DNA of 64,000 nt from Raillietiella orientalis (taxonomy: Eukaryota), in NCBI GenBank assembly GCA_036172245.1, contig JAYWIR010000015.1:3162001-3226000 (forward strand), in the 5' to 3' direction. Both the position numbers and the translations under genes were made by a program. Shown one piece after another: positions 1-64,000 of the stretch (the stretch's first letter is position 1; the number at the start of each line of letters is the position of its first letter). Under the pieces are notes generated by a model. The model worked only from the letters and a program-made list of their open reading frames with translations. It did no database searches and was not told where the DNA came from.

Positions 1-1049
1 GAAAGAGTGCCCACCTTCCTTGGCACTTGGAGGAAATTTTTCTACCGCACCGAATTTCACCGGTGGGGACAATCCCTGAGACATGCTGCCGCATGTGGCA
101 GGGATCAGCTAACTCGGCGAAGGTTTCTGCGAGTTGCACAAGGTTTTTGCTTTGTTCCTCACGTTGCTCATTCCAGTTCTATCCCGCGCCTCTGTCCGTC
201 CCCCTCTCCTCGTTTCCATGGAAGTTTCCACTCATAGGTCCATGGTACCCTCTCCAGCGAGGATATCATAGACCTAAGAGACTTCACGAGACATTGCAAC
301 TGCCATCCCGCTAATCCGAGGGAACCACAGCCACCGTTTCAAGATCCTATGTCTATTGTTCTTATTAGACCACTGGGCCTCCTGACTCGTAATAGGACTG
401 TGATAAGGCGTGTTGTCGTGAGAATCCATCACCTTCATCCTCTGTGTGTAAGTCGATCGCCGTGGAACAAAACAGAATGGATTTTCGGTAGTCATGGTAC
501 AGTTCTGACGATAAGGGAGAGTCATAACTTGAACCCAAAGTCGCTAAAGGGTAATTTTGAGATTTTCCAAGTCGTCGAGTAGAGTTTTCAACTTTCTAGT
601 TGCTTGTGCATCTTCTGCTAAGTGTCCATTATTGTCCCCGTCCCACACCCTCAAAGTCTAGATTCGAAATAGGCATATTGCTATCACTGAACTGCTCGCT
701 GATTTTATAAACGCGGACACTTGGTCTTCGTTTTCGTTATCGCTCTCCTCCCACTGATTTCATCTCTATTTGATCTCATTGGTAGTCGGTTAAGTTACTT
801 GAAGACCTTCGGAGTTACTCAAATTTATAAATTGAAAAAAAATGCCAAGTGATACGAAGAGGGAAAGCTGTAGTTGTGTGAATTTGAACAAGGAACATCC
901 CGTTGTCTGTATTGTACAAATTTGAAAGCTTTGGTTTGAAAGACCACAACACGAAAAAGGTCAATATTCAGTTAAGTACTTCTAAAAATTCAATTTCTAT
1001 CCAAAAATAAATATGGAAGATCGAACGGAATGAAAATGAAAATAGACAA

Positions 1050-1800
1050 AGTTTCAGCTTTAAAGGCCTGGCAGTTTTCAGAGCTGCACGACAGCCACAT
1101 AGATTTCATACTTACACACATATGCATTCCTAAAAATTGAAAAACACTCAAAAACCATGCTTAACCAGAATTTTAGAAACAGACTAGACTAGAATAGAGC
1201 CAGAATTCTAGGAAAAAAAACTTGATGCAAAACTATTATGGACTCCTTTCCATGCTTTTCTATAAGTCTGTAAGCCCTGGCAAATCTGTTCAGCTGTTGA
1301 ACTCTTGCTAATCGACGAAACTTCTTGACCGTGAAATCGATGCTGTGATTCCACACATAAGCAACAAAAAATGCTTTCCATATTCAGGGAATTTTCCGAT
1401 TTACAATCTGTTTAGTATAGGCAACTTGCCTTGGTGGAAATCACAGTAACAGAACAAAACTCGAAGCTTCTTTTGAAGTATTATAGCTTAGTGGAAATTC
1501 GATCAGAGGACAAGTAGCAAAGTTCTTTATATGCATAACACAAATGAATACAGTTTCGTGCTCTCGTTCAGATAGCTGTTCGCGCTCTGTTAAAATTGCC
1601 AGCCAGTGCTTCACTTCTCCTATTATGTAATTGTATCGACCTGTGCTTAACTCTATGAGGTACTTATCATCTATGGTACCATGAAAAAATCTCGAGTGTC
1701 TTCAGGTAACTAATCTTCGAAGTCTTATTTATGAAATCCTAATCATTGGCTTAGGGCAACTGTCTGTTATTACTTCTCTCTATGGCTAACATTGAATTCC
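1050..1800 (-). mobile_element. Highly decayed L1/Tx1-like ORF2 fragment (may continue to position 1)
   Basis: Stop-ridden minus-strand translation with ordered remnants DKYLIEL, WLAILTEREQLSER and FHQGKLPILNRL*IGKFPEYG, resembling KYLG / LS..GR / FW.GK.P...P.E.GG. Confidence 0.35.
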
Positions 1801-3054
1801 AGCGGCATAGCAAGAAGAAACATGAAAGCAGTTTGGAAAATCAATACAGTAAAAATCATACATATGTGATATTCAAAATCTGCGAAAAATTCAAGTTGCC
1901 ACGCAAAAAAGAAAAAAAAAGAAATAAAATATAAGATATGCAGAATATACTGCTTTGCACAGACAGATCAAGAATATAAAAATTCAAACAGTACAAACAG
2001 TATGTACTGTCTAAATTTTTATGCTCTTGATCTGTCAAAGGATACGACCTAATTAATGGAAATTTTATGAGAACCATTAAAACACTAATATCAAAGATTA
2101 ACAGTGACATTTCTCATACACATATTATTCTTTGAAGATAGCATTTAACCATGTCTATTATTTTTTACTTGGCATATGAAGTTTTAAGTCCGTTTTTGTA
2201 ATTATTTTTCTGTTCGCAGCCTTACGTTACATAACTGGAGATGCATTTTATGAGTTTGCTTGTTTCATTTTTGGTTGTTTTGTTTTATATTTAAGTTTGC
2301 ATTTCAAACAAAAATTATTTTGATATGCTTCAAGAAATGGGGAATCGTCACATTACTTACAAACAAAAGAGGAAAATGGATAAAGAATCTTTACAATATT
2401 ACACTAAGGGATCGTCAATTTTCGTATTTCTATCAATGAAATCAACTTTCGTATTTTTACCAATGCCATATTTTATCAATTATCGACTTAACACACAGTG
2501 AAAAAACCTACCTAATCTCATTAGGCAGTGCATTTCGATTCGAAAAGACATGCAAAGTTTGTTTAGAAAATTCTTATTTACTGATATCAAATATGTTGAT
2601 ATTTAAATTATTACTGTAACACTATTCCATCTAGAATTCTTCAAAAACAAACTCATTAAATAGAAAACTCCGTAATATAAATGAAAACATTGCTTGTAAA
2701 ACATTTAGATATTATGGTCCTATTTCTAACTTGCTATTTAGTTTTTCCCATTTTCTTTGAGTACAAACACTTTTATGCTAATACAGTTAGGAATCGAGAG
2801 TACGAATTGTCCTCTTGATAATTTGTACAATTCCTAGCGTACTACAAATAAAACTTTGTTTGATTTGAAACTACATTGGTATAGAAAACCACTAGGTACA
2901 AAACAGTGGTAATTCTGTGGGACTTGTGGGATAGTTCTTTTTCCCCTTTGAAACCTGTTGTAGAGACAGAAGTTACCTCGAAAAAGAAATGAGTGTTTAT
3001 ACCATATCTTTGAAATCAGAGCTTGCTTATCAATGATTGGGACTTGGTATATCA

Positions 3055-4218
3055 ATGATTCCTAGAATTGCAATATTCGGGACAGGATGTTTGGTAAAAT
3101 TGCTCATTCCATTTATGCAAATTAAAGGATTTGTAATCGAGGCCCTATGGGGTGAAGATTTACAGCTAACTAAAGATGTGGCATTGAAGCTAGGGATCCC
3201 TTATTACACGAATTCTATTGACGATGTACTCTTAAGGAAAGAAGTTGGTTTAGTTCTTATCTTTTGTTCTCCTGTACTCCACAGCCAAATAGCGATGAAA
3301 GCTTTAGGTATAGGGAAGCATGTGTTGTGTGATGTCCCTACTGCATTGACCCAAATGGAAATCTTTAAAATGAAAACTGCTGCGCAATATTACCCACTGC
3401 TTTCAGCATTAAATTTCAGCCTCCGTTTTTTGCCAGCATTTATTCAAATGAAAAAAGCCATTAAAGAAAATTACATAGGTAAAGTGAATGTCTGTGATGT
3501 TCGTGTACAGTGTTGTAGTCTTATTGGCAGCCAGTTTGACTGGCACTGTGACATCCATAATGGTGGAGGTGTTCTAAATGTCATTGGCAGCCATATCATT
3601 GATGTTTTGTCGTTTGTTATGGACAAAAAAGCAATTAAAGCCTGTGGTATGCAGTGCACTTTTCAGACAATTACCTCTAATATAAGAGGAATAAGACAGA
3701 TATCATCAGATAATTTTTGTACTTTTCAACTGAAATTGCAAAATGATGCAGTGTGCAGTGTTACTATTAATAGTTTACCATCAGATGGCTTCACTCAGGA
3801 AGTGCTTATTTATGGAACAGAAGGCCATTTATGTGTGCGAGGTGGTGATCTGTATGGTCAAAAAACAGGTTCCTCCAAGGAAGAAGTGTTGTATCTAGAG
3901 GTGGAAGATCTGCAGTTGCCACAAGCTCAGGGTTTACCAAATGCTGTACCAAAATTATATGCAAAAGGGACAATGAAATTAATGGGATCTCTGAGAGAAA
4001 CGTTTAGCATGGACAACAGCTTGCAGCAAGGATTAATCAGTACAGCAGCCAATTTTGAAGATGGTCAATATGTACAAGCTGTTATTGAAGCAATACAGCA
4101 GTCAAATTGGAGACAGGAGTGGTGTCTAGTCAGTATAATCAATGAGAAGAGAGAAGACATTTACTGTGATACACAAAGCCTTTTATGGAATAGTAAAGCA
4201 AATGACAATCACTGTTAA
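3055..4218 (+). CDS. GFOD1: Glucose-fructose oxidoreductase domain-containing protein (GFOD1/2 family), single coding exon
   Basis: Uninterrupted ORF; first in-frame ATG is at 3055 (the track start at 3037 is TTG). MIPRIAIFGTG Rossmann start, KALGIGKHVLCD, LRFLPAF, GGGVLNVIGSHIID and GIRQISSDNFCTFQ match the GFOD1 family as I recall it. Confidence 0.93.
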   Translation: MIPRIAIFGTGCLVKLLIPFMQIKGFVIEALWGEDLQLTKDVALKLGIPYYTNSIDDVLLRKEVGLVLIFCSPVLHSQIAMKALGIGKHVLCDVPTALTQMEIFKMKTAAQYYPLLSALNFSLRFLPAFIQMKKAIKENYIGKVNVCDVRVQCCSLIGSQFDWHCDIHNGGGVLNVIGSHIIDVLSFVMDKKAIKACGMQCTFQTITSNIRGIRQISSDNFCTFQLKLQNDAVCSVTINSLPSDGFTQEVLIYGTEGHLCVRGGDLYGQKTGSSKEEVLYLEVEDLQLPQAQGLPNAVPKLYAKGTMKLMGSLRETFSMDNSLQQGLISTAANFEDGQYVQAVIEAIQQSNWRQEWCLVSIINEKREDIYCDTQSLLWNSKANDNHC

Positions 4219-4261
4219 AAACAATTTGTACTTTAATATCAAAAAATGCCAGAATGCAGCT

Positions 4262-11351
<7,090 letters not shown>

Positions 11352-11699
11352 TTATTAGGTTCACAATTTTACATATATATTTTCGAACAAACCTGGAAAA
11401 CAAAAAACATACAGGCAATAATACAGATTTCATATAAAATATAAAAATAAAATATGCACATGAACACATATCTACCTTTAGAATTAAACCATAAGAAACG
11501 CTATGATAAAACAAATCCATAACTTACGTGAAATCTTTACTTGTAAAAAAAATCGATTAAATACATGAATTCCAACACTAATGAAAAACACAACTCTGTT
11601 TAACCTATCATATACACAGGATTATCTGTTCCACTTCATAATTATGCCACTTCATGCAAGTAAAACAGCTACCTTACTTCCACTATACATCTTAAAGTA

Positions 11700-12020
11700 T
11701 ATTAATGCGCAGCAGTTTTAACTCTACTTGAATTTTATTCAGTGGACACAGCGTAAAATAAACCAAATCATTCATCTCCTCCTGTGATCAAACACTTTTG
11801 CTAATAACCCGGTCTATTTATTTATTTTCATAAAACGAAAACAATACTACCGACAATGTAAGAAGTTTACGTACTACATTATTTTCTCAGTTCTCCGGTC
11901 AGTTTGGGTACCTAGACTGTCACCTTTGGCACACTTTTTTTAACTCTTATTTTCACAGACTGCCAAATCGAAGAGAAAAATTGCAATAATTTCAACACAA
12001 ACAAATAGACATATTTAGGT
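11700..12020. promoter_or_regulatory. Probable bidirectional promoter / 5'-UTR region of DHX38 (-) and the UTP23-NAXD unit (+)
   Basis: Lies between divergent genes and has locally more CpG. A minus-strand 5'-UTR intron candidate runs 11527-11393 (GTAAGT...TTCCAG). A plus-strand intron candidate runs 11898-11958 (GTCAGT...TTTTCACAG). Confidence 0.4.
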
Positions 12021-12049
12021 ACATTAATTAATTTGATCAATTGAGTTAG

Positions 12050-14500
12050 GGCTTTCTGCAGTGACTGCTATGTTCTCAAGGTGCATGATGACAACAAAAA
12101 AAGCTATAAAATTATCGAACCACTTTTCCAAGCTTCTCTCAGTTAATAACAAAAGTTAAGGAGAAATTTCAAGTACAAAATGCTTGTTTTGAAGCTATGT
12201 AATTTTAACCTCAGAAAAAAATACATTGTTTCATACAGAGCTTTATATTACGAACAAACCATCGGTTTCGTTTACTATATAAAGCATATGTTAAATTTTG
12301 ATCTGTGATTGAAAAACTAATCATGCTCTAATTAGCAACCATTCATTTACGAATGGTTATCAGCTATTGCTAATGTATGAGTAGATTACTAATAGATTAC
12401 TAAACAATCTCCTGCCTATGAAGAGTACAACAGAATCTACTAAGTATAGTGAGGCTAAAAAAACGAATACCTAGAGAAGAGTAAAGTATGATGAGGATAG
12501 TATGATCATGCTAATTAGGACTTGATCAAAGCAGTCTTTATTTGTGCATGTTGAGCTGCTTTAGATGTGGCGAAAATATTCATTTAATGTGTACGGTATG
12601 AAGGTGGCATGACGCCCTGATAATTTAAAAAAAAAAAAAGAAACCAATAAGGCTGATGATCACTATGAAATTTTAGGAAGTCATATTCCTCGAGAATTAA
12701 TAAAACACTGCTGCAAACAGTTACTCGGGGTAACTACGGGTTCGAGGTGCCTTGAGATAAAATCACAAAGAAAATCATGTCAGATGATATGAAAAACCGA
12801 TCATCAGCATAACAGCTCTAGAGGAGTAGATAGAAAATTCGGAAAAAAAGAATCGATTAATGAATATTAGGGAAACTTCACAATGCGGTGTTTGGGCTGC
12901 CTATCGGATACAGAGACGTACTACAGCAGTTTTCTGATCGAATAAATATTGAAAAAAGATATAATTAACAAGCAACAATGGCTTTTTAAAGAGGCTTAGT
13001 CTACTGAAGAAAAGTGTAGAGACCCAAGCATGATAAGAAATGGAATAAAAATATCAATAATGATACCCGAGTATCATCAACAACTATCTATTTGATGAAT
13101 AGAAGGGGATTTAGGAGTGCGTAGATCTGTACTTGCTTCATATAAGAGGACATTCTAAGAGGTTACTAGAAACACTCTTTATCCTCCCTTGCAAGCAGAT
13201 AGCGAAAAAATTACACAGTTCGTTGTGAGAAAACCAGTGAGCTTAAGAAAATTTGATGCAATCACTTAAAAACTAGTAAATCAAGCAGATAATAAATATA
13301 CTGGACTTGGTCAAAATATCCAAGGATATCCAAGGAAGGAGTTACAAAGAAATAGTCACGTATGAGTTACTTTAGCTGCGCTACGTTAAATAAAAACACA
13401 ACTAACTTCTTTGATGTGATTGGGGATTGTTGATCATGGTTGCAGTTATAAGAAATATCAAATAGAAATTTCTCAGCACAATTAAAAATGCATTTGCGAC
13501 TAATTGCATCAAAGAAAGCATGATGAAAGAGGACAAAATCGACAAAAGGATGCAGGAAACCAGGGACTTTTGCAATAAAAAATGCAGTTGTTCAGACGAG
13601 GATTTCAAGATCTTGAACTGCTTTCTAAATATTGGAAACAATTTTCTACGTAAACTTCTAGCAAAGATCGTGAGGGAATCTGAAAACATTGTGGAAACCC
13701 CGTATTCGTCTAATGCATTTGTTGAGTTACTGGACGAGATATGAAGTTCAAAGTGACCGTTCTTGTACATGCGCGATTCTGATTTTGATAGTGCTGAATG
13801 CAAAGGTAAATTGGAAGGTAAATCAATTTGAGGTACATTCCTTGGTTTGATTGGATTTGCGATAATTTGTCACCATCTGATCATATCGTGAAACAATTGA
13901 TCGCTTTTTTGACAGATCATAATTACATGTTTTTACCCATACGGATCATAAGAATCATGAATGAAAAGATGAGACTCTCTGTTTCGCTTTGCTGAACATT
14001 TTTGATAGTTCCCGTTGTACTGATGAAACATGAAGTAAGCAGATTTGGAAATGTGATCAGCAACCGAACTTATTGGGTAGTCAAGTTTCAGTTTTGTAGT
14101 TTTGTGCTTGGCGAGGATGCACGCAAGGGTACCAAGCAAACTTAGCTAAAGATCCTTCTTGTAAAAGAATGTGGGATATCGTGTTTTTCAAGAGTGAATA
14201 TTATGTGTTTTCTTCAGAAGAATGTAATTTATAAGCAACAGTTATGATTATGATATTATAAGACCTTTGCTGCAATATTGATATAGGAAATGTTCCTAAT
14301 GCTGAAGACTCCCACATGGAGTCATTGTTTTAGATCATTATTGTGCTTTGGTCCATGAAAAGCATGTATTTGGAAACTTAGTAAGTGGTAAATAAAGTGA
14401 CTTTCAAAAAGTTAAAAGATCAAAAAAAGAATTCACTTGATATAGGGAAAGGTTTCTATAAAGCTAAGTTCTCAACTGTATATTGGGAAAAAGTTGTTCC
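12050..14500 (+). mobile_element. Decayed, AT-rich L1/Tx1-like ORF2 (RT to zinc finger)
   Basis: Collinear remnants across frames: VKYDEDS (~12485, YADD-like), YEILGSH (~12670), GKKESIN/ILGKL (~12850), IYLMN/EGDLGV (~13100) and DPSCK..CG (~14150). Confidence 0.5.
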
Positions 14501-17256
14501 ATGTGCTGCTTTGAAAGCCTCCTAAGCTTCTTTTCAGCCATATTGCATGATACTTCAGTTGCTAGGGTTCCGGAAATCAGAACATTCATCTGAGTTTTAG
14601 AAAACAATGATTGTGTTGACAGATCTAAATGAAAGCATGGGTGTCTGAATGTTAATATATTGATCTGAAAAGAAACTAAACAAGCATTAGAGGCAAAAAT
14701 GCAAGTGTGAATTAGACTCCTGAGAAGGACTGTTTCCTTATAATGAATTTGTAAACAAAAAATTGGAATTGGGTAAAAATGGGGAAAGACTGTGTTTACT
14801 CTTTAGTAATGTGGGCACAAGTTATTTTTACATTTCAGTTCTTTAGAGGTGATGCTGGAAGTACATTTGTACGTTCGGTTTTAGATATAAACAACGTAGT
14901 GTTGAAGGTTGTAAGGGTCAAGTATTGCTGCTTTTCTAATTTGGTGGAGTCAACGATTTGGAAATTTTAAATTTTCTATTGCTGCAAAGTATTATTCTCA
15001 TGAGAAACTGAAATCACTTGATTAAGGTTAAAGAAAATAAAATAGCTTATTATTGCCGCATTTGCAGCAAATTGTAAGCTGAAAAAATGTCAGTGACAGG
15101 TTACTTTGCTACCTTGTTTTAAATGACCAAATGTATATCAAGTCAAAGAATAATTTTTTAAAATACACTCAGTGAAGCAGGGTTACAGATGTATTTAATG
15201 AATATGAAAAATGAGTTTTTGTACAGTTTTCAATTAAACCATGTTGCAAATCAGAGAGCAAGTACGAGTCTTACATTAATTTTTAGTGTAGCATTATCTG
15301 ATTTGGCTATTTAACCTTTGGTGATGCAAAATATTTACCTTAACATTCTACTACTGAAATGTCACTTTTGCAGTTATACCTGTTTACATATTTCCTTCAT
15401 ACTGTTTTTTTTTTCTTTTGCAATTAGGACTTTAACAGTTATGCAATTTTGTTTGGTTTATAAAAACAGAATGTACAATTTTACACAAGCCACCAAACTT
15501 TGCAAATTGCATGGCATTGTTATCTTGAATATCATATTCGTACATAATTCTTTTAAATCATGAAGTGACTTGAATATTGACTTGTAAAGTTAGGTTAGGT
15601 TAGGTTGTTGCAGTCTTTGCCTGTATTGTATTGAAGCAGTTTCCTCCGTGATAAATTTCAATTAGGAATTCAAAGAAAAAAAGAAAGCTTATTCTTCTCA
15701 TTTGAGTGTACAAGGTATGTAAAGTTATTTACGATAATCTTTTTATAGTGAAATCAAACAGTATTCCACATGCAAAGTAGTTATATTACTGATTAACTTT
15801 ATCTCTGAGATACTTGGTAATTACTTTGGAATTCCATGTTGCTAATTAAGAAACTTCATTTAATGGTATTCTATTTTGATGCTAAACTGTGCAACAAAAT
15901 GGAATGAAATATGAGATCCTTACTGTTTTCCAAAATTCCCAAGGTAAGAGATCTTAAGTTAGTCTTGAATTATTTAGTCTTGTCATTGGCATTGGCACAG
16001 TAGGTAGGTGAATTTGCTGAAAAGGTTTTGTAAATGACTTTGGTTCTTGATCCAACTTCATGTCAAAAGTTTTTTCTGTTTCTATTCGAATTCAGTTCCT
16101 GAAATTTAAACTGATCAGTTTAAATCTAATCATGCATCATCATAAAGGTTTGCATGTTTTCTTGAATAACTTGAATGTTTTGAATTTGACTAGTGAATGA
16201 AAGTGATCTTTTTGAAGAAATTCCATGAATTCAAATGATATGAAACTAGTGATTGCTCCAGGCATATATGAGAATTTCAGGGAAGTCTTTGTCATAAAGA
16301 AAGGATATATTATGTTTGTTTACTGAAGTGTGAAAAATAAATGTAATATCTAATTAACAATTGTGTGGATGTGCAGTACAGTTACATATGTGTGGATAGA
16401 AGATTGTGAATAGTTAGAATGGCGAATATCTTTTGGTTTTTAACATTCCAAATGGATAGTCGGATTTGCATCCAAAAACAATGTGTTCTGTTTTCACATC
16501 TGAAGGCAGTCATTTTGATACAAAAGTTTGATTATCCATTTGCCTCACACACTATGCTGTATTGTACGATTATTGTATAGTATCTCATGTTTTGATTATC
16601 ACCATTGTAAACTGCTGAATGTAACTGATGCATATAGCATGTTTACGTATGCATTTTCATAATATAAACTATACACTGTTTTTGGAATGATGCTGGTGAA
16701 TTTATGAAAACTTGCAAATAATTTCAATATGTAGTCAGAAACACATGAAATGACCATGTACAACCACTGTAGATGTATGAATGTGCATTTTAAAAAATCT
16801 GGATTTATCTTTTTTTTGATTAATTTTGCAACTTTTGTGTAATTTGCATGTATTTACGTTTTCATAAGTTACTGTTTTGTCATTGTCTTATTGCAGGATA
16901 AATCAGAATTGAATAATTCATTACTGTATGCATGTTCATAGCTGAGTTTTTGAAAAAGAACATTATGTTTTATTGGGCAAAAATTACAATTCAAAGCTTA
17001 TCATTCCTCAGAAAATTTATTGTTTTTTTTTAAAGATCTAGCCTCTTTGTAATTAACTGAGAATCTGCTTGTAGATGGTTTCTGTTATGAATTCGTTAAT
17101 TATCCATGAAAAGGGTATGGAGAAAGATTTGCTTTAAATTGTTCAAAGGATTTCAGCATACATTTAACAGTAATGAGTAATTTGCCAAGATGGCATTTCT
17201 CAATTCTCATTGAGAAAATTGACTAGTTTTTCTGGAATTCCAAAGTAGAAAAGAAA

Positions 17257-18590
17257 ATGAAAATTAAAAGATCCAAAAAAGTGCATCAATATTTGGAATA
17301 TTATAAGGTGAATTTTGGCTTTCGGAAACCATATCAGATTTTGATTGATGGGTCTTTTTGTCAGCAAGCTTTGCAGGTATGTTTTTTTTCATTTAGCTGT
17401 ATGGGATGTGTACATAATTGCTTTATACTTTTGTTATTATAAACTTGGTCAACCTTTTAAAGATATTACAGCATTAACTACAGTATGTAGTTAATTGTAT
17501 TGAAGCATTTTGCAAATGATTTTGAAACTGATGGAAGATTTTAAGTAATCAAAGGATTTGAATGTTAGATGATTAAAACATTTAGTATTAAAATAGCAGA
17601 ATTTTTGGAAATACTCATGAAGTGCCTTGAGTAAATGTTTTCAGCAATTATTATAAAAAAAATAAGATTGCTATAATGTGGTTGAACCATTGTCTGTGTT
17701 AACTGAATATTCATTGAGATAGCTTAGGTGTTTTTTTTTTCTTTTTTGTTTTTTACAGAATAAAGTTAATATTAGAGAACAGTTACCCAAATATTTATCA
17801 GGAGAGGTGAAGTTTTTAACAACAGCTTGTGCTATAAAGGAATGTGACTCTTTAGGTAAATTTCTCAATATTTCTGTTCATAAAATCAAAAGAAATGTGA
17901 TAAACATGTTCATGTCTTTTGTTGCTAGGTTCTTTGGCGCATGGGGCTTGTATGATTTTAAAACACTTTACTCTTCATAAGTGCAATCATGAGATATGCA
18001 GCAATGCCTCTGAATGTTTCATGGCAATGATTGGAAGGGATAATTCTTCCAGGTTTTTATCATTAAGTGGGAGATTAAATAAAAATTCATATTACAGATA
18101 TTTTATTGCAACCCAGGACATGGAGTTACAAAGAGCATGCCAAAACATTCCAGGTGTTCCTGTGATCTACTTGCATCATAATGCACCAACTCTTCAAAAA
18201 GTATCGATTTCAACTAAAGAAAAAGTTAGTGTTATAAATAAGAAGAAGTGAGTTCCTCAGTCCTCTACAACTATATGATAGAATATGACTTGACTAAAAT
18301 ATCGGCTTCATGATTTGTCTCTTCATCCTAGAATATCGTTATCAGATTTGCAAAGGGATGCTGTCACATCCTTAAGAAAAACTATCTGGGGTGATATTCA
18401 AGAAAAGTCTTACAGGCCAAAGCGAATAGGTGGACCTAATCCATTGTCTTGTAAGAAGAAGAAGATTACAGAAAACAGTCCTTGCAACAGCACACAGCAG
18501 TCAAAAAGAATTCGCAAGAGAATTCGAGTAGCAAAACATGTAAAACAAGAATTTGCTAAACAAGAGCAGCGGGGCAAGGGAGAATTATAG
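17257..18590 (+). CDS. UTP23: rRNA-processing protein UTP23 (PIN/Fcf1 domain), exons 17257-17376, 17759-17855, 17929-18052, 18098-18247, 18332-18590
   Basis: MKIKR..NFGFRKPYQILIDGSFCQQAL, YFIATQD..L...IPGVP.IYL and basic C-terminal GPNPLSCKKKK. GT-AG introns keep the frame. Confidence 0.94.
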
Positions 18591-18632
18591 GAAATACTTG
18601 TCAGTGTATTTGTGCTTATGTTTTCTAGGTAA

Positions 18633-19520
18633 ATGCAAATGTTGAAACCTCCACGTGACTTGATATTGAATACACTGATGAGTGTCTCTCCGGGACACAA
18701 GGGCATGGCAGGAAGAGTTGCCATTGTAGGTGGCAGTGAAGAATATACTGGTGCTCCCTATTTTGCAGCAATTTCAGCTCTTAAAACAGGCTGTGATTTG
18801 GTTTATGTATTTTGTGCCAAGGGTGCTGCCATTCCTATTAAATCATATAGCCCAGAATTGATTGTGCTTCCTTTATTGGATTCAGATGATCCAGTTGAGA
18901 AACTGAAATCATGGATACCAAGGCTTCATTCCTTAGTGATTGGTCCAGGTTTAGGAAGGAGCCTTCCCTCCAATATTGTGCTGGATATTCTGATGCTAGT
19001 TCGAACTGCAAACGTACCAATGATTTTGGACGCTGATGCCCTTTCTTACATGTCTTTAGGCTCGAATGTAATTCGGAATTATTCAAAAGCTGTTTTAACA
19101 CCAAATGCTGTTGAATTTGATCGTTTGGAACAGTTGTTAGGAGCAAAAGTGCTTGATGTGCCATTAGAGCAAAGAGTCTGCAATGCAGCACAACTGTTAG
19201 GTGTCACTGTGGTACGCAAAGGAGCTACCGATATTATCTCTGATGGCCAAAAGATATATCAGTGTGAGCTGGAAGGGAGTGCACGACGATGTGGAGGACA
19301 AGGAGATATACTTGCTGGTAGCATGGGAACTTTAGCCCATTGGGCATTTGCAGCTCAAATGCCCAGTACCAATCCTCTTTTGATAGCTGCTTATGTAGCG
19401 TGTGCATTGACAAGACGTTGCAATTGTTTGGCCTTCTCTGAGCTTGGAAGAAGTACAACAACATCTGACATGATTACCTTTATCAGTCGGTCATTTAAAG
19501 AGCTACCAGTTTTAATCTAA
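18633..19520 (+). CDS. NAXD: ATP-dependent (S)-NAD(P)H-hydrate dehydratase (NAXD/CARKD, YjeF C-terminal family), single coding exon
   Basis: HKGMAGRVAIVGGSEEYTGAPYFAAISALKTGCDL, IKSYSPELIV, IGPGLGR, DADAL, LTPNAVEF, KGATDIISDG and RRCGGQGDILAG are characteristic family motifs. Confidence 0.95.
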   Translation: MQMLKPPRDLILNTLMSVSPGHKGMAGRVAIVGGSEEYTGAPYFAAISALKTGCDLVYVFCAKGAAIPIKSYSPELIVLPLLDSDDPVEKLKSWIPRLHSLVIGPGLGRSLPSNIVLDILMLVRTANVPMILDADALSYMSLGSNVIRNYSKAVLTPNAVEFDRLEQLLGAKVLDVPLEQRVCNAAQLLGVTVVRKGATDIISDGQKIYQCELEGSARRCGGQGDILAGSMGTLAHWAFAAQMPSTNPLLIAAYVACALTRRCNCLAFSELGRSTTTSDMITFISRSFKELPVLI

Positions 19521-19644
19521 ATGTTGCCAGTTTCACTTATGCTGCATCTAGATAAAAATCATTCTAATATTATGAAACCAACTGCTTCATGTTGACTTAT
19601 ATGATTAATCAGAACACCTTCATGGAACATACTTATTCTTAGAG

Positions 19645-19650
19645 AATAAA
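19645..19650 (+). terminator. Probable polyadenylation signal of NAXD (possibly shared with UTP23)
   Basis: AATAAA 125 nt after the NAXD stop, followed by GT-rich sequence. Confidence 0.55.
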
Positions 19651-22299
19651 CGTGTTTGAGAGAACGGGGTTGGTGGGGTTTGGAGAAAGCCATCAGTGTT
19701 TATTGTATTAAATATTTTGCACGTCATTGGAAAAAGTTAATTTTAACGTAAGTCACAATCGCACCTAATATGCTAATGTGAAAAGTTTCAATAATAGATG
19801 CATACAATCTTTTATGTAAAATTGCGAATACCAAAATTGCCACATTTATTGGTGTGGGATACCACATTTCTGTTTATTAAGCAAACCTCAGGGGAGAAAA
19901 AGCGTTTACCGAATGGTGTTCAGTATTTCCAGAAATCGAAAGCACCCTCCACGCACGTAAAAAGTGAGAGAACAATTAGAAGGCGGAAATCCGAAAGATA
20001 AACAAAGTTACGTATGCGCCCTGCTGACCAAACGCGATGTGCTTGGAATTTATTTGTCCGTGTGCAGCCATGACCCTTCAGCAAGAAAATAAAATTGAAT
20101 CCAGCCCAATAATGGGCAACGGGATGGGGAATTTTGCAATCCCTACCGGATTGCCAATGTAACAACCGCATTAGGCCGATTACACGCCAGTGCTCTCCAC
20201 GTGGAACCTGCAAAGTGGAATCGAACTGGCGTGATTTTCGGAGCGATTAAGGACCGGAACCAGCGGCAGACAAAGGGCCGCAAGGACTTCATGCCAAGAG
20301 CTGCTGCAAGACTTTTATAGTGGCGTGTGAAACAACAGCCACAAGCGATTGTTCGGGGAACCATGAAATCCAGCATCGCTTTGAGCAGCATGAGATGGTC
20401 AAAAGAAAAGAAAGAAGAAAAAAAACCCACCACTTGGAAGCACCTCCAAATGCTTTTGTGTTCGCGTCGCAGGGAAAACATTTCAAGTCGTAATCATGCA
20501 GAGATTGACAGGCAAGTTGTGGAGCGTATTTTAAGGAAAAGAGAAAGATTTCTGGATGGCCACTTAGAGAAAAAAAAAAAGAGAGAACACATTGCCGAAG
20601 ATCCCAAGATGTAAAAAGAATTTAGAGCAAGCGCGACGCAGTGAATTGAGATTACAATCAGGAAACGCCAGCGGTCTGTTGATTTCACTGGTGAACACCT
20701 TTCCTTACTGTTCCATCTGGTCCTTGAGGACACGCCCGAGCATTTCGACAGGATAAGACTCTTGTGAGTTTTGAATGAGGAAACGAACTGGATAAATCGG
20801 ATAATGTGTCGGAAAGATCCAGTGACATTAGGATTTCTAGCACAGGCGTTAGCATTAACACTGTCGAGTTTCAGGAAAAGGTAATATTTTGGATTCAGTG
20901 GATAGTTGAAGGAACACACGTTTTCATCTGATTTGAGTATGGGAAGAAATCGAGTGCATCTCCCGGGGAAAGAGCCATATTTACGCTCGATTCATTTGCC
21001 AGAATCGCGAAGTCGAGCGAGGAAGAAAAGAAAGAAAAAACCCGCCCAAATTAGGGACAGCTATGTTTCCTAGAAATTATAGTAGTTTAAGCTCAAAACG
21101 TATCAATAAATCATTTAAAGTCATTGAGAAAACTTATTTACAGTTATTACAGCTTGCTATTTACGGTCATAATACAGAGGACATAAAGTAATCCATAGAC
21201 CCACTGTATGATTGGATGCGGTCGTGCATGGAGTTTCACTTCCACTATAGCAGTACAGATGATGTAAAGGAATGTTGTAGAGAATGATGGTTTTGTCTCC
21301 CTCTCTGTGTGTGTGTCTGTGTATACACACATGGAGAGATACATGCATTTCCACTGCAAGAGAATGAAGCAGCTGGTCCTTGCAAACTTTTGTTTTCTTG
21401 TCATTTTTTTGTTTTCCGAGTGCTGTATCGTCTTACGTTCAAGTCCAATAGCCTTTCAGTTTTCAAATTCACTTCATGTGAGATCTTGAAAATGTGAAGC
21501 TTTCATAAGCAGGATGCGTGTTCAAAGCAGATTGTATAATTGCCAGCAAGAATTGCCATGTGCTGCACAAGAGAAGGTTCCGTTCTCCGAGGAAGCAGTT
21601 TTAGAGCACATCTGTGTGCAACTGCCCGTAAAGGCAGCAAGTATTTGCAGCAAGCCCGAAGACAAAAAGCCGACACCAGTTCTCCCGTAAAAAAATAAGC
21701 ACAGGAAACTGGAGGAGCCTTCGGGAGTGGATCGGCAGATGGGTGAAATTCCTAATGGTGAATATCCGAACGAAAGTCAGTCGCACACAGGTTGTACGCA
21801 TGAGGAAGATCGAAAGCGTAAAGAAAATCAGATAAACGCTTTCCATTCATAGGCATTTGCCAGTTGAGGAGACTGGCCCATTCAGTCAAGAAAAATATCC
21901 TGGTTGGTGGATGGAAAATTTAGAAAATGCCAAGATTTCACAGTAGGCACACAAACATTCGTGGGCAAGGGTAACGTTAGCAATGCCTTCTTAAAATGCC
22001 TTGCTCAAAGAAGCATTTTTTTTAAACGAAACTGCACTGAATGAAGATGAAAAACTCAGGATGTGTTCCGGGAATTCAGACAGATCGAAAATAAGTCGAT
22101 ACATTCTTACGTTCGTTTAGCTAATGAACGAATTCGGTAGAGTTCATTTTATTGAGGGAACTGAAAACATTGCTTTCCTTACAAAAGCTGTAACTCGCAT
22201 TTATGAAATTAGTAGCAAAAGTTTTGGGGTCGTCTAATCGATGTCCATATCAATTCTTTTTTTGCTAGGATCGCACGAGCATACATAAACTCTTAACTG

Positions 22300-23450
22300 G
22301 ATGGCACATTGTGGTCGAACATTGTGATTTACTGCAAAATGTAACGTTCGCTACCAGTGCATCAGGTCTGCTACGACGAATTGGTTAGGAGGGTGTGGCA
22401 GCACTAGAGGGGGTCAACTAGGTCTGTCTTCAGTTATGGCAACTTTCCTAAACACGTGCTTCTCGGAGGACTGCGATTTGGTTCCAAACGTGAAGCGTAT
22501 TTCCTCTGCAGCAATTCGCCGCCAACGTCTTTGCTGCATGCTCGCCCTCGATAAGGGCTCGGTGCTGTTCGAAAGTTTCGACAGGGAAGGCGGACAACAC
22601 CGATGGCTTGCAGAATCTGCTAAACAGGACACACACTGCCAGCACGGAAAAGCTTGCACCATCTACCACGAATCCCTTGCTTGGAATCCCTTGGATTCCG
22701 CAAGGCAACACGTCGTTCATCTCTTAGTAGCGATGTGTTGACATCTTGAACGATGAACACGTTGATTACTTTTATTCATTGAATTCAATGAGATAATGTC
22801 AGAATGCCTGCGGCAAACGTTCTGCTTGCTACTCGTAGTGACACACATTTAAGGTCTCCTATTTGCGAACCATCTGCGTTTGACTTATTTGAGCATTTTT
22901 TTTTTCGTGGCGGACCATCTTTCATCTGGCAGATGATGTTTTACAAGCAAAGCGAAGAATTCTTCTTGATCGGTCAAAAAGGAGATTAGGAACTTAAAGG
23001 TTGCGGATAGCAATTTACCTTCGCACTCCTAGCACCACGCCTACTGTTCCCTTGGAACGTGTCCCTTAGCAAAATTCAAAAGCAATCTTACAATGCAATT
23101 TGTTTTCTTGTTCCTCATGCTTGGAGCTCGCATGCTGTCTTCACTTGATCCCGAGTGCTAATGAACGTTTACAAAGAACTCGAACATGGAACGCGGACTG
23201 TGGTGAAAACTTCCATAACGCATATCCTCTTGGATCAACTGTGTGGGATTGAATTCACATGAAGCTCTGGGCAACCAAAGTCTTCCTCTTGCAATTATCG
23301 TTCCCCGTGGAAAGATTCCTTTAGAACGAATGTTTGCTCACGGGCAATATCCTAGCCAAGGATACTTGCAGAGGCGTGATTCTTGCTACCCTTTGATCTT
23401 AGCCAAAAGGCCGAGAAGCAATGAAGAGTTGAAGACTGCTAGCTGCTAGC
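22300..23450 (-). mobile_element. Decayed L1/Tx1-like ORF2 3' part
   Basis: Remnants RNLSTGNDNCKRKTLVAQS, ICQMKDG and PVETFEQHRALIEGEHAAKTL (zf-RVT-like), in the expected order. Confidence 0.35.
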
Positions 23451-23939
23451 TGAAGACTTTGAAACGAATGTTGGAATTTCCACATATTTTCCAATACTGG
23501 CACGCCAGCCAATCAAAAGTTTTTTTTTTTTTTCCTATCGATGCGGTCTCCCTGGTCAGTGTTAGCACAGGCTTGGCACAAAATTGCAGGCTTTATTGGA
23601 ATAATAATAAAAAAAAAAACAGAAGAAAAATAAAAATGGAGTCCGACCTGGTAATCCTGATAGTTGATCTTTCGTTCAAATATCCCGACGTACTGCAAAG
23701 TCTCACATGAGTTTTCGTTTCCGTGAAATTGGAAAACGAAAAGCAGTCATGCAGTGCACTCACACGGAGTGGCCCAAAGAGGGGCGCCATGGGCCGCGGG
23801 GTACCTGTGGTCCCAGTCGTGTCTGGGGGACATAGCCGCCAGCTCTTAAAGTATCCTTACATCCTGCTACAAATGTTATTAATGTGCAACTCTGCTACTA
23901 CTACCATCATAAGGGAGGCATGTATTCGTGAAAATTGAA

Positions 23940-25400
23940 CACCCGTCTGGACATCGGCATGAAGCGAAAGGCCAACCTATGGAATGGAGTACTCCTTCCT
24001 AAGGTGCTCTTCGGAGCAGCCTCGCTAGAATGAAGGAGACCACCCGAGAAGTGGAAAAGCTGCAAAGGAAAACACTGTGGGGCCACTACCGCCCAAGAGT
24101 TCATCTGAAACCCCTGTGTCGTCCCAGAGAAGAGGGCGGTTCCGGGATGAAGTCGCTTGCACACTCCATGGAAATCATGGATTCGCGACACATCCTGGGT
24201 ATCGCTACTCACTGGGATGACTGGCCGTACGCGGCGCATAGGGCCTACGCGTTGTTATTGAACAACTCGAAAGGCCTGATGACTGCGCTGCTAGACCGAG
24301 CAGGAGAATGGATCAACATCGACCCTACCTGGAGGAGGAAGCAATGGCTGGTGCGCAAGCACAAGATGAAGATCGTGCCGAAAAGCAGGGAGCTCTGGAA
24401 GGAAGAATCCATCCTGGTGATCCCGTGGATGCTTCCGGTCCCTCCGGACACGAGAAGCAGGATCTACCAGCGGCCCAGAGTTACCCTGCAAAGAATCCAG
24501 GAATGGCGACGAGGAGATACCTACATCACACTCGCATACTTCGGTATATAGAGATGATGCTAGGCAGATTCACCCATATGACCCGCGAAGTGTGGATAAA
24601 CCACAACGACTTCGCGTGGTCTGGGGTAACCAAGATGAACCTCCGGAAGATTATCAAGGACCAGGACCAAGACACCTGTCCCCTCCAAGAAGCCGCCGAT
24701 CGCTACGGGAGTGACAGGATCAACCTGTTGGCGATCGGCACGACGCTCTGGAGTAGTGACCTTCCGCCGGACACCCAGGACAACCTCCTGATGTTCTATC
24801 ACGGAGGAATCCTGAGCGGGTCCAGGCTAAAGCACGACACTAGAAGACGGGAAGACGAAGACTGCACGGCATGTGGTGACATTGAATCAAGATTACATAT
24901 TTTGACGTGTCCCACATTGCTCCACGACTGGCTGATCCTGAAAAGGATCATTGGACTCACCACCAGCTCCACAATGGAGATCCTCGCTGGAATGTTTCAG
25001 GGAGATGGTAATGTTCCCTGCTACAATCCCATGGTGAGGATGACCATTACTCTCTTCATCACTGCCATACTTGTGCGGTGGTGGAAGATGAGGAAAGCCA
25101 GGGGAGCCGCACCCCCGATGGAGATCCTGCAAGGACTCATCAAGAGGGAAATCGGTATCAGGAACTGCGGACGAATTCACGCCTGGACGTACCGATTCAT
25201 CCTGAAGAGGACTGAGGACGACGCCCGGGACCAAACAACTGGAAACTCACCCTGAATGCAGAACTTGCGACACCCCAAGGACTTCCAAGTGAAAGTGTAA
25301 GGTATGAATGAGTAGTGAATTGTATGAATGGAAAATTGTAGTATGAATGTGATATAAAAAGAAAATAAATTTACCCCACCCCTTGTGGGACTTGGGGAAA
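23940..25400 (+). mobile_element. 5'-truncated L1/Tx1-clade non-LTR retrotransposon (post-RT region plus C-terminal zinc finger), two frameshifts, 16-bp TSD
   Basis: Peptides LDIGMKRKANLWNGVLLPKVLF, LWGHYRPRVHLKPLCRPREEGGSG, LWSSDLPP and CTACGDIESRLHILTCP. Identical ATTCGTGAAAATTGAA at 23924-23939 and 25401-25416. AATAAA at 25364. Confidence 0.88.
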
Positions 25401-26985
25401 ATTCGTGAAAATTGAATAAATTTTGTTGACGAGTCAAGTTATCTTTACAGAGTGGAAGCACCAAATTCAAGCGAAGAGCGCAATTTTCACGACTGTGTCA
25501 GCCGTGACGATGCGTGCCATGTATACCATGAGGAAACCATAAAGGGCTTTAAAATGAAAACTAATTTGTGAACACTTGACGAAAAGGATCAAAATTACAC
25601 GGGAGGATCCTCAAGGTAGTAGCAGAAGAGGAAGCAAACCACTGGTTGCAAAAGCTTCAACGTTGCGGCTGAGCTGTAACCTCGTAAAAAGCAAACTATA
25701 AACGGGGATAAAAATGAAAAGGATTTTCGTGTTGCAACGTACACAACTGCTGTTCACAGAAACACATGCACTGTCAGGAGAAAACGAACTTGTAAAATGA
25801 TAGCTGGAATGCATATGGAAAATTCGAAATTAACCTTTTCTGCCGCTTTAAGTTCTTGTCATTCCACCGTTAATTGATGCACCGAATGCTGAAGCATCCT
25901 ATGCAAGACGCTTCGGCAATCCCCAGGATGGGAGCAATTAAATCATTACGACAGTGTACTGCTACGGCGAGGATAAGAACGATAGTTCCGTAACGAATTA
26001 TACGAATGGAAGTGTTTCGAAAACGTAAAACTTGGAGATAAAATCAACTCGGAAATGCGACCATGAGATCAGCTCATCCGTCTTAAAATCAATGGGAGGG
26101 TAAAGGCCCGTTGATTCCAGCCAAGACTGACTTAATAATGGGTTATTACTAGATTACTCGGCGTGTGGTATTTACTTAATGAACGGTTAGTTTATGCAAT
26201 GAAGAAAAAAATACTTTATTACTTTAAAAAGATACTTTAAGCGATGTTTGGAAAAGCTGTGCTGAACGATACGGACGTTTGAACCAATAGGCTGGGTTTC
26301 CTCGTTCACTAACGTATGCAGGATAATTGTCAGTGATAGATTGCTTAGTTATTGTGAATGGAAGTCATTACTTTGACGTGCCCTTATTCATTACACACCC
26401 ACAATGTGGGCACGAACCACTTCAAAACGTCTAAATGATTTCGCATTTTCATCGTTTGCATGTTGCAAATTCACAACGATTGGCGTAATGTCACGGGAAG
26501 AATCGTTCCGTATTCTCTACGTGGTATGTATTCGGCAACGTGCACGTAAAAAAAAACTGCATTCAGCTTGCAGCACTGTCGCATGAGTTACTGTGCTTTA
26601 CGGTGAAAATACATTTACTGTCCATGTAAAATTGCTTCTTTACTAGAATGAGGAATCTGCAAAATGCTTCTCAGTTATCAAAAAAAATCAAAAAAGGAAA
26701 ATTTTTCTTAACAATGAAAAACTTTTATATAATGCCCATTTTCTCATAAATGATTCATCAATGAAGCAGCATAACTGTTAGCTTTTATAAAATCCGTCAT
26801 GGGACCTTCCAACATCTGGATGTTTGCAAGGATGGGCGTAAATTGATTGAAAACTTGAGTCTGGAGTAAGTTTTGAGATATGAATGCATGTAACCTCAAT
26901 TCTGACTGTTTAAATGCACAGAGGAGAAAGATTCTTGAACACATTTAAACATTTGCCTTGCCCATTAAAAGCTTCTGATTATGCC

Positions 26986-29084
26986 TCATGTCTTAATGCG
27001 TGGTTTTAATTCTTCATAACAGGAATGAAGAAAAATATAGTTCTTTTTCTGAGGGTTGTAGTATTCATGGCCCTGCAGAGAGCAATGGTATTGGGTTCTT
27101 AACTTGGGCTTACTCACCTTGCTCCAGTCATAGCTAACAGCATAAGCAAATATTTGTCCATTGGCATTGAAACAGCAACAGGTTATTGACTGCTCCATCT
27201 GTTCAGAGCTTTTCAGTTTAGTACGGGCATCCTTGTCCCAAAAGCTAAACCGGCCATCTGAGCCAACAGTGGTCAGAGTGCCATGTACTGGGTGGAATGC
27301 TATGTCATTCACCTGCAGGTTTCATCATCTAAAATTACTCAAAAAGACGTACTTACTGCAAAAATCTCCTGATAGCCATTTGCTATGCCGTTTGAGCGGT
27401 GACATTTAAAGGTAAAGTTATCCCTAGGATTCTGTACATTTACATATTGAATGGCCACCCGACCTTCAACACTGGCAACAGCAAAGCCAGTAGGTTCACC
27501 TCGTTTGTCAGCAAAGATTGCTATGGACCGGTGCTGATATTTCAGTGGAGATTCCATTTTCTTGAACTCATGAGGTTGGCCTTCTAGCATGTACACAATA
27601 ATCCCTCGACCAGCCACCCCTACTACTGCCATCGGATATTTCTATGAGAAGACAATACATGTGCCAGATCAAAAAAAACACCCACCACATCAGCACAGTA
27701 GCAACGTTCTGGCAAATTGATTACAAGAATCGGATTTGGAGTGCGTGTATCCCAGAACTAAAATAACATCAATTTTGATTCATCCATTGAATGTTATTAC
27801 TTTCAAAGTCTTATCCCAAGAACCAGTCATTAAGCAGGAATAGCTGGGACTTTTAATCCAGTGAACAGTTTTGATAGGGGCATCATGAGCAGCCACTTGG
27901 ATGTGCTGATTACTGCTCAGATCCCAACAGAATGCAGTTTTGTCACAAGATGCAGTAAATACTTTGGTACCATCCTATAGGGGAATTGTTTTAAAAGATC
28001 ATTGGATGCAAAACATGGTCGAAATATTTCATACATCACTCCAGCATGCATCCAGTACTGGTCCCTGGTGCATTTTTTGATCTTTAGGAATAGTCTGTCC
28101 TGTTTGTTGGACCTCCCAACATCTAACCTGATTACACAAATGTTTTATAGAAGCATTTTCAGAGAATAAAATATGCAAAAAAATATTAAAACAACTAAAA
28201 AATTACTGTGTAACATTATTAGAGAATAATCCAATGTTTATTTTTTGAATCCTGCCTTGCATTTTATCTTTCCTTATCTTTATTATTACTGATTGATACA
28301 TACTGATCAGCACTGCTATTGTAACTACCAACACTGTCAACATAAGTAAAATGCCGGAAATCACTCTTTGATATTGCATCTTAACTTTGAATTAATACGC
28401 TATAAGTAAACTGCAATACAATCATTTAACTGAACAACATGCAAAATTCAGTTCAAAGTGTCATTTCTTTAAAACAGATCAATCCATACGTTATCTATTT
28501 TATAGTTTTTTAAACAAAAACTTTCAGATTTCTCAAGCAATACTTATCCCTACATCAATAAGAATGTAGGAATTTATGTAAAAATTTCCTGTCAATAATT
28601 AGATGATTTTCTAATGAACTATAAAGTACATGCATGATAAACAATGTATAACCAATGCAACTACCCTATCTTGAAAAAACAAACTGACATGGGGCAAATA
28701 GAATTGTACACACATTCACAAGCATAACTAAAAGATTCATAAATCTCATCGTACATAGACATTCAATGTAAATATACATCGTACATTAAACAACAAAAAC
28801 TACAGCCAAGTTTTTCTCTGTCTAGGCCTATTTTTCCTAAGTAAATTAAAATTTAATTTTCCACATTAGTACAGATAGTACAGATAACTTCCTTAGTAAA
28901 TTTTTAAACTTACACAATTATCCCAACTGGTTGCAATTAAGAAATTATTTGATATTGTTGCAGGGCTAAAACAAAGCTTTGACACGGAATCTTCGGGAGG
29001 AGACACTACTTCGAAATCTTTCATGGGATTATGTGTTCCTGTCGTACCCCCAAAAACATAACTTCCCGTACTTGTACCAAACAT
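26986..29084 (-). CDS. RAE1: mRNA export factor RAE1/Gle2 (WD40), exons 29084-28914, 28127-28035, 27974-27801, 27757-27686, 27641-27357, 27312-27118, 27072-26986
   Basis: [91 protein letters not shown] and [12 protein letters not shown]. All introns are phase-0 GT-AG. Confidence 0.96.
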
Positions 29085-29699
29085 CTTGTAATCAGAATTT
29101 AATAGCTGTTTAGCATATTGCAGAGGTTAAACACAAGAGTACTTTGAAACATGTGTTGATGTCTCATCCGATTATTTAAGTTTTCAACTCGCAATAATCA
29201 CCGCTCAGTAGCCTTTCTCGCATAAGGTATTGCCCGTGCGCAAGGCTTATTATTAATTCCGGTTATTTGAGTTGATTCCATTCGGTTCTCTTGTGAGAAG
29301 CAGAAGTGCCAAATTCTTCAGGAGAGAATATTCAAGCTACTATTTCAAAACTACTAGTAATGATCAAGAAAGTAGAAATATAAGACAAACCGAAAAGACA
29401 AACTCAAAATAAAAGGAAAAAGTGGTTCAGAAAAAATCTTGGATAAATTTAGAAATTTCTTTGGTTCCTGCAAGCCGTTTGTAAGTTCAAGATTTCACGG
29501 TATTGCCATTTGTTTATACAGAGAAAAGTGTTGACAAGGATAGAATCAGTCATGCAAGCATTATTTATCTTGTTTGCTTCAAAACTTTGTTCCTGACGTA
29601 GAAAGGTTTATTTTCTACGTTTTTATCGGAAAAACTGTCAACAGCCTCATTATTACTTTTTTTGTTTTTTGTTTTATTTTTGTACCATAATCGTGCATC

Positions 29700-31400
29700 A
29701 CAACGATGAAGAACCCATCACTTTGGTATGAGTGTCCCACTTTCGTGTCAAATTCTTGCTCTCCTAGTTCGCTTTGTCATCCAGCTGAGTCAACTTTACA
29801 AAAATTTTATGAAGATTCTTGGACTGTCTGCAGAGGGCAATTCCGAAAGATAGAAGATATTTCTATGAGTCTTGAAATCCCCAACAGAACAGTGACAGCA
29901 TCCTCCAAATATCGTGATTTAGCCAAAGAATACCAGTTGATCTGTTATGCAAAATGACCCTATTATTTAATAAAAGAAGAAGCAGAGCAAGGGAGGGGCA
30001 TTTCATTTCATCTCAATATCTGTTTTGATACTTTGAGTACTTGACCAGAAGCAAAATTCCAAAGTTTCTCTCTATCATTTTGAAAAAAAAAAATCCAAAA
30101 TGAAAGTTGATATAAAGAAATCTCAATGATTTCCAATGATTTCTTTCAGAGAATCCTATTATCTGTTACCACCTTGCATTCATCAGGGTGTCTATTCTCA
30201 TCCAAAAGGCTTACTCCGACAGTGGCAGCTTCATAACTAAGAAACCAGTTCAGCTAGCTGGGAACAATTCCGTACTTTGAACTGCTCCTTCAGAAACAAT
30301 TCATACTGCTCTCAGTTAGCTGAATCTTATTTCTTCAATGCAACAAGATGCTAAGACTTCCTGGTTTCAGTTTCGCTTCCGCTGAAGATTTGTTAGAAGA
30401 GTACTCGATATACCATCGAGAAGTGCACTTAACAGGCAACTTCCTGCCAGTATTTATTTCGCCGTAGCAGACAGGCATTCCTCGTCGACGGAGCATTCTC
30501 TAGTTTTTCTATCTTAGCTTTTCAACGGAGAATTGTTTATGCTGTTGCTTATGCTCCTGAAATTCATCAAGATCATTCCCAACCTTGACTCAGCGGACTT
30601 GCCGATCCTTCCTTTAACGTGAGATTTAAGCAACTGTCACCTAACGCTCGAGCAATACTTGTCTGATACATTTGCTCGACACACGAGTACAGACGTCTTG
30701 AGGGTCACTTGTTATTCAGGCTAAAAATGAGCAACTCCACACATCTGAAAAGCAAAAAAATCATATGCATTCGTGAATGTATGTGAGATTTTGCACTTCC
30801 CTGAAGTTCCGAGCGAGACATGTAAGAAATCCAGCGCTCATGAACTATCGGCATTGAGGTGGAAAGGGAAATGCAAGAAGAGGAAAGAAGACATGGGGTT
30901 GCATCATGACCATCATTCGGACAGCGATCAAAAATTTCCATGGATGGTGGTCAAGGTCTTGGATACTTTCATGTCCGAGAGAAATGGTGAAGGACTACTG
31001 AGCCTCTAAGAAGCAAAAGATCGAACTGGGGAGGTAAGATATTATTATTCAGAACTTCTCATAGTCCTTTAAGAGATGGAATCCGTTGCCTTAGATACCA
31101 CAGGAAGGCTTCCATCTGCTGATAATAGAAATTAAGCCATGGCACGTACCATTTTGGAGGATGGACATTTTCCTGGACCATTTGCTGCTCTATGAAGAGC
31201 ATCGAAAGTTCAGAAAGAGTTTTGACCGCACTTTCATGGGTGATCTTGAAAAAAAAAAAGGCTACTTGAATCCGCAAGAGATCTCTTCCACCAGGCTGTG
31301 AAATTCAGAGAAGTCCTGAAGAGAGTCTCCTCTTGGGTCAACGCGCATTTTCCCAGTAGGTGAATGCATGGGACGAAGAGAACGGGAGGAACGAAGGGAA
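29700..31400 (-). mobile_element. Decayed L1/Tx1-like RT plus C-terminal region
   Basis: KTLSELSMLFIEQQM...PPKWYVPWLNFYY (KAFD..W...LY-like), then LHNRSTG and GCCHCSVGDFKTHRNIF (zinc-finger-like). Confidence 0.4.
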
Positions 31401-32465
31401 AGGAAGCGACGGGCAATCCCAGAAGCTAAAATGGACTAGAAGAGTCAGAAGCAGCAGCAAGAAACTCAAGGTAGTTTGTAATGCTAGGTCCTGGAGACCC
31501 TTTTCTGTTTCTGAGGAAGAGAGTTTCTGTTGGGTCCATTTTCACAGTCTCCAATGAAGAAACCATTGCGCACAGAAGCGGAACCTTTGGTATCCTAATA
31601 GACTCCTTCCCGCCTATTCTTCACCATGATATTTCAGCCTTTGGATCTCCGTTTCCATGCCTGCGCTGCAAGCAGTTTGGATCCCTTGCAAAGGAAGGTG
31701 AGTCACCCCTCTCCAGAGCTGGCGCAGATGTGTTGGCGCTGTTCCTCTGGAGCGTTTCCCTTGCCCTTGTGGAGGGACATTTGAAGCAAAAGGCGACTGC
31801 AGGGAGGGGAGGGAGGGGGACTGAAATGCGGGGGAGCGCGAAGTCTGACGACGGACTGCTCCTCTCCTCAGAGCTTATCCTGGACTGGTGGGCTGCCACT
31901 TTCGACGGGGGCCCGAGAGGTTGCTAGGAAACAGCTCTGGGATCTGAGTTCTCGGTGACTGGTAGCTTTCCTCGTCACTCTGATGAGTTGGGCATGATTC
32001 CGTGGGAGGGGAAGTGTAGGAGCGTAGTGGTAGGAGGTGGTGGTACTGCGCGATTCAGGCGATTTCTTCACGATATGCCCTCCCCCATCCTTTCCTTTGC
32101 TTACGCGGGTGTTTACGTGCGCATCGGTTTTCCTCTTGCGCACATCTGGAACGAGATGCATCATCGTAGCGCAGAGGAGCCGGTGACACTTTCCATTACT
32201 CACGGCGACGGTCCTGTCGAAGCGCAGCATCCATTCATCATTTCCGAATAATGGAGGAATTATCTCATCCGCGGACAACTGTCCGTCACGGAGAAGCGCG
32301 TTGTCACGGGAGGAATCCAGTCCGAGACAGAAATGGAATCCCGACGTCGGAAGGACACAGAAACAAAGGGGTCGCTGCTGTCAGCAGGGACTTTCGATAG
32401 CCGATCGAAATTTCCCACCGTTGTTTTCCTGAAAACGGGAGACGCCAATCGTAAATTGCGGAGAC

Positions 32466-32583
32466 ATGCAGAAAGAGAGGGAGAGAGAGAACGGGAGAGG
32501 AAGTGGAGGGGAGGGAGGAAGGGAGGAGGAGGAGGAAAAGGAGGAAAATGAGGAGGAGGAAAAGGAGGAGGAGGAGGAGAAAA
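32466..32583. repeat. Polypurine (GA/GGA)n simple repeat
   Basis: An almost pure purine tract of gagag/ggagga units. Confidence 0.85.
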
Positions 32584-33619
32584 ATGCAATTTCGATTCCT
32601 GAGAAAAGCGAAAGATCTGGAAAATCTGAAAAGATTAAACTGACTTTGATTGATCGCATTGACCTTGAGAATCGACGCCAAGGAATACGGGACCACTTCA
32701 TCTCTCCCGGAAAACAGCCCTTTCATCTCGTTGATTTATTGAAGCATCGCGCCAGCTTCCTGCGTGACTTGGAACGTCGACGCGAGCAGCCGTCTCTCCT
32801 CCTCCGCCTATTCTCTCGAAGACGCGACCTGGAGAGAAAGAGGGATGAAACCGGGAAGGGGAGTAGAGAGGGAGAGACGGCGCTTTGTTTCTCGAGGGCG
32901 GAAGTTCTCGAGTCGCTCCTGGAGGAAACGAGAGTGCTCGCTGTCGACCCTGCGTGCGCGTCGCCGCCGCGCCCACCGGACGAACGGATGACGTTCGGAC
33001 GTTCCCAGCGTCTCTCCGGTCCCCGCTGCAACCCGGGCGCTGCAGCCCTGCATCAGGCTGCAGCTTCGCCGGCTCATTCTTTCCCCGACGAAAAATATCC
33101 GACCAGCGATGTCTTGGATCGGAGAGACGGGAGGGACGCGCACGCATGAACGCACCTTCGTTGAAGAGTTGATCTGCCCTGGAACCCGCGTCGGGAGGGG
33201 GAGGGAGATGAGAAAGACCTTGGAACTCCCTCGCTGTTTCGAATGATGCCCCTACGCCCAGCGGGGACGGGAACCAGTGGACCGCAACCTACTGGCGGAG
33301 AACGAAATATCTCAGTAGCCGTCGGCGGCTGCCTCCTCGGGAGGAGATGAGGACGCCGTCGGGATCCTCTACTTTATTCCTTTCTCCTTGTCTCTCTTCC
33401 ATCTTGGGAAGGAGTCTCTTTTACGGAGGGTGAGTGGCTGAAATCAATGCGTGGGTGGCGGTTCCATCACATCGCCACAGCAAAGTCTTCGCTTTCCTCT
33501 TCTTCCAACCAACTCCAGCTGCCTCGAAGATCCGAACTGCCCCGGTAATCCCCACCTTGTTTTTTTTTTTGGTGTGTGTGTGGGTGGAGGGGGAAGGACA
33601 CTCAGGGACTTGTGCACTC

Positions 33620-34775
33620 TGCCCTTGGCGTGTCTCGACTACCAACCGGACGGGATGGAGGAAGGGCCAACGGGAGCTGTCCTCGCCTGCTCTTGCTGCT
33701 GTTGCTGACTCTCACAAGCTCTCGGATGGCGGAAAGAAGGCGCTCCAAGACAGGGTTCGTAGTGGCTTTCGGAGCTGTAGAGCAGAACAGGGAGGCAGCA
33801 TCTCACCTCCCGAGCTCGGGCAACGGAACCAGAGGGAGGGGACTGTATCTCGTGTAAGAAGTGCAAGTAGTCGAGGAAGAAACCCCCAAGCGCCTCCTCG
33901 AAAAGTGGGCATCGCCCTACGAGGCTCGTTGAGTCTCTTGGAGTTCCTGATGCTCCAGAGACCTGTTGGCTTGAAGGAAATGGGGCGGGGGAGAAGGGCT
34001 CTGGACTTCTTGGAGCGAACTGCGCGAGACCGCGCCGCTGAACTCGTAGGGGAGGCAAGATCTTCTGGGGAATGCTCCTCTCCCCACCGCCTCTCCCTGG
34101 AAAATTTCCCCTGGGACCCCTCCTCCTTTCCCTCGGCATCTTCGGGTAGTTGCACCGGGGACACGTGGATAGCAGGCGCCGACATCACACGAGGTGCAGG
34201 AAGGTGTGGGCTGGAGCAAGGCCTACTGTCCATTCACTTCTGGACCACGGTGCCGCTCTTTTGGTCCGGGAGTGCGTGGTGGGAGCTCCATGAGGGTGGT
34301 GGCAGCGCCCAGTACCTCTCATGCAGCAGCACTTCTTCGCTCTCAAGATGAGCTTTCGCTGGAGGCTGCACTCGCGATCCTGCTGTCCACCTGCGTCATC
34401 AGGGCGGGCTGCTTCGCGACGGAGTTCTGCCAACGGAGGAGAGAGGCAACTTTGCTCTTCCTCCTATCCGACTCCTGGGAGAGCGGTGAGGTGGTCCTCA
34501 TACGAGAGGAACCACGACGGACGATGTCTTCGTATGGCACATCCGATGGTCAGAGAGACTAAAGCCAAGTGACCCATTCCCTTCCCCATTATTTACGTTC
34601 ACTTACTTATTATACCCTCCTCTTTGCACTCCAGGTCCCTTTCCCCAGACGGAGAGAGTGACGGACATTATGCGCCCCCTCCCTGCCCTATTCGATGATT
34701 GCCATATGTGATTTATAAACTATGTATGTTCCTTTTGCTAAATAAATGCACTGGTGGGAGTTTCTCATCACGGAT
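33620..34775 (+). mobile_element. Decayed L1/Tx1-like 3' fragment with recognisable 3' UTR
   Basis: KKALQDRVRSGF and EG-GLYL (~33835), a CRK-CG...HSLLD zinc-finger remnant (~34195-34250), and an AT-rich tail with AATAAA at 34741. Confidence 0.4.
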
Positions 34776-34789
34776 TGTCGGACCACTCT

Positions 34790-37700
34790 TATTTAATGTA
34801 GATAAATAAAATTTTACGGCGAGCGAAGGGCCGACATGAGCCGGTCCGATGCCAAGGAGACCAATCCTCACTGGAGACGAGGGCGAGGCGGGTAAGGAGG
34901 AAGGGCCGAGAAGCAAGTAAATAAATGGGTGCGGGGTGGATCGGTCTCACGGCAGTGATTTCCTCCGATGGCCTACTTCGGGAAGACGCAGGAGGGGAGG
35001 GGAAGGGGGTAGGTTTCCTGGTATCGAGCCAATCTTCCAGGAATGATCCACACTAGCCTCCTCCGACCTTGATGTCCCCGGTTGAGGAGGCTTCAGAGCC
35101 CTTCTGACCCGGCGGAACGCCCTTGCAAGCCACTCCCTGGGTTGGACGGTCTTTCTCCCTTCGTCCATTTTGCCGACCATCGTTGCTCGCAGGTGGCAAA
35201 GGATCTCTAGCGAGGGAAACAACTGTGTGTTCAGGGAGGGGGATATTAGTGCGACCACCTTCTTAGGGATGGCATGAGGAAGCATCGGCATCCCTACCCA
35301 CTACACTCCAGCAGAACATGTGCCCAGATATTCCTTCGTGGGTGCACTCCTTGGGAGTTCTTTCCTCTGAGAAACGGGGATGTTCCTCATTTCGAGGGAA
35401 GTGCCAGGGAATCAGCAAGATAGCAGCCTACTGGTGACGAAGAGGAAGGACGGAGGCTCAGTCAGAAAACCTGGGACCTCGGAGCTTTCACGGAGACGGC
35501 CCAGCAATTCCATCCACATTTGCGAGCCCTGGACGAGGTCACTTGCGTGGCTTCGCTCTCCAGCTGAGGGTTTCACTGTTGAGCTTGATGACCCAGGGCA
35601 GTTTCTCCAAGATTGTTGACGGCGTCATTCTCGGAGAGGGATATCAGGGAGCCGCCGGATAACGTGATCGGATTGGAAACTTTTGTCAGCAGCCGAAGAG
35701 CCATGCCTGCAGCCCACTTCGCCAGGCGATGCCAGAGTTTCTTGCAGCGACCTTCATCGTCTGGCACAAAAGGAAGACGTTGCCCATCTCGCCTGAGGAA
35801 GACCTGCTCCAATTGCCGGGAACACCATCCTTCGTTTTCCTCTTTTGTCTTTTCGGGAACGAGACTTCGGAAGGAAGAATGGTGACCTTGGAAAAAGTTC
35901 AGTCTGCACACTCAGGAGATAAAACGGATACCCGCATCCAGAAAGGAAGCAGTCCTAGGCAGACAGCCGAGTGGGTGGGAGACGGACCTTTCCTAAGGGG
36001 AACCATGGCCGTGCTGTCAGGAGAGTGCCGGGACGCTGGCTACACTGACACGTTCTAGGAGCACCCGTAGCAAAACTTTCGATTTCACTTGCCGTTGTGA
36101 ATGGTTCCCTTCTTTGCTAGGGAGGAACTTCTGTACAGAGCAGACTTCAGAAGCACAAACGGGTAACTGACGGGATGCACGTTTTCTGGGGAGTTAGGGA
36201 TTCCGAAGAGCTTCGGACGTTCTTTTCTCCTATCCGTGAAAGGGAGGCAGAAGAAGGGCTGAAAAACAGGTCCGAGGAAGAGGGGGAGGGAGAGCAGGAC
36301 GCAACTTTGATTAGTCATGAAGGCAGCGCGGAGATGGGAGGACGGGCACTCAGAATGAGGAATCCGATGGTACTGCCTGTGAAGGGGACCATTTGGAGGT
36401 CGTAGGCGAAGATTCATACTAGGAAAATCCAAATGCTCAAACACACACCTTTTTTTTTTTATAACAGGAAGGGAGACGATCTGCTCTGCTCTCTTCCCGC
36501 ACGAACCTGAACCATGACCTGAAACAACTGAGTTGTCCTCCGCTGTCTAGCTGCAGATTACTATTCTACAGCTCGTCTTGCTGTGACAGAGAAAGCCGTC
36601 TGGCCACTACCGTTGCGTCTCAGTGCTGAGGTGACCTCAGAGCTCATCCAGACATGCCTTTCCCTGTTGCACGAGGACATCCATTGCTTCTGCGAAAAGT
36701 CTTCATTGCCAGCAATCCATCCGTTCATGTCGCGGCTCTTCAGTATTCTTTGCTTTGATCCAGGGTTCCCTCGTCATCCGGATGCTGAGTGGTGGTAGAA
36801 CTCGAATGCTCGAATCCTTGTGACGAGAAATGGTGCTTGCGAAGGGAAGGAAACGGACCTGCGACAGGAAGGATTCCCAGAGGGCAAAAGCGAGTCCCGT
36901 CTGGAGGAGTCGGAGTTAAGCTTGTAGGATGGGGAGGAGGAAATGAATTCCCCGCTGGTTACTCGTACCGCAGATGCTGCGGCGTGGGAAGGGGGAGGCT
37001 CACGTTCTCCCACGCCTTCTGCATGTCGCTCGGATTCTCGGACCTCCGCTTGTCTGCACTCGGTTCTCTGAGCAAGAGCTCGGAGCACTGAGTGGGACGT
37101 GGTGGATCCTGGATGCATCCCTGCGCTGCACGTCGAGAGCAGCGCAGGTGCATCGCAGTTGTCCGATGGTAGCAGGCTCGTCACCGAGTGCTCAGGAGGT
37201 TTCCACTCCTTCAGCCCGGTTGCACAAACCGTCCAGGTTCCCGCCGAGGGTGTCAAGGTCGACCTCCACAAGGAGCTCAAGAGTGGCTCGTCTCTCCGCA
37301 AACTCTCAGAAGGTGGCGGAAGTCGCTGAGCTCTTGTGTTTCTACAACCGCAGCGCCGTGCTGCACCCATCTTGGTGTGCGCGCACCCGTATGCGCGCAT
37401 CCATTGCGCATGCTCTCTCTCGCATGAACGCTTCACGTGTGTTTTTCTCGCACGTGTGCATGCATATGTCATGGTACGTTAGTGTGTTCGCTGGTGTCTT
37501 CAATACACATACGCCATCACACATGCTCCTGTGTTTGCGCATGAGCAGTCCGGTCATAAGCGCACTCTTTACAAACGCGCGTGTGGAGTTTCCCTTGCAG
37601 AATCGGGTAGGCGCGTGAGAAGTTGGCTTGCTGGGGTGCGGGGATGTCAAGGAACGAACGGGGCATTCCATAGCAGCCGCGGTTGTCTTTTTTTTTTTCC

Positions 37701-38420
37701 CCTCCAAAAAGGGAAATTTCCAGTTAAATTTTCGAACTTACCTCTCGAAAGGAGGGAGGTGCTGGTTATTCCCTCATGCTTCTTTCTGGACCTCTCTCCT
37801 GCTGAAGTCTCAGAAATCTGAGAGTGTGTGGTCCATGGCTGGTCGGAGGGTTTCGGACTGAAACGAAAGGATTGTATCCTCGTATGCAGAGTGCCACTTG
37901 AGTGTGCAGAGCAACGTGGTCAGCATTCAGGAAGTGCAGAAATCATGGAGAGAGCGAGAGAGAAGAACGGATGGGCTTGGAGGCTGCTAATGTTCTCAAG
38001 TCTCAGGGTCTGTCAGGTCTTTCTGCCGAGTTAGGGAAGGGGGAGGATCATGAGCTCCAAAACTCTGCACTGGGAATCCGTCTGCGTCTGAGGAATGGTC
38101 GGGATGTGTAGGACTCCCAAGGCAGACTCCCAGGACCGAGGATGCGTTGGCAGCATCGTAGAAGCGCTAGGAATGTTCGTTGATCTCTCAAGAGGTCAAA
38201 TCCTCTTTTCGCTGATCTCAGGAGGCAGGGTCGAGAGAAGGTGGTGCTTCCCGGAATGCTGGACACGGATCTTCGCGGAATGTCCCTTCCCTCTCCGGGT
38301 ACGGCAGTTGCAGCAGCCGCGAAGGAAAACTTCGAGGGTCGAATCTTCAGTGGGAGGACACGAGATGAGACATCGATCTTCATTGCTCACTATTTGCTTT
38401 GCCATAAGGAAGCAAAGGGG
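34790..38420 (-). mobile_element. Cluster of decayed L1/Tx1-like fragments (~34790-36000, ~36900-37320, ~37800-38420)
   Basis: LPFVPDDEGR; LLSSLWRSTLTP...ECRQAEVRESERH; CLLRSAKRGFDLLRDQRTFLALL. AT-rich 3'-UTR-like tract at 34790-34925. Confidence 0.35.
37350..37600. repeat. Degenerate alternating purine-pyrimidine (CA/TG/CG) tract
   Basis: gtgtgcgcgcacccgtatgcgcgcat...cgcacgtgtgcatgcatatg...tacacatacgc. Confidence 0.7.
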
Positions 38421-40499
38421 GCGGATAAATCAGGGGATTGAGGGCCGAACCTTCGAGCGATTGTGGTTAGGCTGACCCGATACTCTCTCCCTTCCGCCCC
38501 TTCTCTTACCGGTGCAGGCCCTCGGGAATCCATGTTCAGCGCCGTAAGGACGCAACCCCTATTTATTCGTTTATTCACTCACCGTTCCTTCTCTCCCGCT
38601 TCAGCTCTGCCCCTATCGAGAAGGGCAATCTCTTTGGTTTCGGGCCGGCGCATTTCGGCCCTTCTCCGACTGCGTCATTTTGATTTATTTGTTTTAAACA
38701 AATGACCCGGCTATCCGGGATCAGAAGGTCACTGTTCCAAGAACCCAGGAACCGATGGTGGCTCTGCACCGATCCTACGAGCATCGACGTAGAGATGCAG
38801 GTCCTTCAGAGCTCTGTCGCTGCCTGGAGATTCGATTCCGGAATCGGCCGATAGCAGCGCGGCGGTCGACCGAGGCGGGCAGGCAGAAGGAGAGAAATCC
38901 GGAGGAGCTCGCAAATGAGCGTGATCGCCATGCCTTCCCGGGAAACCTCCCATCTTGCCTTTGGATGTTATCCAAACGAGCTCCGTTCCGGACCTCAGCC
39001 ATGCTCCACCTTCGAGGAGGAAAGGGGGGGGGGAGGAGGGTTGCAGCATGGCAACCTCAGCCTCCTGCTCCCAGATTCTGAGTCACGGATCTCTGAGGAC
39101 AGAAGAACGAGAAGTGCAGAGGCGCTTCCGGAAGTAAACTTGAGAAAAGTGAGGGAAGAAGGGGGGGGTGCAAGTCGGTCGAGGGGAGCCTTTCGCCTCC
39201 CGGGGGCACACTGCCCTCAGGAGGCGAAAGGGATACCGCTATTTTTTTTCCTGGACGGGAAGCTAGGGGAGTAAGCGACTCTTCCGTGAAGTCGGTAAGG
39301 AGCAGAGCACTGAAAAAAGTAAGCACAAAGCCAGTTGAAGGGGAGGAAGTGAGAGGAGGGAGTGGGGGAGGATAGGGAAAAGGAGGCGGGGTCCCTTCCC
39401 GTCTCTCCGTTTCGTGCCATGAAAGACTACTGGACTCCTCACCTCCGTTCCGTTTGCTCAGAGTGCTCTCCTTGACGATTCCCCTTTTCCTCCCCTCAGG
39501 CACTTCAGAATATCCTCCGAAGTCCTTCCCTTCCAGGTGCTCTCGAACGCCTCTCGGAAGGAAAGATGTGAACGAGGAGGTCCGACCCTGCTCACTCCAC
39601 GAGGAGTCAAGGACCCCCACTGCTCCCGTCCGTGGTGGCGGCTCTCTCCGAGATATGTCTGTTCATCCTTCCGTGTGGCGGCGAGGATGAGGAGGCGGGC
39701 GGCACAGTAAGGCGGGCGCTGCGCTCCTTCTCTTGCCCCCCCTTTCCGCCCCACTCAGTCCCTTGCCTTTCCTCTGTGCTCTCTCTCCCCACAGGTGCTT
39801 CCTCCGCCTCCTCAGAGGGAGTGGCAGGTGCTTGCCGCTGCAATCAGATGCCTGTCAATCGGGGAACACCGTGGGCTGATGGATGGGACGGGAGTTCCCG
39901 TCACGGAAAGGGGTGGGGGCGGGGTGCGCTTCGCGTCGAGATTCACGGGCGGCACCCGGAGGTGCCACACCTCTCTCTGATGGAGGTGCAGAGGTCGGAG
40001 GCCGCTCTCTCCGGAGGCGGGGAGGGGCGGATGTTCTCCATTTCCGCCCCACGTTCCTCATTTTTACCCCTCTTCTTTCTGCAGAGCTCCCCCTGCCATT
40101 TCTTCCCGTTTCCCCCACTACGAGGTGAAAGATCGCCATCTCCGCCCTCCGGTGGGCCCCAGGGGTTCCCCGACGCCCGCCTTCTCCGCGGAAAGAATGG
40201 AGGAATGGGATTCGGGAGGCAACCGGACGACCAAAGGGCGGCCGGTCCTCGCATCTGTCGGCGTCTACCCGAGGACTCCTCGCCGCGCCTTCACCTTCCT
40301 TGCTTACCTGCTCCGTTCCTGGACCATCGTTCCAGGAAACCGGGAAGATGAAGAGCTCCGTTCCTTCTTCGGGAGGTCTCTCAGTCTCAGGACAAGCAGG
40401 AAAGTGGCATCGCCTCCAGAAAGTCGCGCTGTCCGAAGTAGCAGCGGGTGGGATGACTCTTCAAGAAGGTCGCTCGCTCAGGGAAACATGAGTTGCTGG

Positions 40500-41450
40500 G
40501 GAAAGGGGAGGTCACATTAGAATCGTTGGTTCACATCTCGCCTCGAATCCGCTCGAGAGCAGCAGGTGCTCATCCAGGTGTCCTCTTCTTCCTCTTAGTG
40601 CCTCGGGTAGGAGCACCAGGGAGCGGGTAACCGATCTTTTGCTCCTGCGGTTTCCAGAGAGGTCAAGTGCGGGGTGGAAGCAACTGGCTTCTCCGAGGCT
40701 TCTGCAGAAATTTTCCACAGGGCGGACGAGAACATCCTGTCTCCGCAAAGATCGCGAGGTTTACGGGAACCGTTCTCTGTTGCCTTGGCATCCTTAGCCC
40801 GACACATCCCGAGATGTGCATCATTTCTTTGTGCTTCCCGGTATCCTGGAAGCTTTTCTCCAAGAAAAACCGAAGCGTTGGAGGTACCTTCCCCCTCCCC
40901 TTTCCTCTCCAGGTTTCTGCTCCACCTGCACTTGGAGCACTGAGTCCAGGGAGTTGCCTGGAAACGGCAGGGTCACTAAGTGGCGTTTCCGAGCAACATC
41001 TAGTGACGTCGTCATCTACTTGTTGCTGGCAAAAAACGAGACATCTGCTTTCCCTTCCCGATCCTGTCGCATCTGTCGCATCAGCTCAGAAGGGACGCCT
41101 GCGCGACCACTCTGAGGAGGATGCGGGTTTGTCTCGGAGTGCTCCTGGATCCTGGCTGATGAGCACACCGGGAGGGAAGCAGGGAGTCCTGCAGACAGAT
41201 TGAGGGAGGAGGGAGTTCCTCCTGGAACGCCGTTTCTGCTCCTTCCAAAGGTCATTCTTGCTTCTCGATCTCCCTGGTCGCGCACTCCTTCCGTCAAGAG
41301 AGTTTCCACGGAGACCGGAAAGCAAGGGAATCCCCTTAGAAAGCGGATTCCCTTGCTTCACTCAGGCATCCAAGGAAGATTCGCTCCCTCCCTGCTTCCC
41401 GCTCAAGGACGAACGGCTCTGAGCGCTGGATGCGGATGGAGCGAAGGAGG
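40500..41450 (-). mobile_element. Decayed L1/Tx1-like fragment
   Basis: DLWKEQKRRSRRNSLLPQSVCRTPCFP resembles the FLW...R....L.LP...GGLG.P block. Confidence 0.3.
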
Positions 41451-44394
41451 CACCAATGATGACCGTCGGGCTTCGTACCGGAATGGGGGGAAAAAACGAG
41501 TTGTGGAGCGTCCCCACAACAACGGCAACAATCAAAAATCGAAATCAACTTGAGCAAGGGAAGCAGGATCGCTCTCGTGTTCCGAGCTCTCTCCCCGAAC
41601 GAGAATGACTTCAAGCTTTGACAGCGCCCGCCGGCATGAGAACGAGCTGTTTCCCCGGAGACCGTTTCCGCGTACACCGCGGTGGTCGGTGCGAAGATCG
41701 CGCGTGCAAAGTGCACGGGAAAAACAGAAAAGAAAAATCATCCACTTGCTCGAGACGCAAAGAGAAAAAGAATCCTCGAGACAAGATGCCTGCACGCAGC
41801 CAGCGTCCGAGGTTGGGGTGCTCTTGTGCCAGTTGCCAGGGTTCTCCTTGTGCTCCAGGTTGAGCCCGTCTTCGTCTCCACTCTCTTTGTCGTATGCCTA
41901 CGTACGGCTGCCATAACGTAAAGCACAGCTGATTCCGTCGCCATTGCAAGCAGGGGACTCCGTCCGCCTTCCCGGCCAACCCACGAGGGAATCAGCTGGA
42001 TTTCTAGGTGGTAGTCTCTCTCTGTGGGTTCGACCTGCTTGCTTCCCTCCCATGACCGAGCACATGCACCACCTCCGCCGATCCTGAAGACCGATCCCGC
42101 AGGTTCGGAAACCTTCTTCCTGTTCCCCTTCCTCCCCTTTTGCCTTCTTTGCTATTGCTATTGAAACGCAACAAGCAAACAACCCATTCCCTTTTAAACT
42201 TCGCGTCCTTCGAGGCAGTTTCTGGACGGAGCTTCGCCCGGACCGGGGCGACGGTGCTGCTGAAGCGGATCGACCCGTAAGCCACGTATCGCCACACATC
42301 GAACGATAAAAGCGGTCCAAACAAAGGCGTGCACACGGAAAGCATTTGATCTCCTGTTCGCGAGCCCAAGCAATCAGCCGAGATGTCGGACGGGAAACCA
42401 TTTTGCATCACTCCGATTCCCGAGGGACGGAAGGGCAGAGTGTTTGTTTTTTTTGTTCCGTCAACGTGTTGTTTGCTTTCCCCAGACTTGTGGTTGTCTT
42501 CTTTGATGTTCCGTTCGGTAACGGGAAACGCGAGTTGGGCTGCGAAGCGCCATAAAAATTTCCAATCTCACGCCGCGGTGAAGGACCGCATGCTGTCTTC
42601 TCGGACAAATCCTGCAGCTGGAATTCGGAGGAAGCCGAAGTAGCAGTTGGTCACAGCTGATTGCAAACTGGTAAGCGAGTCCAGCACATTCAATCAGCGA
42701 TGATCGCGAATTCTCGTGGAGCCACACGGAGGAGCTGTGGTAAGCACCGGGGGGGGGGGGGAGGGGTTAGGTAAGATCACCCAAAGAGGGCACAGAATGG
42801 ATATTAAATGTCAGAGGCAGAGACTTCCGGATAAATAAGCTTTACGGAAGAGGGGAGGTGGTTTGCACAAAGGAAAATACTCAACAATTCACGGTCCTCT
42901 AAGAATGAACTTCATCAGTCGTTTCATCTTCTGAACAACCTCCAGCATCATTTGCCAACATTCACGGCGAAGAACGCACTTCACCCCGAGTGTCCTCTAA
43001 CCCGCATCATCGGCCTACCCATGCGTACCTCGAACTATCCTTTTAGACTGGAGTGGCTCGAATTTCATCAACCGCGTGGAAGGCCTCCTGTCCATCGGGA
43101 AGATGGAGTTTCGCAGCTCGCATTTCCCGGGTCAGAGGAGTGCATTAGATTGCTCCTTCAGGATCGGAGCAAGGAGGTCGGGACGCAAGGAAAGGAATGC
43201 CTTGTGCCTCACCGATGTGTCCTTCGCTGCTTTTGGCGAGTGAGTAGAAAAACAAAGGAGGCGACCATCTTTCCTTTTCCACGACGTTCTCATCCTGAAC
43301 ACGACTGGTCGGCTGCTATTTTCCTTCTCCCGAATTTCTGCCGTGCTTTCCTCGAAGAGAGAGTCGAGCCGTTCTCGTGAGCGGGACTCCCTACGGAGGT
43401 TCAAACCCACTCCACCGGGCGCCGTGCAGAGTCTCCCAGACCGTGGGCCGGTGAAGACACGGAGACGAGGCTGGGTTAAGGACGAGTGCCGGGGCGCGGT
43501 CTTTTCGTGCTCGTGACCTAAAAGTTTTCCCGTGGGTTGCCCCACAGCCCACGAACCGGAGGATTCGAACCGGGGACTTCCCGTCAAAGGCACCTGGGAG
43601 CATCTCTGAAAGCGCTTCGGAAGCTCAAGGAGAAGATGAAGCCACGGCGAGATTTCCGACGAAGGGAAACCGTCAGCCTCCATGTCACGGGCGAATTCAC
43701 CGCGGGGGTTTCCCTGGAAAGGGAGCTCGTGAGCACGCGCTCCCTAGCAACGCGCGGTGCCGCCTTCAGGATCCGCCTGTGGCTGGGGGGCGCATGATGA
43801 AGGACCGAGCTGCGGCACCAGAGCAGCTCGGTCCCCACCCAAGAGCTTCTCCTGCCCGTATCAGCAAGTTCCTCCGGTCGTGTCCTATGTAGTCGGGATG
43901 GGGGGTCGGCGAGGGAGGGAGATGCACCTCGCTCGTTGGCTGTGCAGTCGGGGCCCCGTGCAACGATCACGTGCCCTCGCTTGGAGGCAGGCTCGGGAAG
44001 CGCTGATCCACCCCACGGTCCCGCCTACGAGCCCTGGTCCGGGCGACCTCCACATGCTCTCGTAGGTGTCTTTGTAAGGGAATGAGTTGGTATCGAAGTT
44101 CCGGTTTCCCGGACCGGCGAACCAGACTATGCGCAGCCATGGTGACGGATCCCAGTTCAGAGAAGTGGAACAAATTGGCTGGTGGGCCACCAGTCCGTTT
44201 CAGGCTAGCAGGTCCGTGGGGCGTTTGAACTAGCAGCCGGGTGTTCTTGTCCGTTGATGGGAAGCAAACCGGAAGGCCACCGCGAGAGCCTTGTTTTGGT
44301 TCACTCAGTACTGAAGAATCTTCCGCCTGAGGGGCGCACGAAGGTCATTAACGCAGAGCTCCACGCCACCCGGGAGTACGTGTTCACTCTTCAA

Positions 44395-44850
44395 TTCGGG
44401 AGGTACCCCGCGAGGGGACCACCCTATGACTCCAGGAAGGTCTCCGGAGGAAGAAGTCCTTTCCTCTTGAGCTTGGGAGGGAGCCCCGAAGGAAACGTCT
44501 TCTTTCTTCCCTCCGGGGGAACCCCCCGGAGGGGGCCACTGCATTATTTCCTCTCCAAAGGTAAGCCGGAAAGGATCCGCTTCTGGAATTTCTTTTCCGG
44601 AGGGACCCCCTCCCGCAAAAGAACCTCTCCTGCTTTCCTCCTCTGAAGAGATCCCCGAAGGGAGGCTTCCCATTTTCTCTAAAGGGCGCTCTCCAAAGGG
44701 AGAAACACACTTCTTAACTCGGGGGAGGCAAACACCCCTGAGAGGGAGAATCAACCAGCTCCATGGTTCGAGATAGAGGGTCCCTCCTTTCGAGTGGGAG
44801 GACGGCTCCATTCGCACAACCGGAAGGGAACCCCGAAAGGGGCAGTCTCC
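44395..44850. repeat. Degenerate ~40-bp tandem array
   Basis: About 9-10 units of the form ttcctc(c)-ggagg-gaNcccc-gaagg. Confidence 0.5.
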
Positions 44851-44899
44851 TGGATTCCTGGAAGGATTCTGGATCAACTTCCAATACTGGCTTCCAGTC

Positions 44900-45780
44900 A
44901 AGGGGGTCATCTGGTTTCCGGCTTTCACCAATGCCACACGGCATGGCTAGATGGGGGATTACAGTGGAGACTCCGGAAGGAGAAGAGGACTGGGCGAGTG
45001 GACGATGGGTCAGCTCACTGACTCTGCGACCCCGAGTGATCGACCTCATGGACTTTTGCGCTGGGGGATGCTACTGGGTATTCCGGAGGAAGACCTACAG
45101 TGGCCCCCGGCGCTCATTAACGCGCATTTTCCCCTTAAAGTGGAAGGGATTAGCGTTGATGCTACTGCACTGGGACCTCCCGCGCAACGCCCGCCGACAG
45201 CACTGCACACGGGTGTGTGTGAACGCAAACTCGGCAAGGTGCGGGGAGCGGGAGTCCTTCCCACACCTCCTAATGGACTGTGCTCGCCGACTCTCCTATC
45301 CCTTTGGAAATGCTTTGTCGCGACCTTTGGAACCCGGCTGAAACGCGAGAGAAGTTTGAAAGCTCCTCTTCCCGCACGATTCCCTCACGCCGGTCGCACC
45401 CTTAGCAGCACTGCGCTATCCACGCGACGGGACCGTGGCTACATGGAGCAATGCTAGAGGAGACGAGGATGACAGGGACGCCATCTATTTTGCTGTCCCC
45501 TTCATGAGGACAGTGTCAAGATGGCCTCATTTGGGAGTCTTGAAACAGAACTTGCCGGCATCCTTACAAGGATGCAGAGGACACCCTCCAGCACACAGTG
45601 TTCCCTTCCCGAACCCCCTATTCTTTGACTGCATTTTTCGTTTTATGTTTTTCTTTTGTTTGTCTCCCCTTCCCCTGTGCTGCCGAGGCGAACCCCGCTG
45701 AGCATGAGTGTCAGTTCCCGGCAGGTTCCTTTCCGTATCCATAAGTAACGTGGCAGGGTCAAACGTCCTGCCACAGACGT
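44900..45780 (+). mobile_element. Decayed L1/Tx1-like 3' end (zf-RVT)
   Basis: IFPLKWKGLALMLLHWDLP...SARCGERESFPHLLMDC, a T-rich UTR, and terminal hairpin GTGGCAGG..CCTGCCAC at 45750-45774. Confidence 0.6.
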
Positions 45781-45785
45781 GTACG

Positions 45786-45997
45786 TTTCTTTTTTCTTAA
45801 TAAGCGCACCGACCGAGTATCAACCAGCGCCGCGCCCGAAGCCTCCAGGACAGCCAACGTCATCTTTCGGGAGGTAACTCGAAACTCATGACGCACCCCC
45901 TATTCTCGGCGTCGATCTTTGTTTCCCGGGGCGGGACTCGAACCCGCAACACTTGGTACCGCGCGCGGAGATCGTATCCTCAAGGCCTCCAGCGTGG
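45786..45997 (-). mobile_element. tRNA-derived SINE-like element (~210 bp) or tRNA pseudogene
   Basis: Perfect T-arm/B-box GCGGG-TTCGAGT-CCCGC (45947-45931) and a degenerate A-box-like region upstream. No intact acceptor or anticodon stems. A ~130-bp body ends in the A-rich tail AAGAAAAAAGAAA. Confidence 0.6.
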
Positions 45998-47149
45998 TTG
46001 TTTTTTGAGCGCAAGTCACTCCAATGCTCCGGTAGCTGGTAAGGAGGAAGATGGGTGGTCCGGTAATATCTTAGCTGCAAACAAGGGCTTAGAAGTCAGG
46101 CTGCCGTGTTTCTCTCCTGAAGAAAGGGAACGCGATCCCACCTGTCTCTGTACAGAAAGAATCTTCCTCTTGGACTGACCACAATCTGACGACGGCGAAG
46201 AGTTCGAGGCCTCAAGAGTGGACGAGCAGACATCTGCTTCTGTGTCAAAGCGTGCCGGAGAATCTTGCCGTGAGATGGAACGAGGAAGAGCTACATGCAG
46301 AACATTCGATCGCGCCAGTTCACGGGCGCTTCAGTGGGCAACAAGCATCACGTGACGCTATCATCGAGTTGCGTTGACCAAGCCGAGACGGCTTGATGTA
46401 CGCAGGTTTTTCTCTCTCCGGAGCGTGCGCGGGTCACATGGCTGCGTTTCCGCCGGCAGCCCGCCGAAATGGAAAGCTCATTCTGCCCGGGTGGCCGTGG
46501 AAGAGCTCTCCTTAGGATCTGACCTCATCTGAATTCCGGAGGAACGCCTGGGATGCGATCCGGAGACGAAGAAACATGCGGAGCTGCTGCAAAAAGTCCC
46601 AGAGAATTAATCAGCTCTTCAAACAAATTTAATTAGCGCTCGCGCCAATGGAAGCTAATAGGTCCAGGAAGAAAGCGAAGCTGTTGGAGGCGATGATTTA
46701 TTTTCCGCACAAACACAGGTCACGGCTTCTAAAAATAAAAGGGAAATGACGAAACGGAACATATTTTGCTGGAGAAGAAGGAAGAGGAAGGCCAGAGATG
46801 AATCAGAACAACTCCTCCTTATCTCTACTATCTGTGCTTTTATTTTTTTTCCTTTGCCTATTTCTTGCTACCAGTTCCAGGATTTTTTTTTTCGGTGTGT
46901 AAGCGTGGGGAAAGAGAGGGGAGAGGGTTTTTTTTGTCACTCCCGTGCTGCTTTATCAATTCTGCCTGTCTCCTTCTTCGGCAGACCTCGGAAGGCATTT
47001 TCAAGATTCCATTGAAAAAAAAAAAAAGAAAAAAAGATTCGGCTGAAAGATCCTCAGGTAAGGTCAACCATCTGCTCAGTAAGGGGTGACCGAGGCTGAG
47101 AACCGGGTTCGTATGATTTTTGCAGGTCCCTGGAGGCAGCCTAGGTTGC

Positions 47150-48000
47150 TAAATAAGGATGCTAATAATCCAAGGTCATCGGTTGCCGAAGCGCTCTCTT
47201 GTGCGTTTCTTTCTATCCAGTCAGCGCCTGCGGGAGTTGACTCATAGGGTGTCCCCCCCCTCTCCGCAAGTCATTGGGTTCCCGCCGCAGCGGGGGATGT
47301 GCCGACCGGATGGGAAAGCAGGCGCGAGGTCGAGGGAGTCGGTCCAGGAGCGACCGTCGCACGCGAGAGAGGTGGCGTCAGGATGCGGGATGGATAACAA
47401 TGGCCGACCTTTTCAAGCAGTTTCCAATGGGGTGTGGGTTGACGGTGGGATGCGGGGGAGTGCTCTCTCAAGCTCTTCTTGGACTTGATTCCCTTCCGTC
47501 AGGGACAGAGAGGAAGCTTCGCTCCTGCGACTCCGAACGGGCATCGGAGGAAGCGCGGACGATTCCGCTCGCTGATTTTCGCGGTGCCTGAGGCGTTTCG
47601 TCCCATTGCCGCCAGGAGGCTGGAGAATCGGAGTCTTCCAGTCGCGGACTCTGGGAATGCTCGGAAGCCTCAGGCACGCAGGAGGATGCATGCCGTCGCG
47701 TGCCCAGCTATGGAGCGGTTTCCCTGCCGCGCCGCAGGTGGGGGGCGGTGACGCTCAACTTCCAGAGGATTCCGGGTTTCTCAGACAGCTGAGGAGGTGC
47801 TGGATTGGTCCCCAAACCGGAAACGGCCAGGTGAAAGGTCCGGAAGCCGGATGGCAGCCTCGGGGATTATCTTTGAACCCGTTCCAGGAGGAAAGGAAAC
47901 TCCCGCGGAGTCGGAAGCAGTCCGAAACAGGCGGGGGTGATGGTGGTGGTGGTGCGTGGCAACCCTGCTGCAGCTTCCGTTGCTCTGGGAGAATCGCCAC
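47150..48000 (+). mobile_element. Decayed L1/Tx1-like RT fragment
   Basis: NNG / FKQFPMGCGLTVGCGGVLSQALLGL (F...GVRQGCPLSP-like), then GWQPRGLSL (W..R.LSL). Confidence 0.4.
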
Positions 48001-50179
48001 GCCTTCTCGCTCACTACCGAAGACTCGTGCTGGTTCGAGTCCGGAAACCCGCCCTCCCGTCTGCGGCGACGCCGGACCACTCGCTGCCGTCACGTTCCTC
48101 TGGAGCGCATCGAGGGGAGCGAAACCGATTTTTCCTAACCACCATCCTTTCGGCACGAGGACGGGGGGGAGGGGGGGGGGGAAATCCTTGAATGCCCGCC
48201 CGCGAACTGTCCCGGGCCAAAGCGCCCTTTGAGCCGAGACCGACAGCTGGGGAGACGTCGTCCCCTCGATGATTTTGCTCGAGGACTCTAGGAGAACGCG
48301 AACGCCCACCCATACTCTTCCCGCGCATACCCGCGTGCGCAGCGTGCGCGCAGCTCACCTTACGCGCGGCTCGCTACCGGGACGCGCATCGGAGCTGCTC
48401 TGCCGCGGCAGCTCGCAGCGCACCATTCTTTTGCACGCAATCTCGGCCTACGCATGCGCGCATAGGTCGTCGGAGGTTCGCCCACACGGCAGCAGCACCG
48501 CAGTCCAAGGATTTGGGAGCGGATCCGTTTCCCTTGGTAGGGTAGCGGGAGAAGCTCCCGATGGTGGAGACCGTTCCACGACGTTTCCGCGGGCATCTTC
48601 TCAGCGCCTCCGGCTGAGCATAACGGGTGCCAGCACTCTGAAATTCCCGGACGGTAGTTTCGAGGCTTGTTGTCTTTCCCCGGCCGGAGGGCGAGAAGAT
48701 GCTCATCAGCAGGGGAAGGGAGTGTATCTTCCTTCTCCCTCCCCTTCCCTCCCCCCCTTCCCTACCAATCCGGATCCAGGGAGTGCCTTCGCACGAACCC
48801 TCTGTGAAGCGTGTTCGCAAGTCCAGGATGCGCATGGGCGCATGCGTGGTGGGTGTGAGTGGGGGGGAGGGGGGGAAGAAGGCATGGCACGTGTTTTTTC
48901 CAGCGCGCTCTGGACCACTCCGCGCCCGTCATCGTTGGGTCGTTCCGCCCATCCTCCGTCCGCTGGGTGCGCGCTGTCATTCCTCATTTTTCATCCGCAA
49001 GAATGCGCGTTTCGAGATAACTTCCTCGTAGTCACTTGATAAATCAAGATGATCGCTGGATAGTGATTAATAAATAATGCGGCGGATCCGGTGAAGAAAG
49101 GGGTCGCGTCTCTGAGCGCGCGCAGGAACGCGGCTTCTTTCCCTTCCTTTCTTTCTGGGCTCGCGCAAAGAAAGAAAGGAGGAAGGGAAAAAAGTGCCTC
49201 GCTTGTCCAGGGGAAGAAGGCGAAATCCTACGCGAGAGCTCTCCTCCTCCTCCTCCTCGTCACTGCAGCGGGGGCGCCGGGCCACGTGCAGACCGTGACT
49301 TTCCGTCTTTCCGCGGGGGAGTTCTCGTCGCCAGGGAAACGGGGGAGGCAGAGGCGGCGGCAGCACGAGCTCCGAGCCCCTTCGAGTAGTCCCGGCCGGT
49401 CAGGCAGAGACCTCGGTGCCAGAGAACGCAAACACCCAGGAATCCGACGCAAACACGTCCTCCATCACGCGGTGTTCTGGCAGCAGCAGCTTCGTGGCCA
49501 CGGTAACAAAGACACTAAATTTACTGGCACTGACAGTGGAATGAGAGAAAATGGTCCATCCATCACCGTTACTTGGGAAAGGAGGGAGGAGAAGGGGAAG
49601 GAAGGAGGGGAGGGGGTGGAGAGGAGGCGTTCTCAAAGAAGGAAAATCCGGAAAAGGAAAAAAAAGAAAAGAAAAATGGAGGTCGAGAGGGGGGGGGGGG
49701 AGTCCCCACCGCCGTGGTCGTCGGATCGCCGGCCGCAGGCGCGTGACGGCCGGCCGAGGCGCAGACCTGCGTCGTTCGTCCAGTAGGGCTTGCTCTCCCT
49801 TCCCTCCCCTTCCCTTAGCGCAAGAGAGAAGCGGGCGTACGCGCGTATCAGTCTCGAGGCACGGTCGAATGGCGCCATGGACGACCCGCTCGCGACCGGC
49901 GCGCACCCTGGTGTGCCCGCAGCAAGGCGAGCAACAAAGGAATGCGCACGCACGCACGCACGCACTCCTGCCCATTCCCTGTGAAATCGGGGAAGGAAGG
50001 GTGGGGGTGAGAAGTGAGGCGGGAGTAGTGATGGTGGTTCTGCTGGAGCCTCTGGACAAGCAAGAAAGGGCTTGGCTCGGAGCGCCTGACACCTCGCTTC
50101 TGACGCTGCAGACTGCAGCCTCCGAAACTGCCAAGAGCACGCTGGAAGATGCACACTTACGTAACAAAAGCACCCTGCA

Positions 50180-50560
50180 GAGGACGTTCGTGCACTCGTG
50201 CGCAAACGTCCTGATCAGGTGACCTCCGCGTACGCATCCCGGACACGTGCAGGTCACATCCACCTGCACGTAGCTATCGGAGTCACGCAAGCACCCACGT
50301 GTGTGAGTATGTGCTCATAGATACACTCATGCAAACGCATGCAAATTTCCATGCATTTATGTATAAACGCTTTACACATACATTCATGCACTATGTATTG
50401 CGTGCAACTGATGTGTGTGTGTACATGTGACAGGCGCGAACGTATGCGTTTCCATAACATGCGCCCAACAGACACGCGTGCATCTACCCCTGCATGCGTG
50501 TGTGGAGTTCGTACGCATGCGCGCATGCGGACGTACGCTCGCGTGCGCCTGAGCATGTAA
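50180..50560. repeat. Degenerate alternating purine-pyrimidine (CA/TG/CG/TA) tract
   Basis: cacgtgtgtgagtatgtgc...tacacatacattcatgcac...tgtgtgtgtgtacatgtg...gtacgcatgcgcgcatgcg. Confidence 0.75.
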
Positions 50561-52649
50561 ACGGACTCGGCGCTTGGGATAACCGGATTCTCAGCTTTCT
50601 CGAACCTCGGCTTCATTTCAGGCTCCCCTCCCCCCGGTCCCTACTCAGTGGGAGCGAGAACCCTCCGCGCCAGTGGGATCCCGAAGCGCCGGGCACCCCG
50701 GCTGCCGGCCCTTCCAAAGGGAGAGCCCGGCGGTGATGAGCTCCCCTAACTTCCTTCCCTAAGGGGAGAACGGTCCTTCGCCGCTCTCCATCTAAAGAGC
50801 AAGGAACGAGCTGCAGATCCGTCTCGTCGCCGATCCTCGCGCGCTTGGGAAGGAGGAGGAAGCTGTGAGGATGGGAATGCTGGTGGTGGTCTCCACTCCC
50901 ATGCCGCTCGGGGAGCGTGGGAGGACCTGGCGCCTCCCGCCGTTGTCCTGGGCAACGGATGAAAGTGCAGGTTCGGGATGGGGGAGCGGGCGGGAATTCC
51001 ATGAACAACCCGAGGAAATTTTCTCGGGCTGGGGCTCTGGCGTGTCTTCCTCATGTTTCTCTTCCTTCCGGGTCTAGTTGGCGCACCTGAGTATCGGGTG
51101 AAAATCTCGGTGGAAGCCGCTGCTGCAGCGGAATCCTCCCTCCTTCCTATCCCGGTAGTGGGATGAAGGCTCTGGCGAGAACCGGGAACTCCCACCGCCT
51201 CTGCTATGGAGGCCGACCTCGGGGTGGGAGTGGAGTTCAGGCGAGGGGGAATGCGGCATGAGGGCAGATCATCCATCCTCCTAGATCCTCTCCTCGTGGT
51301 TTTACCACCGTCCGAAAGGAGCAGGAAAAGGAGCAGAGACAGCGGCCACCGCCTCACATGGGAGTCACCGCTAGAGGAGTCTGTACGACCGAGAAGACGC
51401 CCCCAGGCCTCTCTCCGAGCTGTCAGGTCCGTCAGGCGCAAGCTCGGGAAAAATGCGAGTCGCCACGGCAACAGGAGCAAGGAAGCAGGGCAGCGCAGAA
51501 GTCCGACCGCGTCTTTCATCATCCTATGCCTCCGTTCCCCATTCCGCTTCCCGTTACCCTTCCTTCCACTAGGCTGGCTAACGCGGTGGGGAAGGTGGAG
51601 GAAGGCGGCATCACTCGAGACGCTGGGATCGACTGCGAATGCTTCACCGTTCCGTTGCCGGAGTAGCGCTGCGAACGGTGCGACAAAGAGATTCAGGGGT
51701 GCCTCAGAATGGAGGCGTTCTCTCTGTGGATCAGAGCCGTGTCACTGGAGCTTGAGCTTCCGGGCCCGTGGAGCCTGCAGGAAAATCCGCCGCTGTAGCG
51801 GAAACTAATTTTGCCCACCTTCCGTTAGGTGGCACTAGCCATCGGTCCAACCCCCTCCCGGTTGCATTCTTCCTCTGTTTCCCTTTTCCCTTGCAGGCCT
51901 TTCTGAAAGTGCGTTCGTCGTCCTTCCCAAGCCCATCCACGCGAGTCATGTAGTCGGTTTCCCATGCCTGCAAGCCGGAGAAAAAGGAAGTTTGAAGAGG
52001 GTGCTATAAGTCTCCTGGAACGCCCGACCCACGTCCTCGGAGTCCGCTACAAGAGAAAGCGTTTCTTAAGCAGAGGTCTGGAGAGACGTCTGCATCCCAG
52101 GATAGGAAACGCAGGGATGGAGGCGGATAGGAATGGGGATGATAGTAGGGAGTTTGCGTTTCTGCGAGCTGTCCTTTCCGCGAACGAGCAGGCGTAAGGA
52201 CTCCCTGGGCGCGACGTGTCTTCCTGGAAGGCGTTCTGCAGAGGCAGAGACAACCTCGCGCCTCCGACATCGTCGCCATCGTTGCGGGAGTGTCGTCCTG
52301 CTGTCTCCGCCAAGATGGACCGCTCCAGATCAGAGGCAGAAGAATCGGCGAAAAATCTTTTGTTGAGATTACGCAGAATCCCCAGCATCCTACCCTAACC
52401 CCGAGTGCCCCAGAAGCATGCTATCGAATCCTCGAGAGAAGAAAAAAACGCACGCACACACAATCGTACATTTCCTGGTCTTCCGAAGGAGAGTGCAGAG
52501 ATTCGCGGTTCCCTTCTCCCCTTTCCCCTCCTCCTTCTTGGTCTCAGGAGTTACTGGTCTGAGGTCTCAGGTTTGAGGAGTTACTTCATAAAGGGAAGGG
52601 GAAGGAAGAGATGACTGGAGCAGCTATCTTTCTCCCCTCTCATCTCATC

Positions 52650-55600
52650 GCCTAGCTAAAGATCTCTGACCTGCTATTTGCAGCTTCCCTCCTTCCCCCT
52701 ACTCCTTCCCAGTCCTGCTTTTTCAATCCGGACTGCAGGTCTGGCTGATTCCATTCTGGATGTTTGTGAGACGGAACTTTCCAGGATCTCGAGGATGCAA
52801 GAGCTGCTAGCCTCAGGGATGATCCCACCGTTTGTGCGCATCCTCTGGGGATCCGCGGCAAAACAGTGATGGTCAAGAGGCCCGCAGGCTGGGGGAGCTT
52901 CTTCGTCCGTGCGCCCTCTTAGCCAACGGCCAATGGCCGTTGGTCGATCTCATGTGGGAAGTTAGTCCAGACCGAATCACTTGAATGCTACATCCTGAAA
53001 GTACTGAAGTCTTCCTCCCCCTCCGTTGAGTTCTGGAATGGACGTTTCAAAAGAAGCCCGGATGCCGGAGGTAGTGATTGCTCGTAAGACAGCTCCTTCA
53101 GCGAGGGAAGAAGGATGCCGAATTGTGTCGAGTCGGAGTTTAGAGATCTGCTGATAGATTTTTCCTGCTCAGACTGCAAGGGGGAGAGGTGGGACGAGCC
53201 TGTCTGGAGATTTTCACCCTTCATCGGAAGCACTCGAAGAATGTCCAGAGAACCAGGCAGGTTATCTGTACGGAGGAGATTGCGTAGGATATTGCGGACT
53301 AATGAAAGAGAGAAACTCGGTGAGCGTGTGGGAACAAGGGCGATCGGTTGCGAGTAAGATATGATGTGTGCCTGGACTGCAGCCAGCCTCCGTAACCTAG
53401 CAGCAGAAGGAAAGGAGAGAACAGAAAAGAGATTCTTCCTTCCCAGGAAGAAGATCGCTCTTTCGTTTTTGCCCCAAGGAAAGGCACCAATTCACTGCTG
53501 AACTGCGGAAATCGTGCCGTTGTTGCAGGAAGTCCAACGGCTGTCTGGGAACAGTTGAACAAGTGTTGAACAGTTGAACAACCCTGTGCTCAAGTGTTTT
53601 GGAGAAGGGTTCCCATGGCTTGTGGTTTCCACAGCGACCTCAGAAAAAAAAAAAAAAAAAACGAACCGATATTTTGCAGATTGTTTTTCCCTTCCTTAGC
53701 ACTCCTGCTGGGACACTGAGGCATTCTCACTCCTAGGCCTTCCAGAAAGCTTCTACGAAAGAGGTGCTGAGCCATTTCGTCCGCCTTGTGGGCTTCCTTC
53801 GAGTCCACGCCATTCTTATCGTCTTCACCCGACCTGGAATATCAGGGATGGCATAGATGCCAACGCCTTTGAAGAATTCCGGTTCTTTAGACGCGCACAT
53901 CATTGATTGGGCTATCAGCTCGAGATACTTTACCCTCACCATCCTCATCCTCTCCTTTCCCGTCGTCCAGCATCCTTTCTCTCCTCAGTTCGCGGTTATG
54001 AAGTCCAGAAGGGCAGTGGCGTTCCTCTTGCTAGAAGGGAGAAGCAAAGTTGAACAAAAAGATCTCAAGCGTTGCCCTTTTTGCGAAGTTTCTATGGAGA
54101 TCGTTGGTGGACACTTCCGGCAGGAGGTCTGTGGAACGCCTGTTCCCGAACGAGATCGGGAACCCCCTACGCCACTCGTATCCGCGGAGGTGCTTTCCGT
54201 TCCTTACTCGTGTCTTCGAATGGAAGGAGAGTCGAGACTTTAGATTGTCGGGTTTGTGGGCAGGCAAGGGAGACGGTTCGAAAGGCAACAGAGTCTGGAA
54301 CTTGAAGAGAATCCCTTCGTTCAAGTAGCCCTCCCTCCTCCCTGATATGTGGGACTCTGGTTTTAGAGATCCGTTGATCCCCGCGATCGAAGCGCCACTC
54401 CTGAGACGCGAAGAGGGCGGATAGATGCCGACAGCCATCTCGAGTGAGAGAAACACTCTACTGGAATGGAGAAGGGATCGGGAGTCTGTGCCAGAAGTGT
54501 GCAGCTGTCGTTTGGTTTCTCCAACCCTCTGTTCTGTCTATGAGACTCTCTCATTTTCCTCCTGCACACGTCCTCTGCGTTCTTCCTCTGACTTTTTTCC
54601 CTCCCTTCTTCGGAGCTACCCAAGTTCTACCGTGGGGCGGAGATAGAATCGCCAGCATCGTCCAGAAGCAGACACTTCCATGTTCAACCTTCCATGGCCA
54701 CCCCAGCAGCAGGCTGGAGAGACATTAGAATGGATGATGATGTGGCGGTGATGGGAGGGAGGGAGGAGGAGGAGTGTTGTGATGAGCTTGCGTAGAACCA
54801 GCAAAGCCAAATCGGACACGTGAGAAAAGACTGCGAATCGCAGATAGTAGAGGGGAATCTGGAGACCCAAGGTCTTGTCTACCCGTGACGGGCACAGGAA
54901 AAGAGTGCTGGAGTCATGAGAGAGGAATAGCAAGGCACGGTTGGTTTGGGGAAAGGGTTTCATTAGCACACCATCTCCGTGCGAACCGAGGAGTAACTCT
55001 ACGGAAACACCTGAGCTCTCAGCCGAACAGCTACCTGGAAGAGGCAGCCGGTGGAGAGGTGAAGACGCGCACCGCGTTCCCAGCACCTGGGATCATCTGA
55101 TCCCAGACAATAAACGCCTGCGAAGGAACTCAAGGGTCCACGACGACCACCCTCAGACGCTGGGCCTGCAAAATTAAGCGCGTGTTCGGGCATGGGGTGA
55201 TGGCTCTCCTACCGTGATCCCTCCTGGAGTCACCATCTTTCCGCACGCTCGACAACGAGACATAGTCTCAAACTCAAGCGATTCTTACAGGGAAATTTCC
55301 CTTTGCCCTTCGCTCCTTCCTGAAAGACACCTATTTGCTTCGCAAAAGCTATCAGAACTAGGTCCAGCAAAAGGAAAGCATTCCGGTGTTTCCCGCTCCC
55401 TCTGGAAGGGCTGACCTTGGAAGACACTCTCTGGCTCACAGTGGGCGGAGTGAGTGCGAAAGAGCGTGCCTATGTGGCGAGCTCTCTCGCTCTGCTCGCT
55501 CCAGTCGCCACTCAGCCATTTCCGCTGCTCCCATTCGGAGGAAGCAGATGGACCATTCTAGTCACACCTTCTTTTTTCTTTTTTTTTTTTGATCCGTCAA

Positions 55601-55990
55601 AGGTTTGTTCCGGACATTAGGAACACCTCATCCGGAAGAGCCAAGAGTTTCGATCCACTGGGAGGAGGCGGCTGTGCAGAGAGATTCGTTCTTCCACTCC
55701 GGAGTTTCCGTTTCGGGAGGACGGATTCTGCAGACGTTCCCTTTCAGAGGTGCAGACTAATGCCGGTGCCAGCGACAGTGTCGCGGATCGGATCAGCCGC
55801 CTTGGCGACTGTGCGTAGCGACCCTTCGTCTAGCTCAGCAGCCTTGGCCGCCTCGAGGTGGGCAGATGCGATGACGCAACCGCGCTCTCCGGAGAGTGAC
55901 ATCCCCTCAGAGGGTTTACTGCTGTTGACGGATCCTCGGAAGACATCCGAGGCGGATCCGGAAACGCCTGCGTTCCGTGATGACATGCAC
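52650..55990 (-). mobile_element. Decayed L1/Tx1-like RT fragments (~52650-55500 and ~55620-55990)
   Basis: ASIAGINGSLKPESHISGRREG...LFKFQTLLPFEP, RVKYLEL, PGRVKTI; separately GMSLSGERGCVIAS...SVLPKRKLRSG. Confidence 0.5.
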
Positions 55991-58849
55991 TCACGAGCGG
56001 ACAGACCCGTACACTCCTGTGTATGTGTTCGTGAGTTCACTTAAGGGAACACGTGTTGGTGCAGCGAGCTCGACGCGCATCCCGTGCCTGGGTGGAAAAA
56101 TCCGTTTGCTAGGGGGGTCCAGACGTGGCTGACTGCAAGCTCGAGAATCTGTTGGTAAAGTGGCGCGCTCTCGCGGCGACGCGTTCGCTGTCCGCCCACC
56201 TCCACATCAGATGACGGGGCGCGTTTTTTTTTTTTTTTTTATTTGGCTTTCTCGATTCTTCTGCCCGCCGATCCATGCGCCTGCGCGTTCGTAGCGGAGG
56301 ATTTCGGCGCTGGATCTCTTCCACCCGTCCGGTCCTTCAGAAGAGGAGCGAGGGGCCGAGTGCAGGGGTGGGGTTGGGGTGGGGCGCGAAGCCCAACAGG
56401 AGGAGGGACTACCCTTGGGCTTCGCGAGACTCCATCTTCCTGCCGGAAGTCCTAGGGACTTCCAGGCCGGTTCCTCAGCTACGGCCCTGCGGGAAGCGGG
56501 AGTCGCGAGCCTCTTCCTGTGCTGCCTGCGTTGGCCAAAGGAAGTGGACGGGGGAGGACGCGGGCGCGCGGAGCTGTCTCTCTGCTCTCAGTCCACCTGT
56601 TGCGTGCGGCTGCGCTCGTTTTAGTCTGCGTAGGCGGGGTAGGGATGCCGACTGCCCTCGGGAGTGATGATGGGCAAACCGGGCGTTCTGTGTGGCGGAA
56701 CTGCTGGGAAGGGTTGTTTCGTTTCGTTTCCTTGCCACCGAGGTCTCCTGGCCATTCATTCGGGAGCCAGGACGTTCCGCTCCTCCATACCCTTTCGTGG
56801 AGAACGCGAGAGTCCTCTCCCTCTCCTCCCCCAATCAAAGTTTTTCGGCAATAAGGAGGAGAATCAGGGACGTCTTGCGGCTGCCGTTCTACCGGGGGAA
56901 GGCCGCGGGGAACGCACTGCTCCTGAGGCGGGACGGGATGCTACCGGACAGGCGCGCGCGTCGTCCAAGGTAGGGGAGGGGTGGAGGGGTGCCTTGCGCT
57001 TACTGAGATGCCCTCTGCGACCTCTCAGGGATGCGGAGGAGGGAGGAGAGTTCCAGGCGAAGCTCCGCTCCCTCTCCCATGCCCCCTCTCCGGCCGCGAT
57101 CGGGTGCGTCTGTCCGCCGCTTCCAGGACAGACCCCTCGAGGAAGAGGCTGGCCGTTTCGAGGAGCATAAGCTCCTCTTCTTTCTTATCCCCACTCCTAG
57201 AGGGAACGTGGTGGCCCCACAAGCGTGTCCTCCTTTCCCGCTTTTCTATCAGGATCCTTGCCGGGGAAAAGGTAGGGGGCACCGCGCTGCTGATCAAATT
57301 CCGAGCCTCCTCCCCTCCCCATTCCTTTTCTCTCCTCTTTTCCATCCCTGCTCGCTCCAGGGGAGAGGCTGCGAAAGCGGAGAGCCGCTTTCCTCCTCCT
57401 CCCCCTCCTCCTTCGCTCGTATTCCTCTTCAGCCAAAGAGACGGCGGCAGCAGCAGCACGGGGGGTGAGGGGAGGCGGAGGGGAACAGGATGCTTCACAG
57501 GACGCCTCAGCATGCGGGAATCTGAGGTAGAGATGCGCGCGCGCGGTCGAGCCGCGGGGTCTCCTCTTCCTCCCCCCCCCCTCCTTGCTTTCTGGCTGGC
57601 GCTCTCCTTCGCCAGCGCGCGCTTCTTTTCCCGTTTTCTTCCTCTCCCTCCCCGTGTGTTTGGAAAAAAAGAAAGGAGGAGGGAAGAAAAGAAAGGAAGG
57701 AGAGGAGAGGAGAGGACCGGGGAGAGAGATGATTTCTATTCCGTGCTGCCTCTCCGCGTCACCGGCAAACTTCGTTATCGACGCTGATTCCAGATGACGT
57801 ATAAATCAGTGTCTTTTCATTACCATTGTGATTTCCCGGAGGATAAATGGGTTAAGTGACGTTCAACGCTTCATTTGCGCCGGGATTTATGGCGGATGGC
57901 TGCGAGCTGGAACGGTCCAGGAAACTTTTGTGAGTGTCTGGAGCATACGCCATCGCCGAAAAATATGGTAATTGTAATCCGTGCTCAGGGTGATTCGGCC
58001 GCATCGAAGGGGTCATTCGGGCTGATTTATGTGCCTCCGCACTCCGGCGCGAGGTGACGTCTGCACGTAGCCGGCACAAAGCGCGCACTCGGCCTCCTCC
58101 TCCCTCCTCCGCTTCCTCCTTCGCTCGCTGGCGCCTCTCGCTAGCGGGCTGCCATCTGCGAAGAGCCAGACGGCTCGAGAGACACGTGGCTCCCGCTGGA
58201 TGGAGTCCTCATCGTCTCTGACCTCGATCCCGCAAGGAGGAAGGGAGCAAGGGAGGGGAGGAAAGGGAAGAAGAAACAACAACAAGACGACAAAAAAAAC
58301 CCGCTCCCGGTTTCCGAACCGGGAGGTGGAGAAGGGAGAGGCGGGAGACGGCGGGCAGCTCGAAAACACGAATTAGATTTATTCCCGCAGTGTTCTTTTG
58401 CCAGAGGTTCTGCAGCGAACCCGGTCCGTGCTCGCCTTCCAGTTCCCCCTTCGGGCGTTGGTAAAGGAAATGACACGCCCTTCGAAGAGGGGAGATGATC
58501 TGTCTTGTAGGTGGAAGGAAGGAGAAGACAAGAAGCGAAGAAGGGGGGGAGGGGGTAGAAGCAGGAGGAGAAAGCTTCAACCACGTTCTTCTCAGAATAG
58601 TTTCTCCTCCGGGACGATCTGGAACTGTGAGGGGAAGAGGGACTCATCCAGGGACCACAGCCCACAAAGGCTCAGGGGAGCTCAGAGATTCGCGGTGAAA
58701 GAGCTGCGCCCTCTCTCTCTCGAAGCGGTGGAGGGCCGGGAGGGAGAGATGCTGTGCTTCCTTCTCTCGGCCAGGGGGAGGAGGAAGGGAGAGGGGAAGA
58801 AAAAAGCTGCAGAGGAGCAGCAGACGCCACCGCGACAGGAGCTGAAGAC

Positions 58850-60550
58850 TGCTTGGATGGGCATGAGAACCTCCCCGGATGCCCGGAGCTCGTGGTCACT
58901 CAGAGATATCCGGCGAAAGTTCAAGTTTCCCTTCAGCTTCCGGGCTCGAGCCAACGCATTCTGAAAGGCAACACCCCCCTCCGCGGTTCGAGTCTCATGG
59001 AGAGGAGAGTGAGGGGTAAGAGAAGGAAATCGAGCTGCTCCGTGGTGCAGGAAGCGGCTGCGGGAGTGACCATGGGAACGGCGACAGTGGAGAGAGGAGG
59101 TCGGAGGAGACTGGAGAACGTGGCATCGCTCACCACCATTGTGCTCGACCGGACAGAGCAACGGGGCGTTGCTAGGACCTCCACCTTCCTGCCTGTGAAG
59201 AGTCTCTTCTCCTGGGGTAATTCTACGGATGACCCTTTCTTTCATGACGCGGGGTGAGAGCGCGCGATGTTTGTCGAGGACTCCAGCCTCGGAAAACAAG
59301 GCGAGGTGGGAACGCAGGGAGAAAGAGGAGAGTGGCGTGGAAATCCTTCCTCCCGACGGTCGTCTTCATAGGCCGACTGATCTCAGGACTAACTGTCCGG
59401 AAGCGGGTCACTCGGAGAACAGAGGCATTGCCGCCTATAGCGTTTGATGAACGTTTAATGAACCGTAGACGGAGAGCTCTTTCGTAGACAAGAGGGGATT
59501 CGGTTGCCGCTCAAACGGCTACCATGGTGAACGAAGGGTGATGGCGGTGATACTCCGGGACCTGTCCCCTTGATCTGGAGAATGGAATTTTCCGAAGGAA
59601 GGCAGGACGGACGAGCAGGGGGTGAAGAAGGTGACAACCTCCTTCTTGCTTTTTCCCTCCCTCAATCGGCTTTCAGGAGCAGGTGGCCTCTCTACATCTG
59701 CTGCGACACGAGCCCTTCCAGCTGAAGGTGAATCCTCGTGCAGATGAAAAGCAAAAACGGATCCTGCCGTTAGGCGCACCTAAGGACTTCCTACTGGAAT
59801 CCCCGTCTCTCTCACTCTCCTTGATCGTCACCTCTTTCTTCCTAGCTCATCCTTTCCCCCTCCTTCTTTGCTGTAGCCTACTCTCGGAGGCAGTGTTCCA
59901 AAGGACCAAAGGATCCTCAATCTCCCCAATCGAGAGTCGCCACACTGTTCTTCCTTCATTCCTGAACCATCCTTGTCAAGATGACCGCAGGAATCTCCTG
60001 AACCAATAGGCTGCCATAGCCCAGTTGGGAAGGCGCTCTTTGGGAACAGAGCATCACAGCCAGCCTGCACCGTTCTTTGAGATGCTCCCTTTCGACGGCG
60101 GCAGTAGGGGAGGATGACATCCTCTCGTATGTCGGAGGCATCTTCCCATACAAAGGAGGCATCTTTTCCGCTTCTCGCGCATCACGCCCTCTCATCTGAC
60201 TTGCAGAAGGTTTCTTCCCCTGACTGAGACGCTCTGTCTCCCCAGGCACTCATTGTGAGTCGGTTCTGAGTCTCCGCCGGAGCCCAGCATGAGCCACAAA
60301 CCGACAAGGGCCGGCTGGACGCCGCCCCACAGTCCGAGCCCCTTGGTGAACTGCGGTCCCTTTGCTTTTGTCCTCTCCATCCCGGTGTCTCGCAAAAAGG
60401 AAATGAGGCGAGCCGGGAAGGCCTTCCTGAAGACCTCTGATAGATTCGCCGCCGGCTTCCTGAGCCCCTCTCCGGGGAGGAAGGCCACCGCCTTCTTTCC
60501 TGCGACAGACGGTCCCGCCAGGGCCGAGGCACTTGAAAGGCTCCCGCTAT
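58850..60550 (-). mobile_element. Decayed L1/Tx1-like RT domain
   Basis: Ordered remnants: MERTKAKGPQFTKGLGLWGGVQPAL (KSPGPDG-like), ALFPKSAFPTG..PI, NGRIRFCFSSARG, RLFTGRKVEV and RTAEGGVAF. Confidence 0.55.
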
Positions 60551-61699
60551 GACGAGTGTCATAATTCCTTTGTGCTTGTCAGGGGTACCCGACGTGCTGT
60601 TTACCGCGCCCGAATTTATAGGGTTGGAAGATGGCGCTCGAGGCAGAGATAAACTTTACCCCGTTTCCCGGGAGAAATTCATTACGTGTCCGTCCAATTA
60701 GACGCGCGGCCATCGCGAGGCCGAGGCCGTATCTCTTTCGTACTCGCCATTCAATTAAATCTGTCTTTGGGTCTTCCTGGGACTGGGCGCGTAAATTTCT
60801 CCCCGACGGCGGGCGGACGGACCGAGGCGCGCGGGCCTTCCGCCGTCTCATCCGAAAGCTTAAATCACCCGGCGTGTTGCCAGGGGTCTCTCGCGGCCCC
60901 ACTGAAATCCGTCTGCCGCCCTGCGATACCTGGTGGAGCTCTGGAGAATTTTCCGGGGCTGCTGAAGGATGGGCGGCAGCCTCAAGCGTTTTTCCTCCCC
61001 TTCCCTTCCTGAGGAGAAATCGAACAGCGAGCAGGAGACCGACTGTCTTCCCTCGGGGTGGAAGAGACGAGGCAGCCGAATTATCTTCGGAGGTTCCATG
61101 TCTCCTTCCTCCGGACAGGGGCAAGTCACACGGGAAAACCTCGTTGGCTCTTGGGGAGTTTGCTCTTCCACTCTCGCTGTCGCTACTGCCATTGCGCGGG
61201 AGGCCTTAGAAAAAAAGCGCCAGAGAGGAACTGCGGCTCCCGCGCATGCAAACCGGGCGCCATCACGCGGGAGGGTTCGTTTCCCGTGGCGATGAGGACA
61301 GATGCCGCCTCTAGCTCTCCGCGAGAGGCGCTCGTGGCGGTAAATCACGGGAGCGCGGCATCGCCGCCGCCTGAGACGGCGGCCGCGCTCCTCTCGGAAC
61401 CGCTCCCTCGGGATGAACCCGCTTTCTAGAGGAAACTGGCGCGAACTGCAGCTCCGCCTCTGGCGGCTGGCTTGGAAACCAAACCTCTCCCTCAAACTCG
61501 CCGCTTTCCGCGCAAAGGAAAGGGTGGGTGCCCGCGAAAGATCGTCAGGGGAGGATGCCGGCCTACTCCGCGATGGATGCGTCGCCCACAGTGTGAGGTC
61601 TGCAGGGACCTTCCTGGGGGGGATGCGAGGCACAGGAGAAGGAGCACGCCTGGGTTGTTTCGGTAGCCGAGATGGCAAAAGGAACGCTTCCTGAGGGAA

Positions 61700-63250
61700 A
61701 GGGAGGGAGGGGAAGAGGAAGGATTAAAACGTCCTTCCCCCTTCTCCCACCTGTCTGCCTGGTTTCCAGCCTCTCCTCTCTCCCGAGCTCTATCCCTTCC
61801 CTCTTTGTTTCCCCTATGGCGCTTCGAGAGCGAACCCAGGGGGAGGGAAGGGCTCTGGAGGCTTCTGAGAGCCCTGCACCAGGAAGGTCCCCGTCCGCAT
61901 GGGGTCTCTCCTCCCCCTCGTTCCTTCGCCTCTCTTGTGGGGTCAGCAGCGAAGATTTTTCGCGTCCACGAGGTCCTTCGAGGATCCCTGCCTCTCGGAC
62001 TGGGTACTCTATTCAAGCCAAAGGGATCTCGGGACGTTAGCTGGAGGAGGAGCGGGATCCCTGGATTCGTCCCGTGCTTGGAGGGAGGGGGAGAGGAGGG
62101 TCGAGAGGCGTCTGCCCGGGAGTGTTTCCTTTCCTCCTCTTCCGGACGGTCGAGGAATTCCGTTCGAGAACTCCGATCACCGGCTCCTCCTCCTCCTCGC
62201 GGAGGCGCCTTGTTCCAGGGGACCTCGAAGGATTAAGGAGAGCTGCCCAGAAAGAGGGGTGGAGGCTATTGTTGTCTCTCGCTCTCGATGGTCCCGTAAG
62301 AGCCAGAGAACGGAGGTCCTACCGGGTTCTCCTCTGTCCCTGAGGGCGGCAGGTCGGGAGGTGCGAGGCTAGGGTGGAGGATTCCGGCCTCACTGTTTGA
62401 GTCGAATTCCTCCCATCGCTTCCTCACTTCTTGCCTTCCGCCTGTGACTGGCCCCACTCCCATGTGCTCACTGAGGGCGCCTCTTCCTTCCCCCATTCCC
62501 CCACAGGCACCTACACTGCGAATGGAACTCCTTGAGGTCAGTGGGGACCGCTCTCGGGTTCCAAGAGGGACGGAGGGGAAAAGGAGGAAGGGGGAGGTAC
62601 CACGCCTGGCGATACCCCCCTCCTGTGGTTTCCCCCATTGGACTGGGCGTCCGAGCAAGGAAAAAAGGGGACGAAGATGAAGTAGAAGGACAGGAGGGGG
62701 GATGAAGGGGATCGTCTTTCCAGGAAGGATGAGTGGAAGGAAGTCTGGAATATCCCTTTCCTTCTCATCCGGACAGAGGGCATATGCTGGCGGCTTCCCT
62801 GGAGGAGGAGACAGGCAGGTGACCACGTTTCCGTAGGGCATCGTAGGTTCACCACCCCTCTGCTGGGAGATGGAGGCTCTTTGGAGGAGAAGGAAGCGTC
62901 CAGAGGAGGGGGAGGGGAGTCGCATGCATGGTGGGGCGGAAATTAGTCTCAGAGGTGGTCGTTTCTTCCTCGTAGTGGCCATCAGGCGACGCCTCATTCT
63001 GGAGGAGAGCCGAAGGAGGGTGGACTGGGAGAATCACCCTCGACTCCGCGAAAGAAAGGGGAGGGAAGTGAAGGAGAGTCGGGAGGGAGTCATTAGTCTC
63101 GGAGCCGCTGGCTCTGTTCCGAGAGCCGCAGGAGGGAAGTCTTCCGTGTCGGGAAAAGTGGCGGGACGGAAGAAGCGAGGAGGCGGGCCCAGTGCCCGCC
63201 CCACTCGGCTTGCTGCACGAGGATACCCCTTGCGGAAGGAGAGCTAATTC
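61700..63250 (-). mobile_element. Decayed L1/Tx1-like RT fragment
   Basis: QWGKPQEGGIARRGTSPFLLFPSVPL resembles G.RQGCPLSP.LF....PL. Many frameshifts. Confidence 0.35.
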
Positions 63251-64000
63251 CCTTCGTTTCTGGGAGTTCGGTCAGTCTTCTCCACAGGTACGGGTCAGGC
63301 TTTAGGACCCCTTCATTTGCTGTGACAAGCTGCAAGACTGTCCGCCCTATCCCTTGCCGCCCGCGTGGTCGAGAGGCGGGGAATGTCCCCAAGGGCATGC
63401 CGGTCACCCGTGGACGTCACCTTTGACCGTTCGGCCAAACGCGGTTCCTCGGCGAGCGCTGCCGAACGGCCCACCGCCTCAAGCTGATCGCTCAGGCGCT
63501 GCCTTTGGACGGACTCACGAAGAGCGAGATCTCTCAAGAACGCGTGACGTCATCCGAGGAGGAAGCGTCCGTGTGCGCGTGCTGCGCGCGGGCGGACGTC
63601 AGACTTCGAGCAGGAAACTCCTGGGTTGTTTTTTTGTTTTGGTGCTTTTCCGCTTTTGATTCGTCCCTCGGGGACGAAAGGGAAGCAAGGAAAAAACAAA
63701 AAGGGTAAAAAACAAAAACAAAATGGCGTCCAGGACCGCTTCCGGTGGCTCCCGTGGTTTCCATTTTATTGCGCGTTTTCGCTGCAAGGAGCGCGGGGAA
63801 CCCTTTGATGCCCCGCGCCTCCCGCGAGATCGGGGGCGACGCCTCGGTTGCGGGCGGTCGGGCGGTTTTCCCCTTCCTGACCCCTTCCCAGGCGCTACTG
63901 AAGGAAACTGTCCCCGTTCAGGGGAGCCCTTCTAAGACGCGCTGCCTGCCTGTCATCGTCATGGCGTCGGCGTCGGCGTCGGCGGCACGATCAAGCGCCC

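Follow-up and report, generated by a model that had tools for sequence, protein, structure and literature searches.

The tight spacing of UTP23 and NAXD, together with the sequence signals around them, suggests that the two genes are co-transcribed as one unit. Both open reading frames (ORFs) lie on the + strand of the window (the entire 64,000-nucleotide stretch of DNA that was analyzed), and 42 nt separate the UTP23 stop codon (TAG, 18588 to 18590) from the NAXD start codon (ATG, 18633 to 18635) (Table 1). From the observed anatomy of the locus, the motif statistics, the CpG pattern, and the missing poly(A) hexamer we infer, with confidence that falls a little short of even, co-transcription, splicing at the junction 18628/18629 to resolve the transcript, and a leader supplied in cis or in trans. 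The operon-like or shared-leader arrangement proposed in the first-pass annotation gains indirect support from the missing hexamer, the splice signal, and a continuous CpG-poor block. Its description of the gap also stands. The spacing is exact to the base (18591 to 18632), the gap is U-rich (19 T, 10 A, 9 G, 4 C), the acceptor-type AG at 18627 and 18628 is 4 nt before the NAXD ATG, and G18629 is followed by a TAA (18630 to 18632) that directly precedes the ATG in frame. Elsewhere in the window, genes are separated by 270 nt (a convergent pair) or by several kilobases.

Table 1. Coordinates of features at the UTP23–NAXD locus (positions in the window)
Feature	Coordinates	Strand	Basis
CpG-normal zone, candidate site of a promoter or non-coding first exon	11000..14180	.	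CpG o/e 0.69 (63 observed, 91.3 expected)
CpG-poor block, read as one historically methylated transcription unit	14181..19001	.	CpG o/e 0.12-0.26
UTP23 exon 1 (ATG 17257)	17257..17376	+	ORF and GT donor
UTP23 exon 2, donor TAG/GTAAAT	17759..17855	+	gene model, Fcf1 match
UTP23 exon 3	17929..18052	+	Fcf1 2.9e-16; PDB UTP23 chains 2.4e-07
UTP23 exon 4	18098..18247	+	gene model, Pfam profile match
UTP23 exon 5, stop TAG 18588-18590	18332..18590	+	UTP23_sensor 1.7e-06
Inter-ORF gap, T-rich (19/42), without A[AT]TAAA	18591..18632	+	sequence, hexamer scan
Composite splice motif: pyrimidine tract (13/17) and TAG/GTAAAT, junction 18628/18629	18609..18634	+	motif scan
4-codon uORF (ATG TTT TCT AGG TAA) in the pyrimidine tract, abutting the NAXD ATG	18618..18632	+	sequence
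NAXD (ATP-dependent NAD(P)HX dehydratase) ORF, 295 aa, single exon, intact	18633..19520	+	Carb_kinase 1.9e-48
Acceptor-like site (12/17 pyrimidines, TAG), 31 nt past the NAXD stop	19535..19551	+	motif scan
AATAAA, first canonical poly(A) hexamer past the NAXD stop (125 nt)	19645..19650	+	hexamer scan

The UTP23 model has five exons encoding 249 amino acids, with GT-AG introns of 382, 73, 45, and 84 nt. Its identity is indicated by matches to Pfam Fcf1 (2.9e-16), to the C-terminal UTP23_sensor (1.7e-06), and to PDB UTP23 chains (2.4e-07). NAXD matches Pfam Carb_kinase (PF01256; E = 1.9e-48) over profile positions 1 to 238 of 242, can be aligned over its full length with short NAXD isoforms, and is 48 to 53% identical to animal NAXD in a nine-sequence alignment (A1); its closest relatives are 48 to 55% identical at best. 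NAXD has every invariant column of that alignment, in which the query is itself one of the nine rows. An ORF this intact and conserved must be expressed somehow.

An intronless NAXD directly behind a gene with four introns might be a retrocopy that landed there with no functional link to UTP23, or the juxtaposition might be an assembly artefact. Either origin is very improbable. The ORF is intact with its invariant columns kept, there is neither a poly(A) remnant nor a flanking direct repeat longer than 7 nt, GC3 (0.31) matches that of the neighboring genes (0.32 and 0.33), as does CpG o/e, and the GFOD-like gene of the window is intronless as well. The window sequence contains no N, and no tandem repeat in it scored 80 or above.

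Comparable pairs were not recovered from the sequences searched. A metagenome scan yielded two loci at 46% identity to NAXD, with an adjoining UTP23 match never better than E = 7.6. Among the best 120 of the 388 matches in a search for longer NAXD proteins there was no fused Fcf1–NAXD prediction; these proteins had PF01256 alone or PF13837 with PF01256. A broader search gave 17,735 matches at E<=0.001, and from the best 150 of these, 14 representatives were chosen that, judging by their length or the position of the match, had additional sequence next to the NAXD domain; Fcf1 was found in none of the 14. As both results come from the top-ranked matches, they are weak evidence on adjacency. The only literature found that mentions UTP23 and NAXD together, on sarcoidosis blood transcriptomics, is irrelevant by title and abstract.

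The first-pass annotation had reported that the gap lacks AATAAA. The absence extends well beyond the gap: A[AT]TAAA does not occur on the + strand between 18083 and 18837, and the ATTAAA at 18837 is inside the NAXD coding sequence. The AATAAA at 19645 is the only canonical hexamer outside coding sequence that is available to both ORFs, and a co-transcript running across both would be expected to end there. The missing inter-ORF hexamer is weak evidence, however, because the GFOD-like gene also has no canonical hexamer within ~770 nt of its stop. The missing hexamer, the small inter-ORF distance, and a single CpG-poor block with no CpG-normal patch inside it would also fit a plain dicistronic mRNA that carries both ORFs, ends past 19645, and leaves the junction unused, with NAXD translated by reinitiation, by internal entry, or poorly. 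Drosophila annotations include roughly a hundred dicistronic loci. However, reinitiation after a long ORF, such as the 249 codons of UTP23, is inefficient, and leaky scanning to NAXD is excluded because UTP23 has many ATGs. The unique composite splice motif in the gap would also be left as a coincidence. We regard a plain dicistronic mRNA as unlikely, though still a serious contender.

The CpG landscape bears on where transcription starts. CpG depletion begins 3.1 kb before the UTP23 ATG is reached, at ~14.2 kb, and ends at ~19.0 kb. The CpG o/e ratio is 0.24 from 14181 to 17256 (17 observed versus 69.8 expected; P = 1e-10 against a flank baseline of 0.85), 0.26 over UTP23 plus the gap, and 0.12 in the 5' half of NAXD, versus 0.69 and 0.89 in the flanks. 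In the 600 nt upstream of the ATG the ratio is 0.17 for UTP23, 0.37 for NAXD, 0.84 for RAE1, and 0.57 for GFOD. Thus, neither UTP23 nor NAXD has a CpG-normal patch ahead of its ATG, unlike the neighboring RAE1, in a comparison with two promoter controls, RAE1 and the GFOD-like gene. A continuous CpG-poor block without a promoter patch fits one unit transcribed from a distal promoter, and transcription may start a long way 5' of the UTP23 ATG, within the CpG-normal zone that spans 11 to 14.2 kb. This zone contains TCAGTT motifs (11.9 to 12.0 kb) and the donor-like AGGTAAAT at 13804 and 13816. The CpG pattern is compatible with the distal start that the first-pass annotation had suspected at 11.9 to 12.0 kb, but that position is one point in a 3-kb zone. 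The depletion upstream of UTP23 could also stem from another unrecognized transcript or from a methylated repeat.

The same pattern argues against a promoter inside UTP23, which had been offered as a third option in the first-pass annotation and is now disfavored. Under that explanation, NAXD would have an independent promoter in the 3' end of UTP23 (intron 4, exon 5, or the gap), the genes would merely overlap, and the acceptor-like tract would serve a non-canonical poly(A) site of UTP23 as its U/GU-rich downstream element. The sequence 3' of the UTP23 stop is indeed GU/U-rich, the GFOD-like gene likewise does without a canonical hexamer, and an Inr-like TCAGTG is located at 18601 to 18606. 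The ATGs of exon 5 and the gap yield just short uORFs, of 5, 1, and 4 codons. However, the ATG depletion in exon 5 is not significant (3 observed versus 6.2 expected, P = 0.11), TCAGTG lacks the Y expected at the final Inr position, and TATA is absent at the proper distance. NAXD lacks a CpG-normal patch ahead of it (o/e 0.37, versus 0.84 before RAE1), and the donor half of the composite motif is left unexplained. An internal NAXD promoter is quite unlikely.

The gap carries a non-random splice-type signal. The NAXD ORF is preceded by TGTTTTCTAG, and the acceptor AG is fused directly to a donor-like hexamer, giving TGTTTTCTAG/GTAAAT (the slash marks the junction). The GTAAAT is identical to the donor of the predicted UTP23 exon 2 (TAG/GTAAAT, 17853 to 17861). 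In the AT-rich half of the window, scanned as 62 kb of strand sequence, the composite (Y)nYAG/GTRART has a single occurrence, compared with a mean of 0.06 in shuffled sequence. As for the acceptor half on its own, YAG after at least 13/17 pyrimidines occurs at 34 sites on each of the two strands of positions 1 to 31000 (1.10 per kb per strand), so that such an acceptor is expected by chance in ~4.6% of 42-nt gaps and in ~1% of cases within 10 nt of a given ATG. All of these splice-motif statistics are post hoc, and the AT of the donor-like hexamer belongs to the NAXD start codon. The gap acceptor scores as high as the real UTP23 acceptors, three of four of which reach at least 13/17 pyrimidines. 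Among the four genes with a definable ATG (GFOD-like, 3055; UTP23, 17257; NAXD, 18633; RAE1, 29084), NAXD alone has an acceptor of this strength (at least 13/17 and YAG) within 100 nt upstream. The acceptor that the first-pass annotation had described as orphan is present as a motif, but its fusion to GTAAAT was missed, and this fusion opens readings that were not listed there.

Translation into the junction constrains what could be joined to NAXD. Reading into 18629 gives GTA AAT and then a TGA in phase 0, xGT AAA TGC AAA TGT TGA in phase 1, and xxG TAA in phase 2. A UTP23–NAXD fusion protein made by cis splicing was considered and rejected, as any UTP23 donor joined to 18629 meets a stop within 0 to 9 codons. 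Because all three phases stop, NAXD could be served by a non-coding leader only, in agreement with the earlier claim that no coding exon can be fused in frame. A single ATG, at 18618, lies between the two ORFs; it is upstream of the junction and would be removed by splicing at 18628.

We propose that the junction 18628/18629 is a real splice site and that NAXD may be translated from its own mature mRNA, with a non-coding leader spliced onto G18629; this splicing would eliminate UTP23 together with the upstream ATG at 18618. The three-phase stop fits such a leader. By analogy with the cholinergic locus, the leader might be a first exon supplied in cis that UTP23 also uses, which taken singly is rather unlikely. 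This version would require one of the weak acceptors upstream of the UTP23 ATG, where the best YAG candidate, at 86 nt, has 10/17 pyrimidines and a 13/17 tract at 42 nt ends in GAG, with a TAG 12 nt further on. About as unlikely when taken singly is a spliced leader (SL) added in trans, by analogy with operons. The remainder of our confidence in the proposal carries no preference between the cis and trans leaders.

Two features of SL operons are found at UTP23–NAXD, the short same-strand distance (42 nt) and, as a motif, an unpaired acceptor close to the downstream ORF (13/17 and TAG). Several observations count mildly against the SL version. A UTP23 3' untranslated region (3'UTR) of 37 nt without a poly(A) hexamer would leave very little room for UTP23 3' end formation, and none of the three other genes has a comparable acceptor within 100 nt of its ATG. 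Gene-body-type CpG depletion also counts mildly against it. The text seen of PMC12460157 describes this depletion as lost in several trans-splicing phyla. The last such observation is that the GFOD-like protein is closest to arthropods: among the matches listed, every named one is from an arthropod, at 46 to 53% identity. In a tree of 52 rows (the query plus 51 of the 120 listed matches, 29 of them named and 22 unnamed), in which arthropods were the only groups sampled, the query joins at the unresolved base of these groups by a branch of 1.98, too long to place it. No described operons were found in arthropods, the group of the nearest protein matches, and the main text of a copepod SL paper does not contain the words 'operon' or 'polycistronic'. 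An Rfam scan of the window at gathering thresholds gave no matches.

The donor half of the motif permits two further readings. The junction may serve as a donor only, with exon 5 ending at 18628 and an intron from 18629 to ~19551, or to another acceptor, removing NAXD from the UTP23 mRNA. NAXD would then be nested in a UTP23 3'UTR intron and expressed from intron-retaining or separately started transcripts. Pairing 18629 with the acceptor at 19551 would excise the whole NAXD ORF (923 nt), and UTP23 would gain the AATAAA at 19645. The AG/GTAAAT is the same as the donor predicted for UTP23 exon 2, AGGTAAAT is found just four times on the + strand of 31 kb, and a branch-like TTAAT is located ~36 nt upstream of the TAG at 19551. 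However, with 2.63 such sites per kb, the acceptor-like site at 19551 has a ~28% probability of arising by chance and is not significant alone, a start 5' of 18629 would still be required for NAXD, and the pyrimidine tract would become a ~1 to 2% coincidence. We give a donor-only junction a slight chance.

In the second reading, a dual-specificity junction would sort one primary transcript into two monocistronic mRNAs, and at the motif level TGTTTTCTAG/GTAAAT is a juxtaposed (Y)nYAG/GTRAGT-like sequence of the kind that marks recursive or dual-specificity sites. As a 5' splice site, exon 5/GTAAAT would be joined to an acceptor near 19551, with NAXD removed as a 3'UTR intron; as a 3' splice site, the junction would accept a non-coding leader (cis or SL) to form the NAXD mRNA. 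Both mRNAs would share one promoter and one poly(A) site. This elaboration is decidedly unlikely, and we know of no described case of a gene pair resolved by a dual-use splice junction.

If the pair is co-transcribed, it would be a compact natural case of unrelated housekeeping functions, ribosome biogenesis (UTP23) and metabolite repair (NAXD), under one promoter. If an SL mechanism operated in an arthropod-like lineage whose gene bodies are methylated, operons would prove to be more widely distributed than is now known, and a dual-use junction would be a new way of resolving a polycistron. If none of these readings holds, UTP23 and NAXD are an ordinary overlapping gene pair.

Known systems resemble the locus in part. 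Insect dicistronic genes, such as stoned and Adh/Adhr, comprise two unrelated ORFs and are defined by RNA evidence. UTP23–NAXD, a pair recognized from its sequence, is like them in having two unrelated ORFs, a short spacer, and putatively one promoter and one poly(A) site; to our knowledge, a composite splice site between the ORFs is not part of their description. In the cholinergic locus (VAChT/ChAT; unc-17/cha-1), one promoter and a shared non-coding first exon that is spliced to alternative acceptors give rise to two proteins. The likeness lies in one ORF being intronless, an acceptor being needed upstream of each ORF, the leader being non-coding, and a single regulatory block. However, the order is reversed here, with a multi-exon UTP23 skipped to reach an intronless NAXD, the two genes are functionally unrelated, the upstream gene has no poly(A) signal of its own, and the shared exon is hypothetical.

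The SL operons of Ciona, Oikopleura, a chaetognath, and Caenorhabditis elegans likewise have housekeeping genes tens of bases apart on the same strand, with an unpaired acceptor just 5' of the downstream ATG like that predicted for NAXD. The text seen of PMC7986045 gives intercistronic distances of <100 bp (median 1 bp) for Ciona, a cut-off of 60 bp (median about 31 to 33 bp) for Oikopleura, and ~100 bp for C. elegans. Such distances are measured between poly(A) site and acceptor, whereas the 42 nt of UTP23–NAXD is the whole span from stop to ATG, with no hexamer in it. In chaetognaths, 18% of genes are in operons enriched for metabolic housekeeping functions, according to an excerpt of PMC12460157. 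Unlike what is seen with SL operons, the three other genes of the window with a definable ATG, UTP23 among them, have no such acceptors, and, unlike several trans-splicing phyla as portrayed in that excerpt, the genome has gene-body-type CpG depletion.

The junction itself resembles the Drosophila ratchet point, for which an excerpt of PMC5126111 gives the consensus (Y)nNCAG/GTAAGT. Both juxtapose an acceptor and a donor. Known ratchet points occur in the interior of very long introns and are not visible in the mRNA, whereas the composite site described here is between two complete ORFs, 38 nt past one stop codon and 4 nt before the next start codon.

The 42-nt gap between the reading frames of UTP23 (ribosome biogenesis) and NAXD (ATP-dependent NAD(P)HX dehydratase) combines a splice acceptor with a donor-like sequence. 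The first-pass annotation proposed an operon-like or shared-leader pair with an orphan acceptor, and on rereading of the window sequence all of its coordinates for this pair were correct. Its description of a U-rich gap without AATAAA also held: 19 of the 42 bases are T, and A[AT]TAAA is absent on the + strand from 18083 to 18837. The AG of TGTTTTCTAG occupies 18627-18628; after it come a single G, a TAA in frame with NAXD (18630-18632), and then the NAXD ATG at 18633. A donor-like GTAAAT directly joined to the 3' side of this acceptor motif, the same as the donor predicted for exon 2 of UTP23, had been overlooked.

Features of the window, with window-relative positions
Feature	Position	Strand	Remark
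GFOD1/2-like oxidoreductase gene, intronless, 387 aa	3055-4218	+	best named matches all arthropod
PRP16/DHX38 helicase gene, multi-exon	4491-~8000+	-	PDB PRP16 match, E 2.9e-95 for one exon
UTP23 exon 1	17257-17376	+	5-exon gene model
UTP23 exon 2	17759-17855	+	5-exon gene model
UTP23 exon 3	17929-18052	+	5-exon gene model
UTP23 exon 4	18098-18247	+	5-exon gene model
UTP23 exon 5	18332-18590	+	5-exon gene model
UTP23 stop TAG	18588-18590	+	read from window sequence
Inter-ORF gap	18591-18632	+	42 nt
NAXD ORF, 295 aa	18633-19520	+	Pfam Carb_kinase (NAD(P)H-hydrate dehydratase), E 1.9e-48
Acceptor-like TAG	19551	+	31 nt beyond NAXD stop
AATAAA, first canonical hexamer outside coding sequence	19645	+	125 nt past NAXD stop
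RAE1 (mRNA export factor) gene, ATG 29084	~26700-29084	-	start codon fixed

The UTP23 model (249 aa; GT-AG introns of 382, 73, 45, and 84 nt) is backed by Fcf1 and UTP23_sensor matches and by PDB UTP23 chains. The NAXD ORF can be aligned from its first residues to short mite and vertebrate isoforms of NAXD, retains all invariant columns of that nine-sequence alignment, and has best relatives at 48-55% identity. Judged from its sequence, NAXD here is a complete, intact, intronless gene that does not need an upstream coding exon. A UTP23-NAXD fusion protein made by cis splicing is impossible because the exon lengths are such that, whichever UTP23 donor is joined to 18629, the reading frame ends at a stop after 0-9 codons. 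This agrees with the earlier proposal that only a noncoding leader can serve NAXD. No fusion was predicted among the best 120 'longer' NAXD matches listed or in 14 long representatives picked from the best 150 listed. UTP23 was absent beside NAXD at both metagenome NAXD loci found (n=2), and the literature searched held no report of the pair. It is highly improbable that the genes lack any functional link, with NAXD a retrocopy or an artefact: the ORF is intact, its GC3 of 0.31 matches the 0.32-0.33 of its neighbours, and a poly(A) remnant and a target-site repeat are both absent.

YAG preceded by at least 13 pyrimidines in 17 positions occurs at 68 sites when both strands of 1-31000 are counted, a density of 1.10 per kb per strand. 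At this density, a gap of 42 nt would contain such an acceptor by chance in ~4.6% of cases, and one would fall within 10 nt of a given ATG in ~1%. Of the four acceptors predicted for UTP23, three score equally. Start codons could be fixed for four window genes (GFOD-like, 3055; UTP23, 17257; NAXD, 18633; RAE1, 29084 on the minus strand), and only NAXD has a comparable acceptor within 100 nt upstream. In the first 31 kb, the + strand carries four copies of the donor-like AGGTAAAT. A pyrimidine tract followed by YAG/GTRART has a single occurrence, at 18628, in 62 kb of strand sequence, against a block-shuffle mean of 0.06, a post hoc statistic in which two letters of the donor half are part of the start codon. 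A purely accidental origin of the composite motif looks unlikely.

CpG-poor gene bodies mark historically methylated transcription units in invertebrates. CpG o/e in the window is 0.27 for the GFOD-like coding sequence and 0.3-0.55 for the PRP16/DHX38 region, and 0.7-1.0 in nongenic flanks. RAE1, with a CpG-poor body (0.36) and a clearly CpG-normal upstream patch (0.84), serves as a control. One unbroken CpG-poor block runs from ~14181 to ~19001, with values of 0.24 in the 3.1 kb before the UTP23 ATG (17 observed versus 69.8 expected; P=1e-10 against a flank baseline of 0.85), 0.26 in UTP23 plus the gap, and 0.12 in the 370 nt at the start of NAXD. In the 600 nt that precede the ATG, o/e is 0.17 for UTP23 and 0.37 for NAXD, versus 0.84 for RAE1 and 0.57 for the GFOD-like gene, the only two control promoters. 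We read this pattern as one transcription unit starting within a CpG-normal zone of 11-14.2 kb, and neither ORF as preceded by an unmethylated promoter island. Upstream of UTP23, the block could instead come from an unrecognised transcript or repeat. The pattern speaks against a NAXD promoter inside UTP23, another of the arrangements first suggested, which we consider quite unlikely.

The AT-rich 3.1 kb at 14181-17256 is as CpG-poor as gene bodies and contains many ATGs up to 17191 and no Pfam-matching ORF; the UTP23 unit may have a 5'UTR intron here, or the stretch may be a methylated transcript that has gone unrecognised. Two tandem copies of AGGTAAAT, 12 nt apart (13804-13823, +), lie just inside the CpG-normal zone, ~370 nt upstream of the block, and could be the donor of a noncoding first exon.

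Elsewhere in the window, the GFOD-like and PRP16 genes are convergent, their ORF ends 270 nt apart. The named matches of the GFOD-like protein are all arthropod (46-53% identity), and in a tree of arthropod sequences (52 rows) its branch of 1.98, versus a median of 0.13, attaches at the base of the sampled groups, where the tree is unresolved. The animal's predicted GFOD-like protein comes closest to those of arthropods. In a patch of 49-54% GC, a pair of long ORFs (182 and 337 aa; 24003-25255, +) overlap and have no Pfam match; the C-terminal Cys/His pattern is reminiscent of non-LTR retrotransposon ORF2 tails. Composition breaks sharply between the first half (29-49% GC) and 31000-64000 (52-62% in 2-kb windows). 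The latter region (49-64% GC in 1-kb windows; CpG o/e ~0.6-1.2) shows long ORFs in each of the six frames, no obvious gene, no tandem repeats at a score of at least 80, and no Rfam match. The break may reflect a misjoin, a switch to another genome compartment, or a landscape of GC-rich repeats.

We tentatively favour, at somewhat under an even chance, co-transcription of UTP23 and NAXD resolved by splicing at 18628/18629. Transcription would begin in the CpG-normal zone, and the junction would be the splice site separating the two genes, with a leader supplied in cis or as an SL. A shared leader in cis would account for the same facts without an SL but calls for a hypothetical first exon, and for one of the weak acceptor candidates ahead of UTP23 to be usable; taken singly it is unlikely. 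An SL-resolved operon is unlikely to almost the same degree, if fractionally more so. The gap spacing and the acceptor both fit it, and passages in two papers describe housekeeping genes as abundant in operons elsewhere (PMC7986045, PMC12460157). However, it would leave UTP23 a 37-nt 3'UTR without a poly(A) hexamer, a point weakened by the GFOD-like gene, where the ~770 nt following the stop likewise contain no A[AT]TAAA. The three other genes also lack an acceptor close to the ATG. Furthermore, gene-body-type CpG depletion is present in this genome, and its loss is tied to several trans-splicing phyla in part of one of those papers (PMC12460157). In the main text of a copepod SL paper, 'operon' and 'polycistronic' have 0 occurrences (PMC4664967).

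An unprocessed dicistronic mRNA, which we rate as rather unlikely, would account for the CpG block and the absent poly(A) signal but would leave the composite motif to chance and require reinitiation after a 249-codon ORF. If 18629 were a donor paired with the acceptor-like TAG at 19551, the whole NAXD ORF could be excised. That TAG is expected by chance in ~28% of cases and is not significant alone; use of the junction only as a donor, with NAXD inside a 3'UTR intron, is improbable.

The composite acceptor/donor and the single CpG-poor block sharpen the observation on UTP23 and NAXD, and all five arrangements weighed are of already known kinds. The portion of a review that gives (Y)nNCAG/GTAAGT as the consensus of Drosophila recursive splice sites also names 'dual specificity' splice sites (PMC5126111). 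Like both kinds of site, as described in PMC5126111 and PMC8605326, the putative junction before NAXD has an acceptor fused to a donor.
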